From positions 18,328,805 to 18,392,804 of the forward strand of contig OZ316894.1 in assembly GCA_973895155.1 (NCBI GenBank): a stretch of 64,000 nucleotides of DNA. Reading direction: 5' to 3'. This document shows positions 1 to 64,000 of this stretch, one piece after another. A program made the position numbers and the translations under genes. The notes beneath the pieces are model-generated. The model was given only the letters and a program-made list of their open reading frames with translations. It had not been told where the DNA came from and made no database searches. How positions within the stretch are numbered: position 1 is the first letter of the stretch; each line of letters opens with the position of its first letter. The DNA is from Marsupella aquatica. Taxonomy: Eukaryota > Plantae > Marchantiophyta.

Positions 1-555
1 TAGACCACAATTTATCTTGAAACGAAGCGCAAAAAGTCTCACAGGCTATGAAGCTCTTGTGCCCCAGACCCTTAATGTTCAGGGCCTTCTCGAGAATTCC
101 TCTACAGACTGTGACCATGAATGGCTGAGCAGCATAGGAAGGAATAGCTCCTCCGGGGCTGGCAATACATCACACTCTCCTTATCATAAATATGGTAGCA
201 AACACTGTTTCCTTCTCTGTTAACAGCAGAACGTCGTGAGCAGAGGGCCCCATGGTGTCCGGTAGCATGGCCTTGTTCTCCTCGATGACGTAGTCAATTT
301 TCGAGCTGCTGGAAAAATGGGATCAGTGTTGGGATCCAGATTGACCGGGAATCGTCGCCACTTGGCGAGTCTTGCTGGGATTCCTGAAGCTAAGGTTTCA
401 TTCAGCATCTCCTCATCCCTGATCAGAGCTTCCTCCAACACTTCCTCCAAAAAGACATACTCGTCTTCTCCAAACTCCTCGTCCTCCAAGTCCATGGGAG
501 GTGGTCGTGGACCGGCATCTGCCTCGTAGTTGTTAGGCCCCATAGACTTCTTCAA
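1..555 (-). pseudogene. POLD1: DNA polymerase delta catalytic subunit (POLD1) N-terminal pseudogene fragment, running off the window start
   Basis: Minus-strand translation across frameshifts gives EDEYVFLEE..ALIRD..LAKWRR..FQQLE/IDYVIEE..TEEGNSVCYHI..KESVMYCQ..MVTVCRGILEKALNIKGLGHKSF..ALRF. This is collinear with the plant POLD1 N-terminus (FQQLEID, TREGNSVCC, SIMYYQ, CRGIL, GLGxKSF). It has several frameshifts, an internal deletion and no introns. Confidence 0.85.
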
Positions 556-1767
556 TGCGCGCTAATGGTCACAGATACGCAAATCGGTTCGGTGGTGGAT
601 TCCGTGTGCATGACCAATGGATGACAGACAATTGATGTATCGATTATATTAAAAGTTGCATGGTCAAATCTCGCATAGCATGACTTTCCAGTGTTGAATG
701 GATTCCCGGTCCGCATTTTACCAGTTTTCACGATATGAAAAAACAAATATATCTGGTCTCCGAGCACAATAAGCCTAGCTTGGCTTCACGATAGACTGAC
801 AACAAGAGAATGAAGAATAACTACACATCCCCCACAAAGATGCAGACCATTCGGCTCGTGGTGGGCCCTGATCTCGAAAGCAATAATCTGTTGACAATCG
901 ACTCTCTGCACGTATGGGTGACCGAAATCAAGTTGTACTTGGAGTCGTAGGCTGATCCTGTCAAGGACAATGATGTCATTGACACAAGGTATTTTATGAA
1001 ATGCCCTTCGTTTCCCTACCCAGCTAGACTCGGTTTCTTTCTTACCTGTGTTCCGTGGACTTGACAGGTAACTGGGCATTACCCTACGACAATCTATTAA
1101 AGTGATTTGATCGACATGCAGCTGACAGGACTTATGTTTTTGTGCCTGGAGAAAGACTCGCCCTGATCACTATTTGGGTTGTTAGGAAAGAGCGTCGCTT
1201 GAATATCTAGAGAATTATGTGCCCTTTGCAGACTGTCTTAATCTCTCCAGAGAGGATTCGAGCAAACTTGACAGATATAGACAAATCTTTTTTCGAAATC
1301 TCTAGACATAGCTCCAAAGCAGTCACGGCAAGAAAGACAATTCTTCCCGAGTGACAAAAGCTGCTTGAATTTTTACAGACATGACTGTGTCTTCATTTGA
1401 GTGGTTGACCTGACGGAGCCTTGACAAGTGTTGTGAAAATATTACTCTCTCCCTCTCTGTGGACTTTGAAGTAACAGAGGTCGTCTTTAGTTCCTCCTCT
1501 TTCCCTGCGCATAACTTCACGGGCCAAAAATCCAAAAGCTATTGCTAAGGCAATCCTGCAATTGATTCCAATCCTCTGTCATAGCCAATTCTTCCAATGC
1601 AGATGCAGACTGGGGACCCTTTCTTGCTCCATCGCCCATCGCACCATTCTCATGATCATCCACGGTATTCATTCACGCGTCTCCCCTGAATTTCTTCCAG
1701 AGCTTGCCAGAGTACTCCTTAAATTCAAGACAAGGATTCACAAATCCCTTCCCCTTGAGCGCGCATC

Positions 1768-1839
1768 TCAATTCAATTCAATTCAATTCAATTCAATTCA
1801 ATTCAATTCAATTCAATTCAATTCAATTCAATTCAATTC
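1768..1839. repeat. (ATTCA)n pentanucleotide microsatellite, about 14 units
   Basis: Perfect attca tandem run; it produces the spurious NSIQF-repeat ORFs. Confidence 0.97.
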
Positions 1840-2132
1840 TCCAACTTGATTTCAATCCATACTTGTGCGCGGATTTACATCTCCTGTTGGACTTTCATTT
1901 CCAAAGAAAAAGAGGGGAGTTGTTCGATTTCTTTCAAAGAGCTCGAACGATTTCCTGTGTGGGCAATTGTACAAGACCAGGCCACCACAAAATTTCTCGC
2001 ACAAGGGGTTCATCACTCTGGTGGCCAAACTGACCTGAGGTCTGTAAACTCGCCCCTAAGGCTAGATACTGCTCATACGGGTTCCATGGGTTTTGGAAAC
2101 CAGCACTCCCTGGTCCAAGGATATACTAGTAG

Positions 2133-2230
2133 GGTAACCCATCCCCAAGAGGGGGTAATGGGATATAATCCCAGAGGGCGCTGAGCCTGAGGGGGTTACA
2201 TTCATTATCCCCAAGTGGGCATGAGTTACC
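2133..2230. repeat. Imperfect ~100-bp inverted repeat (hairpin), possibly a MITE core
   Basis: ggtaacccatccccaagagggggtaatg pairs with cattatccccaagtgggcatgagttacc. Confidence 0.55.
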
Positions 2231-3599
2231 AAGCGTAAAGCTTGAGTGAATTTTTACACAACATTTAGTTCAGTTTGACACAATAAAAATCTGATCCGTC
2301 ACTGTATGCCATTTACAGTTACTCTATTTCTCATTCAAATTTCATAATCCCCAGGCCAGGCTAGCCCAGGGGTTCAGTGGTTTCACCCGGGGTAATGTCT
2401 TATAACCTGGTACACAGATACAAAAAAACAAATTCACGAGGGGTTTATGGGATGCAGAGAACATACGGTGTACTTGTAGAGCATGAAGAGTATGTCCAAG
2501 GGGTGCTCCGGAGGGGTTTAGGGTATTTTGGGTGGGTGGCACTAACTTTATGGCCAGTTGATAAGCTTTCATTCAGCCAAACTATTGTACAGTCTCAATA
2601 TAAATAATTGGATCTACGTAGGGTCAGATCTAGACAATTCATTTTGGCAAATAATTCACTAATTAAAAAAACAACCTCCTTTGTCGTTTGTAAGCCACTC
2701 CACCTGGCAGCCATTCTGTGAAAAATGTGCACAGAAAGAAAGCACTAGTGCTCAGCACCCTGCCCACCAAGTGGGGCCTCAATGTAGGAAAAGTGAGATA
2801 TGCTGTAAGTTTGTTTTCTCCTTTGCTTGGCACGCCTCGGGGACCTCCTACATGCCTATTTGCTGGGGCTGAAACAAACTTCAATTCAACGCAAGCTTCA
2901 ACCAAAGCTTCAACCAAAAATATGGTAATGTGGACAGGAAGGTGAGGTGATGAGTACAAGCCAAGTGAAAGCACTGCCTCCCTTAGTTTCACAAAATAAA
3001 CATATGGTGCATTGGCAATTGGTTGCACAGTTGGTCAGCCTCACTAGTTGTTAGGTACCTAACCATTGGTCCCAATTGGGCTCTGCCCCCCTTGGCAGAC
3101 TTCCTTCAAAGTATACAGTTTCCCTGAACGCATTGAAATAGTTGGCAAAAAAGGACCGTGGGCAATAGTTACCTTTATACAATTAATGTTTTTTTTGTTT
3201 ATCAGACACTATGGCAAATCTGGCTTGGCGGCAACAAGCACACATTTAAAACTGGTACGTGGGAGAGAAATCTTTGATCACAACTTTGTCTTAATGTTTT
3301 TTAGATCCCTTCTAAACAATTTGTAGCTTGGGGGAATAACTTGCCATGGTGATCCTGATCTAAATAAAACAGCTCAGTTTTATAAAGAGAAGACTCTATA
3401 AATATTTGTATTTTGAATCTTAAATGATCTATTTGACTCCATACAAGTATATATTCAATAAAACATTATCTACTTTTGTGTTGTAAACGCCATTTTTCTT
3501 CCTATGCAAGCTTCATAAAACTTTGATAAGAGTTGTATACAAATATCTATTTTGGATCATGCCTGCAGGTCTCTAGAATTTTTTGTAGTTGATACTCAA

Positions 3600-5000
3600 A
3601 AGGTCATTGTTACTTGCCACCGAGTGACTGTAGACACACCAAAGCATCTCAAAACTGTGTCATGGCTGTAAGTTAGTGATTTATGGTCCATCCCATGACT
3701 CTATTTGGGATCCAGTTAAAGATTAAAAAAAAACCTGTGGAGGTAGCATTGATCTGTCCCAATTGGCAGAGGTTACAGTCTCACCTCAGCCTCATAGCAT
3801 TTACCCATATTCCTTTATTTTTGGTTGGTCATTAGATCAAATGCAACAGTCATCACCACGTCAGGCCCAAAGCCCACATACCGTCAATTGTGGCTCTCCA
3901 AAGTTTTGAATTTTGGATTCAGGTTTAAAATTATGGAAAAGTTGTTAAGGTTCTTGGTTAAGTATTGAGCCTGTAAGCTTTCCTTAGGGTTTAGGGTTTA
4001 AGCTTTCCTTAAGATAGCTGATCAAAGATAGTCTCCCACAATTGTTATGCCACCCTCAATGACTTTGGATGTGAGAATAAGCTAGATTGGTTTACCCAAG
4101 TTTTAGCCAAGTTTTGAGATGCCCTACCAGATTATTGAGAGAAGAAAATTAATTGTACTTCAGCATGGTGTCCATTTCCAGTTACGCCACATCAACCGTA
4201 ATATTTGCAGGGCTAGAGGCGTCGCTCATTGTTATCCTAGCTTTTGACCTTATCCTAGCTTTCTTAGACAGATAACGTATTCTAATTGGCATCCTGTGAC
4301 AAGACCCAGACTTGTGTACAGGAACTAGGGAGTTCTCGATGCCATAAGAGTGCTTCAAAGACGACTATACTCTAGAGATCGTAGGCTGCTTTTCTGAGAA
4401 ATGCCCGAATTTCAGGCCCTATTACTGTATTCTATGTGGCCCGTACTACCTGCATCGGCTGTCATGGGAAACGCTGTACCGCCTCTGGTAAGAACTTGTG
4501 CCTACTACAATTAATGCATGGAACTTGAAAAGAAGAGACACGGCAGCACAAGAGAAAGAAAAGATGCCAAATCGTTGCAGGATGATTATAATTGTGTGCA
4601 GCAGATTCATGCGTGTAAAGGTCTCTTACTGCCACATCAAAATTTCCCGTGGACGCAAAATGGATAACAGTACTCAAATGATCCATGAGTTTTGGGGAAC
4701 CGCAGCCAATCAGTCAATCATCACACGTACCACCTTCCTTCCCAAACAACAATATAAACAAAGGGAAAAAGTCATGGATCGTACTCCAAATTCCATCATA
4801 GTGAGCCAGATTGCCAGATGTTCGCATGCAACCGTTAAATGGGAAAGTGTTTGTTTAATCTTGCACAGGAACGCCCATTCTTCTTCCAAAGTTTTCCAAT
4901 CATATATACGTACATCGTTGAGCATCCTTGCCTCTGCACGTCGGGCGTCCCCTGTGATTCACGCACGTATTGGTAAATAAAGTTTGGCAACGTTTCGAGT
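3600..5000 (-). mobile_element. Degraded hAT-type transposase relic(s)
   Basis: Broken minus-strand peptides resemble hAT motifs: TLEEEWAFLCKIKQTLSHLTVACEHLA (xEEW...ATxxLS helix), LNPKFK (LDPRFK-like) and GSQIE (dimerisation-domain SQIExERxFS-like). Many stops; ends not defined. Confidence 0.45.
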
Positions 5001-5123
5001 ATGCACAGTAATTAGTAATCATATACTCCACATTCCCAGCGAGGGGAATGGCTATGCAGGGCTGTGCCAGGCTTGACTGAAAGTATTACTACTATCACAA
5101 TCGTGCAGACTGATCTTCTTCAC

Positions 5124-5352
5124 AGGCTCACAGCTGTAGAGTCGAAGATAGTTTTGCTGTACATCTTCAAAGGAAAGTTTGCATGACTGTGCTGTGGGTT
5201 TTTGTGATCCCAACACTGACATTTGTTGCTTCAAAGGCTCACAGCTGTAGACAAGATGATAATTATGCTGTACATCTTCAAAGGAAAGTGTACAGTCACG
5301 TCGAAAGGCGTGGCTGTTGTGTGAGGTTTTGTGATCCCAACAGTGACATTTG
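5124..5352. repeat. Direct tandem duplication, 2 x ~110 bp
   Basis: aggctcacagctgtaga...tgctgtacatcttcaaaggaaagt...ttttgtgatcccaaca.tgacattt occurs twice. Confidence 0.85.
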
Positions 5353-5707
5353 ACCGACAGCAATCAATATCGAGGCTACGGTAGCTAGAATGAAGCCCCA
5401 TCTCCCCAAACTTCATTTAGTGCCGACATCATCCATAATTATAATAAAATTTCGTGAAGAGACACGCCGCGCATTCGTCACTCATTGGAACACCAGGTCC
5501 ATTTATATTGTCACACAAAGATTGAACGAATAGTATCTGCTTCTATGTTTTTAATTCCCTGATGTGTTTTGTTTAAAAAAAACCTTATCATGGCTAAAGG
5601 TTACATTGAAGTCTCATTGCTTGACTCACTTCTTGTAGTTGACACATTAAAACCCAAAGCAATTCTAGGAGACAATCCTACCAAAGGGCGTGCACTAGCA
5701 ATTGTGG

Positions 5708-5991
5708 GCTGGAGATCATGCCTTTGGCTATAATAATGTGACCAAAGTGATTTAGTATCAAGAAGATATATGTTTCTTTCAATTGGGAACGGAAATATGT
5801 TCAGACTTTTATTACCATCATTGATTTGTGCAGACCCAAAATAACCAGCTGGAGATCATGCTTCTGGCTACATAATGTGACCAAGGTGATCCTAGTATCA
5901 AGCATATGTTCTTTCAATCAATTGGGAACGGAAAATAACATGTTCAGGCTTTTATTAACAATATTGTGCAGACTCAAAATAAACATAGCTG
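5708..5991. repeat. Direct tandem duplication, 2 x ~140 bp
   Basis: gctggagatcatgc...ataatgtgacca...tagtatcaag...aattgggaacggaaa...tgtgcagac occurs twice. Confidence 0.85.
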
Positions 5992-8900
5992 TGCAGACGT
6001 GCAAGCTCATGTTGTCTAACAGACAATCATCAAACACATTTCTGGCCAATTTTTGTTGTTGTTTGAAAAAGCATGCGGTACTCTCAATTTTCCTCTCTCA
6101 AGCTTTAATTACATTCAAATTTAATTTCCATCACCAGTCCCTTGTGCCATTGCTCATCCCTCACCAGTCCCTCATGCGCCTTCTGCCTCCTCCTTGCCCA
6201 TGCCCGACCTGCTCTGCCCTTGCATCCCTCCCTTTCTTGCCCTCCTGAAATGGTCATGCAGCCGGACGGCATGGTACCATGGCCTGACCCGATGTGCAGT
6301 TAACACAGCTGAATAGGTTTTGCTTTGATAATAATTTTGCATCAACCTGACAACAACTACACTAACCTAAACAAGAATGATTTGCCTTTGTGACATTTTC
6401 TTTGATGACACATAAGATATCTCAGTAATTTTCTTGCCTTCAAGGCATTTCTTTGTTATCTGTATTTCTTTGTTTCACATTGAAATTTTCTATATGCAGC
6501 ACACCAGCATTGAGATTATGCAACCATGCAGAACGCTATAGTAAAACGCCTATTAATTTTGTAAAAACGGGCATTGGGCCAGTGGTATAATATTAGTTTA
6601 TTTCTAAAAGAAAGAGGTAGCCGGGCGTTATAATAAAGCTTCCTAGTTTAAAATTAAAAAAAAAAAAGCGCACACAGTCCAAACATCCCTTGTCCAAAAG
6701 TTAGTACCATTTCTTTTTCTCTAGCTTTCGACTGCGCACTTCTTTACCGTATTATGCCAGGAGGTCGTACTCCTGTCCCAGGTAAAAAAGACATCACTAA
6801 TTCTTTACCACTAGTGTTGTTGGTGAGTCTGCTCATATCATCATTCCTTGATTATAGATAGCCAGGCATATGTATCTTTTTATGTTTGTTGACTCGAGAG
6901 ATCTGGAATTCCTACTCTAACGGAACACTTTGTTTTGTCCAAAACATAGTGTAGCTAGGTGCAATATTCAAATGAACTGTCTAGTAGAATCTACCTTGCC
7001 ACGTTTTCATTGCCCAACTTCGACTTTTCTCCATTCCCTATTTTCGATTTAGGAGCTGTATCTTATCAAGAGTTTGTGGTGGCAGCTTTTGGGCAGTGAA
7101 TCGTGTGAAGCCTGATCACTCACAGTTGAATATATACAAATATGGCCTGGAGCATCTAAACTGTGTTAAAGCACTCCCACTGGTGCTCACCAGACAGCCC
7201 CACCATGATATCGGGGAGTTTAGTAATGAGCTGGTTAATTTGGCGCCCGCAAGTCTGCAGGATTCATGCAGAGGTTGACGACCTTCTCCACTCGTCCGGC
7301 TTTGTGAGGAGACTCGTCGATCTCTACACTTGCCACTGCAGACAATTTGCTTAAAACTGAGAAGGCTGATTGCACTTCTCGATCGGTCTTAAGTTGGCCC
7401 TGTATCCCGCTAAGTTCTGGAATGCAAGACTGTTGGCCTCGGTTCCAAAAACTGCCAGATCACTAATTAATTAAATTGGTGTGCACAGATCGACCAGGGC
7501 AGTGGTGGGTGTTCAAAACTGGGCCTGTTGGCTGGTCCTGCTGGCTGGTCCCGCTAGTATACTCGCTCCTGGCCGGGCTCACTAGCAGACTAGTGGGAGT
7601 GCTCTTATGGATCCAGATGAAGAGTGTGCAGTGGAGCAACTTAAAATGGTATGATATTATGTAGACTTGTACGTACTAGATTAAATTCTATGTTCAGGAT
7701 TGTGCAATGACCTTGTAGGCTTCCACAACCAGGAAAGATTTGGCCACTACTTACAGTGAGTGGGAAATATATGTAGGCGTAGGATATATGGAACTACGAA
7801 AGGTGCCTTAGCTCCATGCAAGAAAATACCACCCAATTTCACATGTAAGCAGCTTGCCATCAGGGTGGGAAAATCTAACGCCTAGCGAAAGGCACTCTCA
7901 ATCACAACTCCTTACCTTTCTGATAGATTTTTACTATGCTCTTGTACGTGTAAGCTTCCGATCCACATTAATTTGCCTGTGTCATTGTCCACACTTTCGA
8001 CATTCTAACAAACAGGTTGTAACTTCAGTTTCCAATTAATTCCTAGCTACCAATTGCAGCGAACGTTTTCTCTCTCTCTTCAGATATAGTACAGAAAACG
8101 TACGTTCACTAGCGGGGCATGGGATGTACTTCGGTCCATACTCATGGTTTGACTGCAGATCGAGTTCCGTCTGTGGGGATGTGACCGAAGATCAACGGAA
8201 ACATATTAAACGGCTGACGTGCAATTCAAGAGGAATTCCTGTCGGCTTGGAATTTTGGAATCTGAAAGCTCCGGTCATAACCATGGTAGGGGATGTTCTC
8301 CGTTGATAGATAGATGGAGGAACTGTAACTTAGCGAGTCATCTCCTTCACGTCTTTCCAGTCGATCTGCAACAATTTTTGTCGACCGTAATCGAAGAACT
8401 CTCGTATTGAAGATGATGGACCTGCTCTAAAAGCTCTACAGATTACCGTAAAGGCTGTCAACAACGAACCCGGGAATCCACAGGTGCAGTGGTTGGGGAA
8501 TGGGGGGATGGGGAAACATATATGTTGTACGATGCCCCTGCATACCGTGATAATCCTAGTTTTTTACTTTCATTTTACTTTCAATCAATGAATGCAGTCA
8601 CATTTTGATGTGTATTACCAGCAGGGGGAATGGGGATATGCTTCCTTTCTCCTGTCATGGATTCCAGCTCCGAGCTGTTTTACATAAATAAAATGCATCC
8701 TAAGAAGTACTGTACTTGCAAGTGTGCCATTAGAGCTTGAAAACTACCGGTGACTGAACAGGCAGTAGATCCCAATAAAAGGGATGTACATTGACGTAAA
8801 ATGTGACTCAAATACTCAATCAAAGCTGGATTATGTTATTTAATGCACCATTAATTGCCCAAAGTTATAGCAGTTGGCTAGATATGCCGTTTTGCTGAGT

Positions 8901-10049
8901 GACAGTGTGCAACGACGAAGGTTGCCCCCCTTTTCTCACTGCATATCACCAATGTTTTGAGTCCATGATAGAGTGGCAGATTAGAACAGGTTTATTGATA
9001 AAGCGCACTTCGTTGGATTATGTTGGGTCCAAATAGCTATTTGGGTGTACTTACGTTGGCAATACACATGAACTCTGGCTAAACTCAATTTTTCTTGGGT
9101 GAAATGCATGACTACCCATAAATTGCAATTCCTCCTGAAAATGCATGAAACTATGGGTCAGAGGCTATGAAACGGGAGGGCCGTTGATCTGTACCTTGAG
9201 GGCTATATATGGATAGCTAGGCATATAGTTGGAGGGCTATAATGGGAGGAGGGGAATGGGACTGGAGGGCTATGGTAGATATGGGATTGGGATTCAACAA
9301 GGACATAAGAAAAAACTACTGACAATCGTACACAGCCCCAAAGTTGACACTTCATAAGCCTGAATGTGCAATGTACTACTTCAACCACAACTCCGGGTAC
9401 TTAAACCACAAGTACCTCTATCAAAGCTACAAGTTAATTGTAGCCCTCATTATACATTTTCTTTTTCCCGCGCACGGAATTCTTTAGTAAAAGGCGAAAG
9501 AATAGTTCGCTCGAATAGTTCGCTCTGTGCTGAACACACGACTGGTTGCTCTCATTATACATTACACACCATTATACATTACACACCGTTTAATTTAACC
9601 AGAAATGAATTTGGGCTCCACTTTTTATGGTGAGTAAACTGTTCACCAAGGGTAGGAATGAGCACTAGTAAGCATGGGATGAAGCCCTTTTATGGGCAGG
9701 TGTGGTTTAACACTTGTTAGTCTTAAAGCACAAGAATGAACATGTTCCCCAAAGTGGTTAAAATTCAATTAAATCTCCTACGTGAATTGCAGGGAACTTA
9801 CATAGGGTCCTTGCCCGGCCTGTGTGCATTCCTGACCAATCCAACTCCACAGTTGCACGGAGCAGTGACTGTCCCCCAGCACTATGGTAGTTAGCTGAAA
9901 ACCTCAAGCTGGACAAACGTTGGTAAGCTTGATAAATAGAAGAATAAATAGACGGCATCATTGCAAACTTGTTGGCAACTGTAAACCAAAAAGGTTTTGC
10001 CCTTTGGGGATTCAGCTTGATAGATAGAAGAATGCTAAACTGCATCATT

Positions 10050-10520
10050 GGCAACTGGTAGACAAAAAAAGGCTAGTTTGAACTTTTGGGTTTCTGCTTG
10101 ATAATGAAGAGCCTCCTAAAAAAACAAATGACTGCAAGGTGATTGAAGGGTGGCTCTACAAGATAGGGTATATTGCCTTTTTCCAATATTCTCTCTAGCT
10201 AAGATTATCTGTGGATAGCATAATGAGTGCAAAAATCTACAGACAGTTTGCTTGACAAGAATTCAGGGCCCATTGTCTAGAGATCATACATGGCAAGGTG
10301 TGGGCCCAAGTAAATACTGGTGGGAGTGCTGATTTTGTCTAGAATTTTAGACCACCTACTTTGGCTCCTTTATTGACAATGGATTGGTCCATATTGAGCA
10401 TCATTTCAAAAGGTTTTTGATCTGGAAAGATGGGACAAGAAGTGTCCCTCCAATTTGCTTTCACGAAAAGTCACAAGACCCTCACGACTGGTAAAGGCTC
10501 AGGGTCTCATCACCAAGAGT
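10050..10520 (+). mobile_element. Degraded L1-type LINE ORF2 C-terminal relic
   Basis: Broken peptides KIGY.., KIYRQ.. and HIEHHFKRFLIWKDG resemble the post-RT region of plant LINEs (YLG, IExxxRxFLW). Many stops. Confidence 0.3.
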
Positions 10521-10804
10521 TATTCCAAATGACAGAGGAGGAGAACAAATGTCAGTGAGCGCTTTCTTTGTAGTGTTCTACAATTATAAGCTCTTAACAA
10601 CACTCAGGTGCGACCCAGGACTCAGTACCAGTGTGTCGGCCAACTATCAATATTTGTTCGATCATAGATTGGTTGGTAAACGATAATCTGCCTCAGGCAG
10701 GTAGCCACAAAAGAGAATTATCTCGTTTTCTTTCTTGTTGGCTGGATTTGGGTCGGGTTCATTCAAGTCTTCCTGTTTTTATTCTCCTGTTCCCTGATAA
10801 AGTA

Positions 10805-10918
10805 TGTTTCAGGGTATCTTCAACTCAAATCAGTTTACCAAACAACACATAAAGCACCCTGATGGATGTTCCGGGGTATCTTGAACTCAAATCAGTTTGC
10901 CAAACAGCACATAAAGCA
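10805..10918. repeat. Direct tandem duplication, 2 x ~60 bp
   Basis: gggtatctt.aactcaaatcagttt.ccaaaca.cacataaagca occurs twice. Confidence 0.85.
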
Positions 10919-13900
10919 ACAGCTGAAATCACACAACAGATACAGAAACAAAGAACTCGCAAACCTCAATCGGTGGCGTGGGAATAATTTGCTTCATAAA
11001 CTGAAGTTCAGGAACCAACAAACTTAGGAAGATAGTTCAGCAGTCAGGAAGTTCGTCAGAAAGCTTCAGAATTGCATTGTTATTTCTTACTGACATCATG
11101 CTAGTTTCAGAAGTTGCTACAGACGAGTTGCAACTGATTGTATAGTAGGGCTGTATTTGCAGGGCTTTTGAAGCTAAACTACAGTAAGTTTGTTTGCCTT
11201 TTTCCGATTTTGTCGTGGCAGGGTTGTTGCAGCCACAATTGACGAATTTTGCATCGTTCATTTAAAGAACCCACGTAATAAGCTTCTTGTTGAACATTCC
11301 TCTCATCTGTCATTATGTTCCTTCAATGCTTAAAATTTTAATCTTACATGGAAACTTGATTACAGTACATTACGCAATAAGGATTGTACAGTTAACCCAA
11401 AGTATCTTCTCACCGATCTGTTTTTTACTGTGTATCTATCACAGTTTGTCGCAACTTGGGACCGAACATGGCAATTCGTAAAAGTCCTAGCTCGATCGGG
11501 AGATCTGCTACACGTGCAAACTGCTATACTGGAATTTCCACTACAGTAAGCAGCTATGAGTCCTAGGTTCCAATCTGGTCTTTTGACTAATTGGCCACTT
11601 GAGAGCCTTTGAATGCCCTTTGATTGTAAAGTAAAGGGTCGGCGAGTTCGGAAAAGATAATTTCACTCCTCATTGAAAATTTGTGAGTAAAAGCCTACTA
11701 AAAGCCACATCTTTTAGAAAGCGTCATTGAATTATTATGTTTCGATATATACTGTTTGACTAAAGCATACCGTGGATTTATACTGGGAACCTTAGAAAAA
11801 CGAGTCCTGCAGGTAATGCGTGCGGTGGACAAATCAATGAGCAGATTTATTGTCTTCACACCTATTCGTCAGTTTTGGAACTGCTCACAATTAGCCTTCT
11901 TGGAGAGAGTCGCGTCCAGCGTCCTGTATCGAGCCATGCATATCGAGCAGAGCAAAGAAACCCTCGGGAGTCGTGTGCAAAGCTAGCACAATTATTAAGG
12001 CTGCATTTTGCAAAGCGAGCTCTGACTCGATCACATTGTCAACCAAATCAACTCCAATCACAAATTTTGTGGCAGCTTTGGCACGGGCAGAGGTAGAGGC
12101 ATGGGTACTTACATGTATGCAGAATTAACCTCTGTAATTTCTGTTTGGATGTTCAGTCTGCATGATCTCACTGGGAAATCTAAGCTTTCCACGAATGACC
12201 ACGAATGGGCTATATTTCGAAATGCTGTCGAGAGTTGTTCAGAGGTTTTTCTTTCAAATGTTGTTCAGAGATATCATGGCGAAATGTAGATCACGTTTTT
12301 TCTCTTACGTGAGGTAGGTACGTTTGAGCGCGAAGGGTCAGTCAATCTCTGTGGCTCTGGAGTCAGTTGTCAACTCTGAACGACATTTGAATTATCTAGT
12401 TAGCCGCGCGTGCCTGATCTTGGATTGTTTCCACTCTGACTTGCGTCCCATTTTGTTACATCTCAACGGGATAAAAAATCTTCAATACATATATCAACAA
12501 ATCTTCGAAAAACGTCAACACTCTGCAGATTGAGGAAGTCAAAAATATGTATTGAACCGTGTAAAGATTCACTCGCAGTAACATTTCTGCACTTTTCCAG
12601 AAATCAGTCTCAGAGCGAGCTTCAATACGCCGGAACTCTGCCACTCCTGCTGAGTCCAGAATTCCAGAATCCAGATGCTGCCAAAAGGACATCCGTTGCG
12701 ACAGTGTTTTGGTGATGCGTGACCCTCGCTCGCCCTCGCTTGCAGTGTAGGTCCAGCAGGTAGCCCAGAATCTGACTACACTACTAGAGGCGTCATGCAT
12801 CCAGCAGAAAAAGCGTCGACTCCCGCCCGGGAATCAGGAAGGTTGTTGCAGCCTTTACACGGTGGGACTCCTACTCTGAAATGGCTGTCAGACTCGCGAC
12901 TGTCTCGCTCGATCGAGGCGGAAGTGGTGGCGAGAATGTGTGGCCCAGCACTGGTACTTTGATCTAGCTTATATATAAGAGTATTCATCCGGCGCTCTGT
13001 AGCATTACTTAGACTTAGAATTGGGAATACATTCTCGTGACGCATGAACTGATGCACGATCGTCGCAACGAGTGTTTGCTTCCTTCGTTCCTGACAATAA
13101 GTCCCCGACAACGTAGTGGACAATTACATCATTCTATTGGACTCTTCTTCCCACAAGCAAACTGTTCTTGCCTCTGCCCTCATTCAGCATGGACGCCTTT
13201 TTTGCCCCCGTTTTTGCCTTTTGTACTGCAGTATATCATCATATCATATCATACCATTTTGAATTTCATTCAGAACGCAGAGAGGGTGGCCCACAAAGGG
13301 GGTCAACAGCCAGGTCCATGCCTGTTATTCGTAGAGAAACAGATTCAGTCTGAGGGGTACATACGAAATTTAAATGAAATTTAATCACAGTTCGTGTCAA
13401 CAAGAAAGATAATGTATGGTTTGAAGGCGACAATGGGTACGAGGAAGGAATACTTTATTTTTCCGGTAAAATTGTGGGTTAATTCCACTCCACTAGTACA
13501 TTCTCTGTCAGAACAATGCCAATTCCCCATTTATATGATTGAGAACAAAGAATCAATCGCGAGTGCGAATTACTGAGATTCTGCTGCAGCTTGTGTCCAA
13601 TGGAAAGAGTTTCTATGTCGAGAAGTTCCTATCAATTTCATTTGATATACATTTCAGAGCTGCGTTGAAGAGACGGACACAGTTTACACATTGAAGAAAA
13701 GGCAGATTCAGTAAGTACCATCATGAACGAGGCGAGATTAGGAACTAGTCGAGATTGGGATCGATCGATACTCATTGATATAATGATACAAACTAAGTGC
13801 GGTTTCAAATCAACCAAAAAGGTGCAAATGTCGTCATTGGGTTTGAGCATCTTCGCTTAATTTACAAGTGCGAACCAATGAGCAATCCGCGCACTGCATC

Positions 13901-14146
13901 ATGCACCCGACATCTAATGTACAAACTGTGCCTGATCGAAGCTCAAAGTTTACTTCTGTAAGATCGATTTCCGCGTTTCATAGTAATCACAATCAATACG
14001 TAGTTCGCTTGAGGATACTAAGTGGTGAGACTGTCTGGCCACCAAACTAACTGGTGCGTATTCAATTTTAAGGGTGTCTGACAGGAACGTATTAAATTTA
14101 AATTGAAGTGCTGATGTTGCAATGATCATGTGGCACTGATCGATCA

Positions 14147-17100
14147 TCAATGTTGATGCAAACTCATTGCCGAACGTATGGACGCCAGATTGGCACCGTA
14201 GAAGGTTTGGATTTCTGTGTCCGAAGTCCGTCGCACAGCTCGACAACCTCTCATATGCACCTTTAGTGAATCTGGCTTGAAAGTTCTCCCACACTGCCTG
14301 AAAAATGTACATGATCGCGGAGATCATTACGAACCAAAGTTAGTTTTTGTGGTTCAGAACACATTAAAAATCCAGACGCCTACAGTAGACAGAGTGCATG
14401 AGAGTCCGGCGTTGGGCCATTTCTTGAACTTCGAGCGGGAGATTGATCGACATGGAGTTAAAACGGTCTCAATAACGCGGTCAAAATTTCATTCTGCACG
14501 TGTAATCCTCGCGATGTTATCTATTATTTAATTGAGCTGGCTATTCTCTACATTATAGCCGATCTGAAAGCTTTGGAATGTCATTAACTAAGTACTATCC
14601 TTTCGTTAAAATGAGCCCATCATCACGGTCTCGAACATGACCCAAAAGCTGCAGTTGCAAGTTATGAAGGCCATTACCCACATTGTTGTAAGATTTGTCC
14701 AAAGTCAGGGGGTGGAAGGCTAACGCTCGCTGCTTCTTGAAGCGTTTTCTCCCAATCACGAGCACTTCTTCCTGCAGTGAGCGGCCTGCATTTTCCCACG
14801 CAAATGTTCAACGTGCATTCCACGACACCAATCATGCTGATCCTTCACTCAAAGCTAACTTCACATGACTGTGCCCATAAGCTCCACTTGCACTATACAT
14901 GTACAGTACTTAATTCAAGAACAATATGGGCAATTTCCCGTCTTTAGCTGCACGAAGCAATTGCAAATTAAGCTCAGGCTCCGATACTCATGATGCATCT
15001 ATGATTGGCAAGATAAGTCTACAGATTCTCCGAGCCAAGTAAGTGACGAGTCATCAGTCTGAAGGGGCAATGAACTGTGAAATTGGAAGTCGCAGCGGTA
15101 TACCTCTCATCTCTATTCATGGTATAATTGCCGTTTTTCCTGGACGGAGTTTGTGGACATTCTTCCCACAACAGTGCACTGATCCGTGGAGGACTTTTGT
15201 TGACTGTGCTTGAGATGGATTTTGCTCCGATGGTAGTAGCTCCGTTCTTGATGCCGGAGACCCTTTTCGAACTCGCTATGGAACGCGTGACAGCACCTGA
15301 AGGGACTTTCGAACGTTCGATTTCTTTTGCTAGATCTTTCATGAATTTGGAGTCTTTTGAAGCGACTTCCTTCACAAGGCCCCTGGCACGAGCTCGACCA
15401 TCTTCCGTACGTCTGTTGAAGCTCCCCCCAGGACTTGTGAGCGGTCGCAGCAGTGCCTGAGCTGGGCTATTGGTTCGAATTGGACTGGTTTTCCGAGTCG
15501 GACTAGACGGAGGATTATGCTTCACAGGACTCTCTGGACTCTGGGGATGTCCAGAAGTCACTGGTGCTCTGGCTCCAGGGATTGAATCGCATACTGAAAC
15601 TCTGCAATCATTCGCAAGCAAAGAGTGGCGTGAGACAAAAGAGTAGCGTGAGGCATTGAAGCCTTAGAAGCAAATCCTTCTTTAGACAAACTTTCTCAAG
15701 TTGATTTTCCAAACGAATCCTTGAAAGCTAATCTCTCAGTCGCTGTCAATAAGACCTTAAAATAAATATCTCTCCTTCAAAAAGAAATGAATACGTAGTT
15801 AACAGTAAGCTACCATGGCGACATACAACTTGATCTCTGCTATTTCATGAACTTTAATGCTGGATTCTTCTGTGGTGTCCACAATGACCATCCAAATATC
15901 TGTACTGGGAGTGGACGAGGGAGTGGAGGAATAAAAATTTAGTAAAGAATTAGAACAGAAAGTACCTGGGAAGATTGAGAGACTTATCGATGTCGAAACT
16001 TTTGCCTCCATCAGTGTTCGAGTGCTTGGGCAAAAGAATTATCACTTCTTTCACCGAGGTACCACTTGTGAAATTTTGATCGACAGCAGCAGGCGTAGGT
16101 TGCTGAACCGGCAATAGCTCAGTTATGACCTCCTTTACTGAGATAGGAGCCATACCCTCAGCTGCATTTGATTGTTCAGACGACATTTTCATTACGCTCA
16201 GAGCGGTGTCGGCACTGTCTGCAGTATGATCTGAAGATGAAATTTTGATAGATTTCCCAAGCAGTGAAGGGGTATTCTTAGGTTCGTTGGAAGAGGGATT
16301 CGGTGGTCCAGTGGGTAACTGAGGCGTCCCTGAACCAGAAGAATTTGCATCAACCGGCATGTCAAACTCGAAGCTGGAATTGAGAGCTCGCCGAACGGCC
16401 GCGGTCCGGTCAGATTCTGGCAATCGGATGTCCGCCTGAATGGGAGTGGAAGGGAGTTCAGGAGCGACCTTTGATTCTGTCGTCGACCGAGATTTGCGCC
16501 CCGGTTTCCACCGAGTCCAATACGGGCCAGTGCTGTGTGGGCGAGCATTGCTGGATGATTGCGTGGCCTCTGAAGAAGATTGAAGGAGGATGGAAATAGT
16601 ATTCGACGGTCGGACCGGGCTGTCAGGCCTCGAGTCAGTAGCATGAGGGCTCAATTGGCTGCAGAATCGGAGCTGAGAGAGACACGTTGCTTGCTTTGAA
16701 AATCTCATCGCGGACATTGACTCCACTGTGTGAGTGCTTGCGGAGGGACTGAGAGTGGACGACCTGAGCGAAGATGAGTGAAGGATCTTTCCCAACTTCT
16801 TCTCCGGCGTGGACAGAACTGCCATGAGTCGTCTAGGAGAAAGCATGAACGATGCATTGTCATTGAGTTCCTGAGCCACTGAAGCCTTGAGCTTGGTCTT
16901 GATTGGAGGCAGCTCCTCGGGCTTTTCGTGCCGCCCTGTCGCGAAATGCTTTCCAATCTTTGGCCTATCGTCTGCACAGATTGGTTGGTCCTGGCTTTGG
17001 CAGGATTGCTTTGCAACGAGATGATCATAGGTCAAATCAGTTCGTGAGGATGAGGATGCACTTTTGGAACACTGCTCTCTCGCGGTAACACTGCTCTCTA

Positions 17101-18613
17101 GGAAGTTGTTCTGTGTGCTAGACTCTTCCGAGAGAAAGGTCTCGTTCGAAGACATGTCGTAGCGGTCGAGTGTGCACTCCTCTGCAGGTCCAGCTTTTGC
17201 TTGAGAAAGGCTGGTCATCACTTGTTGGTTCAAATCCATGCTCTTGTCCTTGCTGAACCTTTTCAAGTGACCATGAGGATTGCCCATCATCTGTAAGCTT
17301 AGAGATAGGGCTGCAGCCAGATCACTTTGGTCTTGCAGGTGATCATGCTGTTGGTCCAGATTTCGCTTGACACACTCAAAGTCGAACTTCTTATGGTCAA
17401 TTTTGTTGTGGACCTGTACAGACTCGGATTGCTTTGGGCTCAAACTCGTGCTTTCAGGGTCAATTTGGCCGGAATCCAAGTAATCGGACTTTCCTGCAGT
17501 CATCATTGTCCCCACATTCATCACCTCATGAATCACTCACCAAGAATATTTCAGGCAGGCACATATTGGCCCCAGAATATAGAAGTCTCTAGCAGTGACG
17601 GAACACATTGTAGCTTCAAGGAGTATACTATGAAGGAATTTCTAGAACACAGTTTGAAATCTTATTGATCGAACCCTATACCAAGGACGACTAGACTTTG
17701 GACCATGTAACAGTGACAATGACCGCTGCAGTGTGGAATTTCAAAAAATGCTCGGAACTGCAAAAGCAAAACTTGGTCTTGACGAATGTGTTTACAATTA
17801 TGCTAAAATGTTGCTGTATCGAATCTATTGTCTCCATTACCTGGGGCTCGATACCCAGCATATAACCCTGAGCCTTTAAGGACGAATTCGCCATCAGCCA
17901 GGGGGAGAATTTTATCATCGTTGGCCAAATCTTGCCAAATGTAGTTGTCCTTATAGTTCCTGCAGCACCCGCGACATACATGTCCCCATTACATCTGGTC
18001 CAAGGACGTACAGCTCGTTTTGAGTATCATTAGTATACTGACATATGCACAAGCTTGAAAATGCGACAAGGTGTGCCAAAGTGGTCTCGGTATGAACGAT
18101 TACATCGATAGAGCATAGAGCATACTGGAAAGGGCGCAGTACCTTTTGCAGGACCAGGAAAACGAGTCTGCCACCCCTTTTCCACGAATAGCTGTCAGCC
18201 TTTGCTTAACATCTGAACGAAAACAAACAGTTAATATTCCACATTTTCTCCGAACAAATCAATACGCAAATTTCAGTACTGGGATTCGAATTGCGTAGGG
18301 TTACTCCAGAGTGCCATATCATTCAATCCAAATCTATAACAATTGGAAACATTTGCATAAAAACAGAAATCCTGGATGAAGTAGTTACTAATAGCCAGGT
18401 CCATGCTGGAGAGAATCCCAATATATTTCATTAATCCTCCAAGGAACAATAGCATCAAAACGAACCTCTCAAATAAAGGCCGTTGCTGTTGGGAGAGATG
18501 GTGACATCGACGAGATGAGGCTGCTGCAGTTGCCCAGCCCGGCTAAGATAATAAACCACCTGAACTTTTATGGGCTCTTCTTGAGGTTCCATGCCTTGGC
18601 CTTCGATCATCAT
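14147..18613 (-). CDS. SOK: SOSEKI-family polarity protein (DUF966 DIX-like domain, long disordered centre, C-terminal C2HC zinc finger), 873 aa
   Basis: Exons 18613-18466, 18212-18143, 17959-17841, 17493-15966, 15601-15104, 14785-14678 and 14297-14147 are all GT-AG and phase-consistent (2622 nt). The N-terminus [76 protein letters not shown] is the SOSEKI DIX-like domain. The C-terminus is [24 protein letters not shown]. Confidence 0.95.
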
Positions 18614-20093
18614 CCTTTCTCTCTACTTTGCTTGTATTATTCAGCTGATCACTGCTGTGACGATCTCGAGACAGCGCTACCAGAGGATAGATTTTGAAAT
18701 ATTGACGATACTTCGATTTGAAGTAGAGGACTGTAGCTGGTCCACTCCCTGAGTGACCTTGACTTGAACCTAGGCCCTTGTGAAATCCGATTTGGCTTTC
18801 ACAAGATGGCTTTTAGTTGAACGAGCCAGTCGTAGACAGTATATCAATGAATTTGGAGCAAGAACTGTTTCTCTGACCCCGTTCCCGACCATTTTTTGAC
18901 CAAGTGTATAAGCGGAACAGTCGAGCTTCTCGGACCATGATCATAAACGTAAGCATCGACTCGTCAACCAAAAGTCAATCGTCTTGCATCGCGTCAATCG
19001 ATCGTCGATCATGGGTCTACCCATTCACAGTAGGCTGTACATCGATTTGATGATCGAACAAAAGAATGCTCGACTGTGCGCAAAGAGGCTGGACACTGAA
19101 AGACGATCACACAAAGAGCGAGTTCACCTAAGCTGATCGTGGACAAGCTCCAGGGGGGTGGTGGTCCTTTGCCGACCGCACTCACTGGCGTTATGCTTCT
19201 GAATCTGCAGCAGCAGGTCCGGATCATTTTGAAACCGACGACATGCTCCCTCCCTCACACTCTCTCTCTTGTGCAGCACTGAGCGTACCACCAAACTACT
19301 GACTCTTCCTACGCTAGGAGGCTAACTAGGCACATAGCCTCTCGGGACTGTAACTCTCTAGCTCCCTTTCTATCTCAGAGCTGACTGACTCGGTCGCTAC
19401 ACTAGTACACTCATGCTACACTCATTCCATCCATCCCTCTGGGCATCACACTGTCGATCCCGCTTGATCGGACGAGACTCTTCCTCTTCTGCGCTGCTCC
19501 AGACCGACGACGGATGTCAGTACCTGAATGCGAACCATCGGAAATGAAATAATATTCAGACTGCCTTCAATGCCCGGGCTTCAATGGAGCACATCGGCAT
19601 TGCGCCCATGTTTCTGGAATCAAATTCGATCGACTCGATGAGTTTATCGAGTACGTATTTGGACACTATTGGCATATCTCATACGGTACTTTGCTTGCCT
19701 TTTCTTCGCTCGATCGTATGGACGATGGTATTGTAGAAACACCTGTATGTACGTCATAACTGCAATATTTTGACGAGTTCTGCAATCAATTGGCATTATT
19801 TTGGTACGAAAATTAATTTAGTGCGGGCATGCGGGGATTGTTATTGTTGCTGTACCAAACGTAGTGTACAAAAAGGTATTCAATACATTTTTTATAATGT
19901 ATTGTAACTTTACTCCATACATATAATTATACAGTATGTATTTATCATCTACAGCACGGCCCAGTACGCTATCTGGATCAGTGTTGTTATTGGAAAAATT
20001 TAATCAGATTTCAGTAGGTGACCTAATAAAGGACGACAGATGACATTTTTTCGATCACCGTCCATAATATTCCTTTGGCACCCTTCATAAACC

Positions 20094-20350
20094 TTGAGAC
20101 ATTGGTCACCGGCCAGATCTAACAAACAGTATTCCTTTAACCCTGGAAGATTGAGTGACGCACATGAATTAAACCCTTTCTAATCCTTTGAGAGTTGAGA
20201 CCCTGGTCACCAGTACCAACAGAGTATTCCTTTAATCCTGGAATCTTGAATGATGTACATTAAGTAAACCCCTCCTAATCCTTCGAGACCCTGGTCACCA
20301 ACACAGTGTTCCTTTAATCCTGGAAGATTGAATATGCACATAAACCTCTT
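20094..20350. repeat. Tandem array, 3 x ~90 bp degenerate units
   Basis: gagac.ctggtcacc...gtattcctttaa.cctggaa..ttga occurs three times. Confidence 0.85.
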
Positions 20351-21449
20351 CACATGTAAGAGCCACATGCTGGTGGAATGGTAGACCAAACAAAGGAGGC
20401 CCCCAAACAAGGGAGGCCAGGTCTTGGGTTCCGGGCTGGGTTCAAGATTTGCTAGGATTCTTTTTACACACACTCAGAAAATACATTGGAGAGCAACAGT
20501 AGAGACGGGACGCTCAAAATGAGCCTCGAGATTGTTCTAAGTGATAAATCTCCTTAACACTGCACTATTAGACATTAGATGACTTGCCATCGGTGGGTAC
20601 CCTATATACCAGATATGGACCACCATGTCAAACCTAAAGAGAACATTGATCAGGACAATGAGAATGCACTCCCCCTTTATTGGGAGAATGTAGTTATTTA
20701 ATATTTTGTTAATATTAGGCCAGTTTGCTTCAACTATTAGTACTGTCAGGAAATGGGACATATATATAGCATGCCTTAATTAGCCACAATTCAGAAAATT
20801 TGCAAACTTGCAGGAGGGAAAATTAAGATACAAAAGGTTGTTACACTCTCAAGAGACGATAAGGCAACAATGACTCGGGAAAAAAGGTCCAATACAGTTC
20901 TCCCCCTATTGCCCATACATATGACTAGTAAGTATATGACTAGATTAAAAAACTTCAGAGTTCCAGCTGAAACTGAGTTTCGGGGCGATACTAGTTACGA
21001 GTGTGAAAATTGTTGCGGTTCTTCCACATGAGAGATGGAGAAGTCTAGCTTCTGAATTCAACGTTCGACAAAAGTCCAAGTCTGCTCGAACCCATATATT
21101 TTCGTGCGACAAGTGTTGTATACATTGCTTCACAGGTCCAGTTGTATATATGGGGAGGAGCTCTGTAGTCTGTATGGAGCAAAGATCGAAAAAACTCTTG
21201 GGAAAATGTGACAGTTAATGACGGTCAATACGTATTTGAATTAAACTGCTTCGGGAAGTTCAATACAGATTAGATAGCTAGGAAGCGTAAAAGGGAAATC
21301 TGAATCCCAGATTCCCAGTAACAGTACGTCCGTCTCTGTGACTTACTAAAATGTACTGTCTGACATCGTTTGGGAAAGTTTAGACAATCTGAATGGTGTG
21401 GGTGAATTCAAAGGTTGGAAACCAAACTCTGCTCATTCTCAGGCTTTCA

Positions 21450-21671
21450 ACTGTGTGTTTAACCTTAAAGGCTGGTCGGTTCCGATGGCTGTCTACAGTA
21501 GCTACTTTGAATCCAATTCCATGGATAAACACTGTACGTTGCTACCAGATATTGTGGCAACTTATTACTGTGTCCCTTACCTTGAAGGCTGCTCGGTGCC
21601 GATGGCTATCTACAGTAGGTAGTTTGAATCCGACTTCATGGTTGATACTGTACTTTGCTACCAGATATAGT
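21450..21671. repeat. Direct tandem duplication, 2 x ~117 bp
   Basis: actgtgt...aaggctg.tcggt.ccgatggct.tctacagtag...tttgaatcc...tgctaccagatat occurs twice. Confidence 0.85.
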
Positions 21672-22394
21672 TAACCTGCAGTTCGAAACTTTTGGTGCCA
21701 GCTGCACGTCCCACCTCAAACTAAAATCTGTCTGCAAATTTTGCCACTTTCAGTCCACCGATTGCGTAGACCAACCTTGTCCAGTTGTCGCTGCAAGGAA
21801 TTACTGTAGTATAAACGACCCGCATTGTCTTTGGTTTGCTGGTCTCTTAGTAATAAGTGCAGTGCAGAACTGATATGATCACTTTGCTTGACTTAGCCAG
21901 CCCCCAAGCAGCCTGGTGCTCAGGTCCCAAAGTCAGGAAGTCGCCTGAATAAAAAGAAATGTACGTTACTGTCACACATCTGTGTGGCAATTGGATTCAT
22001 CTCCTCTGGTCTCTTCAATGCTATTTGTACCAAATCTCTGTCATATGGCGGTTTTTCCAAAACCACACAAGTCGAGGTTTCCCACACAAGTCGAGGTGTC
22101 GGCTCCATTCCAATGTTCCGCACTAAGCAAGATTAATTCAAGTTAATATATTATCCAAACAGTCACTTATGTACGGTAGGGCATGGACTGTGCTGTACTT
22201 TCATAAATTACACCAGTGATATTTGAATGCGCAATTATTCTAAAATTTATTGATAACCCAAACTTCCATGACATGTCTTACGCCTGGACATAGCACCCGA
22301 TGGGTAGTTTGAGTGAATTGTTGAATTGTGGCGCGGTGTGGACTTGCCCGACAAATAGAGTCTTTAGAGCCCGTCAATCGACAAGTGGTCACCC

Positions 22395-22870
22395 TGACTG
22401 TCCCGGCCCGGCCATGACTACTGCCCGGTCCGAGCTGGCCTGCCCCTGAAGCACCCCGGTAAAACCCCCTGACCCGACCTCCCCGGCCCAACTTGCCCGG
22501 CAAAACCCCTCGGTTCCGGTCCCCGACCTCCCCGGCCCCATGCCCCAGTCTCCCCTTCCTGAACTCCCCTTCCCCGGCCGCATCCCCTGAGCTCCCCTTC
22601 CCAAGCTCCCCTTCCCCAGGCCGGCAGGTTCGGGAGGAGAGGGGGGAGGGAGTTCCGGAGTTCGGGAGGAGGGGAGGGGAGAGGAGGGGAGCGGGGGAGA
22701 GGAGGGAGGAGGGGGGTTCGGGAGGAAGGGGGCCCGGCCTGGCCCCGGACCCGGGACGGGGCAGGTCCGGGTGAGAGGCCGGGTGCGGGGCAGGGCCGGG
22801 TTCAGGGAGGGGTAGGGTGGCAAGGTCCAGGATGAGGCCAGGTCTTGGTCGGGAATGGTTTGGGCAGTCA
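22395..22870. repeat. GC-rich degenerate foldback (C-rich arm then G-rich arm), likely a non-autonomous TE
   Basis: Abrupt C-to-G skew switch at about 22620; the ends tgactgtccc and tgggcagtca are near-inverted; dense C3-5 and G3-6 tracts. Confidence 0.6.
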
Positions 22871-23697
22871 CTTCAAACCTGGAATTGTGGGTTTCATTGG
22901 ATGGATCGGAGCCTCCCACATCATCTGCAATATTGATATATTGATAGGACTAGTACAACCCCAAAACTTAAGAAAAATCAAAATAAACTGAATATTTTAT
23001 CCCTATTAATCTGAAATGTTCAAAAAATGGTTTTGTAACCTATTTTTGTTTTAAGTCTGAAATTGGATTTGAAAGTCTCCAATATTCTTTTACAAAAAAA
23101 GGTAGTCCCCTGTAACCAGTAAAATGAACTTATGTTTGGTCACCTGTAGTGTGTCTTTCTAATGGAAGTTCGAGGGGGCATGCAAAATGTTTCTTCCCTT
23201 TTCTGTACGTTTGTCTCACACAATAACTTCACCTGTATCTGTTTTGATCTCTTTGAAATCAAGGAACACACGTACAGGCCCACGCACCTTGAGGTGGATA
23301 TATAGTAGTAGTTGGAGCTAGATCAGACAAGACTGAACAATAAAGAAAATGAATCGAAGTACACTATTTATACCCAATATCAACAATCAATCTTGCCATT
23401 TGGGGTGATGGATCCCTGAAAATTAATTTATGGTTGCTTTATCCCACAGCATGCTGCATGTCGCTGTCCAAATCATGCGCTTTGATATAAAGTTAAATCC
23501 GAGGATTGAGACCTCTTTTGTTGTTCCGAAGGCTATTAATGGGTTTAATGCTAGGCCATTTGTGTGGGAGAGGGGAGGTGCAGGGCTTAAAAACCCTTGG
23601 AGGTGTAGTGCTTTTTACACCCCCAACCAAAAGTGGAGTTCAGACAACGTTTGACAAGTCTGAAAAAAGATAATGAATATTTGTTTAAATTGTGTTA

Positions 23698-24046
23698 CAT
23701 TGTCCATTGCAATTAATGTTAGTCACACTAATTTTGTAATAGCCCTTTAAATTTAAGTCTCACATAAAATAGTGTGAATCTAGTTATGTAGATGTCACAC
23801 TAACAAGAATTCACACAAAATGACAGTCACTTTTGGTCTCACTAATTGAGGTCTTTGCCTTGAATACACTGAGAATAGAGGCATAAAACTGAGACTAAAG
23901 CAGACTCTCAATACACAATAAATAATGTGACTTAATATACTTACTTAATCTGATTCGGGTTAGAAAAGAATGTTCACATAATTTAGTGAGTCAGTCTAAT
24001 TTTGGTGTCACATTAAATATACTCACACTATTTTAGGTGGACAGTG
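23698..24046. mobile_element. ~350-bp MITE with TA flanks
   Basis: ta|cattgtcca ... tggacagtg|ta near-perfect short TIR; the interior is full of tcacactaa / gtgtga subterminal motifs in both orientations. Confidence 0.55.
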
Positions 24047-27000
24047 TACCTAGTTCGTATTCTGATCCTGGTTTTGACTCTCGAGTGTTGAATAAGGTTT
24101 TCATGTGGAGGAAAAATTAAACTGAATCTAACCGAAGGTTGACTATCTTGATCCGGTCCCACTGTTTTGACCCTTTAGCGAATAATAAGTATCCATTTCG
24201 AGAAACACTACCCATCTAATCAAAGAATTAATGACAAACTTGATATGGAAAAGAACGACACATTGCGGCTCAAAAAGATAGAGATAGTTGAGCTTCTCTG
24301 AACTAAGTGCTAGATTCGATGAAATCTACTTGACTGGTGTTATTTATATACATGGTCTTGTTGTCAGCAAGAAAACAACCTCATTAGATTTCAGGGTGAC
24401 TGTGACCTTCTCTAACCAATAACTACGTCGAAATTCGTTCGTATAACAAGATTCTCGAGAGGACCCTCTTAAATAATCCTGTCCTCCAGTTCATCAGCAT
24501 GTATGCTTCTATTTTAGCTCCGTGCAGTTCCGTATGTTTGTTGACTTAATAAATGCATTTTGTACGTGATTTTGAGCATAGCCTTAGGGGATTAGTGCTC
24601 ATGTCTTGGTCTCGTGCAAACCTGGATTCCAATCTGATTGTTGCTCATTTTCCTCGGTTCTGCGGCTGGTCTGTGAGTATATAGTTGAATGGTGGATCCA
24701 GTAATTGACATTAATCGAAACGACAAGGTACGTGCATATATACTACGACCTACATACTCTCGACTCGATCTCGATAAAACCAACAGTCACGAGTCCGGGA
24801 GGGTTGGAATTGGAATCTACCTTCGTTGACAAGAACAGTAGCCAGTAGACACAGATTCTCTGGGGATCCCATGCCTCGTCGTCAGCCCACTAGCTAACCC
24901 TTTTTTTTCTTCGAAAATTCAATGGTTGCGGGCTAGGGATCAAACTTGACACAGCAACAGTACGTGGAAAGACTGTTCGAGCTTTTTGCTGCAGAGAGAA
25001 GGGAGATCGAGCTGCACCGTGGGTATGGAACCGACCACTCAATAGACATCGACGCGTTACAGCGTTCCTCGGTTTTTGCTCCCGCGCATACATCAGACGC
25101 AGGCTTTGCGTGGCTTCCCGAAGGTCCATGCATCAATGATTTTTTGTGCACCACTGACAACCTTTTCGCCCCCCCTACTCTCGCCGTTTTGGATTTCTAG
25201 TCCGGGTAGACTGATTGAATGAGACAAACGCAAGTTTTCTGCCTCAGGCAAATCGCGAATCTAGCTCGCTTCTTGTAAAGCTGCCATCATGGAGGCCAAC
25301 TTTAGCTACGTGCCACCCAAGCCGACGACACTTAATTTGGCTGGATGGTCGGACCGTTGAATACATTATTCACTTACATGCTAGAGGAAATATGGCGGCA
25401 CCCCGGCCAATTACACAACTGTGAAATGTAACCCTCAGACGGTACACAGCTTGGCAATGTTTCTGTGTTCTTTTTTGTCATTTACAACATCATATTTCTC
25501 AGCCTGAACCTGATTCGGAGGCCGGAGTCTAATTTCTATCTCTCTACTTCCACCGGGCTCTACATTCTCCGTTGGAACTTAACCGACCATTCTTGCTCCC
25601 TCTAAGGTTGCCGGCTGCAACTTGTGAAGGAGCAGATCTGCAGAGTTGTATCATATCAAAAGAGCATGATGCGCTACTACTGACTGTTGCTTTTACATCC
25701 ACTGTAGCTGGCTTTCGCAAACCACTGTAGCTGACCATGCTACTGTAAATGACCTACATATTCACGAGGAACGAGAGTGGAACATAATGCCTTTGATATT
25801 CTACCAGCGGCTTTCATTTTACACCTTCAACCGATCGATCGTAGTTGAAAATCATGACACTGGGTGACGGTTGGGATTAAAACTTGATGAACTCTGTACT
25901 CAGTCTCCTCAAGGAAGACACAACCGGAAGTCAGGCTGGCACGGTGGGAACAATGAGGGATGAAAGTTGCCACCATATATATCTTGAGGGTGTATATCTC
26001 ACGCATCCCCATAGTTGTATATCAAAATGTGACTATAAGTTGTCCCATGTCACTCCTTACCAGATATGATAAAACAAATTTTTTCTGTTTAGAAAACTGA
26101 GCGTTTCCTAACCATGTATCTAGCTGGCTTCAGTTTCTTAATTGCAATTATCGAGACACGATATCTCAGTACCAAGTATCACCGACGACATTCGTATGGT
26201 ACCAGTGGCAACCCAAATCAGCTACTGTAGACGCACTCCTGAGATCAATAATTTAAAGCAAGAAAAACTTGATCTCAGGTACTTGATGGCATGGCCGAAT
26301 ATAAATTATTTTAGTGTCTACCTTGGTGACGGCCCCACAGGCTCTGTTGCACTTGGGCCTTGGGTCCTCTCAATTCGGGTTTTTTGCACTTGTCTTGATG
26401 TCAAGCATGCGGTTTCTTGGAATGGAATACCACCAACCAAAAAGAAACTTAAAATAACCATTGAAACGTACTCTTAATGTATCTATTTGAAATCTAACTA
26501 AAGAGGTAGTTTTATTTTAATAAAATCCCAATAAATTATAGGATCTGGACGTTGTTAGTAAGGTCCCAAAAGTTTGATGAGACTGACTTTCACGTACGAA
26601 CAGACCGTTTGACGAAGATTTCTAATCCCGAATGCAATGAAGTAATAGTGGACCTAATGATGCTTGCCGTCCCAAGTTCATTGTGAATAATCATAGCCCA
26701 GAAACGAATAGTGGCTCTCAAAGAAGAGTCTCTCGCTTAGCAGAATCAATTCGTTAACTTTCTGCATTTTTTATTCTCGTTGTCATTATAGTAGCTTTTG
26801 TTTAATAAAGATGCCTTTGGAAAACACGCAGGCACTGTCTTATTCTGAGAGTGAGTTTACAAGCTAGTTTGGAGGGCCTGCATGCCTTCCAGATAGCTCG
26901 CAAACCGTCAAGCTTACTGTGACTGTTTAGAGCTCTGAACTCTGGATAGCAGTAACTGTCTAACATAGCTCTTGCCCCCTCATACTCACAAGCGACATTT

Positions 27001-28112
27001 TGCACAGAATTACCCCCATCTCTCAGAGAGAGCTTGCACGCAGAGAAAAGGTATTGCGGTGCATATTCTTATGAACAGGCCAACAAAATTAAGCATGTGA
27101 TCGAAAAGGCGCTCGTTTGTTGCTGCTCAATCCCTCTACGTGTTGAAGTTGGTTGCCCTATATCAGTTTTGCCCTGGTTAACATCGCGACACATGCTCGC
27201 AAATATATTGACCATGAATACTTATTATGATCAAATTTGGAACTGAGAAAAATATATGAGTATGGTGTCGGTTAGCTCGAGGAACCTTTGCACCGACCTG
27301 ATCACTGCTTGCAGCTGCGCTTGGCTCAATTTCTGCCCAATCAGAGAAATACTTTTCTGAAATACCCGTTCAACTAGTCATGGACTGCATATATATGGTC
27401 AATGGGAGTGGCTGCTCCCTGCAAGATCGAAGACAGAAGAGTCAATATCAAAATTTCGAACTCCATTTTTGTGTAGTTGGAATAATTTGTGTCTCATTTT
27501 AAAATCATTTCTGGCCCCATGGTGTCTGAACAGAGCGGGGCTGACCTGAGTTTGCAGTCACGTCAAGGCCTTCCTCCTACATATCGCCAATTTTTGTAAT
27601 TTCACTCCACCAGACCGTCAGCATGCATTCAAACTCAAGCATCAAATTTCCGTCATAAAGAGGCATCAGCGGTTCCTTCGAATGCGACTTGTGATCATAC
27701 ACTTTTTAACAAGATTTCAGATAAGACAGAGGGCAGCAAAATTTATCCAAAAACGAGTAGTTCTACCAAATGTCATGATGCGTCATTTATGCAGATGAGT
27801 ACACTAAAGGCACAACAATAATTGAAAAAACAGTGCTCTCAGAGCTGTAAGATAATCAATGGGGCTGTACTCACAGTTGACAATAACAGGGAAATTGGGG
27901 AAAAGGTCCCATCCTCACTTCACATGTGACACGCGGGCCTCAGATCGATCTTCGGTTTAGGACACAGAGAAAGAACTTAGGGGGAAATTTCAGTGGACGA
28001 TGGACAGCATTAGGTGTGCACATACAGTTCCGGCAAGACGAGAAAATACCCAGGTGGACACAGAATGCGTCAAAACAGTAGACCAAAGGTTCAGAGCCAA
28101 AATCTGTCCGAT

Positions 28113-28348
28113 TGAAAAAATAGTCATGGCGTCCTCATGGTGAAGTGCATTACAGCACAATATGGACTGCACAACGGTCAAGCAAGCTGGTCATGACCGT
28201 GAATGCCGGGGCTGAGACAAAGCTATCTGTGGTACAGTACTGGTATTATGGAATGCGGGGCCACGGTTCTTTGGTCAGAGCAGCATTTTTCTGCCGAAAG
28301 GCCTGTCACCACCGTTATAGTAATGCAGAAAGCTGGTCTAAATCTTGA
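28113..28348 (+). pseudogene. Possible degraded SufB-like (Fe-S assembly) fragment
   Basis: VHYSTIWTAQ..GAETKLSVVQYWYYGMRGHG..FFCRKAC..SW resembles SufB VxYLEGCTAP..GAEIKYSTVQNWYAGDxxGKG..FVTKRGLC..ISW in order and spacing. Short and diverged. Confidence 0.35.
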
Positions 28349-29479
28349 CGTACTGAGTTAGGACTTACGACTTTGGACTTAGGAGGTCCCGAACGAATTC
28401 TCCAGCGGGTTCTCCAGTCGTACCTCTAATTGAGTCCATCCAGTAATGATTCGAACAGCCTTATAAAATATTCACAGATGGCTGAGTTAAAGCTACTGTG
28501 TGTAGTTTTGAATATTTCGTTCACTGGCGGAGAAGATATGTGCAATTGAGTTGAATGGAAACGAATGCAGTAACCAGTGTTTTTATTTTGGGTGGAGGCA
28601 AGTAGATGAGGTGGCTACCTCCTCCCAGAGCGGGGAACGAGATTGGGGAGTGCGGGTGTTGAGTGGTCAGGATCACATGGCGAACGAGGTAGCGTGACAC
28701 TAAGGTGACTGTTTCTTGCATTTGCTAGGTCGTAAGGAGGGTTTGGCGAACTGGGCTCCCACCAGGTAAGGTTGAAAGGCGAGCTACAGTCCCATCAGGT
28801 AACTTTACTGGCGAATTGAGGTACGGATTGAGGCAATCTGGAGAACTGAGGTTGGGATTGGGGGTGAGAACAGAGTCCCGTGACCGACCGTAATGCCCAA
28901 CTGAACATCGCTTGTGAGCGATCGATTGCATTGTAATCAAAGAGGCACAGAAGAAGACGTACTACGTGATCATCACATCAAGTGTGTGGAAGGAAGTGAG
29001 AGCCTTGCCAAGGGGCCCAACTTGTAATCGTTCGTTCGTAGATCGTACTGGCCTGGATCATTAATTTGGGACGAACGTGTGTCACTCTGTGACACTGCAG
29101 CTGGTACGGTAATCTGCAAATCAAGCTAGCACTGAGTTCTCTCAAGGACCAGAGAATGACACCACAGAAGAAGAAGAAGACGTACAAATGTTGATCATGA
29201 AGATATTAGCGTGAGTGGGAGGAGGAAGAAGGCTGCGACGTCAGGTAAGGCGCTAAAGCCCAACAAAGATGGCTCCGCTAGTAGTACTACTTCGAATGAA
29301 TCATTGCACTTCAAGTCTCGATGACGAGCCCGATGATGAATTGGCCAGAGGGGAGTGTGTACTCATCATCATATCGTAGTCATAATTCTACACGGATTAT
29401 TGTCAACACCGTTGTTTTCAACACAGACCTGATAATTCTACGCAGGTCATTTTAATTCTATGTTTTAGGATGCGTAAAG

Positions 29480-29905
29480 ATGAACCATAATCTGCTATAA
29501 TGTTTCGTGTTTGACTTGAAGGTGATTCTCAGATGAACTGTAATGTTTGTCTAGCCTACTTAAAATTGTTATTGATATTCATTTTATTAAAGTTGAATGT
29601 AGGATAAACGATAATATTTCTTTTCGACTAACGGAATCCCATAGACTTCACATTCTTCCAAACACATTTGTTTACGTTAGAGGACGCAGGAGACGTTGAT
29701 ACTAGGATGAACCATAATGTAAATCAACCCGCTATATGATGAACCACGATGATTCGTCTTTGACTTAAAGGATATTCAGGTCAACTATAATGTGTGCGTG
29801 TCACCTAATTAAAGTTATCATTTATGTTCATTTAAGTAAAGTTGATGCTCATATAAACGATATTATGTACGTTTCATTGAAGGAATCCCATAGAGTCCTC
29901 GTTCG
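29480..29905. repeat. Old, diverged direct duplication of ~170-250 bp
   Basis: gatgaacca...tttgactt.aagg...aagttga...ataaacgata...ggaatcccataga occurs twice. Confidence 0.65.
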
Positions 29906-31058
29906 CTTACACCAAACATAGAAATCATGCTTACTTGACCCCGTGACAAACTTTATGGCTTAAATCATACAGTCCTGTATACGTACTCCAAGTAACCTGT
30001 AGTAATCGTTTCACATACAATACAATCTTGTATATGGAAAAGCATTTTGGGAATCTTAGGGTATCTTCGTATCTTCGGCATCTCCTTCGTTAATCGCAGA
30101 GGGCAATCTACGACTCAAAAGGACCTTTCACAGAAAACCACATCTGGAAACAGCTCAGAAGATTAAAACAATCATTACAAAAAAAAACGTTTTTTGGGTG
30201 TTAAGAGGGTCCTATGACAGATGGTCAACCTGCAAGGCAAGTCAAGTGTTCACCTAGTCAAATGAACAGTGGCCCTTACAGGGCAGGGCCACAAGGGCCC
30301 CCTTCATAATGGCAGCTATGGTTTAACAGACCCCATAAGTTTAAAACTCACCCAACACATTCCCGTAGAGGGCCAGGTGGATTTCGATTTCATGATATAA
30401 GAACTAGAACTGTTGTGTTAGTAGAGCAAGACACATACTATGGGACTCAGTAAATCACAACAACAATGTTGCCTTCCCAGTACTGTGGTTGTCTTGCGGT
30501 CAGGCAGTCTGCATTCTCACTCAGGATGGCCCTCGGTAATGAACACCTCTGGTGAGCGCCTTAGTTTGGCATTCCCACCTACTACCAGCTGACGCCTATC
30601 AATATAGATCATATTTAAGTATAACCAAAAACGTCTTTCTTGAACTATGTAAGCGGGTTTCAACATTCCTTGCATGTTAGATATCATCTTTCTATTGTGG
30701 ACAAACTCTAATTATGAAAACTCAGTTTCCATGACATCTTTTGTACATTGTCAAATGGGGAGAACGACTGATTCTAAACACAAAAACTTATTTTCTCTGT
30801 CGTCGTTTGTACATTGTCAAGATAACTGAGGAGAATATAACTTGCTGGAATCCCAATCACCCCAAATTTACTTAGTGCGATGGCAAGTTTGAGAAGTAGT
30901 TGGTCGAACTGTTTTTTTTTTACCGCACCGTCTTCGTCTAATATGATCAACACCCACAACTACTGACAATTTCCATAAAGGGAAATTTCCACAATAGACA
31001 AGCTTTTCACCATGTAAAGCTGCTAGGAACATCAAGAGTGAGGACATCACGATCACTT

Positions 31059-31650
31059 AGACTGGATGAATTACTGTCATGGCTCGGAGAAGAAAGGCTT
31101 ATTTTAAGGGAGAAATTTTGAACTGGAATATGGAAGTTGTTCGCGTCTCCAGCGCTGGCCTGTGTGTGGTGGCCACGGATACAACAAATTATTGTGTCAG
31201 TCCAACAGACTGAATGGGCCATTGTCGTGACTCGGAGAAGAAAAGAGAACAGTGAGACTAAAGAGAAGAATTTTAAACTAAAAGCCGAGACTAGACGATT
31301 GCAATTTGTTGGGATTTCCAGCCGTGGCCTGTATGTCGTGGCCACCGCTACGGTAATTTGTTGTATCATTCCCACAGACAGAATGGACTAACGTCATGGA
31401 TCAGAGGAGAAAGGCAAACACTGAGACTTACTAATTAGAGAGTGAAACTTTGAGCTGGAAGATGGCAATTTGTTGGCATCTCCAGTCCTGGTCTGTATGT
31501 AGTGGCCACCGCTCAGAGAGTCATTTTAAGGGACCACACAGTGAAAAAACACTGAGACTTAAGAAAGAAATTTTAAACTGGAAGATGGCAATCGTTGGCA
31601 TCTCCGGCCTGGCTGCTCTGTCATGGCCACGGCTGCAAAGATTTGTTCTA
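31059..31650. repeat. Tandem array, 4 x ~150-170 bp degenerate units
   Basis: Recurring ctcggagaagaaa / actgagact / tttaaactggaagatggcaat / tctccag..tggcctgt.tgt.gtggccac. Confidence 0.85.
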
Positions 31651-33772
31651 TTAGATCAACACACAGTTGATATTTTACTGGTTGGTATAGCTTGCACTGC
31701 CGTAGATGTTCTAATCAAATGTATCAGGCCAGAATACTAGTTTCTTTCTTTCTTGTTTTCTCATTTATCATGGGATGCAGTCTCATTTACGAACTCTTTC
31801 GCTATAGTATGTCTTAGTGTCTGCACAGGATTGTTCTTGGATGTTGCTCCGAAGGCTCTTTGGTGACGCAGCTTAGTAGGTACAAGTTAAATCCAAAATC
31901 CTAAGAGTCAGACAGCTCATCAATGTTGCGTTCTGGAAGCTTATCTAATTTCTTCAATGTTCGAACCGATTTACAATGACTACCGTAGATCCCACAATTC
32001 TTCACATCTACACTACATGACTGTGGCACACCTGGGTACTCTCTTAATGGAATCAATTTTCTTCTGCCAAATACCATGATAGTTGAGCACATCTCGGAAT
32101 GTACGCTTCTCACGTTTCTCCGTACCTTTGTAACCCATAGATGCTTCCAATCTCACTTCCCTCCTGTTTCAAATGCATGAACAGAGTATTTCCATTTGCA
32201 GCTTTTTCCCCTGTAACCCCATTGTTGCAACGAGGGTGAGACTGGGGAACCCATTGTTGTAACGAGGGTGCGACTGGGGAACTGTACCACTCAGTGGTAC
32301 ACTCAGAATGCACTACCCCGCTTTCTAGGAACGGGGATAGGGGTGAATCGACGACCGCCCTCCGCGCGCCCCCGCCCGCCCCGCCCCCCCCACCCCGTTT
32401 CACAACCCGCTTCCCACCCTCATCGGAACTGATTTCGATTATCTACTTCAATAGATATCACCATCATTTTTTACAGTTGATATTCAAAGACGTCAATGGT
32501 CCAACGAGGAGAGGAATGCGACCAATCCCTTGGCACTATATGCTTTCTATTGTTCATGAAGAACAGTGACACTTTTCTTATAGCTGGTCTCCGTTGGCGT
32601 CATCCCCCTTCAAGCTTCAGTCTCGCAATCCACGAACCCTCAACAAGACATTGTTGGCACGACTGAAAGCTTAGTGAGAATCTCGGTCACGTCAGAGTAG
32701 TCGGCTGCATTTTCGTATGGTCCCTCTAAAAGAATCTTGATAAATTGAGATCAATCAGCAAAAGTGGTAGAGAACCCAACAATTAGAAGTTCACAGCAGT
32801 CCAAAATGCCATTATGTTAGCTACCTGAAAGAGAACGAACAAAACCACTTCTAGTAAAACTAGATGAGCAATAATTGCGCTGGGTTATTCGAAGTACACT
32901 AGAGTAGCAATGCGGGTTCGAGTTCTTCATGGAGAGCTACCCAGCGCATCCACATGCACCACAAGAGTGAGCAAACACGACTCATACCCCTTAATATTCT
33001 AAACAGTCCCTGACGTTACGAAATAAGGTATAAACACCAGACTTATCTGACTCTCAAAATCACTTGACTTCAGCGGAACAAGGACATAAGACTTCGAAGT
33101 AAAAGGAACAGATGAAGCAAAACTATAGATGCCATCTACCCTCCTGAAATTCTTTTTCTCTGTATCATGGTCACTCGTGGGGCGTCCACATGGCGAAAGA
33201 ATGGCCTTCTGTGCAAGGTCTGTATTTCGCTTAAAGAATGTGATGTAGCACCAAGACGTTGCAGCAAAGTCTAGTAAGAATGAGTCCCACAAGAGACCAT
33301 TCAAAATAATGCACAAGTCCACCGGGAGATTCAATTTCTGTTGCATCCTTACATGTTGGCAAAACTGCAGTCTTCAAGTGGGAACTTTCTGGCTCATATC
33401 CACATCGGAATAACAGAACTGGAACTAAGCTTATCTCAATTCAATAGATATGCCCTGTTTAATTTGTTGGAAGTCCCTCACAGTACTCACATGACAGAGA
33501 CCTCTCTTCAATGCAAAAGAGGAATATGGCCATATCATCAGACCTCTCAATAAGGACTCTAGCGCGATCAGAATATCATCCTCTTTTGAGAACGACACTG
33601 ATACCTCAAAAAATTTGAGAAGCAGTGCAGCAAGTCCAAGATATTCTTGATCCAACATGAGCCAAGTGGTACGCCTGAAGAGGCAGTTATTCCCCACTAT
33701 CCTGGTAAAGAAATGCTTCACAGCTTCTGTCAGTCCACTAAGCCAACCATTAATGTTGAAAAACGGGTGTAG

Positions 33773-36233
33773 TTAATGATGTGCACCCGGGAGACCTCCC
33801 TCGCCCACAACCTTCAACTGCAAAACACCAATATGTCGACGTGACTCCTTTAAGATTGCTCAATTGTACAACTTCCACGGATATTCCAGCACAATCTTGA
33901 TAACTCTCTTAGCACAATCCATGTCTCCTATGAAGGGAGACAGTAAAACACTGTGATCCAGGAATGCTCTTAAACACTATCTCATGAGGCCTGACCTGAA
34001 CAAACATCTGGAAATGGCTTACCTCAAAAAATTGTGTGCAAACTGGACATTCATAATCTTCCCCCTTTTTGAGCTTAAACCAAGTCACATCATGCTCATC
34101 TTCTGCAGAATCAAAATTTTCATGAGCGTTGCCAAAAAAGCGGTCTCAGCACAACAATCTGACAACTGGTCCAACTTTGCGCTCTTCTGTATGGCGAAAT
34201 TGGTAAATATACACCTTCAAGTGCTTGACACACATTCTAAATTACAGACTCAATTACCCATGTAATTGACCTGACCAGGTTCCTGCTATGTTAACCTTGC
34301 AGATTTACTGAAATTTCTAGCTACCCTCAGTTCTTCTGACTAAACCAACATACGTTGGCTGAGAAATAGGGTTGCAGTCAGCAATTATTCGTCAGCCAAA
34401 TGCAAATCATTTGACAGACGGTCGGGATAGGTTCCTACACCTTTAGCAATTCCCCAGTATACTAACTCCAGCAAAAGGAAGCAAAACGAGCCAAAACTTT
34501 GCAGCTTCTATTTTACACAAATCTGGGTGCCATTCGTTCTGTTTTTCCTTCGTTCGCATCTCTCACTGTGGTGAAACCAAACTTCATGTCCTGCGTAATC
34601 ATTCTCGACTGTGGCAGGTGAAACCAAAACTAAGGAACTGCTTTGTAATGCGGAGATTTTGTAAGCATCAGAATGGATCCAGTGTCTGATTGGGCTCTCC
34701 AAGAGAGTGTCTGTGAAAGCAATCACCCATCTACTAGCCTTTCATTGAAATCTCTTATTAAGTGCAAAGAATGGAACTCACTTTTAATTCATGTCGAGAT
34801 TGTACCCATAACATTAGGTGAAATTTCTTTGAATTTCACAGGAGTTTGTCAAGACAGTTCTACAATTCATCAGTTTTTTACTTTCTTCTCAGTTCAAACC
34901 TTCAAGGAATCGGAAATTGACGCGCGAAGCATCATACCACAGCCAAAGACTTATGCGTCAACCACGGATAGCAGACGCGAGAAATGCACGAGCTATTCAT
35001 AACACAATTGACAGCGTGCTATTAACAAGGTAAGATAATTACCGCCAACTCCTCCTGAGCAACCGACAATTCGCTCGTCAAATACAGATTCTACAATAGC
35101 TGGGTGGTCCTGTAGAAACCACTCTCAAGTATAAGCTTCGTCAGGGCTAGACAGACTCCTGCATCATGATAGCGTATTTGATGTTTGATTTGGGTGGGTT
35201 AGGCAGGCAAGAACAGTTAAGCTCTCATGAATTAGGTCAATTCAGCAGCTCCCCGGCCAAACCTACCTTTTAAAACCATACATGACATTGCAACACATGA
35301 ATGTATGAGTATTCTCTTTCGGTGCACTCTGACACCTGTTTGATGTTTGAGACAAGGCATTTGAAGGCAAGGGACCTTATATTTAGAACCGTGAATAATA
35401 AGACTCCTTGAACTAGATCAACAAACTCCTGATCATTCTTGCGCACACTCCCCATGCACCAAACCTGATCCCGACAGCTACAGTTGACCGTTCCGCTTTC
35501 ACTGCCCTCTCAGGATTTACATTTTCAGAGCTGTTATTGCAAAATACCAAATGTGAAATTCACAAGCGCCCAATCCGACCAAGTACGTAGGGGAACACTG
35601 CTAACCTTTGTTCCGAATGGACCCCTTGGAGCATCAAGATCGAACCGCTTTTTTCCCTGCGAAAAGCTAAATTCATTAGATGCCTATCCTCGGGCCTGTC
35701 ACGATGCAGGCAAGCACTTGAAAGCAAAAGTCAAGCAGCCTCACCTGTTGTTGAGCCTCGAGTTCCTCCAGCTCCAGACCGGTTGCAATGCCAAAACTAC
35801 CGGATCCACCACCTAGCAACAACATCACCAGAAATCTCGTCTGAACACGCTTCATTTCGTCATTCTTGCCTTCCCAGCCCAGCACTACGAAAGACGCCAC
35901 AATAACAAGCAAACCCTAAACGACATGGGGCCCCGTTGATGATAAATTGGCTGGAGGACGACACACTCGTGCTCGCTGAGGGAAGGGGACCAAATTGGCA
36001 TGCGGGAGCCTACCTGCGTCAGTTTTCGCGGCAGCCAGAGCCCGAGTAGGAGCGATCCATGACGAGACGGACCGCGCTTGCTCCCTGCATCGTAGTAAAG
36101 GCAGCTGCACCAGATCAGCACCGCTACTTCCCTGGGAGGCCCGTGACGACGTTCCTACGAGTACTGGCGCGGCTGCCACTGCGATTCGATCAGAGATCAA
36201 CCGACACGCCCGCCTGCCTGCGCACCTAAACAT
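33773..36233 (-). CDS. COX5B: Cytochrome c oxidase subunit 5b, mitochondrial precursor, 176 aa
   Basis: Exons 36233-36014, 35812-35745, 35656-35606, 35109-35043, 34102-34023 and 33817-33773 are GT-AG and phase-consistent (531 nt). An Arg-rich presequence is followed by IATGLELEELEA..GPFGTKDHPAIVESVFDERIVGCSGG..EDEHDVTWFKLKKG..ECPVCTQFFELKVVGEGG, with the Zn ligands intact. Confidence 0.95.
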
Positions 36234-36786
36234 CTTTCCGCACTCTTCAAACGAAAACAAAAAATTTGGTCGGCTCGCTCGCCCTCCCTTGTTTATCCGT
36301 CGCGCTCCTCTGGAGAAGAGAAACCTCCCCTCCTCTCCCCTCCCCTCCCCTCCCCTTCCTCTCTACCACCTGGCTCCAATGAGGAACCGCATGCACCCAC
36401 GTCCAAAGCCAGAATCTTTATGCGCTCTTGAAAGCCCAGATCTCTGCTATTTTGCGGGGAAACAATTTCATATGACGGAATCTATTGCACGAAGCGGAGA
36501 AGCACGAGCATACAGGGTACAGGGCGTAGTTGGGTTGCTGGAGAGGGAAGGCGGACTGGCGGAGACAGAGGACCGTGTGGTCGGCGTCGGAGTGCGAGAA
36601 CAGAGCGAGAGAGGGGCATCAGAACAGAACATAGCAGAGCTGAACGGAACGGAACAGAGTACTGTTGTAAAAGCGATCGTCGTCCACTCTGTACCGAAAC
36701 AGAGTTGAGAAGGATTGATTGGCCGTCTACCAGAGTGGGCCCTACTCCCCGTAAATGTTTTTATTTGGCGAATTTTAGCGACTTTA

Positions 36787-37189
36787 GGGTGGCTTTACAA
36801 GAACTTGGGGGCAAAAATTCTTTTTTTCTAAGTGAAATATGCAATCCTAGTCATTCATATGTGTGAACTGGCCACACTTCACTTTACATGAACTTGGGGG
36901 CACAATGAACCAAAAGCATTACCTAGCCTAGTCATTTATCAGTGGGCCCCTTGTGGGTCCTTTTTTTTCTGAGGTGTGTAAACTTTTTTGTCAAAAACTT
37001 AGACCTCCTCTTGAGGTGGTCTAAAAACTTGGAGCAAACGACCTCTTATTTTCAGGGAATTGCATTGATTATTTCCAAACCTGACACATTTTGGCTCAGG
37101 CATTTTAACTTTTGTGGAAAGAAATTACCATCAACTTTACTCTGGATGGAAAGAGACTGAACTGCCCCCACTATCTTGTAAAGCCCCCC
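36787..37189. mobile_element. Tourist-like (PIF/Harbinger) MITE
   Basis: tta|gggtggctttacaagaacttgggggca ... tgcccccactatcttgtaaagcccccc|tta: ~27-bp TIR with a TTA duplication. Confidence 0.75.
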
Positions 37190-37249
37190 TTAGTAGAAGC
37201 TGGGGCCATGATAATGTTTCGTTTTATTCGAGCTGAAGGAGACTCTCTA

Positions 37250-37672
37250 GTGGCTTTACAAGAAGTTGGGGGACATAGTATTGTTTCTTTTATTGGAACT
37301 GGATATTCTCATTGTTCCTTTTTATTCGAGCTGGAGACTCTCATTGTTTCATTTTTATGCGAGCTGGACACTCTCATTGTTTCACTTTATACTCATTGAT
37401 TTATGTGACACCAGCTTGCTTGGCAAACAGTGGGCCCAAGTTGATGTGGAATGTTTATTTTGTTATGACTTTTAGACCAAATTTTAGACCACCTGGCATG
37501 TTGATCCAAACAGTTTCCAACTTTGGCTCCTTCATTCAAGGGTTTTGCATTTATTGGATTTTATTTCAAAATATTTTTGGTGTGGAATCTATCTTTAGAA
37601 ATATTTGTGATCCTTCAATTTGCTTTGGTAAAAAAAAGTCACAAATGCCCTCCATGTCTAGTAAAGCCACCC
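37250..37672. mobile_element. Second MITE of the same Tourist-like family, with internal ~33-bp tandem repeats
   Basis: gtggctttacaagaagttggggga ... tgccctccatgtctagtaaagccaccc|tta; internal ttattcgagctgga..ctctcattgtt units at 37290-37400. Confidence 0.65.
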
Positions 37673-38609
37673 TTATTATTCAGGTTGATAATTCTTGGAA
37701 ACTCATTAATTATAAACCCTTGGGTTTACTCTTAAATATTGCCTACCTCCTGTTTGTATTTAGGTGATAAGATAATGTACTCCAACGTTTCTAAGTGTAA
37801 TGTCTTTTGTGTGCATGGGGTTTAATGAACCCCATTTTGGATAGAGGATAGGGGATAGAGGTTTGTGCAGAAGCTAGTTGGTTTATGAAGTTTGAACTTG
37901 GAACTTCACTTGTTGCAATGAAGACCATAATCTCTGGGCTCACTTGTTGGGTGACTTATGTTGAGGCAGATGTACAGAAAACTGTGCGCTTATGTGGACC
38001 CCCTCACTTAGGTAGCATTCAGGAATGTGAAGACATGCGTCGTTGTATCTATACCTTCTGCGCACACAAACGAGCAGCGACGAATTGGCTGATAATTGAG
38101 TTTTCTAGGAGCGCTAGTCCAAAATCAATTATTGCCAAACAAACTTCATGCTTGAAATACTGAAAAGACATAGGTTTGACAAGGTGCTAAGATGGATTCA
38201 TCTACAACTATAATATCCAATCCCGCCATTTTTCGTCCTTCGTCCCATTACAAAATATATTTTGGGCGGGAATGATCCACAATCATTAGATCTTTTGCCA
38301 GTTTTTTAATACCGTTTGATCATGGAAAAGAGACCATTAGCATTAGACATCAAAGAACAGAGGCGTACTAATACAAAGGATGATAATAAAATGCCTTGAC
38401 AAAGATTATGAAGGTGTACAAAGGACGTACTCCAGAAGATCACTCCATTATGATTGTCCTTGCAAGTACGACTGTCTCTGCCACTACACTCTTCCCCTCC
38501 TCAATCATTCAGCGCAAATGACAATATCGAGGCTCATGCATGCTCCCTGCCCACGACCATCCCCGTTGGCTGCCCGCGAAAGAATGTGCACGTAAATTTC
38601 TTCTAAGTG

Positions 38610-38760
38610 TCAAAGTTGATGAATGAACCCCACTTTTGGGTGGGGTTTGTTACAAAAGAGAACTGGGCCAGGCAGGATTCGAACCCCTGCCCTGTTGGGC
38701 CCAAGTCTGCTCGACTACCACACAGGCAGCATCTGCTGCACAGCTGGTGAGGCTCTTTTA
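38610..38760 (-). mobile_element. tRNA-derived SINE-like element
   Basis: Minus strand carries an A-box-like gcctgtgtggtag and a perfect B box ggttcgaatcc (38675-38685) at tRNA-like spacing, but no complete cloverleaf. A degenerate related copy lies near 30370-30395. Confidence 0.5.
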
Positions 38761-39289
38761 ATTCTAATTATATTTGTTCTAACGTCTAGCAATGGCCGCG
38801 GGCTGCGGGCAGCCATATCACAAGTCGTACGGATTTTGACATTAATATGCATCGATATTGTCAATCATTGTAAATCCTCAATCCTCATGCGCTTGCTGTC
38901 CACTATTACCCTCATAATTATAGGGACTGAAGAGTACCATCCAGGATACAAGAGGGCATCTATTATCCTCACAAGGTATGATTCTACATATGGGAGAGAC
39001 TAGAGAGGACCAAGGAGGGACATAGACTCAAATAGAAAAGTAAAGGAAGGGAGAGAAGCCCAAGGAGAGAGAGAAAGAGAGGCTAAAAGACAAAAAAGTG
39101 GATAAAGATAATGAAAAAACAAACAAAGAAAAAAATTGGAGTAATTTTAAAAACAAAAAATGTAGGAAAGGAAGGGGGGAGGAAAGAGTATCCTATTTTT
39201 AATTTTTATTAAAAGGATCAACGGATTTTCATGAACAAAAGAGGAGCTAGCATCAAGGAGTTTCTTTATTGTAGATGGTACCTTTTCCA

Positions 39290-39720
39290 CAAACATCATC
39301 TTTCACACAATATAGTCTTTGCACAATGACATATTCTCTACAAGAAAAATCTTTCACAAAACATCTTTTCAGCAATGACATTGTTTACACAAGGATGTAC
39401 TTTGTTCAATTTTAATTTTTTGGCAAACAATATTGCTTTTGCATTGACATCTTTTTTTTAACAACATATTTTCAACAATGAAATCATTTATAGAACAACA
39501 TTTTTGGAACAATTTACTTTCCACAAATGACAGATTTTGCCCAACGACATCTTTTCCGTAAATAACAGATTTTTTGCAACGTTATCTTTTTCGCAAATGA
39601 CACTTTTTGAGCAAATGACATCTTTTCTGCATATAACATCTTTTCCGCAACGACATCTTTTTTGCATACGATATGTTTTACACATTGACAATTTTTGCGC
39701 AACAATATCTTTTGTGCAAC
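39290..39720. repeat. Degenerate ~18-20-bp tandem array (gacatctttt..gcaa), TE subterminal-type
   Basis: More than 15 variants of acatctttt/ttttgcaa; source of the Cys/Lys-rich spurious ORFs. Confidence 0.75.
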
Positions 39721-40953
39721 GCACAGGTATTGAGCTAGTTTATAATAATGACACAAATGAACATTACATTTTATCTCATTGCGGACTGAAACAGAGTTGA
39801 GTTGTTGACGATGATGATGGAAAAGGACATGATTGATCGGGAGACAAAAATGGAGGCAAAGGTGTAATGAAGTGGGAACCCTGAAGTTTAAACCCATTTA
39901 CACTGGAGGGGAATTTTTACCGACCATTATAGAGGGACTCAGATGTTTGGCTGGGATCTTTATCCAAATGTATCCACCTTGATGGGTTCCCATACCATAG
40001 TCGGCATTAGGTTCGCCGTGAAAATAATTAAATCCAGAAAATTGGACGGCCAGCGCACAAATTCGTGACTGCATACGCGTCAGGCCGGGAAATTATTTTT
40101 TACAGTCCGTGAAACAGTTCAATCTTTTTTTTACCAGTCCCGTTTCACCCACTTTTACTGGGAATTATTAAAATGTGGGACTCATTCGGCCCGGGTACTC
40201 TTGGACATTTTTTCCCGTCATTGAAACACGCGACATGAAATTTCGCACCATTTACGATCGCGATGTGCAAGGTAATTCACGGAGCACACATTCATGGCTC
40301 ACAGGAAGACATTCATGATTCACATGCCCACATGTAGACAAATCCAATGTTCATGGAGAATGCAGGAGTGTTATTCAGATGTTGAAAGCCAAATCATCCA
40401 CAAGCGGATGGAGGCCTACTTCATTGACAAATTCAATGAATCGTGGAAGATTCAATCTGAACAAAATTTGACAAAATCACAAAATTGAGTGTGGACACAC
40501 TTAAAGAAGAGCATACAGGCAAAACGCCCTTAAGTGCCTTCGAGCTTCTATCGATAAAGTTACTACGGCTCATCAACTACACTATAAACTACTTGGAATA
40601 CTCTAATCTCTCTAAACTACTTAGAACGCTGCGGTCGTTTGGCAAGCGTACGTTTTGGTTCGCGGGGCTCGTCCATAGCGCCGTCTAATACTCGCCCGAG
40701 CTTCTTCAAGCATCGCAGCCTCCTCCCGTTGTAAATCTTGGGGGGGGTTAACTTAGTGTATATTTTGGGGTACCACGTGCGATCCTAGCCTAATATAATC
40801 ACACCTATTTTATAATGGGAATATTCCAAAAATATTCTCTCTTTTCAATATTAATGACCTATTTTACTTTATAAAAGGTATATATAAGAGAATATTCTAC
40901 AAATATGAGTTTATAATACCTTCTTTTGCTTCCTACGCTTTTTAAAAATTTAG

Positions 40954-41598
40954 CTAATTTATACGAAAAACACCTATTTTGGATCGCACGTGGTTCTTAA
41001 GATTTTTAATAGTCAACCCCCCGAGTTGTAAACTCATGTCAAAGTTTGTCAAAGCATTGTCGACGACGCGACAAACATGTGTGCCAACTTCATCTTGTAC
41101 AGCAGCGTTGGCGCGAGGTGATTCCGCATTGTCGGGAGGAGGCGTTGCCTCCCTTCGCGATTGGTTGGGCGGACGGTTATCTGAAGTGAAATGCTTCGGA
41201 TCCAAGTCGTATTGGTCCTGTGGAATGGATGAAAGTTGGAAGAAAATGTCGGCAGGAACCTGCACTGCAATTGCATACACATTCACTCCAACACATTTGA
41301 ACAGAAGCTCCTTGCCAAAGCAAGTCCTAAAAGCCTCCTTTGATGCGTTGGTCCAATTGCTAACATTGGTGCAATAGAGTGTTTGATAATGCATACGTTG
41401 GGGTCCATGAGCTGGACTTGAAGGATCCTCGGGCTTGGGCGAGAAGAGTGACTCGCACAACATTGTATCATAGTTCACAGGACATGGCAGCAAGCAAGAA
41501 TGGTTGTAGTCCACCGGTGTCAAGCTTGAATCCGCGTTCGACATGGAGCTCCTTACACAAGTCCCACACAATGAATCAAAAACAATCCCCAAATCCAC
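40954..41598 (-). CDS. Accessory ORF/exon of unknown function inside the pogo element
   Basis: 214-codon open frame inside the TIRs, same strand as the transposase; candidate splice donor at 40973 and AG/GT-bounded segments at about 41820-41866 and 42083-42175. Confidence 0.4.
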   Translation of the reverse strand: MDLGIVFDSLCGTCVRSSMSNADSSLTPVDYNHSCLLPCPVNYDTMLCESLFSPKPEDPSSPAHGPQRMHYQTLYCTNVSNWTNASKEAFRTCFGKELLFKCVGVNVYAIAVQVPADIFFQLSSIPQDQYDLDPKHFTSDNRPPNQSRREATPPPDNAESPRANAAVQDEVGTHVCRVVDNALTNFDMSLQLGGLTIKNLKNHVRSKIGVFRIN

Positions 41599-42263
41599 AC
41601 AAAAGGAGCTACGGCGCCAGAGCGAAGTCGATTAGGCACAATGCAAGACACCAGAATGAGTTAGTCCTACCAAGCAAGCCAAACTTTATCCCGAATCCAG
41701 TAAAATCGACCCATTGTGTCTTCAGTGCCGATTACGCTCCTCACACTTCGTCATTAAGACATTTCGAGACGACACAAGCAAAGTTTGTACTGGCCAAAGT
41801 AAATCAAGAATGTATGTACCTCCAAGTGGGTGGAGATGTTGACGTCTAACGTCCAATTTCGCTCCCTGCAAGTGTACTTGATTGGCACTTGTGGGATTCA
41901 AACCCAGACTATTAGCCTCAACTCCAATTAGTCATTCATTGAGCACATACAAGGAGAAAAAAACCTCCGAAATCCTTCAGTTAATCTTGCATTCCAAAAT
42001 GTCTCCTTGCGGACGAACTACAGGACTACAGAATACAAACGGCAAGTGCTAATCTGTAACTAACTACCGCAAACAATTTAACCCAAGCCTCCTGACCATC
42101 CCCAAACAAAATTGTGCCGTCTAGATTGGCATCACAATCCAAGCTGCAAGAGCTTGAGCCCTTTCTCTCAGGTGTCTGCATATGAAGTTGTAGCATAGGG
42201 ATCCGTAAGGTATGTTTGAAAGTCTATAGGACCACTATTAACGACCTATGTGAAATCAAACAA

Positions 42264-44132
42264 TCAATCATCCGAGATGTCACCGATCATCGCTAACTCG
42301 TTCAAATCCGGTAAGCGTGTACCACCACCACAACTCTCAACAACTTGGTTCAAATCCAAGTCTCCATCCCACTCCTGCATGAGTAGAGCTCCAGGACACG
42401 GTTTTGGCTCCAAAGAGGTGTCTCCTCTGGCAGTCCAATTGTTAAACAACTGGCCTCCCTCCTGAACACTGAAAGCTTCCTCCTGAAACTCTGCAGTCCA
42501 AGCTCGCAACAAGCCACACTTGGTCCATCCTTTCAACAACATATCATTCAAAGCAAAAATATCTGTAAATGCTTTGTACAAAAATTCCACTGCTTCCACT
42601 CGCAATGTGCATATTGCCAAGTCCAATCTGGATGACTGAGGGATGATCCCAGATGAGAATTGATTTGCTATCATCCTGGTGGCCCACACATGGTATTGCT
42701 TTTGAAAAGCGGCCTTCAAAGGCCTCTGAACAATCACGTCACATGGCTGGAATTTCGAAGTAGTTCCAGCTGGGACAAATAGCAAAGAAATGCAAGGGTG
42801 ATTAGTGGTCAAGAAAGCTTTGAAGTCTGCCAATCTGTGCACACTCCAACAGTCAATCAACAGTACCATTTTCTGCTTGCCCACCACTCGGCCTTGCTCC
42901 CTACACACCTTCACATACCAGGGGCGCAAAATCTCATCTACCCAATCCTTGGAAGTCTTCAAGTTGCTCCAATGATTCTGAGATTGTGTCAGCATCCATC
43001 CCAAGTGCCTCACGAGGATAGAAGTTGTGCAACTTGGCACAACATTCTTTGTTTTGCCCTCAAAAATCAGCTGCATTGGCAACATATGTCCACTTGCTGT
43101 TACTGCCAGAACACAGGTGATGGACCGCTTGTCATCCCTTCTTGTCACAGAAATCTCTTGTGCTCCTCTCATTGAGTACGTCCTCTCCCCTGCACATGGT
43201 ACTAGCGAAATGCCTGTTTGATCCATGTTCACAACCAACTCAGGTGGGATGTTATGTGCCTTCACTAGGTACGCTAACCTCAAAGCTAGAGTATTTCCTT
43301 GCTCCTTCCAGTCTAAAGGAAGCTTTGATGCATTGGTAGTACTAGCTCTAAATGTCCAATTCATGACCTTACGCAAGTACCTTGTCACATATGTTCGGCT
43401 GCAAGCAAAAGGACCTCCATTCTCAAGCAATACTTCGGGTGCCTTGGACATGAGAAACCCCTTCAGCAGAATCTGGGTTGTGATAGAATTCACAACTTGT
43501 CCTTTCTCGCGTTGATGCCTTAGGAGAGCCCACCACTCATCCTCCAACTCCTCCCTTCCCCTCCAAAGACTCACTCAATGTCCAAGTTGAATTGAACGAT
43601 CGTTGGTGGGTGCCCCACTTGCGTGAATTGCATAAATAGCAAGCCTCGTGTTGGTTTTGAATGTCCTCCCGTCAACTAAAAACCATCCTCTCAAGGTGGA
43701 CTCATTCAACCTGTCAAACAGACCAGGCCCTGTTGTAGTCGAAGGATGTCTTCGACGTAGGTGATGAATCGTGGCTGCTGGACTATACTTATAGTGCTTC
43801 AAAGCATTGTCAATGTGCGGCCAACACTCGAAGGTAAACCAATTGGTGTACCTTGCAGCTCTCCCCCTTTTTCGGCATGATGAATTAGCTGAGGATTCGC
43901 TGGAGTCCCCCACAAGACTTCCCTGTGTGGGCTCCATGTCTTCTGGAGCAGGCAACACAGTTGCCTTTCGAGGCCTGCCAACTCGTCTCTTTGTCAACTC
44001 TTGCGCAGCAACAAGCTCGGCTTGTAGAACTTTCGACCGCAACGCTGTCTCGGCCAATGTCGCTGCCTCTCTCTCCATCCTTGACATGTACTCGTCCGAT
44101 GAAATGAATGGAAAACCGAGAGAAGAAGCCAT
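42264..44132 (-). pseudogene. pogo-family DDE_1 transposase (DD37D) interrupted by a single in-frame TGA at 43575-43577
   Basis: ORFs 43575-44159 and 42264-43574 are adjacent and in the same frame. Motifs: AT-hook KRRVGRPRK, HTH-like LNESTLRGWF, CENP-B-like region, and catalytic NMDQTG, LLIDCWSVH and FQPCDV, with 37 residues between the second and third Asp. Confidence 0.9.
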
Positions 44133-44794
44133 CAGAACTTGGAGTCTTCGTTGTCGCACCCCTCCGGGTCAATGATTGATGGTGGTTGGGGCACATCTTC
44201 AGAAAGAGGTGGATCCACACTCAGCCTCCCCCAATCAGACGAGTGCTCGTAATGCTCAGGCTCAACAACGAGTCGCTCCACCTGAAGAGGGGGTACAAGT
44301 TCTGTACTGCAAGAATGTTGGCCTAGATCGACGTCAATTCTCTCCGGGCTTGGATACAACTCAGTTCTCTAATAGGTCCTCTGTTGATAGGGCCCGCTTG
44401 CAAAATCAATGAGAAATTGATGGAAGGCCCTCTCAGAATCCTCACTGATCTCGTCTGGAACACTACACTCAGTCTCAGAGGAAGAGATCTCTAGAATTTC
44501 AGTCTCGATCGCCTGAGAGAGAACTTGATTACTTCCGTGGCTTCTCGAGTGCACTTCAGACGGGCCACCGACCTTTCAATTGGGCCCGTTCTGCTTCAAG
44601 CACTGGGCAGAGGGTGAGAGCTTGGGCCTCAAGCAATTGCACCTCTTGCGCTTCTCCCGAATGGCAAAGTCTAATCCAATATGGGACCGACTGACTAATT
44701 TGCATATACACCAAAATTGTGCCCAATCGGGATTCTCCCTCTCAAATAGACAATCGGGGCATGTACAGGAACCAAGAATATTGGATGCAGACAT
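44132..44794 (-). pseudogene. Upstream Cys-rich/acidic ORF of the pogo element, ~220 codons with two in-frame stops
   Basis: Track ORFs 44576-44854, 44369-44554 and 44132-44359 share one frame. MSASNILGSCTCPDCLFE..WCICK..KRKRCNC is followed by an acidic tail; its stop overlaps the transposase ATG (TGATG, 44130-44134). Confidence 0.55.
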
Positions 44795-46514
44795 CAAACA
44801 ACCAGTGGAGAGGTAGTAGAAAAGGCTGAAGCTGTCGTGACATACAACGAACACTAGATAGAGAGGGCAGAAGCTCTAAAGTTCCAATTACAACATGACC
44901 AGCAGTATGCAATGCTTGGGGAATTGAGCACCCACTTCGAGCAATTTCTATGTTTAGAATGCGTGATAGATATCGAGAAGGTAAGTCACCACAATCACTA
45001 CTTATACAAAGCCGGCCATCACAAATCCATGCAAGGTTTGAGGCAGCACTTACTCCCGCTTCTTTTCCTCGCCATCTTGCAGCCCTTCCCTCCATAGCTG
45101 CTAATTCAATTACAAATCCCCTCACGCTTGCATTCAATCAGAATTCGGCACTCAATCAGTGAACAGCTGTCAACATTCACATATGCGAAAGAGAGCTTGC
45201 ACTTCAAGAATGTGAAAGAAATACAAGTTCAGTAACTACCTACGTTTCAATTCATGCGGATGCACTTACCTTGTCCAATATGAACGCTGTTTCCTCAGAT
45301 GCCTGTAACGTATAACAAGAAAGATTGTACACTACAATGTACCTAGAAAGAAGAGAGTAATGGAGCTACGAATCAAACATGCAAGCACTTATGGGACTTC
45401 AAATTGTAAGCGGCACACTAAAGGGCTGGATACAGTCGTAAACACATGATTCTATGATTCTATGAAGGTCTTCAACTCCTGCCTCAGCTCCAAATTCAAC
45501 CGATTCACATCGACGATCAAAATGAGCAGCCCTGACAATCGCGAACCTTCCATTCGGCAACAATCTCACTCCCGCCGCTCGCGAAATCTCCAAACAAACC
45601 CTATCAACGCGCCAAACCACGAAAGCTCCAAGGAATCCATCGCTGCCGCGAACACAACATTCATCGGTCCCTCTACCGTGAACACGAAGAGAAACCTAGA
45701 TGGCGCCGCGAACAAAGGGTTTAGGGCAGGCAAACGTGAAAACACTGATATATCGATACTAGGATCATCGACGGCTGGGAAAAAATCGCCCATAGGATCG
45801 CGGCAGGTGGAAACGCCTGAAAAATAATGTTTCGCGGTCGGTGACAGCGAACCTAATGACGACTACGGTAATCTTCTTTGCATGATAGGAAAGATCTTTA
45901 ACTCTAAATCCATTTGTACACGAAAGACTTACAGTAATTAGAATACATGTTCATGTAGATCTCATTGAAGCTTAACAATCCTATCCTAGCAAAGGATTTG
46001 GATTCGAAACATGTGTGAGTAGAATATTTTAATTTAGAAAGGAATTCTGTTACTGGAAAAAGAGGGCAGAAATAAATTATATACAGAAAATTGTAAAAAA
46101 GCCAAGAGTCCAACAAAGGGGCCCAGAGCCCTTTTCCACGTACAGCTGTGCCCATATTAGCAGGGGCGCTACGTGTCTCAACGAGAGTAGCAGAAAATCT
46201 TTCCCCGTTTTGGGGATCAGCTGCACTTTTGGGTGCAAAGTCGATCAGGGTTTCCGCCTGGCTTTATGTGTCTTACTCAGAACATCAAAGGTAGGACCCA
46301 TTCTTGAACGTTGGGTTACGCCTTAAAAATTTACGCTGCCATACCAACGTCCGTGAAAAGCCCCCAAAACAACCTTGCACCTAGGGCCCAACCAAATCTA
46401 AGCACTTTATCTAGCTATGGAATCTAATCTGAACATCTGAACAGTATGCAATCTACTGTAGCTCTTTCCTTTTCATGGTTTATGAAATGAAATATAATGA
46501 AATGTCATTATGGA

Positions 46515-47291
46515 GGGAATTCCTGGTGGTCTATTGATGGTAATGACAGTTTTCGCTAACTATGGGATGGGATAGACCATAAAGTGCCACTCTGTGCTGT
46601 CTCCATGCCCAACCCATCAAAGGAATTTTTTTGCTTTCCTCAGAACATTTTGGATTCATTTTAGTAACTTAGATCCATCAGGTTTTGCATCGTGAGGTTA
46701 TAAGAGTACTTAATATCAACAAGTGTGCAATGCACAGGCATTGGGCTAGACCAAGAGTAAACATTGGCAAAGGTCTTGCAATGCAGTACACCATATATGA
46801 ATTCGTGGATTAGTGGGGCAGTTCATGTAGTCCTCTAATATTACACATTTTTCCTTTGTGAATATACCCCAAAATTGCAGTTTTACAGTTGCAGCTTGAC
46901 ACTCACTAAAAGACACGTACTGCGTTTCAGTGTATAAGTGCATACATGCATTTATCCATTATTGTAGCACACACAGAAGAAACATTGATTGGAAAGTACC
47001 TCCTATATCGCAATAAAGTAAATTTATGCACTTATCCAGTGAATCCTGCGATAAGATGCCTTGGTAGGAGTAGTGTGTGACTTGACACAGCATTTGGAGA
47101 AGTGCATAAATGATTTATTCTGCACTTATTATCACACACTTTAGTGTTAGGGACATCACCCCATGCAACTGCACAATGCAATTGTTAAGCATCTTCCTTG
47201 TATTGAGTCTGCAAATACTTTGTCCACTATGAAAAATTTATATTACCATCCATACAAGATATTACCATCCATAGACCACCAGGTGTATCCC
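46515..47291. mobile_element. MITE-like element with ~30-bp TIRs
   Basis: gggaattcctggtggtctattgatggtaat ... attaccatccatagaccaccaggtgtatccc; internal and adjacent ataagtgcata/tgcacttat motifs, also seen at 63959-63985. No clear TSD. Confidence 0.6.
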
Positions 47292-48628
47292 AACATTACC
47301 GTAGTGCATACCTTGGATAAGTGCATAAATCATTTATAGAGCACTTGCCACATAGTACATACCGTGCATAAGTGCAGCACTTAGGTACGGTAGACTATAC
47401 CACGCCTATGGCAGTATCGTCAATCTGGGCGGTACCCCCGGTTTCCCCAGGCCGACACCGTACTTTGTATTGAAGGACCCGGATCGCGTGCGAGGTCCTG
47501 GACGCATACTATCGACGACCACGATCCACGATGACGTCGCCTCCTCTCACGATGACCTTCGGATCAACTCGATCCGGGGGGCCTTTACGCCGGTCCTGAT
47601 CACCGAAGCTGCCGTAAATAAGGTACGCACTTCCCAGTCCAGATGGCCGACGGAAAACGAGAAGGACGGAAGTGGTCGGGATGTTCCGAAGATGGACGGA
47701 AAAAGGAGGTCCTGTACTTCGAACGGATTATGCCGAACTTTATGAAACGAACGCCGACGACGAATTTCTCTTTCTTTAATTCTCTCATTCACATGTCTGA
47801 TTCTGAGCCAAAAGAAGATTGCGTTGCTTTTCAGGATCCTGCTGAATTGTGCTTTCTTCATTCTGTCCTCTGTACGAAAAGAAGCGGCGAAAATTTTGCC
47901 GAGAGTAAGATTGCGTTGCTTTTCGGCATGTCGTCGAAGTGTTAATCGGTCCTGTGCTTTGGCTGATGAGGATTGTGTTTTGTGTGAGTTTGGATTTCGG
48001 AAGGAACTCGGAACATGACGATTTCTCGCACCGCATATGTACAGAAGATTTGAGGACGGAGGAGCTGGTGAGGCTTTTTGACTTCGGCGGAGTAGTTTGA
48101 AGAACAGAGGAGGAGAAGTTAGCGAAGAAAGAAGATGTGCTGCTTGAGCGAGCGATGAAAAGTTCGTGCTGCCAGTGTCTGAAGAGCTTAGGAGCATTGG
48201 GAGATTGGAAAATGAGAAGCTTGATTGATTGATTGATCGCGATGTCAAGATCTTACGACTGGCGGAATGTTTGGACCTGTAGCTTGTGCTGTTATTTGTG
48301 GTATGGGGGTGGATGGCATGAATGAATGACTTTTAATGAATCCGAAGGTAAAATCTGAGTTTGCTCGCTCGCTCGCTCGTTAGCTGCTCTCTGGCTGGCT
48401 GGCAGCGACTTGCTTCCATATCAGGCGGCTGCAAAAAATGATGCCTTGTGAGCATCTGGTGTGAACAGAGAGATATGCGCTTGGTCTGCAACATCAGAAA
48501 AACGTGGAGAGTACAGGCAGGCGCAGGAAGGAAAGAGTTGCATACAATCTTTTGTGACATCCTCCCTCTCCGGAAGAGAAGGGGAGATCCGGACGCGTGC
48601 ATCCTCTGCAAGTCTGCAATATGCCCCC

Positions 48629-49774
48629 ATGCCTCGCAGTCTCCACTCACCTCAGAGCGGACCTGGGAGCCCTGGTATGGAAGGTGCGAGTTCTGCAAGG
48701 CGAAGGGAGCGAAACGATGATGGGGTAGGGAGGAATAGACAGTCGCTGACAGTTCCAATTTGCAAAGATTTTGTTCGAGGACGATGCTCGCGACCGCACG
48801 TGGATTGCCGATTTGCCAATCCTCCTCGCAGTGTTTGCCTCGAAGGGTCAGATTACATTCTTTTCCACTTGTCTTCTTCGTGAAATTTAGAATGTCCTCG
48901 CGATTCATGCGTAAGGGCATTGTGGACGATACTCGAAATTGATCAGCCTCTTCTAAATGTCCATAAGGAGTCTCTTGAGGTCTCCAATTCGCGCCATGTT
49001 ACCTGGTGCTATGGCTCGATGAAGGTAATTTGTCCTTCCTCGTGGTTGTTGTGGTTATCGTAAGAACAAGGGTTTGACCCTGTCTTTTCGCTTCTCAGGT
49101 TGTTAACATGTCCATAGATCTTGTTCCAGGGCTGATAAATTCAGGAGTGTGCGAGTTTTATGGCTGCTTTTCTCGTTCTTTTGTAGTTTCGACCAGCAGT
49201 CAATTCGATTGTCCTGGGTACTGCCTGAGCTATGGTGAAGTTTTCTCGATTGGAATAAATTCTATTTCTAGCTAAATTGGAGTTGAAGGATCCAGACGAG
49301 AGCTTTGCACTTTCCTTTCACAATATTTCTTGTTCTCCGAGCAAGTTTTACCGTCCATGGACAAGAACTCAACCTCAAGTAGTCAGTCGTTTAGAATTGG
49401 ATAATGTCTACATCTCGTGAAATTTTGCGGGAGCTGGCTTGAATGAGTGTCGTCGCGTCATTTTTGCCTACTTTCAAATTCTGTTGATTGGCTTTAAGAT
49501 TCAGAGTCAGGCCTTACTGATGTTTTGAAATGAGAAGCTCGAATCAGTCCGGTTTTAAAGACGACCGTGGACTGCTTCACGTCGAGGTGTCCGGTCCTTC
49601 AAATTAGACATTATTCATCCCTGTACTACAATAGTCGATGCAGAAGCTGAGCGTGCAACCTCAACAAATCAATTAGCCCGACAACTTCTCCCTATTGTAC
49701 AGCAGGAGGGCAACTCAACGCAAGCTCTTGAACAGTTCAACGCAGCCAGCTCCCAGCCCTTCTTGCCCTTCTGA
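48629..49774 (+). pseudogene. Muscleblind-type tandem CCCH zinc-finger gene, apparently degenerate
   Basis: SLTVPICKDFVRGRCSRPHVDCRFANPP..EG (donor at 48847), then HVTWCYGSMK|gt (48995-49024) and a decayed RGVRSFKLDIIHP (about 49580-49620), follow the MBNL pattern LEVCREFQRGxCSR..CKFAHP..VxACFDSLKGRCxR..CKYLHP. The Zn-ligand His is Asn and no in-phase AG precedes the second piece. Confidence 0.55.
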
Positions 49775-52336
49775 ATCCCTTCTTACCGTAGCTTCAATCA
49801 GTTCACCAGTATGTGCCCTTTGAGCAAGAACACTTTAGTGTACAGAGAAGACTGAGATGATAATAGATCGAAGCTGATGAATACCTAAACCCAAGCGGAG
49901 TTCTGTACCGACCTAACGTTTTGAATTTCGGATTGAGGCTTCCCCTCCGTTGTCTTCTCTACATTTTTCATAGGAAAATGAATGAGAAACGTATCAACAG
50001 CAAGTGTGGTCGAATTGTTTCAAGAATGAGACAACCCACAGTTCTTCTAAGTGATGGGATGGACGTTTTGCTCGTCGGTCTTAAGATTGCATCAGAAAGG
50101 TTAGGGGGTTGCGCACGAGACCAGAAGGCTGAGGGGTATTTGAGGGTCATTTGCGGAATCACAAACAAAGGCTTTGGATGATACAGTGAGTTGCGTTTGT
50201 AAATTAGTTCCAACAGTGAATCTAAGAATATGTTTCTCACCATTCCTGGCAATTTTCTTGACCTTCTGCTGCTGCTCGTTCTTCAAGAAAGGGAAGAAAT
50301 TCTGTGAAGCAAGCACGTTCCCGACGACAAATATGCAGATTTCAAGGCTCCACCACGGCCCAATGGATTTCTGAAATCACAATGCACCAGCAGACTGCCA
50401 AAACCAATTTTGACAGCTTGCAATTACAAATTAATGTCTACTACAGTTGTTCAATGTGGCGCATTGGGAGCTCCCGTAGTTAGAAGGATATACAACTGGA
50501 GCTGAATGGCGATATTGTCACAGAGCGTAAAGATGTAGGCCCGGATTATAGCGAGGAAAGAATTACGGACAATGACCTAACCTCTGTTTTCCGGGTTAAT
50601 TTCTGCCTCAACCGAGCTTGTAAGTACAGAAGATTTTCGTGCCGGCTTCACTGTTTTTGGTTGTCTATTTGAAGGCAAAACTTGATAGAACGAACCGATT
50701 CGTTTCTTGCATGCAAGAACTTGAAGGATCAAATGGGTTCAACGACGGATTGAAGGAGATGTTTCTGGTCCGTAATTGTGCTTTGCAAAGTTCTTTCTTG
50801 GGTTCAGATATTTCTGAAATCTGAAGTGGTATTTACTTTTCTGCATTCAAGTGCAGATGTGTAGTGGACTCGGTTTCATTTGCATTTTGCAAACAGTGAA
50901 CAAGGTTAACAAGGTAGCGGGAACCGAGCAAGTTTCGGAAGATTACTTTGCGTCGTGGATTGGCCAAAGTGTCTTTGATTGATCTTCTCGACCTGTTGAG
51001 TGCTAGGGCACTTTTGTGTACCCTGTGGACATCGTCTTTCACTGAGCCACGAGAAAGTGTGGTAAGAGTGCAAAGCAGACCTTTTCCTTACGAACATGTC
51101 TGTAATTTATATCGGCTGCTCCCCCCGGCCCCCCCTCCCCCAGTGCACAAGTTCTTGTTAAAATTTACAGCATTCCGCCGTGAAGACCACAACACATAAG
51201 ACTTGACAGATTCGACAGCGCTATGGTTTTCCATGTTATCATTTTTTAAAGCGAATTCTCGATGCTCATCATCATTCGGCGGTTTGCATAAAAAAACTGG
51301 ATCCAGTTGGTGTCAGTTGCAAACAAAGGCTTCTATCATTTGCAGGGGGAGGAGGTGCAATCCAGGACTCTCGAGGCTTTCTTCGTCTATACGCGGTTTT
51401 CCAGCAGGGAATAATGCTGAAATGTACTAGTAGTGAACACCACCTAGAATCTTGTAACGGAAAAACCCACCAAAATCAAAAACTTCACAATTCTTGAGAT
51501 CTTCCCGAGACCTGCATTCTTTCGTCATCAAACTGAACACACGTTCACCAAAAGATAGCCTCGACAGATTTTGGAGAAAGCACTCGAGACATAAACATAG
51601 TTTGTAAATATCACGAATCTGCTAAGGGTCAAAACCCTTGCTATTGTAATCTTAGGACCTGTTTGTATTCCTGTTTAATGCCAGCCCACAAAACTCTACT
51701 TCGTAAGGTTTTGTGGCAAAAGGAACAAAATTGCTTGCCTCTTCTCCAGAAATTTATAGCTTCACCTTCATCCTCATGCGCGGGTGGAAGGTATTTACAG
51801 AGCCAATCTGTCGAATAGGGCACAAGATTATCTTACGAGTCTCAATCCGCATAGAAGGTGTGCATCCACTACTGTAGCTGAGTTTATCAACCAGCAATCA
51901 AAGTTATTGTCTTAGATGCAGACAAGTGTCATCATTACTGGTGCCCAATACTTGTAGGAGAACATTTCGTTACTGAGATACAGTACAAAATGTTCTTATT
52001 TGTGTATTAAGTCTTGAAGCACAGAAAACCTCTTCCAGGTTCGTCTGGAGTGAGGAGTGTCGGTACCTGAGTGCAGAATTAACGTCCTACCACTCCCAGG
52101 TCCATCCTGTTGTATTGGGAAAAAACAGTTGTAAGGGCCACATCTTCAGCAAGGAACTTCGTGTAGAATTCTAGGAAATTGATGCATTTGCACCAAGTCC
52201 GACAGTCCAAGATGCTACGTTAGATAGTCCAGAGGGTTTGTGAACTTAATTGACAGTAATGCTACACGATGGCCCTGTATTTCTCTATTGGCTTCTCATC
52301 AGGCAGCTCTTATCTGCACGTTATTTTAGTCAAAAT

Positions 52337-55300
52337 TTATCGAAAAACTGTGAGTACATATAGCTCTCGGTCGTCTGTTTGAGCAATGGTTTGGTTGAAG
52401 TCACCTAGAGTGGACTGTGGAGTAGTAGTAGATTGAGCTTCAACATTATTTGACTTGCTTGGTGATGGAAGTATTGCGGGCTTCCCCGTCACATGCGTTG
52501 ACTTCTTGGCAGGGAAATCTGGCTGCCCTGTGGAGGTGACAGTCCGGTGCCACATATTACTGTTCGGGTCCACCATACGTGGAACTTCTATCACTTTCGG
52601 TATTGGAAGGAATACATAGTGAGTATTCACAAGACCAATGGTAACATCTGTGTAACCAGCAAAAGCTCCATGAACCTGGATAGTCCAAACACCGTCCACA
52701 ACATGATTAGTAAACTATCTTTGGAAGATGCGTATTTTGAAAGGTGTTTTTCTTTATTCCATTTCAGACGAGCAAGGTGAGAAAAACAGAGAACTTTGAC
52801 TTCCCTTTTGCTGAGCCCATCACTTCGGCTGAATAACAATTCCAAAGCTATTCCGTAAATTGCGTTCTGGAGCTCAGTAAGACCCAAAATTCCTTCCTCT
52901 CGAAGAACTTTTGGCCTTTGAGAGACTCAATGATATCAAATTTGCTACGACACATCTAAGACCTGATACCAAAGGTACTGAAAACAATGTCAAAATGGTT
53001 GCACACAAGCCAGCTTGTGCACTACAATTCCGTCAAACCATTCTTACCGCATTTTGTCCAAGCACACTGCAGAAGATATGGTCGGAGGAGTTACACGCTC
53101 TGGCCCTGATCATGTAGGTTGGATCAATGTACTTGACATCCACAGACATCTTAATCTTCTTAAAGTAATCTTTCACCTGCATGATCCAATGGTTCAGATT
53201 TTGCACTTTCTGGTATTGCATGTTTCTTTCTCATTAGATGATGACCATTCTAGTCCCGATGAAATTTTATAATCACGAAGACCCTAGAGCAAAGTTTCAG
53301 GCACACTGCAAAACATGGAGATATCAACTTAACTTGATAATTTTCGGGAAAGTGAAGTACTTATTCGTACTAAAAGCGGTACTGTTTTCCGAACAAGAAA
53401 AAGAAAAGCTGCATTATTAGTTTGAAATTCGCAAGTGGCCAACCTGACTCTGAAACCATTTGCCAATGTCGCCGAGAATAGGATTCCCCCCAGCATCTAC
53501 TCCACCGCTAGTTTCCAGGAGATCCTGAAAATGCGACGAAGTTTAAAGCCACGAGAGGCCAGACTAGTGTCAAAGTTCCAACAAAGACCTTGGAGGCTCC
53601 AATAAATCCTAGCAAATACTTACCAGAGTCCGTTGTTTAAACGGTGGCTATTTAAAGTAAAGACATTGAATACGGTGATGATATTTGTCAAGAGATATGC
53701 ACCACAAAGACTACCCCAGAGCGTCACTAGGCACGAGTACTTGAAATGCTCTGCTCTCTGCAAATCTGTGTATGAAATTTCCTGTTAAGCCGGCAGCGAG
53801 ACGACCTAAATGGGAACGGCCCTCAACTTTCCAGTTGAAATTCAACTATTTCGCACTTCAATCTCATATCATTTGACGACCTCACCTGCCCTGCGCCCTC
53901 TGCAACAACAACCACACAAAGGCCGTTGCTATCCAGTTTTTTCTTCATGTAGTTATAGACACCATTTTCTCCCTCGAGTACAAATGGCACCTGGATGGCA
54001 GCTCATTCAAGTGATTAGTGCCGTCATTTTTAAATGATAGTCGTCACGGACATTCTAGACTTGTTTCAGATTCATGTTAGCTCTCTTTACGAAACTGAAC
54101 AGGACGAAAGGAGGAGCGATGTCATGATTGTGCGACGTTGAAAATATTTGTGAGTCAGGGAGGAGACATGCGGACCTCTGGGATCAGGACGATATCTACT
54201 TGGCCACTTGCCAACGTGGCGTACATGGCAATGAACCCGCTCTGTCTCCCCATCAGTTTCACAATAGCCACTCCATTGTAAGCACTGCTGGCCTGCATTT
54301 CTCAAGGAACATTCAGTCCATTCAGACTGTTTGCCAGATAGTTACAATGCAATTTTATTCTTGAAGAGGATTCAATTAGTTTCTAGAACCTCCAGGTACC
54401 AAAGAAGAGGACAAAACTGTGATGTCTGCTGATCATGATCACAATAGGAAGAGTCCTCTGCACGAAGTATAATTTCAGAGTTGCACGTGCTATTGTAACA
54501 CTAACCTCTACAAAGCCGGCATTGATTGCCCGCTGTGCTTCTTCAACTGATGTATCGAACCCAAAAGTTTTGTCAACTAGTTGCAGGTCATTGTCTATGG
54601 TTTTGGGAATTCCCACAACTGCGATTTTCATCTTGCGCTCCAGACACTGTTAGACAACAGAGTATTAGTTTTCCAGTAAGGTTTCCAGCTAGCCTCTCTA
54701 CGTATAGCTCAACAGAACGAAAAGGAAGCGACCAAAATTTTCAATTCTACACGTACCCTACGGAACCTTGATGCAATCAAATAAAACTGATCTTTTTGAG
54801 AATGCAACACTCACCTTCTGATATATTGCATGAGCCCCTGCGTGAGAACCATTTCCACCAATTACAAAAAAGAAGCTGATGCCCCAGCTCTGTATTAGAG
54901 AAAAATGAAATAGATCGCAGATGAGAATCCTTCGCATACTGTAATTAGAAGTAATACAACTGACAAGGAAGTCAGAGTTGAATTATGAAAAACTCGACAA
55001 CAACCTTGAGTAGGATCCATTATTCAGCTGTAAAAGATTTTGTCAATCTCAGATATGAGAAGAATTCGAGTCTAGAGTAGAATGGTAGCAGGCCCTCGTG
55101 GGCTTTCAGACAAAAAGGATGATGTGGTTTCTTGAGTATAATACTTGCATCTACATGTTGTGACCACTCTATCCTGTCTTCCAACTTGTTTTAAGTGTGT
55201 AATTGGAAACCTCTCTATCCCATCTGGGTATGACTGTTAGATATCTAAAGACCCCGTCTTAATTGTGGGATAATCTAGAGATCAGCTTAAGATAGGGGTG

Positions 55301-58300
55301 GTATGTTGAAAGCTATACAAACCTGCAGTTTATCAACAATATCGTTTAGATCGGGCGTACCACGAGATACGCCAATGAAGCTTCCGCCAGCCATATGTAC
55401 ACGTGCCACGGACTTGCGGGTCAGCTGTTTAGAGCACACAATCATATAGTGGTGCGTCACATAATGGATGACCAGATGCTTCCATTTTGGCTGAGCTGGA
55501 CTCTTTACAACGCAGGACTATTTGCAAGTGGTTGTTTTCTGTCAGGTGCTGCCGAGTCTTTGATGGAAATATTGCTATTGTTGAAGACAGTACTTAACTA
55601 GGTAATGAAAAAATCTCGCAGGGAGGCCCAGGTCCACCTTTTCGGAAGCCCCATTTTACACTAGAGTCAACGGTCAAATGTACTACTCAATTCCAACCTC
55701 CATCTGCACCCGTATTCCTAGAAAATGAGAGAGAGAGAAATAACTGTGACAGGTGGGTACTTGGGATCCACAAAGCCTTTGAAACCATACTGAATGCCCA
55801 AAATTTCCTTCACGCCGTATATGTCAAGGGTGAACACAACCTGTGAAGAAGCGAAAAGGGGGTTCACGAGTTATAATTGGAAAATGGAAGCATCAGTTCA
55901 CAAGATAAAGGATTCTGTTGGATTTCTGTGTTCGAAGGTTTCCACTAGCTACTAGAGACCTGACAAGCTTTAGTAAGTTCAGCCTAGCTGACAGTCACGG
56001 GAAATTGATATCTAAAACATAACGAATTGACTTCAAAAAACTTTGAAGCGAACGAATCCGATCCACAAACAGATGGCAGGATCGAAGGAGGAAATAACTA
56101 CAAGTGAGAAGAGTACCTGGCGGATGACATCATTCAGACCTGGACAAAGTCCTCCACATGTCACTATTGCCGCCTTCACCTGGTCATTTGACATGTGGCC
56201 TTCAGCCTACATACGGAAAGAGCCTTTTCCGCCAGCAAACGATGTTTTAAACTAGCCTATCACTCTAAGAAATGTTCGAGGTGACTTTTCAATTAAAGAT
56301 TTATTTGAGCAGTTTTCAGAAATTACAGATTCCCTTTCTGGGGGCTACTAAAACAAGTCTCAAACCAATTGAATGATTTAACCACCCAGAAAGGGTTTGG
56401 GTGTTACTTCTGCAGGGTCAAAGTACATCTGGGCCCGAGGACCAGCACGTTGAGCCCTGCATTGTCAAATTACCACGCACTCATAAGGAAGTGAGAAAGC
56501 TGTGTTGGCATGATGGACTGTCGTTTCTGTGGGCGTGTTATTGGGAGCCCCTACCACTTTGCAGCTCTCTATTAATGTTGCTGTAGAGATAAAGAGAACG
56601 GCTAAATCCATGGTGTGAACAACCAAAGCTTCCAGACACTGCTTCAATGGGAAACCCTCAGTTTGTCAGAGCATAATAGATTTCGAAATACAGATTTATA
56701 GCTTGCTTACTAGACATCTCACCCACGACGGAATAGATACCCGTCGTTCTCATAACGCACTAATTGAGCAGGAGCTATGCAATCATTCCGCCTTCTAGAG
56801 TTCAAACAACTGCATTATCTTGAAGTCTTCGAAAATGGAATTGGTCATACCAGAGGGGCTTGAATTGCCACTCGCCATTCTCTTCAAACTCGATTCCAAC
56901 GGATGTTGGGTTCCCATAGTGCACCACCTTCGATATCATGGCTCAGTGTTAGGATCACAACACATCTTCTAACTCTGCTTTCGGATACGATCCTAATTCC
57001 ACTAAGAAGATGCACAACACCTCACTTGCCTATGTACATGCACGGGGGCCCATCCATCATCCTAGCAATATTCTCGAGCATCATCAGACAACTATAGGCA
57101 GAATCCGAGTCTCTTTGGCAAATGTGGCAGTGCGCAAAAACTTGATCAGGCTAATTAAGGCACCGTTTAATAAGCACATGCAATTGGTTGTGACAGTCAT
57201 TTGATCTTGGGTCGTCCATTAGTGTTGATAGAAAGATATGGTTACCTTGAGAAGCACTCGATCTTCATCATGCACATAGAGTCGTCTCATGTTGTGCTCA
57301 CTTGACTGTGGACTATCTACGCCATCCGGTAATTGCCAAGTCCTGTAGAAGAAGCAGTTTTTTCAGTGCACTGACCTCATTCAGAGAGAAGTCTCCATAT
57401 AGGTCGTAAATTTCCTGATCAGAAAACTTAACTTAAAATACAGTACATCATTGTTACCTAATGTTTCTTACTCTCAAAACTATCGTAACTAAGTTCTAGG
57501 CTACTTTTCTAAATGGTTGAACATCCTAAAGCATGAGACCCACTCTGCGCAAAATGTTCTAAGTCAACAATGTAGCAGTGGTAAGCTAGAAGGTTCCTCT
57601 CTCTTAATCTGTTGATTTTATTGGGAAACACAGTTTTAATGGCAGCTTGGTTGGACGAGAGGCTCCTTTGCTAACATGGGATCATATATTACTTCTCGGG
57701 CATGAAACAAAATTCGTTAAAATGGTTTGTTCCTTGATGGTTATTTTCACTCTACCAAAAAACACAAGCGAAGTTGATCACATTCCCCAACAATACCAGA
57801 GCAGAGAGGAGTGAGAGAGAGAGAGACCCGGAATGAGCACGGTAGGTCGATTCCATGGGTATAATCGGCATGAGCTCCGACAAATGGGTGCAGGCGAACG
57901 GATCGTTGGTTTCACCTCGGCCACTGGCGTCGTTCGGCCTCCTCGCCATGTCTGCTCCTCGAGGAGAACCAGGAGGAGAAGGAGAAGGAGAAGGTGAGGG
58001 AGAGGGAGAGACTGGTTTTGCCGGCCTCGCCTTTGACGGCGAGGGCGACAATGATGGGCGTCTGCTGGAACTACTGCTCGACGAGGGGCGTCTGTCAGGT
58101 GGCGCGCTTCTAACAGGGGATGGGCTCTTCTTTCCTTTCAAACCATTCGGGTGTTGTTTGCAAACGTTCCCGCCTGGCGCAGGCCCACGAGGGGACAATT
58201 GAAGTGGCGAAGAAGAGCCGCTGATGGTAGTGGTGACAGTTCCACGCAATCCGTAAGTAGTAGTTGCAGCAGCAACACCACCGCCGGATCCAGCAGTCTG

Positions 58301-58522
58301 ACGACGGGGAGGAGAATCTCGTGGGGACCTTTTGGGAGCAAACCTTTGCAGGAATGGGTCACTGGTTACCCGATTGTTTCTGGAATGAGGGAATTCGGGC
58401 GATCCCGACCGAGGATATTTTTTGGCCAATGGTCTGCCGAGGCGTGTGAGTTTCACGGGCTTTGCTCCTTTGCTTGGATCTGCACAAGCGGTATACAAAT
58501 CCAATTCAACCCGAGCACTCAT
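52337..58522 (-). CDS. PFK: ATP-dependent 6-phosphofructokinase, plant PFK5-type (subgroup B), with long Ser/Pro-rich N-terminal extension (721 aa from ATG 58522)
   Basis: Exons 58522-57828, 57342-57246, 56927-56851, 56456-56408, 56179-56117, 55840-55745, 55424-55323, 54889-54815, 54646-54506, 54292-54176, 53990-53886, 53524-53444, 53176-53048 and 52675-52337 are phase-consistent (2166 nt). Motifs: [67 protein letters not shown]. Confidence 0.95.
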
Positions 58523-59284
58523 TCATACATCCGCAAAGCTTGAACAGAATGGATTGATTGAATGGTTGATTCATCTTGCAGTGCATTGTAAGATGATGCC
58601 CTTAATATGGCCTTGAAATAGAGTGGAATTGTTTGCTGTGTGGCGTAGGGGTTTTCTCGTTGTGACGTATCACGGATGCACATCTCATGGACACGACTGA
58701 AGGAAATTCAAAAGGCTGACCTCTCCAAGTATGTTGGCGGTGGGCAAAGAAGGACAATAGAATTGCGGCACGGACTGGGATCATTGCGTCATGATCAGGT
58801 ATCATGGATGCACATCTAGAGACAAGACCGAATGAACAAGCTGACAACACCAAGAACATAATTGATGCGTTGCGCATCCACCAAATGACCTTTTCGCTCA
58901 AGAACGAATTTTTTCTTTCGCATTGTATATGTCATGAAGACCAAGACTGTTTGTCGAAGAGGATGAGGAACCTAATCAGGAGGATGATGATCGCTGTACA
59001 GTACCGTCCCACATCTACTGACAGGGATTTTTTTGTTGGTATTTTTCGATTGTAGCATGAACGAAAGAATGAATGATCGCTTCGATCTCTCAATTTCGGA
59101 ATTTACGACAATTCATCTATTCATCTATTCATCCATTCTCTCTCTCTCAGGCCATCATTGAAACATTAATTCTCATTCTCTCTTTCTCTCCCTCTCTCCT
59201 TGTCTCAAAAGATTATGAACATCTTGACGAAAGTGGATTAGCCAACGAGATACGGACTCAATGTGGGAGGAGAAGAGGTGAGAC

Positions 59285-59468
59285 CAGTTATGCTCCTGCA
59301 TGGAGTCCCTAAGCAGGTCGGTGACGAAGAAGGGGCAGTGAAGATTGGCGATCGACAAGAAGGAACCACGCCGGGTTTGGCCGAGCCTGTGATTCTCACT
59401 GGTTTGGCACCTTTGTTGGAATCACCGTGACTATATGCGATACCCAGACAATGATTTAGAAAGTTCAT
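59285..59468 (-). CDS. Probable additional first coding exon of the PFK gene
   Basis: ATG 59468 to a phase-1 donor (ACT G|gt at 59284) joins in frame to the acceptor tgtgcag|AT at 58479. It encodes DSNKGAKPVRIT, a repeat of [12 protein letters not shown] in the next exon. Confidence 0.6.
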
Positions 59469-59584
59469 GAATGCATCGGCGTGAATCTCCTCACCCAACT
59501 CAGCCCTCAGCCTGATCAATTCGACTACGAGAAGAAGACGACCAAGAAGAAGAAGATGCAAGCTACAGACTGAGCATTGAAGCA

Positions 59585-59671
59585 AAAGATTGTATGCATC
59601 GATTCAAAGGCTAAAGTGCCCAGAGAAAAAGATTGTGTGCATCGATTCAAAGGCTGAAGTGCCCAGAGAAA
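59585..59671. repeat. Direct tandem duplication, 2 x 43 bp, upstream of PFK
   Basis: aaagattgt.tgcatcgattcaaaggct.aagtgcccagagaaa occurs twice. Confidence 0.9.
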
Positions 59672-60630
59672 GGCCGCTGAGCCTCAAGGGGCACGAAAAC
59701 TTGCTGATCTGAGACACAAGTAGATTCATGAATTGTCAAGGTTCTGTTTCCTGCGCACACTTTCTCCCCCCTCGACGCCAAACGCACACTCCATTAAACC
59801 TCTATAGCCTTTTCACATGAAGAGGTGCCACCAAGTCCCCCAACTGTTTGAGAATGGTCATGACTCTTGACGACTTTAGCCCTCTTTTGACTGTTGCAAC
59901 AGTTTGGGCGGCTGATGTAATTCCACCTCAACAAGGCTTTTATTCCCAGAAACCTTCATAATCAGCAATGAACAATCACCTCTTGGCCTAAACCTTTTAG
60001 CACAAATCAAGTCAAAAGTGGGCCCAATAGAACTCTTCCTCATAAGCCGCAATGAGAAGCTAGAGTTGGGGTCTAGGCTTCTAGAGTGAAACCTCTAGAC
60101 TGTGACTCTAAGGCCCCACTAAAATTATGTATCAAAAAAATTAAGAAATTTATGTGAATAAAAAAAACAATGAGATGTTATGAATGTAAAAATGATGATA
60201 AGGTATGATAATTTTTGTCATCATTTCTATAAATATTCAAAGAATTGGGATGGCTCTATACCAGAGTATGAATAGAAGATAGTTGAAGGAAGTCTTAGCA
60301 TTATAAACCTCATCCCTGTTAAAGAACCCGTTAGGAGTACATGAGAGTGATTTCTGGCTTATGGGCTTACACACAAGCTCATTTCAGGCTGGACCAGTGG
60401 GTTTAGGGCTTATTTAGATCCTTTCCTGCTAGCTGAGGGTAGCCACATTGTTGTCATTCACTTTTAAACCGCCAGTGCCACCCCTCAGGTTCTGGTCATA
60501 TCCTAACCCCATAGTAAGTAGAACTCTCACTAATAAAATAAGAAAGTTGGCAAAAAAGGGGCTTATTTGTCCCCCCACACTTTGTATGACAGTTGAGGCT
60601 TAAGTTGTCGTGTATGGTTAAGGTGAAAGT

Positions 60631-60987
60631 TAGGTCAGGATGATTCCAGATTCCTGCAAAGCTTCTACTCTGATAAAAGGGTATCACATATGATGAATAT
60701 ATTTCTGGTCCACAATGGCAGAGTTGTCAACCTTGAGTACCTTTGAAAACACTAAATTTCAGAACAGAGTATTACCACTTGGCCACACTAGTATGAACAC
60801 CTAGCTAGGTAGGTCATGATGATGCCAGATTCTTGCAGAACTTCTACTCTAAAAAAAGGGTATCACATATGATGGATATATTTCTGGTCCACATTGGCAG
60901 AGTTGTCAACCTGGGAACCTTTGAAAACACTCAATTTCATAACAAAGTATTGCCACTAATTGGCCACACTAGTATGAACACCTAGCT
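60631..60987. repeat. Direct tandem duplication, 2 x ~178 bp
   Basis: taggtca.gatgat.ccagatt...gggtatcacatatgatg...ggccacactagtatgaacacctagct occurs twice. Confidence 0.92.
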
Positions 60988-61997
60988 CCTTTCCATGACA
61001 TCCTAGCCCCTCGTTCAAACCTGGCCCTAGCTTTTCTTCTTGCAAGAGTTAAGTGCACCTTGCATATCTTGCATCATGAAGAGCTAGTCCCATTGGTGTG
61101 CTTGGACACTAGAAGGAATCATCCAAAATATTTGGACATGGGCAAATAGATTACATAGGGCATTTGGTTCTAAGATTCGTTTTACTGACATTTGATGCGT
61201 TGAGAAGACTGCAATATGGAGTGATGGGAAGGACTAGATGGGAGTCACCTAGAAGGATCCACCTGAATGTCTTTTAGAGTGGATTCTTTGAGGACCATCA
61301 CATTCAAGATGGCCCTTAGGTGATGCCATTTGATGGTCCGTGGTTAAGATGAGTGGTACTTTCTCTCTGGATAGGTTTTGCTTATCACTCCTCAACTTTA
61401 GGTGCTCTTTATGAGCTTACCTTCTATCTTATCTTCCCACAATACTTCTTGGCCTTATGCTAGTTCTCTTAACGGTTTAAAACACTGATTCTTTAATTTG
61501 CTACTTCGCTTATTTTCCAAAATGGGTTTCACTTTCCTGTCCCCCAAACTAGTCAAAATTGCTAACTTGACCCCAAAACTAATTTAATTATCAAGTTGCC
61601 CCCCATTTTGTAAGTGGGTTGGCTTATCCAGACTAGGCTAACCAGAGATGGCACATAATGGTCTGGAGGCCCCGCTGGAGGCCTACAATTCGTCCAAGCT
61701 AACTCCCTCCTACTGTAACAGTGACGGAAATGAGGGGGATCAAAATTAATGCATTAGTTTTGCTCAAAGATAGTAGTCAGCAACTGTGTTCCGGTGAGTG
61801 TTGGATGGAGAAATCTGGTCAAGGGTGTGAAGGTTGGAAGAGTTAGCATGGGTACACTGCAAGCCTCCATATGTCCATGAACTGATTGCTTGTCATGTTA
61901 AGCCAATATATACAAAACTAGCCCCATGCCCGTGCCCCATGCCTGTGCGTTGCCCCATGCCAATTTATACAAAACTAGCCCCATCCCATGCGTTGCA

Positions 61998-62530
61998 CAA
62001 AAGATGTTGAGGAGAAAAATGATGTTGAAGTGAACAAAAGATGTTGAGGTGATAAAAGATTTTGAGGAGAGAAAAGATGTTAAACCACAATTTGTAATAC
62101 TCATACTCCGGGTGACCCGGAGTACTCACTCAAGAAACCCGACATTCACGAGTGCGGATAGGCGCCCATCAATAGCCCTCCAATCAACCTTCACCATAAT
62201 CTCATCCGCCCATGAAACTCAGTGATCTGCAGCTCATTTTGAAGATCTCATTGAGATCTACGTCCCAGAAAAATTCGCACTAGAAAATGATGCAAATGAA
62301 GGAGAAAATACTGAAAAACAAATGGGGGCTTCTGATTGGTTGGGCAGGTAAGGGTTGTGGTCATTTTCTCATTTCAACATTTTTCTCTCCTCACATTATT
62401 TCTCTCCACTATATCTTTTGCTCACCTTGACATCTTTTCTCTCCTCAACCTTTAATTTCTATCACCTCAACATCTTTTTTCTCTCTTTGACATCTTTTAT
62501 CACCTCAACATCTTTTGCTCACCTTAAACC
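61998..62530. repeat. Inverted pair of short-unit arrays (foldback-like)
   Basis: aaagatgttgaggag/tga units at 61998-62081 face their reverse complement (acatctttt.ctc.cctca) at 62370-62525. Confidence 0.7.
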
Positions 62531-64000
62531 ACAACTCCTGGTATTTAAGGGCCCTGCCGTGCAACCGGGGTCCTTTAATTCTGTACTCTGCTGCCCAAGC
62601 CCACCTACCGCTGCTGCCCGAGCCCACCCTCCCGCAACGCTCCGAGCCTCACCTTCCTGACATGCGACATTTGCTCGTGATTGTATGCTAGTCCTGGGCT
62701 CCCTCTCTTGTGCTTATCCTGTGAAGGACTCGAAGATGTCACAAACAGATTTAATTTTTGCACAAATGTTTAGGAATTGCATCCTGCCAGTTGTGTTGTC
62801 CCTTCATCCTCAATGGCGGATGCTTCAAAGCTGTCGTCCTCCATGGCGAATGCATCAAGGTTGTCGTCCTCCCGTCTGCCTCCATGTCCAGTGCTCAATA
62901 GGTAAGGAGAAATTGTAGCATAAAGCCTGCAGCTTGATGCAGGTTCTCACCATGTCTCCGTTCCACTTTCTTGATGTCTGAAGTTTGTGTAATTGAAGTG
63001 ACCAAGGTCCCATCTATCTTGTAGCTGTCCAAAGTTGTGGTGTTTTTGTGAAGGGCGATCTGCAATCTAGACTCCAAGGTGATCAGCCGCTGACAATTCT
63101 TCAAGCTATTTCTCTTGCGTGGTTGCTTTGTGTCGATGCATCGTTGCTTTTATGACGTTCTATCATTCAGGAGTGGGATGATATATAAGGAGAGTCTGTG
63201 AGCTACGCTGTGAGAAGGCAAAGTGAGGAATTTGAGATTGTCAATTTTCCCATGGTCTCTCGGGTGGGTTTGACAGGAGAGCAGAGGAAACAAGAGGAGA
63301 TTTCTCTTTTTTGGTTATATACACCATGATATGGGGATGAAGCTCTTAGAGTTATCTCCCACACAACTCGTGAAATCAAGACTTCATTACATCCAAGATG
63401 CCTCTGGTACTTGACTAGAGGAGAAGAAGCCGTTACTTGAGAGCCTAGAGGCAAGGATTGATGACGGCGCGGCGATCCTCACAACTCATATAGATTCCTA
63501 TTTCACCGCAATTCAAAGCCACTGTACAACGATGGCTTCCTTTTCTTACATCTCTCGTGAGAAAATCTGTCATACTATGATTTGTTTTTTTCTGAGATGT
63601 CTCTTGAGAAACCCATGACAGTACGATTCGTTACTTTTCTTAGGTACCTTGAGAGATATAAGGAAAGTCTCCCGATGCAGGTTCTCATCATGAGACAAGA
63701 CTTTTGTTAGATCTCTCCTGAGAAATCAGAGCAAAATTATCTCTTTGTAGCCCAAATTGGTTATCATCCAGTCCAAGCCAATGGTGCCAGCTTATGCCAA
63801 GAGCAATGCTGTGAGATTGAGGTTTTCCTTCAGATTTATCATTGTCCAATTCTACCAACATTCGCAGCCATTTGTAATGCCTTCTTGGCTATGGCCGCCG
63901 ACCTTGGAGTAGTAGTCGTGCTCATCGTGCGGACTCTTTTGAGTACTCCTGCTCAATCTATAAGTGCATAAATGCATTTATCCCTTGTTGTAACATAACT

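Follow-up and report, generated by a model that had tools for sequence, protein, structure and literature searches.

The window, which is the whole stretch of 64,000 nucleotides analysed here, contains a cut-and-paste transposon of the pogo-like DD37D kind in a decayed state. On its minus strand, a cysteine-rich reading frame (ORF1) ends in a TGATG pentamer in which the transposase frame begins, and ORF1 itself is depleted of ATG. We tentatively propose a virus-style bicistron, in which a regulator of a new eight-cysteine family would be made from a deliberately weak start alongside a transposase that is reached by leakage through the ATG-purged ORF down to the UGAUG. Translation of both proteins from one mRNA through leaky scanning is our best reading of the sequence, held with some reserve.

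Apart from those of ciliates, pogo and Tc1/mariner elements are usually described as transposase-only. The present element brings an uncharacterised protein family together with a strong signature, at sequence level, of translational coupling. If the proposal is true, a DNA transposon would have a new means of limiting its transposase dose, a land plant would offer a natural case of a bicistron read by leaky scanning, regulator and transposase would stand in a fixed ratio in an early lineage of land plants, and the small cysteine-rich protein would be a candidate regulator of transposition or silencing.

Structure of the element and its transposase

The element was delimited by inverted-repeat detection and end alignment and spans 5874 nt (39995–45868, minus strand). 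Its 5′ terminal inverted repeat of 25 nt (45844–45868, minus strand) matches the 3′ repeat (39995–40019, plus strand) at 22 of 25 positions, and both element ends are flanked by TA target-site duplications (45869–45870 and 39993–39994). A TA duplication combined with terminal inverted repeats is a feature of the IS630-Tc1-mariner group. The window holds one copy. Many diverged siblings are present as contigs in four sequencing runs (X1 to X4), and when these contigs are placed on the window the sibling depth is down to flank level past about position 45990.

The transposase frame (42168–44132, minus strand, 654 codons) was assigned by Pfam and by alignment of the catalytic triad. DDE_1 (PF03184) was the best match with an E value of 9e-13, and DDE_3 stayed below the Pfam cut-off. 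The triad D304-D427-D465 gives DD37D, the spacing of the maT / DD37D family of Tc1/mariner, a spacing that does not by itself confer maT membership. The same spacing was measured in 57 of 61 measurable cores among 65 examined. Codons 186, 623 and 629 of the transposase are stops in the window copy and break the frame; codon 629 reads CAG in all depth of the four runs, and codons 186 and 623 are absent among the sibling variants listed. No Pfam helix-turn-helix was found in the window copy. HTH_Tnp_Tc5 (PF03221) was matched by one of 19 aligned relatives, and the relative P0023 carries the source name ‘HTH CENPB-type’. The nearest named transposases are those of Riccia sorocarpa (38–40%) and Klebsormidium (35%). 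In a midpoint-rooted FastTree of 65 sequences from this lineage only, P0002 and the Riccia sequence P0003 fall together with the window copy at a support of 0.98. Both results make a non-seed land plant the likely host.

Downstream of the transposase, a third frame on the same strand (ORF3, 40623–41544, start at 41544) is a candidate coding frame of about 208 codons when an insert is left out, and may make this a three-gene element. A sequence search with ORF3 gave no match among its seven candidates, the ESM Atlas gave no usable match, and a comparison with 80 metagenome loci reached a best E value of 0.12. The insert that cuts the frame (40728–41024, no strand assigned) has a length of 297 nt and an 8-nt direct repeat, and its high copy number was recognised from run depth. 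It is missing from the sibling contigs in X1 and X2. The insert is MITE-like with G-rich/C-rich ends and exceeds the host element in depth by a factor of hundreds.

ORF1 and the TGATG junction

ORF1 (44132–44794, minus strand, 220 codons) was delimited from its translation, the sibling contigs and database relatives. The earlier note had described a CxCxxC..CxC..KRKRCxC motif followed by an acidic tail, and both are present in the translation. An N-terminal domain with eight cysteines (C10, 12, 15, 29, 31, 52, 54 and 65) and a basic patch is followed by the acidic tail. The length of about 220 codons given in the same note applies to the family rather than to the window copy, in which TGA at codon 73 (44576–44578, minus strand) and TAG at codon 142 (44369–44371, minus strand) interrupt the frame and leave a piece of 78 codons reaching the junction. 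In most of the sibling depth these codons encode arginine and glutamine, respectively. Position 44578 is C in 68/78 (X1), 254/279 (X3) and 637/824 (X4) of the depth, position 44371 is C in 70/102 (X1), 334/334 (X3) and 747/847 (X4), and changes at the third positions of both codons still encode Arg and Gln. Since both stops are mostly sense codons in the siblings, the family has an ORF1 frame that runs uninterrupted through 220 codons.

Sibling variants were collected between 44070 and 44620 in three runs, and 40 of the 69 are listed. Among the listed changes elsewhere in ORF1, 15 of 35 are synonymous, compared with 9.0 expected (p=0.016). Three sibling pieces align without gaps at 83–85% identity over 160–247 nt. 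As evidence to the contrary, net indels not divisible by three were found in the acidic tail of six of 24 listed sibling pieces (records 1, 10, 11, 13, 18 and 19, some of which are one copy in two runs). ORF1 reads as a real, coding accessory gene of the element. The earlier note had named lack of conservation of the upstream frame as grounds for dropping its proposal; the sense codons in siblings and the database relatives indicate that the frame is conserved.

An exhaustive search with ORF1 yielded seven matches, of which six are genuine relatives (E values of 4e-17 to 7e-5), all on Logan contigs of 1.0–1.7 kb. The seventh, P0052, was dropped as a repetitive, spurious match. Judged by eye, one of the six, P0048 (209 aa, 43% identical over residues 9–103), has the full set of eight cysteines and P0050 (192 aa) has seven of them, so that conservation of the cysteine motif in related sequences, which the earlier note had proposed to check, holds in full in the first and nearly so in the second. 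At the position of KRKR, the putative NLS-like patch of the earlier note, the relatives have REKR, RAKR or REKQ. Other searches returned little. A word-indexed search found nothing at an E value of 0.1 among 56 candidates, the best E value against the 80 metagenome loci was 2.5, and no meaningful Pfam match was obtained for the ORF1 pieces (best E value 0.046) or for five relatives. The ESM Atlas gave no usable match for residues 20–110 of P0048, and solved structures searched by sequence gave no match. No relatives were found in viral contigs, searched with the transposase and with the ORF1 relatives, or in prokaryote genomes. An AlphaFold model of P0048 made with six sequences had a mean pLDDT of 39 and was unusable. 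It is a guess, and rather a doubtful one, that the ORF1 protein, with its acidic tail, might be a nuclear regulator that binds zinc and aids expression or transposition of the element.

At the junction, the minus strand from 44140 to 44127 reads AAG TTC TGA TG GCT. The TGATG pentamer (44130–44134, minus strand, context ctgATGgc) leads from ORF1 into the transposase in the -1 frame. The stop-start overlap reported in the earlier note is real: the TGA of ORF1 (44134–44132) and the first ATG of the transposase (44132–44130, MASSLG) have their A in common. TGATG by itself is not rare, and a second one is found at the start of ORF1 (44796–44792), where it closes only a 19-codon frame. The pentamer is kept in records 2 and 3 of X1 and record 17 of X4, all of which extend just 7 nt beyond it and whose differences are all accounted for elsewhere. 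In X3, at a share of 20%, all places with A>G (seven), A>T (two), T>C (eight) and T>G (two) are listed and none lies in 44130–44134, while changes at the two C positions of the pentamer (plus strand) may sit beyond those listed. Decay of the junction TGA from CGA was considered and rejected: none of the seven A>G places in X3 or the five in X1 is 44134, and in X4 five of the six A>G places are listed. At 44140, a loose end of an X4 sibling can be read as 12 nt inserted in frame, four codons ahead of the stop of ORF1. A splice acceptor at 44138 was also rejected, the sequence there being a purine-rich AAG that is absent from the candidate acceptors.

The earlier note had considered that the junction could be a 1-nt indel or that the two frames could form one fusion protein. 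The complete list of indels in the siblings has four rows, all located away from the junction, which speaks against an indel there as the origin of the overlap. Fusion through a -1 frameshift, through a small intron or through an indel particular to the window copy would draw on the transposase frame being open for 12 codons before its ATG in this copy. Siblings, however, carry a TGA (44150; 243/344 in X3) or a TAG (44153; 161/344) six to seven codons before the ATG, and a slippery heptamer is as absent as the junction indel. Moreover, the relatives P0005, P0007, P0008, P0015 and P0023 start at the matching position, and the seven matches of the ORF1 search, which had no length limit, include no fused protein, the sole long one being repetitive and spurious. 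The frameshift fusion is therefore unsupported, and fusion as a whole is largely refuted and very improbable.

Conservation of the junction, another point the earlier note had raised, was found within the family but not in distant relatives. The stop-start overlap is present in none of 35 located transposase starts of distant relatives, which represent about five subfamilies and come from 80 metagenome loci at 27–43% identity. Where the ends of these distant relatives could be located, 350–430 nt separate the transposase start from the inverted repeat upstream of it, which is too little space for ORF1. Record 25 of X4 (86% identity) stops at the ATG, with a TGA placed 7 nt before it and no overlap, a reading that rests on 30 letters of unknown frame in a loose end. 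It suggests, weakly, that subfamilies may differ in whether stop and start overlap exactly.

These observations bear on the notion that ORF1 is a passenger, with a transcript of its own or no longer useful, and that the overlap is accidental packing. The lack of the overlap in all 35 distant starts, the chance TGATG at the start of ORF1 and the frame-breaking indels in some siblings would agree with it, but it explains neither the excess of synonymous changes nor the purge of ATG described below, and we regard it as quite improbable.

Depletion of ATG and routes to the transposase start

Past its own start, ORF1 contains three ATGs in 659 nt compared with 12.5 ± 2.5 expected, and none of 5000 dinucleotide shuffles was as low. 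Among 384 tiles of 660 nt across the window, none has three or fewer ATGs (median 12). As controls, the transposase has 39 ATGs against 41 expected and ORF3 has 14 against 10; the difference in count between ORF1 and the transposase is significant (Fisher p=0.004). ORF1 has no internal methionine, for which p=0.006 at the methionine rate of the transposase. When ORF1 was recoded synonymously, the number of out-of-frame ATGs was mildly low (3 vs 6.3, p=0.055). The ATG test is post hoc, as it was conceived after the sequence had been seen.

The depletion is strongest close to the transposase. The 570 nt from 44702 to 44133 (minus strand) contain one ATG, at 44196, which is ACG in most of the depth of X3 and X4, and the part from 44702 to 44286 has none against 5.9 expected. 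The two further inner ATGs of ORF1 (44762 and 44705) are out of frame. One listed sibling change, at 44326, would create a single out-of-frame ATG (44328). Among the relatives, internal methionines are lacking in the full-length P0048 as well as in P0051 and P0053; after the likely start there are three in P0050/P0056, one in P0049 and three in P0055.

The start of ORF1 (tttgATGt) has T at both -3 and +4, the inner ATGs at 44762 and 44705 have T at -3 and C at +4, and the transposase start has G at +4. The ORF1 start thus appears weak and the transposase start better, as graded by a consensus context that may not be that of the host. ATG purge and weak ORF1 start together are the mark of a scanned leader. 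They point to scanning and would not be foreseen from pure stop-start reinitiation.

The leader between the 5′ end and ORF1 has 19 ATGs and no depletion, a number that would require introns or a downstream start, both of which are predictions. A predicted leader intron (44855–45269, minus strand), with the donor AAG/gtaagt at 45269 and a pyrimidine-rich acceptor ending near 44854, would take out nine of the 19. A possible leader exon of 33 nt (45270–45302, minus strand) was noticed by eye, bounded by an acceptor-like ttacag on one side and by the 45269 donor on the other.

In the preferred reading, leaky scanning, the predicted introns of the leader would be removed and scanning ribosomes would then reach the weak AUG of ORF1 first. 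Some would initiate there. Others would bypass it as well as the weak out-of-frame AUGs at 44762 and 44705, traverse about 570 AUG-free bases and initiate at the transposase AUG. Transposase would thereby be kept low and tied to the dose of ORF1. The overlap would pack the two frames as closely as is possible while ORF1 still stops before running over the transposase frame, and some reinitiation may come on top.

A second possibility is that two mRNAs are made from one promoter or two, one containing the ORF1 AUG and the other spliced to a candidate acceptor within ORF1 (44603, 44513 or 44282) or started inside ORF1. The transposase mRNA would then be monocistronic, with the tail of ORF1 as its 5′ leader devoid of AUG. 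Both inner ATGs (44762 and 44705) lie upstream of the good-looking acceptor at 44603 and siblings are mostly without ATG downstream of it, a distribution that fits splicing as well or better. The strong donor at 45269 could be joined to about 44854 for ORF1 or to 44603 for the transposase. Against this, two mRNAs predict neither the exact overlap nor the weak start of ORF1, the whole purge would be accounted for only by the acceptor nearest the 5′ end, given the ATG-free part from 44702 to 44286, and the residues encoded across the 44603 site are, by eye, not the same in distant relatives. We consider this arrangement unlikely, while acknowledging that it is the most serious competitor and that sequence alone cannot separate leaky scanning from alternative splicing. 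Slightly more weight was given to the weakness of the ORF1 start and to how closely the two frames adjoin, so that leaky scanning is slightly preferred.

The earlier note had raised termination-reinitiation, in which ribosomes end at the UGA, step one base back and restart at the AUG. This accounts for the exact pentamer overlap, which is kept in siblings, and the 130 nt past the AUG fold marginally better than shuffled sequences (z -1.76, 12/200). ORF1, however, lacks TGGGA, which we take to be a TURBS-like motif, and the structure upstream of the stop is not unusual (z +1.45). Nor does the route explain the purge of ATG, and the TGA of X4 record 25, placed 7 nt before the ATG in its 30 letters of unknown frame, does not suit it. 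Reinitiation depends on the first start in the opposite way to leaky scanning, in the available part of the algal study (PMC11291117), and it would predict a strong ORF1 start where a weak one is observed. As the main route it is improbable. Of the bicistronic regulator-transposase unit that the earlier note had proposed, the accessory gene stands, its co-expression alongside the transposase being likely, while stop-start reinitiation as its main mechanism is weakened.

Known systems, distant relatives and neighbouring sequence

The closest parallel for leaky scanning comes from green algae. In the passages available from PMC11291117, the first ORF of bicistrons read by leaky scanning is short and weakly started, ATG is depleted before the second ORF, and the stop and start overlap at some loci. 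Depletion before the second frame and a weak first with a better second start are likewise found here, the start contexts being graded by the consensus mentioned above. The algal cases are host genes with long-read and mutational proof (PMC11291117), whereas the present one is a mobile element known from sequence.

Pentamer overlap of stop and start after a long ORF is shared with SART1 and the calicivirus TURBS system (PMC10275272, in part). Those are a retrotransposon and a virus; the UAAUG coupling of SART1 requires downstream structure, an RNA element of the needed kind is not evident here, and an ATG purge is no part of the mechanism in the available text (PMC10275272). In the bacterial IS91, the stop of the accessory orf121 overlaps the start of tnpA and its product regulates transposition, according to the portion of PMC13181058 available. 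IS91 differs in its HUH transposase and bacterial translation, and the comparison is an analogy only.

With the pogo superfamily the element shares the TA duplication, short inverted ends and a DDE_1 domain with a DDD triad, as set out in the available parts of PMC7386202 and PMC7325037. DD37D marks no pogo family there, though it falls within the Lemi and pogoR ranges. The same passages give pogo elements 1.2–5.2 kb and one or two ORFs, in contrast to 5.9 kb and three same-strand ORFs here, and mention no accessory Cys-rich gene of the kind present in this element. Ciliate TBE/Tec elements belong to the Tc1/mariner group and have three ORFs, with a zinc-finger protein in TBE (PMC7325037, available sections). 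They differ by DD34E and by ends of about 80 bp or 700 bp, compared with DD37D and 25-nt ends here; those sections describe no stop-start coupling, and ORF1 has no Pfam match. Membership in TBE/Tec was rejected, as neither DD34E nor long or telomere-tipped ends were found. Plant DNA transposons with a helper gene of their own are known from Vandal MULEs, with their VANC and Kaonashi/Ulp1 accessory genes (PMC13317346, in part). These belong to the Mutator superfamily, and the likeness drawn here is that of carrying a helper gene. A second likeness is that distant members of the present lineage have an upstream Ulp1-type ORF inside their ends. In the literature covered, to which most subscription papers and Repbase did not belong, we found no report of such a layout in a eukaryotic DNA transposon.

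One clade of the transposase tree has a different upstream gene of about 380–440 codons inside the element ends. All three of its upstream ORFs tested matched the Ulp1 Peptidase_C48 family in Pfam. ORFs of this type precede the transposase at L055:3089-4288, L057:2610-3929, L058:2550-3686, L059:723-1859, L060:2321-3460, L062:524-1654, L063:315-1448 and L072:2723-3886, with a fragment in L064. TA-flanked ends enclosing the Ulp1-type ORF were found for L055, L058, L059, L062 and L072, and in L058, L059 and L062 the next ORF follows 22–33 nt past its stop. The C48 protease is described as an accessory domain in a passage of PMC5751038 that does not name the superfamily. The hosts of these elements are, as a guess, fungal. 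Since this clade has an upstream gene of a different type, upstream cargo appears to have arisen more than once in the lineage. None of seven Ulp1-type ORFs is poor in ATG, so that the purge is particular to ORF1 and leaky scanning across the whole lineage was rejected. In a further subfamily (L067:6397-7143, L069, L074 and L075:6113-6760), a long acidic C-terminal extension or an ORF lies downstream of the transposase core; no convincing Pfam match was obtained for it.

Other repeats occur in the window outside the element. Just outside its 5′ end, a pair of 23-nt inverted repeats (96%) 716 nt apart (46522–47283) is possibly another small element, and a related stretch is found at 63943–63995. 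A low-complexity repeat family with units like AAAAGATGTT and very high run depth occupies 39370–39740 and 61990–62530. On the plus strand, a frame at 48452–48883 contains a zinc-finger-like motif, presumably of the CCCH family, and is likely an exon of a host gene.
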